Positions 1 through 33,970 of a DNA stretch of 33,970 bases are shown in pieces. Each line of letters opens with the position of its first letter. The first letter of the stretch is position 1. Under the pieces are notes generated by a model. That model was not told the origin of the DNA, ran no database searches, and saw only the letters and a program-made list of their open reading frames with translations. This stretch comes from Octopus sinensis (taxonomy: Eukaryota). Position numbers and translations under genes: made by a program. Location of the stretch: positions 1 to 33,970 of the forward strand of contig NW_021829874.1 of assembly GCF_006345805.1 (NCBI RefSeq), written 5' to 3'.

Positions 1-365
1 GATAGATAGAGAGAGCGATAGGTAGGTAGATAGACAGACAGGCAGACAGATAGACAGACATCAGACAGACAGACAGACAGAGATGCAAGGAGAGATGGAT
101 GGATAAATGGATAAGGTGGAGACATAGAGAGAGAGACAATAAAATGGCCGCAATGATTCCAAAACGACACCACAATGAAATAATATTCTTCAATGACCAG
201 TTTTGACATCGTCTGACAATGTGTAAACTGGGCAGAACTTTTAAGTCACTGTCAACAATATTCTTGTTTATGTATAAAAAAACTTGTCCTCTACAAAAGA
301 ATAAGAGGAACCAATCAAATTAATGTAGAATTGTTTTTTTATTACAACTGAATACAAAAAGCAAA

Positions 366-1269
366 GGATCTTTTCCGTTTGACCGGCAGTTTTTAACATA
401 ATTTCTAGGTAACTAAACACTTTTAAACTTCGTATTCTGGTAGAATGTGTTTATAAAACATCTTTTTCTCTTGGCTTTATTGAAAAAATTCTAGAGTTTA
501 TAAGATATTTGTTGGTTTTTTTTTCTTCAATTTCTGCAATCTCAACCAATCACTGACGTCCATTGGGGTAAAAAAAACATTCTGTGCTGTATGAATATGT
601 CCCTTGTTTAAGAAACAGGGATCTTTTCCATTTGAACGGCAGTTTTTAACACAATTTCTAGGTAACTAAACACTTTTAAACTTCGTATACTGGTAGAATG
701 TGTTTATAAAACATATTTTTCTCTTGGCTTTATTGAGAAAATTCTATAGTTTCTAAGATATTTGTTGGTTTTTTTCTTCAATTTCTGCAATTTCAACCAA
801 TCAATGACGTCTATTGAGGTAAAAAAAAACATTCCGTGCCGTATGAATATGTCCCACGTTTGGATTTTTTCGGTTTGAACGGCAGTTTTTAACATAATTT
901 CTAGGTAACTAAACACTTTTAAACTTCGTATACTGGTAGAATGTGTTTATAAAACATCTTTTTCTCTTGGCTTTATTGAGAAAATTCTATAGTTTGTAAG
1001 ATATTTGTTGGGTTTTTTTCTTCAATTTCTGCAATTTCAACCAATCAATGATGTCTATGGAGGTAAACAACATTCTGTGCCGTATGAATATGTCCCTTGT
1101 TTAAGAAACAGATTGGGATTATTTACATTTCTGAAGAAAAAAAAGATACCCTTCCCCCCACCCCTAAAACAGATTGAAATGCAATAGATCGATACTAGGG
1201 TCATAATCATGGGTGACAATTTCATATGATACCGCTAGAAAAAACTGCCGTTCAAACCGAAAAGATCCC
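366..1269 (+). mobile_element. Non-autonomous TIR DNA element (MITE) with its left ~250 bp present three times (units start 366, 618, 862)
   Basis: TIR (g)ggatcttttccgtttgaacggcagttttt is matched by aaaaactgccgttcaaaccgaaaagatccc ending at 1269; a second family member lies inverted at 24129-24754. Confidence 0.8.
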
Positions 1270-1339
1270 ATAACAAACATTAATATATATAAATGTATAT
1301 GTAATGTGTGGGTGTGTGTATATGTGTATATATACATAT

Positions 1340-1632
1340 ATCATCATCACCATCATCATCGTTTAACGTCCGTTTTCCATGCTAGCATGGGTTGGACGGT
1401 TCGACCGGGGATCTGGGAAGCCAGAAGGCTGCACCAGGCTCCAGTCTTATCTGGCAATGTTTCTACAGCTGGATGCTCTTCCTAACGCCAACCACTCCAT
1501 GAGTGTAGTGGGTGCTTTTTACGTGCCACCGGCACAGGTGCCAGACAGGGCTGGCAAACGGCCACGGTTGGAGGGTGCTTTTTACGTGCCACTGGCACGG
1601 AGGCCTGTCGGGGCGGCGCTGGCAACGGCCAC
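1340..1632 (-). mobile_element. SINE-like retroposon family B with (GAT)n tail
   Basis: Same sequence (ggagtggttggcgttaggaagggcatccagc...ggacgttaaacgatgatgat) recurs at 8018-8325, 17126-17457, 21027-21955 and 23625-23853. Confidence 0.8.
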
Positions 1633-1651
1633 ATTAAATAAACAAGTCATA

Positions 1652-2280
1652 GGTGCAAGAGTAGCTGTGTGGTAAGTGGCTTGCTTACCAATCACATGGC
1701 TCCGGGTTCAGTCCCACTGTGTGGCATCTTGGGCAAGTGTCTTCCACTATAGCCTCGGGCTGACCAAAGCCTTGTGAGTGGATTTGGTAGATGGAAACTG
1801 AAAGAAGCGCATCGTATATATATATCTATATATATATATATATATATAGGTGCAGGAGTGGCTGCATGGTAAGTAGCTTGCTAACCAACCACATGGTTCC
1901 GGGTTCAGTCCCACTGCGTGGCATCCAAAGCAAGTGTCTTCTACTATAGCCTCGGGCTGACCAAAGCCTTGTGAGTGGATTTGGTAGACGGAACTGAAAG
2001 AAGCCTGTCGTATATGTATGTATATATATATATATATGTATGTGTGTGTTTGTGTGTCTGTGTTTGTCCCCCTAGCATTGCTTGACAACCGACGGTGGTG
2101 TGCTTACGTCCTCGTCACTTAGCGGTTCAGCAAAAGAGACCGATGGAATAAGTACTGGGCTTACAAAAAAGAATAAAGTCCCAGGGTCGATTTGCTCGAC
2201 TAAAAAAACGCATTGCTCCAGCATGGCCGCAGTCCAAATGACTGAACCAAGTAAAAAGAGTAAAAAGAGTCAAAGAGTAA
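1652..2280 (+). mobile_element. tRNA-derived SINE family A, duplicated head plus tail
   Basis: Pol III A box TGGCTGTGTGG and B box GGTTCAGTCCC; CORE-like accttgggcaagt; internal (TA)n/(TG)n; tail ending aagtaaaagag. Recurs at about ten loci in the window. Confidence 0.85.
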
Positions 2281-2713
2281 GTCAATACGTTTTGTGATTA
2301 TAGAGAATATCTCCTTTATTATAAATGACAAGTTTAACGAACAAATTTAACGAGACTCTACAAAGCACATAATTAAATGAGCAAATGAGAAAAGGGGCCA
2401 CTTTCAATCTTACTCGCTCCCTTTTTTTTATACACACAGTCTCCCATGCTCTTTCTCTCATAGTTTACATACATTCCGATACATATATACCCTCATATAC
2501 ACAACCACTTTCTCCCTTTCGTTTTTCACAGTATCACAACTATGGGTTTAGGTTTTGTCCAAGCTCAGAATAGAATGAAGAGAATACAGTAAGATAATTA
2601 CATAAACACACATATATATACACACCTTATACATGTGTGTGTGTGTGTGTGTATATATTTATGTATGTATATACACATATATGCACATGTAGAAGCACGT
2701 GTGTGTGTGAATA

Positions 2714-2761
<48 letters not shown>

Positions 2762-2818
2762 CATATATGTGTGTATATATAAATACTTATGTGGGTGTGT
2801 AAATTATGTGTATATGTC

Positions 2819-2855
<37 letters not shown>

Positions 2856-3039
2856 TGTTGCTGTGGCCCTGGAGGAACCAGATGATCTATATGTACATAT
2901 ATATATATATATATATATATGGGTGTGTGTGTTTCCTGACATGAAACCAATGGTAGCCTTAATTGACAAATAAAGAAATTATATCCACCAATGCGTTGTT
3001 GAGCACTCATTTCCATCATTCAACATTTACGTGTATATA

Positions 3040-3094
<55 letters not shown>

Positions 3095-3397
3095 ATGTAT
3101 GTATGTATGTATGTATGTATGCAAACCACACACACACAGCTGTAATACAAAAGTGTCTCTGGACAGCCTGAGTGGCATCATTCAAAAGCTACTATGCAAA
3201 GAAGCAAACTGTGACCAGCGGTGTATAACAACATCTGATAGTCTGATTGATAGAGTGAGGCATATACATATATGTGTGTGGTGTAACACAGTTTTGTGTG
3301 TCAGTGAACAGGTCGCAGTTTCACAAAATTATAATTTTATGCCATGTTACAAAGAAATGTTTTGTTTCTGAATGGTTAACTTTCATCTTTCACCCTG

Positions 3398-3448
<51 letters not shown>

Positions 3449-3563
3449 TATATATATATATATACCGGAGTAAACACATAAATGTGAAACAAGGTGGAAA
3501 AAAGAGTACTCAAATACCAGTGGTAGAGTAATATGCTTTATTTTAAGCAGCAGAAAATTCAAC

Positions 3564-3610
3564 AAAACCTGTTACTCTGAGTTTCACGTTCCCATTCATC
3601 GGACAGTTTT
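3564..3610 (-). ncRNA. Putative minimal type I hammerhead ribozyme (inverted copy)
   Basis: Minus strand reads aaaactgt CCGATGA atg-ggaa-cgt GAAA ctc-a-gag TA acaggtttt; stem II has one G-U pair. Confidence 0.55.
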
Positions 3611-3800
3611 TGCTAGAATAGAACCGACATGTCAATTCTATCCAGACTAGTATAAACGCTACACCTTTAAAAATGGACTTGTTATATATGTTTTTTGAAC
3701 TGACCGTTATTTGTAATGGACCAATCAAACAAGTCCATTTTTAAAGGTGTAGCGTTTATACTAGTCTGGATAGAATTGACATATCGGTCCTATTCTAGCA

Positions 3801-3847
3801 AAAACTGTCCGACGAACGGGAACGTGAAACTCAGAGTAACAGGTTTT
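3801..3847 (+). ncRNA. Putative minimal type I hammerhead ribozyme
   Basis: Stem I CUGU; core CCGACGA; stem II ACG-GGAA-CGU; GAAA; stem III CUC-A-GAG; UA; stem I partner ACAG. Predicted cleavage after GUA at 3838. Confidence 0.6.
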
Positions 3848-4035
3848 GTAGAATTTTCTGCTGCTTTAAATAAAGTATATATATATATATATATATATAT
3901 AGAAGTTCAGCAACAATTTAGATTCAAATGAATGGCACTTAATTTAGATGCACCATAGGGTTTTTGGTCAGTTAGTAGCTGACCTACTACCTTATATTTT
4001 TTTTTTTTTTTGTACTTGTTTCAGTCACTTTTAGA

Positions 4036-4197
4036 GTGGTGAAAGAGTACAGCAGGGATCACCACCTCCTGCCGGAGCCTCGTGGAGCTTTTAGGTGTTT
4101 TCGCTCAATAAACACTCACAACGCCCAGTCTGGGAATCGAAACCGCGATCCTCCGACCGCAAGTCCACTGCCCTAACCACTAGGCCATTGCGCCTCC
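4036..4197 (-). mobile_element. tRNA-derived SINE family C, 5' part
   Basis: Minus strand ggaggcgcaaTGGCCTAGTGGttagggcagtggac...GGTTTCGATTCCc: A and B boxes followed by a non-tRNA body, with no closing acceptor stem. Confidence 0.7.
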
Positions 4198-4464
4198 TAA
4201 GAATTAATAATCTTTCCTAAGAATTTAATAATCTTTCTACACTGACCTAAAATTTTTTTCTCTCCACAGAGATAGATTGACCCTTTGTTCTAGTGAACAA
4301 CCTGTTCTTATTTTAAATTTCCTGAATTTTCCCCCTTTTTTCTTCAACTAACTTGAATTCTTTCCCTACCCTTACCCCAATCCATACAACTAAAAAAAAA
4401 TTTCTTACAGCGGTCAGTTGTAAACAAGATTTTGGTCAGTTGGCATCTGAACTACACGACCTTA

Positions 4465-4822
4465 CACTACCGTCAGAAATTAATTAGCACCCTTGTGCTG
4501 TCACCTAGTGGCCATATCTCGAACTATTGCTTTGTTGCGAGTTCACTGTTGCGCAGAACGATGACGTAACTTTGTTTGCAGAGCAGTTTGAGAGTCTACA
4601 GCCTTATGATGTTGACATAGCAGTGCAACAACAACTTGGAGTGCGGATGCAGACAAATCTTCCTTTGTTTAATAGATATAGGTAGCGCCTCGCAAGGACC
4701 GAAATCACACCATACTAAGTTTTCTCATCGCGTAAGACGTTTTGAACAGCTCATAAGGTTAATTGATTTAACCTATTTAATGTAGAAATTTGAGAAGTGC
4801 TAATTAATTTCTGACGCAAGTG
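4465..4822. mobile_element. Tc1/mariner-type MITE, 358 bp
   Basis: 26-bp TIRs CACTACCGTCAGAAATTAATTAGCAC / GTGCTAATTAATTTCTGACGCAAGTG (2 mismatches); TA on both sides (4463-4464, 4823-4824). Confidence 0.85.
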
Positions 4823-5074
4823 TATGTTCCTAAGATTCATATCTACATCTTTATCTGTATATTTACCTTCCCTAAGATGTTATTAATTGATTTGAAAACT
4901 TTATATTATTGGAAAACCTATATAAAATTAGCTGAAGATTACCCGGCATCTTAAATCTGCTGTAATATTTACAGCTTTTAATAAAATGTTGTAGTATGAA
5001 ACAATTGTACTAAATTACCGGATTCATTCTTGTTGCTTATTTTTATATATATATATATATATATTCCTTTATTT

Positions 5075-5390
5075 CTTTTTTACTTGTTTCAGTCATTTGA
5101 CTGCAGCCATGCTGGAGCACCGCCTTTAGTCGAACAAATCAACCCAAGGACTTATTCCTTGCAAGCCTAATTCTATCGGTCTCTTTTTGCCAAACTGCTA
5201 AGTGACAGAGATGTTTGGGGGGACAAACACAAACATACATATATACGACGGGCTTCTTTCAGTTTCCGTCCACCAAATCCACTCATAAGGGTTAGTAGAA
5301 GACACTTGCCCAAGGTGCCACACAGTGGGAATGAGCTTGGAACCATGTGGTTCATAGGCAAGCTACTTACCACACAGCCATTCCTGTGCC
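5075..5390 (-). mobile_element. SINE family A, internally deleted copy
   Basis: Reverse complement of the family A head and tail. Confidence 0.75.
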
Positions 5391-5809
5391 TATATATATA
5401 TAATATATATATATATTATATATATAATATATATATATATGTATGTATGTATATGTATGTATCATTATCAGTTGTCACACAACCACCAACAATAAAAATA
5501 CTACTATGGCAACCACCATCATCACCATCGTCATTATCATCATCACCATCATCACCAAACAAGCAAACAAGGAATCTCAAACGCGCTTCCTCGAACGATC
5601 TGCAAGAAATAGCAGTCAAGTGTTCCCTCAGATTGCACACACACACACACACACATATACACACAAACACATACATACTACATACACACATGCATGTGTG
5701 CAGGCATTAATGTCTTGGAAAAGGTAAAACAAAACAAAGGACACATTAGGTAATAGAATCCTAGATAGGCAGGGCCAAAGGTAAAAAACAAAAGAAATAA
5801 ATAAAAATA

Positions 5810-5925
5810 GATGAGATGGTCACATGGCTGGAATGCCTTTTGATCATAGGTCTGCAGTTCAATTCAAGTCAGGACTGACCTAGGGTTAAATAACAATGGC
5901 AGCAACAACAACAACAACAACAACA
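5810..5925 (+). repeat. Interspersed repeat 3' tail ending in (CAA)n; related fragments at 33210-33440
   Basis: gatggtcac..ggctggaatgcctttgatcataggtctg...caggactgacct.ggg.taaa.aacaa is shared between the two loci. Confidence 0.55.
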
Positions 5926-6224
5926 TTGCTTAATCACCCTATCAAACAAGAATAACTCTCAACACCACCAACTAATACTATCAACACTGTCGTCACCACC
6001 ACCACCATCATCATCACTACAAACACCACCATCATCATCATCACCTACACCACCACCACCACCACCACCACCACAATAAAGATCACTACCAGATATTGTC
6101 ATTGACCCCAACCCCCCTCACACCAACACCTCTCTGGACCTTACCATTTCCAAAGGAAACACCATTGTCAACTCTGTGAAACCAACAGGACAGGACACAC
6201 CATGTGGGGCTGCTTTCGTCCCAG

Positions 6225-7200
6225 GGGAGGGAGAGGAGGTGGGGGGTGGAGGAGAGGGAAGGGTGGAGAGAGGGGAGAGAGGGAGGGAGGGAGGACAGAA
6301 TGGATGGATGGAAGAAAATGAAGGAAAGGATGAATGAAAGAGAAAAGAAGAAAAGAATGAATGAGAGAAGAGAGGAAAGAAAGAAAAAGAACGAAAGAAA
6401 GAAAAAGAAAGAAAGAAGGAAGACAGAGAAAGAGAGAAAAAAGGAAGAAAGTCGGAGAAAGAAAAAGAAAGGAAGGGAGAGAGAAAGAAAGAAAAAAGAA
6501 AGAATGAGGCATGAAAGAACGAAAGAAGATAGAGAGATGGGAAGAGAGCAGAAGATAAAGAAGAAAAATAGAAGAGGGAGGGAGGGAGGACACAAGGAAG
6601 GAGAGAAAGGAAGGAAGGAAGGAAGGAAAGAGAGGTGAGAGAATGGGAAACGAGTGAAATAAAATGAAGGAAAGCAAGTGAAAGAAAAAATGGAAAGAGA
6701 GCAGAAAGGAAAGAAGAATGAATGGAAGAAAAGGAAGGAAGGAAGGAAGAAAAGGAAGGAAGGAAGGAAAGAAAGGAGGAAGGGGGGAGGAAGGGAGGAA
6801 GGAAGGGAAGAAGGAAGGAAAGAAGGAAGGAAAGAAGGAAGGAAGGAAGGAAGGAAAGAAAGAAGGAAGGGAGGGAAGAAGGGAGAGAGAGGGAGGGAGG
6901 AGGCGGGGAAGGAAGGAAAGAAGGAAAGAAGAATGGAAGGAAAGAAGGAAGGAAGGAAGGAAGGAAAGAAAGAAGGAAGGGAGGGAAGAAGGGAGAGAGG
7001 GAGGAAGAAGGAAGGAAGGAAAGAAGGAAAGAAGGAAGGAAGGAAGGAAAGAAGGAAGGAAGGAAGGAAGGAAGGAAGGGAGGGAGGAAGGAAAACAACA
7101 AAAAAAAAGCCAAAGGGAAAAAGAAGGAAAAAAAAAAGGGGGCAAAGAAAGGAAAGACAGAAAGGAATGAAGAAGAAAAAAGAATAAGAAGAGAAAGGGA
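6225..7200 (+). repeat. ~1 kb polypurine (GGAA/GAAA/GA)n tract
   Basis: Almost exclusively A/G on the plus strand. Confidence 0.95.
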
Positions 7201-7523
7201 GACGATGAGTGATGGTGACTGACGGTGACTGACGGTGATGTACGGTAGAGGATTCGGTGGCGATAAGCGATAACCGGTGGAGTTTCCTACCATGACAGTC
7301 CAGTTTGTTGTCCTTGGCTGTTGTTGTTGTTGTTGTTGTTGTTGTTTTTTCTTTAGTGTCTTTTTTTTGTTTTGTTTGTTGGTTTTCTTCTTTTCTTTTC
7401 CCTCGAATTTTCTTCTTCGCTTGTTTTGTTTCTTTTATTTGTTTTTGTTGTTTTTTTTTTTTTTTTGTTTTTGTGTTGTTGTTGTTGTTGTGTTTTTTTT
7501 TTTTTTTTTTTTGGGTTTCCTGA

Positions 7524-7656
7524 TCAGAAATTTCCTCCGAGGCTCAAAACGTCGAAACATATGTTGCACACGCGCACCGGTTTGGTGAGGTTGTACTTGA
7601 CGATGGGGATGTCATGGGTGGAGCATTTGGCACACAGCAGACGGCCACAGTGTCGA
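7524..7656 (-). CDS. ANKFY1: ANKFY1 last coding exon, FYVE C-half (RHCGRLLCAKCSTHDIPIVKYNLTKPVRVCNICFDVLSLGGNF-stop)
   Basis: Acceptor ttgcag|T; TGA at 7526-7524; RVC motif and remaining Zn ligands present. Confidence 0.95.
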
Positions 7657-8994
7657 CTGCAATAGAGAGACAGAGAGAGAGAGAAAGAGAGAAATGTTAG
7701 TACAGTTATTGAGAAAGAAAGTTAGACAGAATATACAGGGGTTAGCCAAAAGTTACCCGACACTAAATCAAAGTTCCTTGAATACTCTGTGTAATTCTGT
7801 GTTAACCCGAATAGAAAAATGTGTCGCTGAAGAAGGACTTCAGTTTGGGACGATTTTCATCATGTTTCATATTTGGATGCTTTTTTATGAATTCATTTGG
7901 TTGTTTAAACCTAAATAAATCTTGGAATTAAACGGTTTTGATTGACTGTCAGCTGACTTTTGGCCAACCATATATATATACATATATTAATAAATAAAAC
8001 ATATGCATATATATATATGCCAGCACCGCCCCGTTTCGTGTCCGTTGCCAGCCTCGCCTGGCCCTCGTGCCGGTGGCACATAAAAAGCACCATCCGTTCG
8101 TGGCCGTTTGCCAGCTCTGTCTGGCACCAGTGCGGGTGGCACGTAAAAAGCACCCACTACACTCACGGAGTGGTTGGCGTTAGGAAGGGCATCCAGCCGT
8201 AGAAACACTGCCAGATTTGACTGGGCCTGATGAAGCCTTCTGGCTTCACAGACCCCAGTAGAACCGTCCAACCCATGCTAGCATGGAAAACGGACGCTAA
8301 ATGATGATGATGATGATGATGATGATATACATATATGTACGTACCTACCTCTACATGTATATATACACGCATATATGAGTATAGGACACAAAAAAAACGT
8401 CAAACACAATGAGAAACGAAAACATAGACACAAACCCAAGGAACTGGACATTTTTCTTAAACAACAAAAAATAGAGTACAGGACAAATAACACAAGGAAA
8501 ATTCCCCTTCTTCAGTCGCCATGGTTTCATCTACTCTACATTTCGAAGGTGAATATGTATATATATATATATATATATAAATTTAATAAGGGTAGAAATT
8601 GATATTAATTAATTAAAACCAATGAATGAGCTACACTAATATTTGAATCCACCTCTGATACGTGCCACTTGATCAACAAGGGAGTTCGATGCTGCTGCCC
8701 GCATCCGCGTCTCCTGTCGTGAGGTAGGTTCATCTGGGACCCCCAACAATAAGAGATCCAGTTTAGTTTTAAAGAAACCCACATCCACACCATGCAAGTC
8801 TCTCAGGCATTTAGGGAGGATGTTAAAGAGCTGTGGTCCTCTGAAACCCAAGCTGTTGCAGTATCTGGACCTGTATTTTGATGGTGATGTTGGAATCTTT
8901 CGCACCATGCAGTGGCGCCCCGTTCTGCGGTTGGGGTAACTTTGAATGCCAAAGTCTGGGACAAGACCCTCCAGGATTTTCCAGATGTATATCA

Positions 8995-9027
<33 letters not shown>

Positions 9028-10176
9028 CACAGGAGTGGCTGTGTGGTAAGTAGCTTGCTAACCAACCACATGGTTGTGGGTTCAGTCCCACTGCGAGGCA
9101 TCTTGGGCAAGTGTCTTCTGCTATAGCCCCGGGCCAACAAATGCCTTGTGAGTGGATTTGGTAGACGGAGACTGAAAGAAGCCTGTCGTATATATGTATA
9201 TATATATATATGTGTGTATGTGTGTGTGTGTTTGTCCCCCTAGCATTGCTTGACAACCGATGCTGGTGTGTTTATGTCCCCGTCATTTAGCGGTTCGGCA
9301 AAAGAGACCGATAGAATAAGTACTGGGCTTACAAAGAATAAGTCCCAGGGTCGATTTGCTCGACTAAAGGCGGTGCTCCAGCATGGCCGCAGTCAAATGA
9401 CTCAAACAAGTAAAAGAGTAAAAGAGTATATATATATATATATATATGAGCAGATCTGAGAGCAATAGAGGAAGTGACTAAACCATTGAAAAAGTCGTGA
9501 ACATCAATGAAAGAACTTTGACTAACAAAGAAGTGAAAGTGGACCTGTGAGTGTGTTATTATTATTATTGATGTTAAGACCCTCCCAAAACACAACAAAA
9601 CAAAGCCATTATTTTTACAGAGAAAGTTTATACACTCTTTGACTTACCAGTGATGTTTCCGTGTTTTTATCCCAAACTTCACCCCACACTCCAAACAATT
9701 TTCACCGTCGCACCACGGAGGTTCTTTGGACAACATGTCTGGCAATGGAGAATAAAGAATACAGTGTAAAAGTATCTAAAGCCACTGTCGAGAGCCATAC
9801 CGACTCATACCGAAGATACATAGTACGCAGGAGTGGCTGTGTGGTAAGTAGCTTGTCTACCAACCGCATGGTTCCGGGTTCAGTCCCACTGCGTGGCACC
9901 TTGGGCAAGTGTCTTCTGCTATAGCCTCGGGCCGACCAAGCCTTGTGAGTGGATTTGGTAGACGGAAACTGAAAGAAGCCTGTTGTATATATGTATATAT
10001 ATATGTATGTGTGTGTGTATGTGTTTGTGTGGTAAGTAGCTTGTTTACCAACCACATGGTTCCGGGTTCAGTACCACTGCGTGGCACCTTGGGCAAGTGT
10101 CTTCTACTATAGCCTTGGGCCGACCAAAGTCTTGTGAGTGGATTTGGTAGATGGAAACTGAAAGAAGTCAGTCGTA

Positions 10177-10218
<42 letters not shown>

Positions 10219-12810
10219 TGTGTGTGTTTGTGTGTCTGTGTTTGTCCCTTAGCATTGCTTGACAACCGATGCTGGTGTGTTTACGTCCCCGTCACTTAGC
10301 GGTTCAGCAAAAGAGACCGATAGAATAAGTACTGGGCTTACAAAGAATAAGTCCCGGGGTCAACTTGCTCGACTAAAGGCGGTGCTCCAGCATGGCCACA
10401 GTCAAATAACTGAAACAAGTAAAAGAGTAAAGAGTAAAAGAGTATATATATATATATATATCCGTGATAAAAACTTTGTGAACGTCAGAGAACCTGGGGC
10501 ATAAAAACTCACCGAGTAATTTAAATATAAGTTGCTTAGACGCAACCGTAGCATTGAAAATACTGCAGCCGTGTTTGTTGGTTAAACCAAGGCAGGCGTT
10601 GGCCCGAACCAGGGCCCTACATACGGGACCGTTACCATTGAGATATGCCAAGAGGAGAGCTGAAATAGAAGGAAGAGAACAAATGAGAAACATGTGAGAT
10701 GGATGTTTGTTTTCATTAACCCCTTACCCGGCAGAAACGAATATATGCATTTTGACCGAAATCGGTTTTTTTCTATCTCTGGCGAGTTAACTCGTCAAAA
10801 GATAGACTCGCCAAAATCGACAGCAAACGAGTTCCTTCGTCTATTATAAACTCTTTTGACCGAAATCGTTTTTTTCTATCTCTGGCGAGTTAACTCGTCA
10901 AAAGATAGACTCGCCAAAATCGACAGCAAACGAGTTCCTTCGTCTATTATAAACTCTTTTGACCGAAATCGTTTTTTTCTATCTCTGGCGAGTTAACTCG
11001 TCAAAAGATAGACTCGCCAAAATCGACAGCAAACGAGTTCCTTCGTCTATTATAAACTCTTTTGATCGAAATCGTTTTTTTCTATCTCTGGCGAGTTAAC
11101 TCGTCAAAAGATAGACTCGCCAAAATCGACAGCAAACGAGTTCCTTCGTCTATTATAAACTCTTTTGACCGAAATCGTTTTTTTCTATCTCTGGCAAGTT
11201 AACTCGTCAAAAGATAGACTCGCCAAAATCGACAGCAAACGAGTTCCTTCGTCTATTATAAACTCTTTTGACGAGACCGAATCGTTTTTTTCTATCTCTG
11301 GCGAGTTTTAACTCGTCAAAAGATAGACGACTCGCCAAAATCGACAGCAAACGAGTTCCTCTTCGTCTATTATAAACTCTTTTGACCGAAATTGTTTTTT
11401 TCTATCTCTGGCAAGTTAACTCGTCAAAAGATAGACTCGCCAAAATCGACAGCAAATGAGTTCCTTTGTCTATTATAAACTCTTTTTTGACATATACGAG
11501 TATATTCGCTCACTTTATACTGTCTGGCAGTGACGATTTCTGCCACCTTTCGCTGAAAGGCATTGAAGACCGAGTATGATTTAGTCACCTGGAGACAGTG
11601 GAAGGGTTGGAAGGCACATTTTATGAATAGAAGTATTCACTTTGTTTTTACGTTGTTTTTTTTATACCTTTATATTATAACCCCACCATGTCGATAACCA
11701 AATAGAATAACATGATTTTTTGTAAAAGTAATATGATTTATAAAAAAAACGGGTTAACTCGTTTCTTCTGCCCAAAGCGGTAATTTAAAATTAATATTAT
11801 TGAATTAAAATTCATAATAAATAAGGTTTGAAATATACCTCGAAATCACCATTCAAAACATAGTAAAATAAAACAATTAAAAAATATGTCTGAAAAAATA
11901 CATTTATTTTCAAAATAATTGTTGGGTAAGGGGTTAATAACGACAAAATTACTTCACTAAATTCCCAATTATTTTGAAAATCAGTTGAAATGAAGGCAGA
12001 ATATTTCAACAGGAACATCCTAATCATATGACTTAGTTTACTCTTTTACTTGTTTCAGTCATTTGATGCGGCCATGCTGGTGCACCACCCTTTTAACCCC
12101 TTACCCGGCAGAAACGAATATATGCGTTTTGACCGAAATCGTTTTTTTTCTGTCTCTGGCGAGTTAACTCGTCAAAAGATAGACTCGCCAAAATCGACAG
12201 CAAACGAGTTCCTTCGTCTAAAAACGGGTTAACTCGTTTCTGCCCAAAGCGGTAATTTAAAATCAATATTATTGAATTAAAATTCATAATAAATAAGGTT
12301 TGAAATATACCTCGAAATCACCATTCAAAACATAGTAAAGTAAAACAATTAAAAAATATGTCTGCAAAAAATACATTTATTTTCAAAATAATTGTTGGGT
12401 AAGGGGTTAAAAGTGTTGAAATGTGTATTGTATAAAGCAAAAAACAAGAAGGTGATTTCAATGCTTCTCAAGGAAGCAAATGCTTGCTTGTTTGTATTTA
12501 TACATACATGGTTGTTCCTGAAGCTATTCAGCATCTAAAATCGGTAGAAGAAGAATGATTTTTTTTATTGGCCTCAAGGGCCAAAGACACGGAGGTCAAT
12601 ATCGAAGGTCAAGTAGAGCACAAAAAATCACAAAAAAAAAAAGAACAGGCACAGGAGTGGCTGTGTGGTAAGTAGCTTGCTTACCAACCACATGGTTCCG
12701 GGTTCAGTCCCACTGCATGGCACCTTGAGCAAGTGTCTTCTACTATAGCCTCGGGCCGACCAAAGTCTTGTGAGTGGATTTGGTAGACGGAAACTGAAAG
12801 AAGCCCGTCG

Positions 12811-12886
<76 letters not shown>

Positions 12887-12936
12887 TATATGTATAATAT
12901 ATATATATATATATGTATATATATATTATATATATA

Positions 12937-12984
<48 letters not shown>

Positions 12985-13022
12985 GTATATATATATATAT
13001 TATATTATATATATATATATAG

Positions 13023-13086
<64 letters not shown>

Positions 13087-13807
13087 GTATATGCGGTGTG
13101 TGTGTGTGTTGTGTGTTGTGTTTGTCCCTCCAACATCGCTTGACAACTGATGCTGGTGTGTTTACGTCCCCGTTACTTAGCGGTTCAGTAAAAGAGACCA
13201 ATAGAATAAGTACTGGGCTAACAAAAGAATAAGTCCCGGGGTCGATTTGCTCGACTAAAGGTGGTGCTCCAGCATGGCCACAGTCAAATGACAGAAACAA
13301 GTAAATGTAAATAAGAAAAAAAATGTAAATGTAAAATAAATAAATAATAAATAAATAATTAGAATGTCCCCCAAAATGGGGTAGTCCACTTAGGATAATC
13401 CAGAATAATAATAATGATAATAATCATCTCACCGCTGTTTCCTTCCATGTCTGGCGCGTCGATTGGATAATCAGGCATTGCTTCTCGAAACAACTCAAAG
13501 ATTGCTGCTGCATTGTCTTTACCATATTGGCAGAGGATGTGCAAAGGGTTCTGACCCCTAAATTTCAATGACACAAATGCAAAAAACACATTAAATTCAG
13601 GAAATATTCTGACCCCACATTAAGAAACAATATATAGGCGCAGGAGTGGCTGTGTGGTAAGTAGCTTGCTTACCAACCACATGGTTCCGGGTTCAGTCCT
13701 CTGCATGGCACCTTGGGCAAGTGTCTTCTACTATAGCCTTGGGCATACCAAAGCCTTGTGAGTGGATTTGGTAGACAGAAACTGAAAAGAAGCCCGTCGT
13801 ATATATG

Positions 13808-13851
<44 letters not shown>

Positions 13852-16800
13852 GAAGTGGCTGTGTGGTAAGTAGCTTGCTTACCGACCACATGGTTCAGGG
13901 TTCAGTCCCACTACGTGGCACCTTGGGCAAGTGTCTTCTACTATAGACTCGGGCCGACCAAAGCCTTGTGAGTGGATTTGGTAGACGGAAACTGAAAAGA
14001 AGCCCGTCGTATATATGTATGTGTGTGTTTGTGTTTGTCCCCCCAAGATCCCTTGACAACCGATGCTGGTGTGTTTACGTCCCCGTAACTTAGCAGTTCA
14101 GCAAAAGTGACCGATAGAATAAGTACTGGGCTTCCAAAGAATAAGTCCTGGTGTCAATTTGCTCGACCGACTAAAGGCGGTGCTCCAGCATGTCCGCAGT
14201 CAAATGACTGAAACAAGTACAAGAGTAATCATCCCAAACGAATACGCTCAACCACAACATGCGAGAAAACATCAATGGTGCCATCAATCGCCGGGAAGGG
14301 CACGGACGGGGAGCTGGACAAGGGCCCACCAACCAGCCGACCGACCGACCGACTGACCAGCATTCTCTCCCCAACGTCTTCCCATGAAACAAACAGGTGA
14401 CTTACTTTCCATTCGGTACTTCGGCCTCGATAGTCGACTCCGTCAGCAGACATCGTATCGTGTGCATGTTGCCGTGGGCAACAGCAATGTGTAAGGCTGA
14501 AAATGGCAAGGGTAGAATAAAGAGGATTATACAGGTGTTAGCGGAGTAGCAATGAGTGATGAACGGCGAATAGCGAATGATGAATGATGAGTGATGACTG
14601 GTGGTTGATGACTGATGAGTGACGACTGGTGATTGATGACTGATGGGTGATGAGTGGTGAATGATGTATGGTGAATGGCAATGACTGACAGGTGATTCAA
14701 CATGATGACTGGTGTTTGATGACTGATGGGTGATGAGTGGTGAATGATGTATGGTGAATGGCAATGACTGACAGGTAATTCAACGTGATGACTGGTGTTT
14801 GGTGACTGATGGGTGATGAGTGGTGAATGATGTATGGTGAATGGCAATGACTTACAGGTGATTCAACGTGATGACTGGTGTTTGATGACTGATGGGTGAT
14901 GAGTGGTGAATGATGTATGGTGAATGGCAATGACTGACAGGTGATTCAACGTGATGACTGGTGTTTGATGGGTGATGAGTGGTGAATGATGTATGGTGAA
15001 TGGCAATGACTGACAGGTGATTCAACGTGATGACTGGTGTTTGATGACTGATGGGTGATGAGTGGTGAATGATGTATGGTGAATGGCAATGACTGACAGG
15101 TGATTTAACGTGATGACTGGTGTTTGATGACTGATGGGTGATGAGTGGTGAATGATGGGAGTGTCAGATGACTAACCAATGATGAATGATTAAAAGTGAT
15201 GAATTATGGATGATAGTAATGAATGTGATGACCAGTGAATAATGATGATGGGTGACAGATGATCAACCAGTGATGCATGATGGGTGATGAATGGTGGATA
15301 ACAAGCCATGAATGATGGGTGATGAGTAATTAATGATGACGACTGATTGCAGGTGATGAACGGTGACAAATAATGTGTGATTAACACTGGTGAGTGATAG
15401 TGTTGTGACCCCTGAGCATAAACAAAAAAAATTTAGACACATAGTATTATTACTGGTATTAGAGTTTGTCACTAGGCCAGCAATTTTGAGGGGGGGGGGT
15501 CTGGTCAATTACATTGACCCCAGGGTTCAAATAATACTTGTTTTATCAACCTGGAAAGGATGAAAGGCAAAATCGACCCCGGCGGGATTTGAACTCAGAA
15601 CGTAAAGGCAGACGAAATGCCGCTAAGCATTTCGCCCACCATGCTAACTCTTCTGCCAGCATGCTGTCTTAACACACAGTTATATCAACGAAACTTGTGG
15701 TGGTGGTGGTGGTGATGGTGGAGGTGGTATGGTCATGTTAGTGTAGTGGTGGTGGTGGTGGTGGTGGCAGTATTGGTGATGGTGGAGCTGCTATGGTCAT
15801 GTTAGTGTAGTGGTGGTGGTGGTGGTGGCAGTGTAGGTGGAAGTGGTGGTGGTGATTGTGGTCATGGTGGTGGTGGTGGCAGTGGCAGTGTTGGCGATGG
15901 TGGAGCTGGTATGGTCATGTCAGGTGGTGGTGGTGGTCGTGGCTGCAGTGCTGATTGCAGTGTTAGCAGCAGTGGTGGTGATGTTATGGTCATGTTAGTG
16001 TATTAGTGGTGGTGATGGTGGTGGTGGTGGTGGCAGTGTTGGTGATGGTGACGGAGCTGGTATGGTCATGTTAGTGTGTTGGTGGTGGTGGTTGTGGGGC
16101 AGTGGTGGTGATGGTGGTGGTGGTGGTGGTGGTGGTTGTGGTGGCAGTGGTGATTGGTGATGGCAACAGTGGTGGTGATGGTGGGGGCGGTAGCAGCGGC
16201 GGTGGTGGTGGTGGTGGTAGTGGCAGTGGTGGTAATGGTGACGGAGCTGGTATGGTCATGTTAGTGTGTTGGTGGTGGTGGTTGTGGGGCAGTGGTGGTG
16301 ATGGTGGTGGTGGTGGTGGTGGTGGTGGTGGTGGTGGTGGTGGTGGTGGTGGCAGTGGTGATTGGTGATGGCAACAGTGGTGGTGATGGTGGGGGCGGTA
16401 GCAGCGGCGGTGGTGGTGGTGGTGGTAGTGGCAGTGTTGGTAATGGTGACGGAGCTGGTATGGTCATGTCAGTGCGGTGGTGGTGGTGGCGGTGGTGGCG
16501 GTGGTGATTGCAGTGATGGCAGCCGTGGTAGTAGTGGTGGTGGTGGTGAAGGCCTTAGAGCCACCAGCGCCCATACCTACCATTGTTTTGGTTTTCATCG
16601 ACAGCATTGATCTCGACTCCGTTCTCAAGGAGGGCAGTGACCAGACTGGGGTTATCGTTCATCGACGACAGATGCAGGGCTGATTCTCCGTGCAGTGTAC
16701 GTTCGTTCACATCAGCACCAGCCAGGATCTGCAAAGAAAAGGAGCATTATTATACATACATACATACATACATACTGTGCTTCTTTCAGTTTCCGTCTAC

Positions 16801-16934
16801 CAAATCCACTCACAAGGCTTTGGTCAGCCCGAGGCTATAGTAGAAGACACTTGCCCAAGGTGTCACGCAGTGGAACTGAACCCGGAACCATGTGGTTCAT
16901 AAGCAAGCTACTTGCCACGCAGCCAATCATGCGC

Positions 16935-16969
<35 letters not shown>

Positions 16970-17765
16970 CATATATATGACGGGCTTCTTTCAGTTTCCG
17001 TCTACCAAATCCACTCACAAGGCTTTGGTCAGCCCGAGGCTATAGTAGAAGACACTTGCCCAAGGTGTCACGCAGTGGAACTGAACCCGGAACCATGTGG
17101 TTCATAAGCAAGCTACTTGCCACGCCTAGCGCCGCCTCGACTGGCTTCTGTGCCGGTGGCACATAAAAAGCACCATCCGAACGTGGCCGTTGCCAGTGTC
17201 GCCTTGGCTGGCTTCCGTGCCGGTGGCACGTTAAAAGCTCCAACCGATCGTGGCCGATGCCAGACCCCTGGCACCTGTGCAGGTGGCACGTAAAAAGCAC
17301 CCACTACACTCACGGAGTGGTTGGCGTTAGGAAGGGCATCCAGCTGTAGAAACATTGCCAGATAAGACCGGAGCCTGGTGCAGATTCTGGCTTCCCAGAT
17401 CCCCGGTCGAACCGTCCAACCCTTGGAGAACAGACGTTAAACGATGATGATGATGATATATATATATACATATATACGACGGGCTTCTTTTAGTTTCCGT
17501 CTACCAAATCCACTCACAAGGCTTTGGTCGACCCGAGGCTATAGTAGAAGACACTTGCCCAAGGTGCCACGCAGTGGGACTGAACCCAGAACCATGTGGT
17601 TGTTTAGCAAGCTACTTACCAGACAGAATGACTCCGGTAATTTGGTACGATCGTTTCGTACTACATCATTTTATTAAATGTTGTAAGTATTACAACAGTT
17701 TTAAAATGCTGAGCACTCATCAGCCAATTATAGAGGTTTTCCATCAATACAAAAATTTTCATATC

Positions 17766-17798
<33 letters not shown>

Positions 17799-18746
17799 TG
17801 TGTGTGTGTGTATAAATATACATATATATATGTGTATATATGTATATATGTGTGTGTGTTGTGTGTGTATAAATATATACACACACACACATAATTATAT
17901 ACACATGTTTGTACAAATGTATGTATACTCACCAGATTACGTGTTATGATTTCGGAAAGGGCCAAAACAGCAAGGTGCAGTGGCGTATACTGTTGGGTGT
18001 CCTGTACGCGGGAGTTCACATCAGCATGTACGCTTATGAGGAAGAGGACACTCTCAATGTCCCCATTCATGATGGCTGTATGGAGGAAGTTACGGCCCTT
18101 GTTATCAGTCTAAAATTACAAATAGAGGGTGTCACTGTAGTTTCCTAAAACACTTTATATTACACTAGCAGTATCGCCCGGCGTTGCTCGGGTTTGTAAG
18201 GGAAATAACTATATAAGCATTTTTAGAGAGTTACTTCCCTTATATAAACCAAGCAAAAAATGCATTAAAAATGCAGAAAAATGATGGTAAATTTTTTTTT
18301 AAATCGTAAACTCAACGTAGACACGCGCTAATACCCAGAAGGGCTCGATATGAATCACAAATATAAGATACCCGCTTTTGGTTAAACTGCACCGCAAAAT
18401 GTGGGAGTAGTTAGGAATCTAAATCGGAGTAGACAGACACACACACAACTTCAGCTTTATATATAAAGATATAATTAAATACAGGCAATAAACCACATAT
18501 CAAGTATATAATAGAGAGATATATTTTACTCTTTACTCTTTTACTTGTTTCAGTCATTTCACTATGGCCATGCTGGAGCACCGCCTCTAATCGAGCAACT
18601 CGATCCCGGGACGTATTCTTTGTAAGCCCAGTACTTATTCTATTGGTCTCTTTTGCCGAACCGCTAAGTAACGGGGACGTAAACACACCAGCATCGGTTG
18701 TCAAGCAATGCTAGGGGGACAAACACAGACACACAAACATATACAT

Positions 18747-18799
<53 letters not shown>

Positions 18800-20000
18800 T
18801 ACGACAGGCTTCTTTCAGTTTCTGTCTACCAAATCCACTCACAAGGCTTTGGTCGGCCCGAGGCTATAGCAGAAGACACTTGCCCAAGATGCCACGCAGT
18901 GGGACTGAACCCGGAACCATGTGGTTGGTAAGCAAGCTACTTACCACACAGCCACTCCTAGGCTATATACAAAATACACACACACACCAACTCACACACA
19001 CACACACCAACACACATACACAAATATATACATACACACAAACATGCATGCAAACACACCCACATGCAAATATACACACACACACACACTACACATTCTA
19101 CCCATCCAAAATCCCTAAAGCCCTTACCTGTTCGGCAGCCGTGGGTTCCCGGTTTAAGATGGCCTGCGCCGCCTTGTTGTCCTTGGTCGTCATAGCAACA
19201 GCAAACGGGCTCAGCCCCTGCTTGTTCTTCAGGGACAGATTAAGATTAGGGTGGGCAAGCAACAGGGAAATGATGACAGCGTGCTGGTTCTGGATAGCAA
19301 TGTGGAGGGGACAGTTACCTTCAGCGTCCTGTTGGCAGGCCCAGCAGACAGAGCCAATGGTGGTGATCACGAGGATGGTGGTAGCGGTTTGAGGTGGTGG
19401 TGGTAGTGGTGGTGGTGGTGATGGTGGTGGTGGTTGATGTGGTAGTGATGGTAGTGATGGTGGTGGTGGTGGTGGTGGTGGTGGTGGTGGTAGTGGTTGT
19501 GGTGGTTGTGGTGGTGGTGGTTGTGGTGGTGGTGGTGGTTGATGTGGTGGTGATGGTGGCGGTGGTGGTGGTTGTGGTGGGTGTGGTTGTGGTGATGGCG
19601 GTTGTAGTTGATGTGGTGGTGATGGTGGTGGTGGTGGTGGTGGTTGATGTGGTGGTGGTGGTTGTGGTTGATGTGGTGGTGGTGGTGGTGGTTGTGGTGG
19701 TGGTGGTGGTGGTGGTGGTAGTGGTGGTAGTTGGGGTGATGGTGGTTGTGGTTGATGTGGTGGTGATGGTTGTGGTAGCAGGGGTGGTTGTTTTTTTTGG
19801 TAATGATGATGGTAAGTGGTAGTGATGGTCATGCAGGGAGTGGAAAAAGAGAAGAGAGAAAAAGAGAAAGAAAAATTATCATTATTGTTGTTAATAATAA
19901 TAATAATATAATGATGATAATAATAATAATGATGATAAAATAATAATAATATAATAATAATAATAATATAATAATAATAATGATAATAATAATAATAATG

Positions 20001-20039
<39 letters not shown>

Positions 20040-20090
20040 TAATAATAATATAATAATAATAATAATAATAATATAATAATAATAATAATG

Positions 20091-20127
<37 letters not shown>

Positions 20128-20910
20128 TAATAATAATATAATAATAATATAATAATAATAATAATAATAATATAATAATAATAATAATGATAATAATAAA
20201 ATAATAATAATATAATAATAATAATAAAGCCCTGATGCAGTACCAGGCAGTGGCTCTCATGGCTTCTGATCTTAACTGATTGGAAGTGTTATCATGTACA
20301 TTGTTTGTCTTGGTATAAAAGATGGGCTACAGCAAATATTCTGCTCAAACCACAGATTTGCTTGTCAGTTATTTGACCGTAACCAGTTGAGCATGTCCCT
20401 TGGTGGCTGACGATATGTGCATCTCTGATCACGAGCAGAAGTAGTGGGGGAGCATCATAGCCATGTGTTGAGAGGGATTCTTTGAGGTTTGGATAATTCA
20501 CCTCTGGAAACATAGGTGTTTCATTCAACATCCTTAAACAACCCTTATTCAAGGACCTTTTGAGCGGGATGGGTTACTCGACCAGAAGAAAATTCTAACT
20601 GGGCCCCACCTGCAAGGTCATGTGCTGTTTATCTTTTTATGAGATCCCCATGTCGCGCACATATGGTTGTGATGCATGTGCCTGGTGTACCCTTATCAGA
20701 CGGTTAGTCATGATGGGTATACTGAGCTTCGTATATTTTACCCCAGTGTCACTTTGATGGCATTGCACTGCTCTCCACTCAATAATAATAATATAATAAT
20801 AATAATATAATAATAATAATAATGATAATAATGATAATAATAATGATAATAATAATAATAATAATAATGATAATAATAATGATAATGATAATAGTAATGA
20901 TAATATAATG

Positions 20911-20944
<34 letters not shown>

Positions 20945-20955
20945 TAATAATAATA

Positions 20956-21025
<70 letters not shown>

Positions 21026-21996
21026 TCATCATCATCATCATCATCATCGTTTAACGTCCGTTCTCCATGCTAGCATGGGTTGGACGGTTCGACCGGGGAT
21101 CTGGAAAGCCAGAAGGCTGCACCAGGCTCCAGTCTTATCGGCAGGTTTCTACAGCTGGATGCCCTTCCTAACGCCAACCACTCCGTGAGTGTAGTGGGTG
21201 CTTTTTACGTGCCACCTGCACAGGTGGCCAGGCGAGGCTGGCAACGGCCACGGTCGGATTGGTGTATTTTATGTGACACCTGCACGGAAGCCAAACGAGG
21301 GGGGTGCTGGCATCGGCCACGAGCGGTAGTGCTTTTTACGTACACCAGACCAGGGATCCTGGCTGGTTCAATTCGATTTCGATTTTGCTTGCCCCAACAT
21401 GTCTTCGCAAGCAAGGGGGTTGGCATGGGTGCCTGTCGTACGGTCAGTCAGATTGGTGTATTTTACGTGCCACCGGCACGGAAGCCAGTGGAGGCGGCGC
21501 TGGCATCGGCCACGAGTCGGATAGTGCTTTTTACGTACCACCAGACCAGGGATCCTGGCTGGTTCAATTCGATTTCGATTTCGTTTTCGCTTGCCCCAAC
21601 ATGTCTTCGCAAGCAAGGGGGTTGGCATGGGTGCCTGTCGTACGGTCAGATTGGTGTATTACGTGCCACCGGCACGGAGGCCAGTGGAGGCGGCGCTTGG
21701 CATCGGCCACGAGTCGGATAGTGTTTTTACGTACCACCAGACCGGGATCCTGGCTGGTTCAATTCGATTTCGCTTGCCCCAACACGTCTTCGCAAGCAAG
21801 GGGGTTGTCATGGGTGCCTGTCGTACGGTCAGATTGGTGTATTTTACGTGCCCACCCCACCGGCACGGAAGCCAGTGGAGGCATCGGCCACGAGTCGGAT
21901 AGTGCTTTTTACGTACCACCAGACCAGGGATCCTGGCTGGTTCAATTCGATTTTTCGATAATGATAATAATGATAATAATAATAATAAAATAATAA

Positions 21997-22040
<44 letters not shown>

Positions 22041-22124
22041 GGTCTCTGGGTGAGACCTTATTTTGAGGTCTCTGGGTGAGACTTGGAGCCAACTTGTACA
22101 AACGTAAAGCAAAAGTCAAACATA

Positions 22125-22155
<31 letters not shown>

Positions 22156-22631
22156 TATTAAAAATAACTTTCAAAGGATTTCACGAAAAATATAACCTTA
22201 ATATTTAGTGAGCTAACAGGTGATATCACCTTTAATGAAATTACCAGTTTTTTTAATTAAAAAAAATTTATGTTTCATCTTTTTCACCCTCCCACCCATC
22301 TTTTCCATAATAATTCTCTGGGAGCATACACACCTGGATATTGACATCAGCACCGTGTTCCATAAGACACTGTACCACCAGTTCCAAGCCCCAAGCACAA
22401 GACAAGTGAAGAGGTGTCTGCCCATCTCTGCTCACAAGAGCGGCACCAGCAACAGCCCCGAAAGGAGATGGTCATGATGAGGAAGAGGAGGAGGAAAAGA
22501 AAGAAAAACAAAAATTTAATTCAAACAGGGAGGAAAAAGAAAAAAAAGGAAAAAGCAGTGGCAAAGGTGATCTCAGCAGAATTTGAACTCAGAACATAAG
22601 GACCTGCTAACAATTCTGCCAGCTCACTGCC

Positions 22632-22667
<36 letters not shown>

Positions 22668-23863
22668 AACAATAATAATAATAATATATACCTGGCCTCT
22701 TCGCCTCCTTCTTCGTTGGGCCCCGGTCTTCTGGGGCTGTTTTTATCACAAGCGCTATCGAAAGAAAACAAAGCAGATATACATACAATACATATATATT
22801 CATATATACACATATTATTATGGCTGCCCCCTCGTTATTGAGTATGGCCATTGCACGTAGCTCAACTGTTACTGGTGCTGTGATTGAATGTGACTTTTTA
22901 GCCCAGCCAAAGATCTACAATGTCTTGTACAGAATTGGCAACTAGAACCTTCACCGGCCAACAGCCGGCTGTAGTTGTAACTGGGCTTCATGTACCTCTG
23001 CATGTCGTTCAAGTCCTCCTGCCGAATTACACTCTCTTCCACATGCCCGACAGATATGATTAGTATGGTGTGTTACACCACCACCGGTGGCCAGGTTGTC
23101 ACTCATCTGTCTCGTTTTATGACTACAAAGATGACTCTTGAGTCCAGCTTTACTGAGGCAGGGTCTTGCACAGACATTGCATGTCAGAATCAAAGGAAGA
23201 CCCTTCCCTTCTGGAAGTGTAACAGCGATGCCCTTCCTGACATCCCTCCTTACTTTCTCATGTGCAACTCGAGATTTCTCAAAAGTGGCTGTCCCCTCAT
23301 GCACAATCCTTCTCCACCTGCGACGATCAATAGCTATGCCTTCCCATGTGTCAGGAGAGATGCAAACATCTCTTAAGGAAGCACTGTATATATGGCATTC
23401 GTAAGTGAAAATAATGACAAAATATCGATATCTATTGCTCAAAAACAAAACGGGATTTGATGTGAGTTGTTTTGCTTGTCTATGACTAATATTCAGGTGT
23501 TTTACACCAGGCATTGAGAATACATCCTTTTACGCCTAAAAAACTGCAGCCACAGATTTAACACCACACACACCTCATGGATGTATGTTCAATTTCGTTT
23601 ATATACCTAAAAAGAAAGAAAAAACATTTTCCGTGACTGTTCCCAGTACCGCCTGACTTGCCCTCATGCCAGTGGGATGTTAAAGCACCAACTACACTCT
23701 CGGAGTGGTTGGCATTAGGAAGGGCATCCAGCTGTAGAAACATTGCCAGATCAGACTGGGCCTGGTGCAGCCTTCTGGCTTCCCAGACCCCAGTTGAACC
23801 GTCCAACCCATTCTAGCATGGAAAACGGACGTTAAACGATGATGATGATGATGATATATATAT

Positions 23864-23911
<48 letters not shown>

Positions 23912-23916
23912 ATATG

Positions 23917-23949
<33 letters not shown>

Positions 23950-24758
23950 CGAGGGTGAGTCAAAAAGTAATAGCATTTTGTTAAGGCAGGAACATGTATC
24001 ATACATCAAAATAAAGCTGGTCCACTGTGGATCACATCCCTACTTCTCAACATAGTCACCGTTTCTCTCAATAGCAATGTTCTGCCTTCGAATGAGAGTA
24101 TGTATCCCTACCCCGTAAGAAGAATAGAGGGATCATTTCGGTTTGAACAGCAGTTTTTTCTAGCGGTGTCATATGAAATTGTCACCCATAATTATGACCC
24201 TAGTATCGATCTATTGCATTTCAATCTGTTTTACGGTTAGGGTTAGTTAAGGTGAGGGTTAGGGGTGGGGGGAAGGGTATCTTTTTTCTTCGCAAATGTA
24301 AATAAACCCAATCTGTTTCTTAAACGAGGGACATATTCATACGGCACAGAATGTTTTTTACCTCAATAGACGTCATTGATTGGTTGAACTTGCAGAAATT
24401 GAAGAAAAAAAACCAACAAATATCTTAGAAACAATAGAATTTTCTCAATAAAGCCAAGAGAAAAAGATGTTTTATACACACATTCTACCAGTATACGAAG
24501 TTTAAGAGTGTTTAGTTACGTGGAAATTATTTTAAAACACTGCCGGTCAAACCAAAAAGATCCCAGTTTCTTAAACGAGGGACATATTCATACGGCACAG
24601 AATATTTTTTTTTACCTCAATAGACGTCAGTGATTGGTTGAAATTGCAGAAATTGAAGAAAAAAACCCAACAAATATCTTACAAACTATAGAATTTTCTC
24701 AATAAAGCCAAGAGAAATTATTTTTAAAAACTGCCAGTCAGACCGAAAAGATCCGGAT

Positions 24759-24789
<31 letters not shown>

Positions 24790-26425
24790 AGGAGAGAAAG
24801 TGATAAAAAAAAGTCACTCTAAAAGACACACCTACGAATGAGAAAGCATGAAACCGCTTCATTGTTCTCGTCTATGGCTTGGTGGAGTAGGTTCTGCTGG
24901 CATCCGTCAGGGCCTTCCCCCCACATGTCTACGTCACAGCCATGTTTTACCTGGAGAAAGAGAGAGAAAAGCAGAGGGGGAAATATTAGAGACATCAGTG
25001 ACATGAGAGACTCAGGAAGGGTGAGAGATGTTAGCTTGGTGCAGCAAACCCTTCTTCTTCGTAGCTGTAAGACCTGTTTGTGAGACCCATATTGGAGTAG
25101 GGGATTCAAGCCTCTTCTCCTTATCTCCTCAAAGACATACAGCATCTCGAAAGAGTCCAGAAGCTGGCTACCCGCATGGTTCTTGGTTTCAAGAATTTGT
25201 CTTATGAAGAAAGGCTGATGACGCTCGAACTTTATTCTCTAGAAAAACGACGTCGCCGTGGTGATCTCATTCTTGCTCACAACATCAGAAGCGGAAAGTG
25301 TAACCTCTCGATAGAGCTGTTCTTCACTCCTGCTCCAGAGCATCGGCTGCGGGGTCATTCCGAAAAGCTCTATCTGCGACGATTTCATCTCAATCGAAGG
25401 AGAGGGGCTTTCTCCATCCGGGTTGCAGATCCGTGGAATAAGCTGCCGGACGAGATAGTGAAGATGCCGACAACCGCTCGGTTCAAAGTCTCCCTTGACC
25501 ACAAGTGGCCTGAACTCTTTACATGAACACCACCCTGTACATAACTCCATGTCCCCCTACATGGCCTTGCTTTTTGCTTTTTGGGCCAAAAAATTAACTA
25601 ACTAACCATTTTTTTTGTTATCAATAAACTCTGGCCTCCATGCCGATGGCACGTAAAAATACCATTCAAGCGTGATCGTTACCTGCATCGCCTTACTAGC
25701 ACTTGTGCTGGTAGCACGTGTAAAAAACATTCGAGCAAGGTTGTTGACAGTGCCGCTGGACTGGCTCCTGTGCAGGTGGCATATAAAAAGCCCATTTGAG
25801 CATGGCCGTTTATCTTATTTTATCTAGTTTCAGCTCACGAGCTGTGGCCATGCTGGGGCACGGCCATTTGGTGTTGCTACATGATTTTATACTTCCCGAA
25901 TGCTTTTTAGCAACTGCCATTTGGTGCATGAGAGAGTTCGATGCAGCTGCCCACATCTGCATGGCTATTATAGTGATCATGGTGATATAGACATAGATGC
26001 ATATATATATTTACATATATAAGTATATCGACAGATATACACATACACATAGACATAGGAGTGGCTGTGTGGTAAGTGGCTTGCTTACCAACCACATGGT
26101 TCCGGGTTCAGTCCCACTGCATGGCACCTTGGGTTAGTGTCTTCTACTACAGCCTCGGGCTGACCAAAGCCTTGTGAGTGGATTTGGTAGACGGAAACTG
26201 AAAGAAGCCTGTCATATATATGTATATATATATATGTGTGTATATATATATAGGCGCAGGAGTGGCTGTGTGGTAAGTAGCTTGTCTACCAACCACATGG
26301 TTCCAGGTTCGTCCCACTGCGTGGCACTTGGGCAAGTGGTCTTACTATAGCCTCGGGCCGACCAAAGCCTGTGAATGGATTTGGTAGACGGAAACTGAAA
26401 GAGCTGTCGTATAATGTATATATAT

Positions 26426-26470
<45 letters not shown>

Positions 26471-29400
26471 CTATGTATGTGTGTGGTTGTGTGTCTGTGT
26501 TGTCCCCTAGCATTGCTTGACAACCGATGCTGGTGTGTTTATGTTCCCCGTTACTTACCTTAGCGGTTCAGCAAAAAGAGACCGATAGAATAAGTACTGG
26601 GCTTACAAAAACGAATAAGTCCCGGGGTCGAGCTGCTCGACTAAAAAAGGCGGTGCTCCAGCATGGCCGCAGTCAAATGACTGAAACGAGTAAAAGAGAG
26701 AGAGAGAGATACATACACACACACACACACAAACACACATATACTCACACACACAAACCCACACACACTCTCACTCTCACTCACACACACACACACAAAC
26801 ACACACACAAACACTAACACACACTCTCACTCACACACACACACAGAAACACAAACACACACACACTCACTCACACACACACACAAACACTAACACACAC
26901 AAACACTCACACACATACGCACACAAACACACAAACACTCACTCACACACACACTCTCACTCACACACACTCTCACTCACACACAAACACACACACACAC
27001 ACACTCTCACTCACGCACACACACACACAGAAACACACACACACACACACTAACACACACAAACACTCACACACACACGCACACACACACAAACACTCAC
27101 TCACACACACACTCTCACACAAACACACACACAAACACACACACACTCACACACACACACACAAACACGCAGAAATGAAGAGGAGGAAAAGCAGAGGGAT
27201 AAGTGTACCTTACCAAGATGTGTGCAATGTCCTCCTGCCCAGAATCCAAAGCCAGCCAAAGGGGACAGTTGTTGTCCTTGTCCACTATGTTCATGTTGAC
27301 GCCACTGGCACACAGTGCCTCCACAATGACAGGAAGATGGCGCTTGATCGCCAGCTGTAGAGGGGCGTCACCCTCAGGAGTCCTGCAAGGAGACGGATGG
27401 GGGAGTTTCGTTTGTTAGTGGGCGTTTGAGGGAGAGGAAGAGACTGGAGACAGACAGACAGACAGAGGGACAGATGGGGAGAGACAGAGAGACAGACGGA
27501 CGGACGGACGGGCGGACAGATAGACAGATGGAGAGAGACAGAGAGACAGACGGACGGACGGGCGGGCGGGCGGACAGATAGACAGATGGAGAGAGACAGA
27601 GAGACAGACGGAGGGACGGACGGGCGGACAGATAGACAGATGGAGAGAGACAGAGAGACAGACGGACGGATGGAAGGGCGGACAATAGACAGATGGAGAG
27701 AGACAGAGAGACAGAACGGACGGACGGGCGGACAGATAGACAGATGGGAGAGACAGAGAGACAGACGGAGAGGCGGGCGGACAGATAGACAGATGGAGTG
27801 AGACAGAGAGACAGACGGACGGACGGGCGGACAGATAGACAGATGGAGAGAGACAGAGAGACAGACGGACGGACGGGCGGGCGGACAGATAGACAGATGG
27901 AGGGAGACAGAGAGACAGACGGACGGACGGACGGGCGGACAGATAGACAGATGGAGAGAGACAGAGAGACAGACGGACGGACGGACGGGCGGACAGATAG
28001 ACAGATGGAGAGAGACAGAGAGACAGACGGACGGACGGGCGGGCGGACAGATAGACAGATGGAGAGAGACAGAGAGAGACGGGACGGACGGACGGGCGGA
28101 CAGATAGACAGATGGAGAGAGACAGAGAGACAGACGGACGACGGACGGGCGGACAGATAGACAGATGGAGAGAGACAGAGAGACAGACGGACGGACGGAC
28201 GGGCGGACAGATAGACAGATGGAGAGAGACAGAGAGACAGACGGACGGACGGACGGGCGGACAGATAGACAGATGGAGAGAGACAGAGAGACAGACGGAC
28301 GGACGGGCGGACAGATAGACAGATGGAGAGAGACAGAGAGACAGACGGACGGACGGACGGGCGGACAGATAGACAGAGGGAGAGAGACAGAGAGACAGAC
28401 GGACGGACAGATAGACAGATGGAGAGAGACAGAGAGACAGACGGACGGACGGGCGGACAGATAGACAGACAGACGGACGGGCGGACAGATAGACAGATGG
28501 AGAGAGACAGAGAGACAGACGGACGGACGGACGGGCGGACAGATAGACAGATGGAGAGACAGAGAGACAGACAGACGGACGGGCGGACAGATAGACAGAT
28601 GGAGAGAGGACAGAGAGACAGAGGACGGACGGACGGGTGGACAGATAGACAGATGGAGAGAGACAGAGAGACAGACGGACGGACGGACGGGTGGACAGAT
28701 AGATAGACAGATGAGAGAGACAGAGAGACAGACGGACGGACGGACGGGCGGACAGATAGACAGATGGAGAGAGACAGAGAGACAGACGGACGGATGGGCG
28801 GGCGGACAGATAGACAGATGGAGAGAGACAGAGAGACAGACGGACGGACGGACGGGCGGACAGATAGACAGATGGAGAGAGACAGAGAGACAGACGGACG
28901 GACGGGCGGACAGATAGACAGATGGGAGAGACAGAGAGACAGACGGACGGGGCGGACGATAGACAGATGGAGAGAGACAGAGAGACAGACGGACGGACGG
29001 ACGGGCGGACAGATAGACAGATGGAGAGAGACAGAGAGACAGACGGACGGACGGGCGGACAGATAGACAGATGGAGAGAGACAGAGAGACAGACGGACGG
29101 ACGGACGGGCGGACAGATAGACAGATGGAGAGAGACAGAGAGACAGACGGACGGGGACGGGCGGACAGATAGACAGATGGAGAGAGACAGAGAGACAGAC
29201 GGACGGACGGGCGGACAGATAGACAGATGGAGAGAGACAGAGAGACAGACGGACGGACGGGCGGACAGATAGACAGATGGAGAGAGACAGAGAGACAGAC
29301 GGACGGACGGGCGGACAGATAGACAGATGGAGAGAGATGGACAGAGAGACAGATGAACAGAGAGAAACGGACAGGCAGAGACACAGACAGACAGACAGAT

Positions 29401-31753
29401 GGATGGACAGAGAGACAGATGGGCAGCAACAGAGAGACAGACGGACTGACGGATGGACAGAGAGACAAACAGACAGATGGAGAGAGACAGAGAGAGCCAG
29501 ACAGGAAGACAGATAGACAGAGAGAGACAGACAGACAGATGGACAGAGAGAGAGAGAGGCAGACATAAACAGACAGACAGACAGATGGACAGAGAGACAG
29601 AGAGACAAACAGACAGATGGAGAGAGACAGAGGAAGATAGACAGGCAGACAGATGGACAGAGCCATAGAGACAGACGGATGGACAGAGAGACAAACAGAC
29701 AGATGGATAGAGCCAGACAGACGGAGAGACAGACAGACAGACGGACAGAGAGAGAGGCAGACATAGACAGACAGACAGACAGATGGACAGCAACAGAGAG
29801 ACAGATGGACAGACGGACAGACAGAGAGACAAACAGACAGATGGAGAGAGACAGAGAAAGACAGACAGGAAGACAGAGCCAGACAGTGTGTGAGTGTGTG
29901 TGTATGTGTATGTGTATGTTTGTGTGTGTAAGTGTGTGAGAGTGTTTGTGTGCGAGTGAATGTGTGTGTGTGAGTGTGTATGTGTGTGTGTTTGTGTGAG
30001 TGTGTGTGTTTGTGTGAGAGTGTGTGTTTGTGTGTGTTTGTGTGTGTGTGTGTGTTTGTGTGAGTGTGTGTGTGGTGTGTGTGTGTTGTGTGAGTGTGTG
30101 TGTGTGTGTGTTTGTGTGTGTTTGTGTGTGTGTGTGTTTGTGTGTGTTTGTGTGTTGGTGGTGTGTGTTTGTGTGTGTGTGTGTGTGTTTGTGTGTTTTG
30201 TGTGTTTGTGTGAGTGTGTGTTTGTGGGTGTGGTGTTTGTGTGTGTTTGTGTGTGTGGTTTGGGTTGTGTGTGTGTGGTGTGTGTGTGTGTTTGTGTGTG
30301 TTTGTGTGTGTGTGTGGAGTGTGTGTTGGTGAGTGTGTGTTGTGTGTGTTGTTGTGTGTGTTGTGTTGTGTGTGTTTGTGGTGAGGTGTGTTTGTGTGTG
30401 TGTGTGTGTTTGGTGTGTTGTGTGTGTTTGTGTGAGTGTAGTGGTGTGTTTGTGGGTGTGTGTTTGTGTGTGTTGTTTGTGTTTGTGTGTGTGTGTTTTG
30501 TGTGAGTTGTGTGTGTGTGTGTGTGTGTGTTTGTGTGTGTTTGTGTGTGTGTGTGTGAGTGTGTGTTTGTGTGAGTTGTGTTTGTGTGTGTTTGTGGTGG
30601 TGTTGTGTTGTTGTGTGTTTGTGTGAGGTGTGTTTGTGTGGTGTGGGTGTGTTGGGTGTGTGTTTGTGGGTGTGTGTGTTGTGTGAGTGTGTGTGTGTGT
30701 GTGGTGTTTGTGTGTGTTTGGGTGGTGGTGTGTGTGTGTGTTTGTGCGAGAGTGTGTGTTTGTGGTGTGTGTGTGTGTGTGTGTTTGGTGTGTGTGTGTG
30801 TTTGTGTGTGGGTGTGTGTTTGTGTGAAGTGTGTTGTGTGTGTTTGTGTGTGGTGTGTGTTTGTGTGTTTGTGTTGTGTGTGTGTGAGTGTGGTGTTTGT
30901 GTGTGTTGTTTGTGGTGTGTGTGTGTGTGTTTGTGTGAGAGTGGGTGTTTGTGTGTGTGTGGTGTTTGTTGTGTGTGTGTGTGTGTTTTGTGTGCGTGTG
31001 TGTGTTGTGTGTGTGTGTGTGTGGGGTGTTTTTGTGGAGAGTGTGTGTTTGTGTGTGTGTGTGTGTTGTGTTGTGGTTTGTGTTGTGTGTGTTTGTTGTG
31101 TGTGTGTGTTGTTGTGTGTGTGTGGTGTTTGTGGGTGTGTGTGTGTGTGTGTGAGAGTGTGTTGTTGTGTGTGTTTGTGTGTTGTGGTGTGTGTTTGTGT
31201 GAGAGTGTGTGTTTGTGTGTGTGTGGTGTTTGTGTGTGTGTGTGTGTGTTGTGTGCATGTGGGTGTTTGTGTGTGTGTGTGTGTGTGTGTTTGTGTGAGA
31301 GTGTTTTGTGTTTGTGTGTGGTGTGTTGTGTGTGTGTGTGTGGGTGTGTGAGAGTGTGGTGTTTGTGTTTGTTTGTGTTTGTGGTGTTTGTGTGTGTGTG
31401 TGGTTGTGTGTGTGTGTTGTGTGTGGTGTGTGGGTGTGTGTGTGAGAGTGTGTGTGTTTGTGTGTGTTTGTGTGTGTGTGTGTGTGTGTTGTGTGAGAGT
31501 GTGTGTTTGTTGTGTGTGTGTGTGTTGGTGTGGTGTGTGTGTTTTGTGTGCGTGTGTGGTTTGTGTGGTGTGTGGTGTGTGTGTGTTTGTGTGAGAGTGT
31601 GTGTTTGTGTGTGTGTGTGTTTGTGTGTGTGTGTGGTGTGGTGAGAGTGTGTGTTGTTGGGTGTTTGTGTTGTGTGTGTTGTGTTGTGGTGTGTGTTTGT
31701 GTGGGTGTGTGTGTGAGAGTGTGGGTGTTTTGTGTGTTTGTGTTGTGTGTGTT

Positions 31754-31786
<33 letters not shown>

Positions 31787-33739
31787 GGAGAGTGTGTGTG
31801 TTTGTGTTTGGTGTGTTTGTGTGTGTTTGTGTGTTAGTGTGTGTTTGTGGTGTGTGTGTGGTTGTGTGTGTGTGAGTGAGAGTGTGTGTGTGAGTGTATA
31901 TATATATATATGCCTGAAAAGTCGTGTGATCTACTCACGGTATTGAGATATCGGCCTGATGGTCGAGAAGAAACAGGGCACTGACCACGTCCTGCTTGTC
32001 GAGGGCCTGGTGCAGGAGGGTCATCTGGTCCACGTTGGTCTCGTTGATGTTCGCTCCGGCCGACAGCAGGCTGACGGCCGTGCCGTGCAGGCCGTTCCAC
32101 AGGGCCAGGCCGAGGACGCTCTGACCTTCCGAGTCCTTTAGGTTGAAGTTGGGCACAAACACCGTCGTGTCCTCACTGGCTGTGTGTTTGGCTGGAAGAG
32201 GAGAGGAGGGAACCAAACGACCATTAGCAGCAGTAGTAGTGGTGGTGGTGATGATGGTGGTGGTGGTGGTGGTGGTGATGGTGGTGGTGGTGGTGGTGAT
32301 GGTGGTGGTGGTGGTGATGGTGGTGGTGGTGGTGGTGGTGGTGATGGTGGTGGTGGTGGTGGTGGTGGTGGTGATGGTGGTGGTGGTGTGGTGGTGGTGG
32401 TGGTGGTGGTGATGGTGGTGGTGGTGGTGGTGGTGGTGGTGATGGTGGTGGTGGTGTGGTGGTGGGTGGTGGTGGTGGTGGTGTGATGGTGATGGTGATG
32501 GGGGTGTGGGTGTGGTGGTGGTGATGGTGGTGGTGATGGTGGTGGTGGTGATGGTGGTGGTGGTGGTGGTGGTGATGGTGGTGGTGGTGGTGGTGGTGGT
32601 GGTGATGGTGGTGGTGATGGTGGTGGTGGTGGTGATGGTGATGGTGGTGGTGATGGTGGTGGTGGTGGTGGTGGTGGTGATGGTGGGGTGGTGATGGTGG
32701 TGGTGGGATGGTGGTGGTGGTGGTGGTGGTGATGGTGGTGGTGGTGGTGGTGGTGATGGTGGTGGTGATGGTGGTGGTGGTGATGGTGGTGGTGGTGGTG
32801 GTGGTAGTAGTAGTGGTGGTGGTGGTGGTGGTGGTAGTAGTGGTGGTGGTGGTAGGGGAGGTAGTAGTAGTAGTAGTAGTGGTAATTGTAGTAGTAGTAG
32901 TGGTGGTAGTAGTGGTGGTGGTAGTAGTGGTGGTAGTAGCAGTGGTGGTGGTGGTGGTGTTAGTGGTGGTGGTAGTAGTAGTAGTAGTGGTGGTGGTGGT
33001 AGTAATAGTACTAGTAGTAGTAGTTGTAGTAGTAGTAGTAGTAATTGTAGTAGTAGTAGTGGTGGTGGTGGTGGTAGTCGTAATGGTAGTAGTAGTAGTT
33101 GTTGTAGGAGGAGGAGGAGATGCAAAGTGGTGGGGAAGGGAGTTAGGGAGGACGTGGGGAGGAATGGAAAGGGGGGGAAGAGGGAGGGAGGGATGGAGGA
33201 AGGAGGAGGATCATAGATCTGTTTAACTAGGATTGAGCTGGGGTTAAACAACAATAACAATGAAACAACAGGATGGCCACAGCTGGAGCATCTTTGCTCA
33301 TGGGTCTGACTGGATCAGGACTGACCTTGGGCTAAACAACAACAAGGAAGGACACATTAGACGATGTACTCCAAGATACACAATGTCAGAGTAAAGGACA
33401 GGGTGGTCACAACTGGATTATTATTGATCAGCAACAACAAAGGAAACATTAGATGATGTAGTCCAAGGTGGACTAGGCCCACATACCTTTGTGCTCCAAA
33501 AAGAGACTGACGATCTCCTCATACTTGTGAATTATGGCCAGGTGCAGCGGTGTCTGCTTGCCGACAGGTGCTGCTTTGGGGTTGCCGTCTTCGTCTACCT
33601 CGGTGTACAGGGCCAGGGCAGATGTTGTTGACTGGGGCACTTCTGCAGTCTGCGCATTCGGGTTCGCTCCCCGCTCCAGTAGGACCTTCACCAGTGGCGC
33701 CAGCCCCTTTGTGCAGGCAATGTGAAGGGCTGTCTCACC
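7524..33739 (-). CDS. ANKFY1: Rabankyrin-5 / ankyrin repeat and FYVE domain-containing protein 1, 3' portion (14 exons, 687 aa); 5' exons outside the window
   Basis: Join of minus-strand exons 33739-33487, 32191-31939, 27382-27214, 24950-24832, 22754-22692, 22427-22334, 19328-19128, 18109-17933, 16728-16581, 14496-14406, 13557-13433, 10659-10513, 9738-9648, 7656-7524. All introns GT-AG with matching phases; total 2064 nt with an open frame. The peptide is colinear with my recollection of the human ANKFY1 C-terminal half (e.g. DNKGRNFLH..DIESVLFLISVHA.VNSRVQD, DMLSKEPPWCDG, RKHHCRHCGRLLC, KPVRVCNICFDVL). Confidence 0.96.
7736..7972 (+). mobile_element. Deleted Tc1/mariner element with transposase C-terminal remnant
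   Basis: TA-flanked imperfect TIRs (ggttagccaaaagttacccgaca / tgtcagctgacttttggccaacc). Internal peptide LNTLCNSVLTRIEKCVAEEGLQF resembles the R-l-x-x-C-i-x-x-x-G-x-h-F end of Tc1/mariner transposases. Confidence 0.7.
8018..8325 (+). mobile_element. SINE-like family B
   Basis: Family B body with (GAT)n tail. Confidence 0.8.
8636..8995 (-). mobile_element. CR1-group LINE ORF2 C-terminal remnant
   Basis: IYIWKILEGLVP...NSLGFRGPQLFNILPKCLR...FKTKLDLLL.GVPDEP...AASNSLVDQ, typical of the post-RT C-terminus of CR1-like LINEs. Confidence 0.75.
9026..9427 (+). mobile_element. SINE family A, full length
   Basis: Head with A/B boxes, microsatellite and tail. Confidence 0.85.
9648..9738 (-). CDS. ANKFY1: ANKFY1 in-window exon 13, FYVE N-half (DMLSKEPPWCDGENCLECGVKFGIKTRKHHC)
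   Basis: Acceptor tgccag|AC, donor TG|gtaagt; 91 nt, phase 1 to 2; begins the R(R/K)HHCR PI3P-binding motif. Confidence 0.95.
9826..10443 (+). mobile_element. SINE family A, duplicated head plus tail
   Basis: Heads at about 9826 and 10027, one tail. Confidence 0.85.
10513..10659 (-). CDS. ANKFY1: ANKFY1 in-window exon 12 (ALLLAYLNGNGPVCRALVRANACLGLTNKHGCSIFNATVASKQLIFKLL)
   Basis: Acceptor tttcag|CT, donor G|gtgagt; 147 nt, phase 1 to 1. Confidence 0.94.
10720..11933 (+). mobile_element. piggyBac-type non-autonomous element containing a 7 x ~103-bp tandem array
   Basis: TTAA|CCCCTTACCC ... GGGTAAGGGG|TTAA (TTAA at 10716-10719 and 11934-11937). Confidence 0.85.
10750..11490 (+). repeat. Tandem array, unit ~103 bp, 7 copies
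   Basis: Units start at 10750, 10854, 10957, 11060, 11163, 11266 and 11380; each carries cgagttaactcg or a close variant. Confidence 0.95.
12097..12406 (+). mobile_element. Shorter (310 bp) copy of the same piggyBac-type MITE with one repeat unit
   Basis: Same TIRs; TTAA at 12093-12096 and 12407-12410; abuts a family A SINE tail fragment (12035-12092). Confidence 0.85.
12648..13305 (+). mobile_element. SINE family A with ~280-bp expanded internal (TA)n
   Basis: Head, long TA tract, tail. Confidence 0.85.
13433..13557 (-). CDS. ANKFY1: ANKFY1 in-window exon 11 (GQNPLHILCQYGKDNAAAIFELFREAMPDYPIDAPDMEGNS)
   Basis: Acceptor tttag|G, donor G|gtgaga; 125 nt, phase 2 to 1. Confidence 0.94.
13637..14227 (+). 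mobile_element. SINE family A, duplicated head plus tail
   Basis: Heads at about 13637 and 13848, one tail. Confidence 0.85.
14406..14496 (-). CDS. ANKFY1: ANKFY1 in-window exon 10 (ALHIAVAHGNMHTIRCLLTESTIEAEVPNGK)
   Basis: Acceptor tttcag|CC, donor AA|gtaagt; 91 nt, phase 1 to 2. Confidence 0.93.
14620..15157 (+). repeat. Minisatellite, 83-bp unit, about 6.5 copies
   Basis: gatgactggtgtttgatgactgatgggtgatgagtggtgaatgatgtatggtgaatggcaatgactgacaggtgattcaacgt repeated; the ORF-track starts at 14764, 14847 and 14930 are 83 bp apart. Confidence 0.9.
15484..15670 (-). mobile_element. tRNA-derived SINE family D with Nin/Deu-like central domain
   Basis: Minus strand ctggcagaa..gttagc...gagttcaaatccc (B box)...gcctttcatcctttccaggttgataaa...ctggggtcaatgtaattgac. 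A shorter fragment lies at about 22572-22630. Confidence 0.6.
15698..16550 (+). repeat. Degenerate (GGT)n repeat with higher-order duplication of ~200 bp
   Basis: The block gacggagctggtatggtcatgttagtgtgttgg recurs at about 16050 and 16240, with a variant at 16448. Confidence 0.9.
16581..16728 (-). CDS. ANKFY1: ANKFY1 in-window exon 9 (ILAGADVNERTLHGESALHLSSMNDNPSLVTALLENGVEINAVDENQNN)
   Basis: Acceptor ttgcag|ATC, donor G|gtaggt; 148 nt, phase 0 to 1; read manually. Confidence 0.93.
16778..17622. mobile_element. SINE cluster: two family A heads (-), family B (+, 17126-17457), family A head (-)
   Basis: Direct sequence matches to the other copies in the window. Confidence 0.8.
17933..18109 (-). 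CDS. ANKFY1: ANKFY1 in-window exon 8 (TDNKGRNFLHTAIMNGDIESVLFLISVHADVNSRVQD...SEIITRNL)
   Basis: Acceptor ttttag|ACT, donor CTG|gtgagt; 177 nt, phase 0 to 0. Confidence 0.95.
18165..18469 (-). mobile_element. Non-autonomous Helitron, 305 bp
   Basis: Minus strand A|TCTTTATATATAAAG ... hairpin CCCGAGC-AAC-GCCGGG ... CTAG|T: TC start, subterminal GC hairpin, CTAG end, A/T target and no TSD. Confidence 0.85.
18525..18960 (-). mobile_element. SINE family A, full length
   Basis: Reverse complement of head, microsatellite and tail. Confidence 0.85.
19128..19328 (-). CDS. ANKFY1: ANKFY1 in-window exon 7 (DAEGNCPLHIAIQNQH...NREPTAAEQ)
   Basis: Acceptor caacag|GAC, donor CAG|gtaagg; 201 nt, phase 0 to 0. 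Confidence 0.93.
19390..19800 (+). repeat. (GGT)n-type simple repeat
   Basis: Seen directly in the sequence. Confidence 0.95.
19892..21027 (+). repeat. (TAA)n tracts (19892-20227, 20781-21027) enclosing a ~550-bp inserted element (20228-20780)
   Basis: A complex-sequence block sits between two long TAA arrays. This fits a TAA-targeting non-autonomous retroelement; the family assignment is unverified. Confidence 0.6.
21027..21955 (-). mobile_element. SINE-like family B with internal ~190-bp unit amplified about 4 times
   Basis: gattggtgtatt(tt)a(c/t)gtg recurs at about 21257, 21451, 21649 and 21832. Confidence 0.8.
22041..22127 (+). mobile_element. Very short 3' end of a (TAA)n-tailed LINE (R4/Dong-like) within a TAA array
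   Basis: gaggtctctgggtgagacttgg...caaacatagaataataat flanked by TAA repeats; R4/Dong elements are known to target (TAA)n. The family call is from recall. Confidence 0.5.
22334..22427 (-). CDS. ANKFY1: ANKFY1 in-window exon 6 (DGQTPLHLSCAWGLELVVQCLMEHGADVNIQ)
   Basis: Acceptor gagcag|A, donor CAG|gtgtgt; 94 nt, phase 2 to 0. This frame is absent from the ORF track and was read manually. Confidence 0.93.
22692..22754 (-). CDS. ANKFY1: ANKFY1 in-window exon 5, 63-nt mini-exon (SACDKNSPRRPGPNEEGGEEAR)
   Basis: Acceptor cgatag|C, donor AG|gtatat; phase 2 to 2; matches recalled human SGCDVNSPRQPGANGEGEEEAR. Confidence 0.9.
22951..23385 (-). mobile_element. RTE-clade LINE ORF C-terminal remnant with two C2H2-like zinc fingers
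   Basis: WEGIAIDRRRWRRIVHEG..FE (RTE W...A.DR..WR motif), then CNVCARPCLSKAGLKSHLCSH and CRACGRECNSAGGLERHAEVH. Confidence 0.75.
23625..23853 (+). mobile_element. SINE-like family B
   Basis: Family B body with (GAT)n tail. Confidence 0.8.
23950..24125 (-). mobile_element. mariner right end with transposase C-terminus
   Basis: TA|CGAGGGTGAGTCAAAAAGT terminus; minus-strand frame reads YGVGIHTLIRRQNIAIERNGDYVEK-stop, the typical mariner ending. Confidence 0.8.
24129..24754 (-). mobile_element. Second copy of the 366-1269 MITE family, inverted, left part duplicated
   Basis: TIR copies at 24129 and ending at 24564 and 24754; the body is the reverse complement of 862-1269. Confidence 0.8.
24832..24950 (-). 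CDS. ANKFY1: ANKFY1 in-window exon 4 (VKHGCDVDMWGEGPDGCQQNLLHQAIDENNEAVSCFLIR)
   Basis: Acceptor ctccag|GTA, donor AG|gtgtgt; 119 nt, phase 0 to 2. Confidence 0.93.
25071..25606 (+). mobile_element. 5'-truncated CR1-group LINE 3' end
   Basis: VRPILE..(frameshift)..KDIQHLERVQKLATRMV.GFKNLSYEERL..LELYSLEKRRRRGDLI...RGH...FSIRVADPWNKLP...FK..LD, then a short 3' UTR and (AACT)n tail. Confidence 0.85.
26057..26700 (+). mobile_element. SINE family A, duplicated head plus tail
   Basis: Heads at about 26057 and 26252. Confidence 0.85.
26712..27170 (+). repeat. Degenerate (CA)n tract
   Basis: Seen directly in the sequence. Confidence 0.95.
27214..27382 (-). CDS. ANKFY1: ANKFY1 in-window exon 3 (TPEGDAPLQLAIKRHLPVIVEALC...GQEDIAHIL)
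   Basis: Acceptor ttgcag|G, donor TTG|gtaagg; 169 nt, phase 2 to 0. Confidence 0.93.
27449..29340 (+). repeat. Minisatellite, ~49-53-bp unit built from GACA/GACG/GA modules, roughly 35 copies
   Basis: gacagatagacagatggagagagacagagagacagacggacggacg(gacg)ggcg repeated; it decays into a (GACA)n-like tract up to 29885. Confidence 0.92.
29886..31897 (+). repeat. ~2 kb degenerate (TG)n tract
   Basis: Seen directly in the sequence. Confidence 0.95.
31939..32191 (-). CDS. ANKFY1: ANKFY1 in-window exon 2 (AKHTASEDTTVFVPNFNLKDSEGQSVLGLALW...DHQADISI)
   Basis: Acceptor cttccag|CC, donor ATACC|gtgagt; 253 nt, phase 1 to 2. Confidence 0.92.
32232..33110 (+). repeat. (GGT)n/(AGT)n simple repeat
   Basis: Seen directly in the sequence. 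Confidence 0.95.
33487..33739 (-). CDS. ANKFY1: ANKFY1 in-window exon 1 (ankyrin repeats, GETALHIAC...QTPLHLAIIHKYEEIVSLFLEHK)
   Basis: Acceptor ctccag|GGT, donor AAAG|gtatgt; 253 nt, phase 0 to 1; ankyrin TALH/TPLH motifs. Confidence 0.93.
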
Positions 33740-33970
33740 CTGGAGTGTAGAAGAGAGTGATGAAGAGAGAGGCACAGACAGATTGAGGAAGAGAGAGAGA
33801 GAGCCAGAATGGGGGAGAAGGGGAGAGAGAGAGAGAAGAGAAGGAGAGAGAGAGAAGAGAGGGAGAGACAAGAGAGGGAGAGAGAGAGAGAAGAGAGAGA
33901 GAGAAGAGAGGCAGAGAGAGAGAGAAGAGAGGCAGAGAGAGAGAAGAGAGGCAGAGAGAGAGAAGAGAAG

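What the first reader, a model, noticed from the sequence alone, without database searches (positions are those of the whole stretch)
3564..3847. Pair of divergent minimal hammerhead-ribozyme motifs with a variant CCGANGA core
Seen: plus 3801-3847 folds as stem I (CUGU/ACAG, extendable by AAAA/UUUU across a bulge), CCGACGA, stem II ACG-GGAA-CGU, GAAA, stem III CUC-A-GAG, then UA. That is the order and pairing of a type I hammerhead with a GUA cleavage triplet (cut after 3838). A second copy sits on the minus strand at 3564-3610; its two differences inside the motif fall at the free N7 position and as a C-G to U-G change, so the fold is kept. Established: Penelope-like elements and metazoan retrozymes carry minimal type I hammerheads with a very short, near-palindromic helix III that is thought to work as a dimer. 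Inference: this is a cephalopod family with U4 replaced by C and a 1-nt loop III, so probably an obligate dimer. Motif searches requiring CUGANGA would miss it.
Basis: partly seen in the sequence, partly recalled or inferred. Interest (0 to 1): 0.8.

Follow-up and report, generated by a model that had tools for sequence, protein, structure and literature searches.

The report
Retrotransposon ribozyme with recurring core swap
The two motifs are the ends of one broken, folded-back copy of a Penelope-like jumping gene, whose built-in RNA-scissors motif is of a known type but carries a C at a normally fixed U; this swap recurs in three separate families of this genome while the rest of the motif stays conserved, so the variant is likely still working.

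Summary
The motif is real, but the 'pair' is one insertion: two 148-bp arms of a 5'-truncated, inverted copy of a Hydra-clade Penelope-like element (PLE) in a (TA)n tract, one arm with a 71-nt tail. Sense and antisense lie on one strand (-246 kcal/mol hairpin), so these two copies cannot be dimer partners. The architecture (CUC-N-GAG helix III, 1-nt loop, mismatch-tolerant base of helix II) is already tabulated for Hydra PLEs (Craig 2021, File S2), always with U4. What is new is U4C. It marks older subfamilies of this family (the youngest, ORF-intact one has CUGAUGA) and, separately, the youngest ORF-intact subfamilies of two other families (44% and 32% protein identity), nested in U4 relatives. 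Along these three lineages the other core and stem positions did not change (0 of 58 positions not fixed by my searches; flanks 88 of 402). Thousands of C4 copies exist. U4C was known from one viroid variant. Cleavage was not tested; best reading: a slow, dimer- or protein-assisted ribozyme that tolerates C4. New variant of a known kind.

The parts
3400..3464 (.). (TA)n tract, left part of the insertion target
   Evidence: Hydra PLEs insert in (TA)n (PMC8557442 section 11)
3465..3535 (-). 71-nt 'tail': element sequence beyond the short end; in full-length copies it continues into the leader before the ORF
   Evidence: matches L086 downstream of both hammerheads
3536..3683 (-). left arm: 5'-truncated 3' end (pLTR) of the PLE, inverted
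3564..3610 (-). type I hammerhead motif, core CCGAUGA (C3 at 3602); predicted cut between 3573 and 3572; two CpG transitions relative to the + copy
3684..3697 (.). junction between the two truncated 5' ends (short AT-rich filler)
3698..3875 (+). right arm: 5'-truncated 3' end (pLTR) of the PLE, ending at the short end AATAAAG (3869-3875)
3801..3847 (+). type I hammerhead motif, core CCGACGA (C3 3809, C4 3810), GNAA loop II, palindromic helix III 3829-3837, GUA triplet, predicted cut after 3838
3876..3901 (.). (TA)n tract, right part of the insertion target

Best explanation
The two motifs are the outward-facing ends of one 5'-truncated, inverted insertion of a Hydra-clade Penelope-like retrotransposon in a (TA)n tract, and each carries the element's type I hammerhead, which in full-length copies likely still cuts the tandem transcript slowly, as a dimer or with protein help, despite C at core position 4. 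Shown: element identity, pLTR-ORF-pLTR layout with a hammerhead in each pLTR (3,348 nt apart in L086, cut site 175 nt before the ATG), the inverted layout, purifying selection on core and stems along three master lineages, and repeated U/C change at position 4. Inferred: the insertion arose by two priming events, one on each DNA strand, from the two internal RT start sites (short end and +71-nt end); in a full element the 5' and 3' hammerheads swap their ACUC-N-GAGU palindromes to form an 8-bp helix III and release a unit-length RNA; C4 weakens the U-turn but leaves enough activity. The window copy itself is an inert genomic fossil: any transcript through it would fold into a 148-bp hairpin that masks the motif.
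For: Family: 5,671 exact matches with the core left free, 0 for the reversed control. ORF link: RT (YRDD), linker and GIY-YIG-like EN upstream of C4 copies L033, L037, L042, L050, L054; intact 711-aa ORF between two hammerheads. Hydra marks RWK, DKT, CxxC, CxH in P0001 and in 88, 118, 119, 119 of 120 homologues (definition). One-insertion model: 22 of 22 inverted pairs among the loci held have exactly one short and one tailed end, as two RT start sites and two-strand priming predict (PMC11167929). Structure: stem I pairs in all 13 representatives with different sequences (first 3 pairs in 13 of 13; UA/GC/UA/CG, AU/AU/UA/AU, CG/UA/UA/UA, GC/GC/UA, GC/GC/CG/GC, CG/AU/CG/CG), helix III always a palindrome. 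Selection: 0 of 86 core and stem positions changed between old and young subfamilies of three families against 88 of 402 flank positions; keeping only the 58 positions that my patterns had not fixed, the chance is about 5e-6 (my arithmetic from per-family flank rates). With the core free, position 4 varies in 40 of 100 (family 1) and 49 of 100 (family 2) listed copies, every other invariant core position in at most 4 and 6 (hand counts). C4 sits in both pLTRs of ORF-intact elements of family 2 (L181) and family 3 (L189), in clades nested in U4 relatives (SH-aLRT 100 and 98, position 4 removed, midpoint root). A natural U4C viroid hammerhead has low activity in vitro but supports infection (PMC3088659).
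Against: No cleavage data. In a type III hammerhead, single and double mutants of the CUGA turn other than the C3-G8 swap showed low activity (PMC9901934). PLE hammerheads are poor even with U4, and core mutants did not affect insertion in vitro (PMC4209133; PMC11167929), so conservation could serve protein binding rather than cutting. Family 1 combines C4 with a 2-bp helix II and no conserved 10.1-11.1 pair, and the youngest family 3 subfamily also changed G10.1-C11.1 to G.U, which could mean gradual weakening. In family 1 alone the selection test is marginal (p=0.043). The family 1 tree kept the trait column and its bootstrap had not settled. C4 rows for families 2 and 3 came from protein-similarity searches that favour young copies; only 10 and 15 U4 rows passed the alignment filter. 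Roots are midpoints.
Confidence: 0.66

Rival explanations
1. C4 silences catalysis; the fold is kept only as a binding or positioning element for the RT-endonuclease, and self-cleavage is dispensable.
For: Core mutants do not affect insertion in vitro and no reads end at the cut site in the anole element (PMC11167929); Naiads thrive without canonical hammerheads (PMC8557442); CUGA mutants show low activity; further weakening changes in young subfamilies.
Against: The catalytic G8 and G12, C3-G8, A9, A13, A14 and an H at position 17 (A, U or C, never G, in 13 of 13 representatives) stay fixed in C4 lineages; family 1 went from C4 to U4 in its youngest branch with the rest intact, which is simplest if activity was never lost.
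Confidence: 0.17
2. C4 is not just tolerated but repeatedly favoured: it slows or conditions cleavage (for example until the element's protein binds), raising the share of uncut RNA that serves as the insertion template.
For: Position 4 changed in all three lineages examined, about 0.01 by flank rates (post hoc); two changes are U-to-C gains that create a mutable CpG and lie in the youngest, amplifying subfamilies; C4 also occurs in families 4 and 6; uncut RNA is the main insertion substrate and cleavage needs protein in the anole element.
Against: The youngest family 1 subfamily amplified to at least 2,746 copies with U4; transitions are the commonest change; no kinetic or transposition data.
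Confidence: 0.13
3. The two window motifs act together at this locus as a divergent ribozyme pair or a host-adopted regulatory RNA.
For: Two copies 200 bp apart; helix III is self-complementary.
Against: Opposite strands, so one transcript holds a motif and its antisense and folds at -246 or -257 kcal/mol; the same layout recurs in 22 loci as an insertion by-product; arms differ by 4%, largely at CpG sites; no PLE ORF in the window.
Confidence: 0.02
4. The locus is a miRNA precursor or a foldback/MITE DNA element and the hammerhead likeness is chance.
For: MIR1319 match, E 1.4e-10; long inverted repeat.
Against: 63 bits against a gathering score of 117; arms are truncated at variable 5' points and continue into an RT ORF in longer copies; 0 chance hits in 100 shuffles; covariation across families.
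Confidence: 0.02

Closest known systems
Hammerheads of Hydra-clade PLEs (Craig et al. 2021, PMC8557442, File S2; e.g. Hydra-2_aMil, Hydra-1/2_aJap, Penelope-3_HM, Penelope-16_HM)
   Same: Type I, near the 3' end; helix III ACTC-N-GAGT with a 1-nt loop in 5 of 25 listed families; U.U or U.C at the base of helix II in 15 of 25; Hydra-2_aMil has the same stem I (ctgt/acag) and A at the cut site.
   Different: All 25 have U4 (their search used the CUGANGA core, so C4 could not be found). Helix II here is 2 bp plus a GNAA loop. The one octopus family listed (Hydra-1_oBim) has another hammerhead than any family seen here. The unit here is 3,348 nt, above the 'generally <3 kb', owing to a 1-kb 3' UTR; the tail is 71 nt, not 30-40.
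Minimal PLE hammerheads (Cervera and de la Pena 2014, PMC4209133)
   Same: In pLTRs, palindromic helix III, dual copies on opposite strands 100-700 bp apart, extra base after A9, weak activity only as dimers.
   Different: Their consensus has U4, G10.1-C11.1 and a long helix II; no C4 among the rows of Fig. S3 that I saw; their core variant is U3-A8.
U4C hammerhead of a viroid variant (Ambros and Flores 1998, known to me only through PMC3088659)
   Same: Same core substitution, in nature.
   Different: A variant of an RNA pathogen with loop-loop contacts; here it is fixed in retrotransposon master lineages, in thousands of DNA copies, and arose more than once.
Non-LTR retrozymes (PMC7229834; bioRxiv 10.64898/2026.07.22.740005)
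   Same: Type I hammerhead with short helix III, PLE-related.
   Different: Retrozymes are short head-to-tail tandem repeats without an ORF; this is the truncated end of an autonomous element in inverted layout.

Membership tests
Penelope-like element (EN+) | Single ORF with RT and C-terminal GIY-YIG-type endonuclease between pLTRs | tested here: met
   711-aa ORF with YRDD and GVVY..YTGASE between two hammerhead-bearing repeats; Pfam gave no RT or GIY-YIG hit for P0001, a weak GIY-YIG hit for homologue P0003
Penelope-like element (EN+) | 5' truncation, inverted 5' copy, optional tail at one end | tested here: met
   22 of 22 inverted pairs have one short and one tailed end; coverage falls off 5'-ward
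Hydra clade of PLEs | RWK motif; DKG changed to DKT | tested here: met
   P0001 RWK at 37, DKT at 113; definition
Hydra clade of PLEs | CxCX5C linker | tested here: inconclusive
   Present in older family 1 copies (CNCKNESSC), in family 2 and 114 of 120 homologues, but only 2 of 22 young family 1 ORF segments keep the second Cys
Hydra clade of PLEs | No CCHH motif in the EN; CxxC and CxH near the C-terminus | tested here: met
   No Cys between GVVY and YTG (motif position recalled); CxxC at 667 and CxH at 695
Hydra clade of PLEs | Insertion in (TA)n | tested here: met
   Window flanks and most arm ends
Hydra clade of PLEs | Length generally under 3 kb | tested here: not met
   Unit 3,348 nt in family 1; 2,578 and 2,863 in families 2 and 3. 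A loose descriptor in the source, not a strict criterion
Hydra clade of PLEs | Placement with published Hydra RTs in a tree | not tested
Type I hammerhead ribozyme | Three-helix junction, stem I open, covarying stems | tested here: met
Type I hammerhead ribozyme | C3, G5, A6, G8, A9, G12, A13, A14, A15.1-U16.1, H17 | tested here: met
Type I hammerhead ribozyme | U4 of the CUGA turn | tested here: not met
   C at 3810 and 3601; a natural exception is on record
Type I hammerhead ribozyme | Conserved R10.1-Y11.1 pair | tested here: not met
   A opposite U, G, A or C among family copies; mismatch is common in Hydra hammerheads
Type I hammerhead ribozyme | Site-specific self-cleavage after H17 | not testable with these tools
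   Needs an assay or raw RNA reads
Dimer-dependent short-helix-III hammerheads | Helix III unstable alone, self-complementary between copies | tested here: met
   Pair probability 0.09-0.11 in the monomer; homoduplex -7.4 kcal/mol; prediction only
Dimer-dependent short-helix-III hammerheads | Cleavage faster in dimer than monomer | not testable with these tools
   none
Non-LTR retrozyme | Short head-to-tail tandem units, no ORF | tested here: not met
   No tandem array at the site; continuous with an ORF in longer copies

The most novel reading that the evidence does not exclude
Penelope-like elements of this animal repeatedly evolve a C4 hammerhead because the substitution turns the ribozyme into a slow or protein-gated switch that balances uncut template against cut, unit-length RNA; position 4 is then an evolutionary tuning knob, and thousands of C4 ribozymes are missing from all CUGANGA-based catalogues.
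Probability: 0.15. Interest if true: 0.72.

Novelty: new variant of a known kind. Interest (0 to 1): 0.47.

Why it matters
What hammerheads do for Penelope-like elements is unresolved. This genome offers matched natural pairs: sister subfamilies of three separate, recently amplifying elements that differ at a core base usually taken as invariant, with the rest of the ribozyme under purifying selection. That makes the question directly testable (C4 against U4 in the same element, for cleavage and for transposition), widens the known natural hammerhead core, and shows that CUGANGA descriptors undercount genomic hammerheads (roughly 5,600 C4 motifs here if the listed shares hold genome-wide: 39% of 5,671, 51% of 5,466, 32% of 1,822). 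The strict one-short, one-tailed rule of inverted insertions (22 of 22) is genomic support for two-site, two-strand priming. The window locus itself is an ordinary truncated copy.

Tried and rejected
Rfam scan: no hammerhead family at E<=10; miRNA hits come from hairpins and microsatellites. First took the element for a Neptune-clade PLE; the motifs fit Hydra instead. Pfam and PDB sequence searches of the ORF gave nothing useful. RNA ends: no RNA holder listed on record as RNA and only contigs, no raw reads; contigs cannot show ends, so expression and cleavage stay open. Within-family conservation of copies was not used as evidence, since inserted copies drift neutrally; the test was made between subfamilies. 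The metagenome scan gave 3 loci, one with a hammerhead (L178, U4), so the spread of C4 outside this genome's relatives is untested. Idea that T4 copies are all CpG decay: fits the 11 of 100 but not the young family 1 or old family 2 and 3 subfamilies, where U4 is near fixed. Idea that C4 is an assembly error: contigs from four runs of four studies show C at 3810 in 46-88% of summed depth. Literature: nine searches found no report of C4 in PLE hammerheads; Lunse 2017, Ambros 1998 and Nelson 2008 were not held, and Lunse's large variant set may contain C4 cases. The scan's earlier notes held nothing.

Full report
Observation. A type I descriptor with position 4 free finds the two sites and nothing else in the window, and nothing in 100 block shuffles. 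The two sites lie in the arms of one inverted repeat, 3536-3683 and 3728-3875, with 6 differences in 148 bp, between (TA)n tracts. The two differences in the motif are C-to-T at CpG sites. Either strand folds into one long hairpin (-246 and -257 kcal/mol), so the two motifs cannot be partners on one RNA. Rfam has no hammerhead hit here at E<=10.

What the element is. The arm is a repeat (45 matches from 40 of 898 candidates scored). Walking upstream leads through a 1-kb non-coding region to an ORF with YRDD, a cysteine linker and a GIY-YIG-like end. Copies with an intact 711-aa ORF have a hammerhead on each side, 3,348 nt apart, the 5' cut site 175 nt before the ATG. The protein has the marks that Craig et al. 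give for the Hydra clade of Penelope-like elements (PMC8557442 section 11): RWK, DKT, C-terminal CxxC and CxH, no cysteines inside the GIY-YIG stretch, (TA)n targets. The CxCX5C linker is whole in older copies and in 114 of 120 homologues but in only 2 of 22 young segments. I did not place it on a tree with published Hydra proteins. The window holds no ORF remnant.

How the pair arose. Arms end either at AATAAAG or 71 nt further on. Among the loci held, 22 of 22 inverted pairs have one end of each kind (terminal arms overall 52 short, 37 tailed). An anole PLE nicks and extends both DNA strands and starts reverse transcription at two nearby internal sites, the gap being the tail (PMC11167929). 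Inference: one integration event primed both strands, both cDNAs stopped early and were joined at 3684-3697.

The hammerhead type is known. File S2 of the same paper lists 25 Hydra families: 5 have the same ACTC-N-GAGT helix III with a 1-nt loop, 15 have U.U or U.C at the base of helix II, and Hydra-2_aMil has the same stem I. All have U4, but the search used the CUGANGA core. A complete metagenomic relative (L178, 45% identical protein) has the same layout with U4. So the loop and the dimer-type helix III are not new. In the monomer, stem I is well formed (0.72-0.99), helix II partly (0.43) and helix III hardly (0.1), while two palindromes pair at -7.4 kcal/mol.

C4 within the family. With U before GAAA, 87 of the first 100 of 1,725 copies have C4, 11 T, 2 A. 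With A before GAAA, 97 of the first 100 of 2,746 have U4, and these include all 47 young rows from ORF-bearing loci. A tree of 105 arms shows a ladder of C4 subfamilies and one long-stemmed U4 branch (100/97), but it kept the trait column, is midpoint-rooted and its bootstrap had not settled. So the window copy belongs to an older C4 subfamily and the currently amplifying one has the canonical core.

C4 in other families. A pattern anchored on helix III gave 1,169 more sites against 12 for the control, revealing further families with different stems I and II. Family 2 (44% protein identity) and family 3 (32%; helix III CAUAUG, long helix II) both have intact ORFs with C4 in both pLTRs (L181, L189). 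Both also have U4 subfamilies (49 of the first 100 of 5,466; 68 of the first 100 of 1,822). With position 4 removed, the C4 copies form young clades (mean divergence 1.1% and 0.8%) nested in more diverged U4 copies, SH-aLRT 100 and 98 (61 C4 and 10 U4 rows, 19 C4 and 15 U4 rows; rows too short to align were dropped, C4 rows came from protein searches that favour young copies, midpoint roots). C4 also appears in two further, older families, one linked to a PLE EN remnant (L164).

Selection. Comparing commonest letters of old and young subfamilies in the three families, 0 of 30 invariant core positions and 0 of 56 stem positions changed, against 88 of 402 flank positions. Some of these positions were fixed by the patterns that picked the old copies; keeping only the 58 free ones (28 in family 1, 14 in family 2, 16 in family 3) the joint chance is about 5e-6 by my arithmetic; family 1 alone gives p=0.043. 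With the core left free in the search, position 4 varies in 40 and 49 of 100 listed copies and any other invariant position in at most 4 and 6 (hand counts, first contig only). Across 13 representatives stem I is kept with different sequences and position 17 is never G. Thus the motif is under constraint while position 4 behaves as a free U/C site.

Mechanism. Established: short-helix-III hammerheads of PLEs cleave weakly and only as dimers or with extended helix III (PMC4209133), the anole one only with its protein, and its cleavage is not needed for insertion in vitro. CUGA-turn mutants have low activity in a type III ribozyme (PMC9901934), yet a natural U4C viroid variant keeps enough activity in vivo (PMC3088659). 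Inferred: in a full element the two same-sense hammerheads swap helix III strands and release a unit-length RNA slowly; C4 lowers the rate but not below what the element needs (0.66). Rivals: catalytically dead but kept for protein binding (0.17); C4 favoured as an attenuator (0.13); local function or a hairpin element (0.02 each).

Novelty and sources. Nine searches found no report of C4 in PLE hammerheads. One virome study used a CYGANGA descriptor but also required G10.1-C11.1 (PMC13481778). Seen: PMC4209133 main text parts 1-2 of 4 and supplement parts 1-2 of 3; PMC8557442 passages, section 11, supplement parts 1-2 of 59 and one term search; PMC11167929 parts 1-2 of 4; PMC3088659 passages and section 8; bioRxiv 10.64898/2026.07.22.740005 part 1 of 5, supplements not seen; passages only of PMC9901934, PMC13481778, PMC6765202, PMC7229834, PMC13725137, PMC7936874, PMC11014351. 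Not seen: Lunse 2017 (title in reference lists only), Ambros 1998, Nelson 2008; the first could hold C4 cases. Family numbers 1-7 are my labels. Verdict: a real motif, an ordinary truncated copy at this locus, a known ribozyme class in a known element clade, with a recurrent natural core variant that seems unreported; interest 0.47.

Noticed in passing
22 loci, e.g. L001, L006, L086-L103: Every inverted insertion of family 1 has exactly one short end and one end with the 71-nt tail (22 of 22), a stricter rule than the 'often at one end' in the literature read.
   Followed up: yes
L086-L105 ORFs; L189:4201-6534: The young family 1 subfamily mostly has Phe in place of the second Cys of the CxCX5C linker (16 of 22 read CNFKNESSC), and family 3 has no cysteine linker at all, yet both still insert in (TA)n.
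   Followed up: partly
L002, L008, L014, L026, L028, about 130-170 nt upstream of the hammerhead: The family 1 3' UTR carries its own (TA)n tract of variable length, i.e. its preferred target, which may seed partial tandems and pLTRs.
   Followed up: no
window 7513-7570 (+): A hammerhead-like remnant (CTGATCA ... CGAAACATATGT, helix III as in family 3) next to a poly-T/GTT tract; no match among fetched loci.
   Followed up: partly
L178:265-305 and 3024-3064: Complete pLTR-ORF-pLTR Hydra-type element on a JGI metagenome contig, with a U4 hammerhead, CAC-U-GUG helix III and C.A at the base of helix II.
   Followed up: partly
L163, L165, L152, L156, L185: At least four more hammerhead-bearing repeat families with CUC-N-GAG or CAUAUG helix III in this genome; ORFs not traced.
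   Followed up: partly
window 366-1111, 10750-11486, 14619-15157, 21250-21953: Tandem arrays of 243, 103, 83 and about 190 bp units; the 243-bp unit has an inverted copy at 24282-24537.
   Followed up: no
window 3536-3875: Inverted PLE ends like this one are long double-stranded RNA if transcribed, so possible substrates for editing or small-RNA pathways; many listed copies come as close opposite-strand pairs.
   Followed up: no
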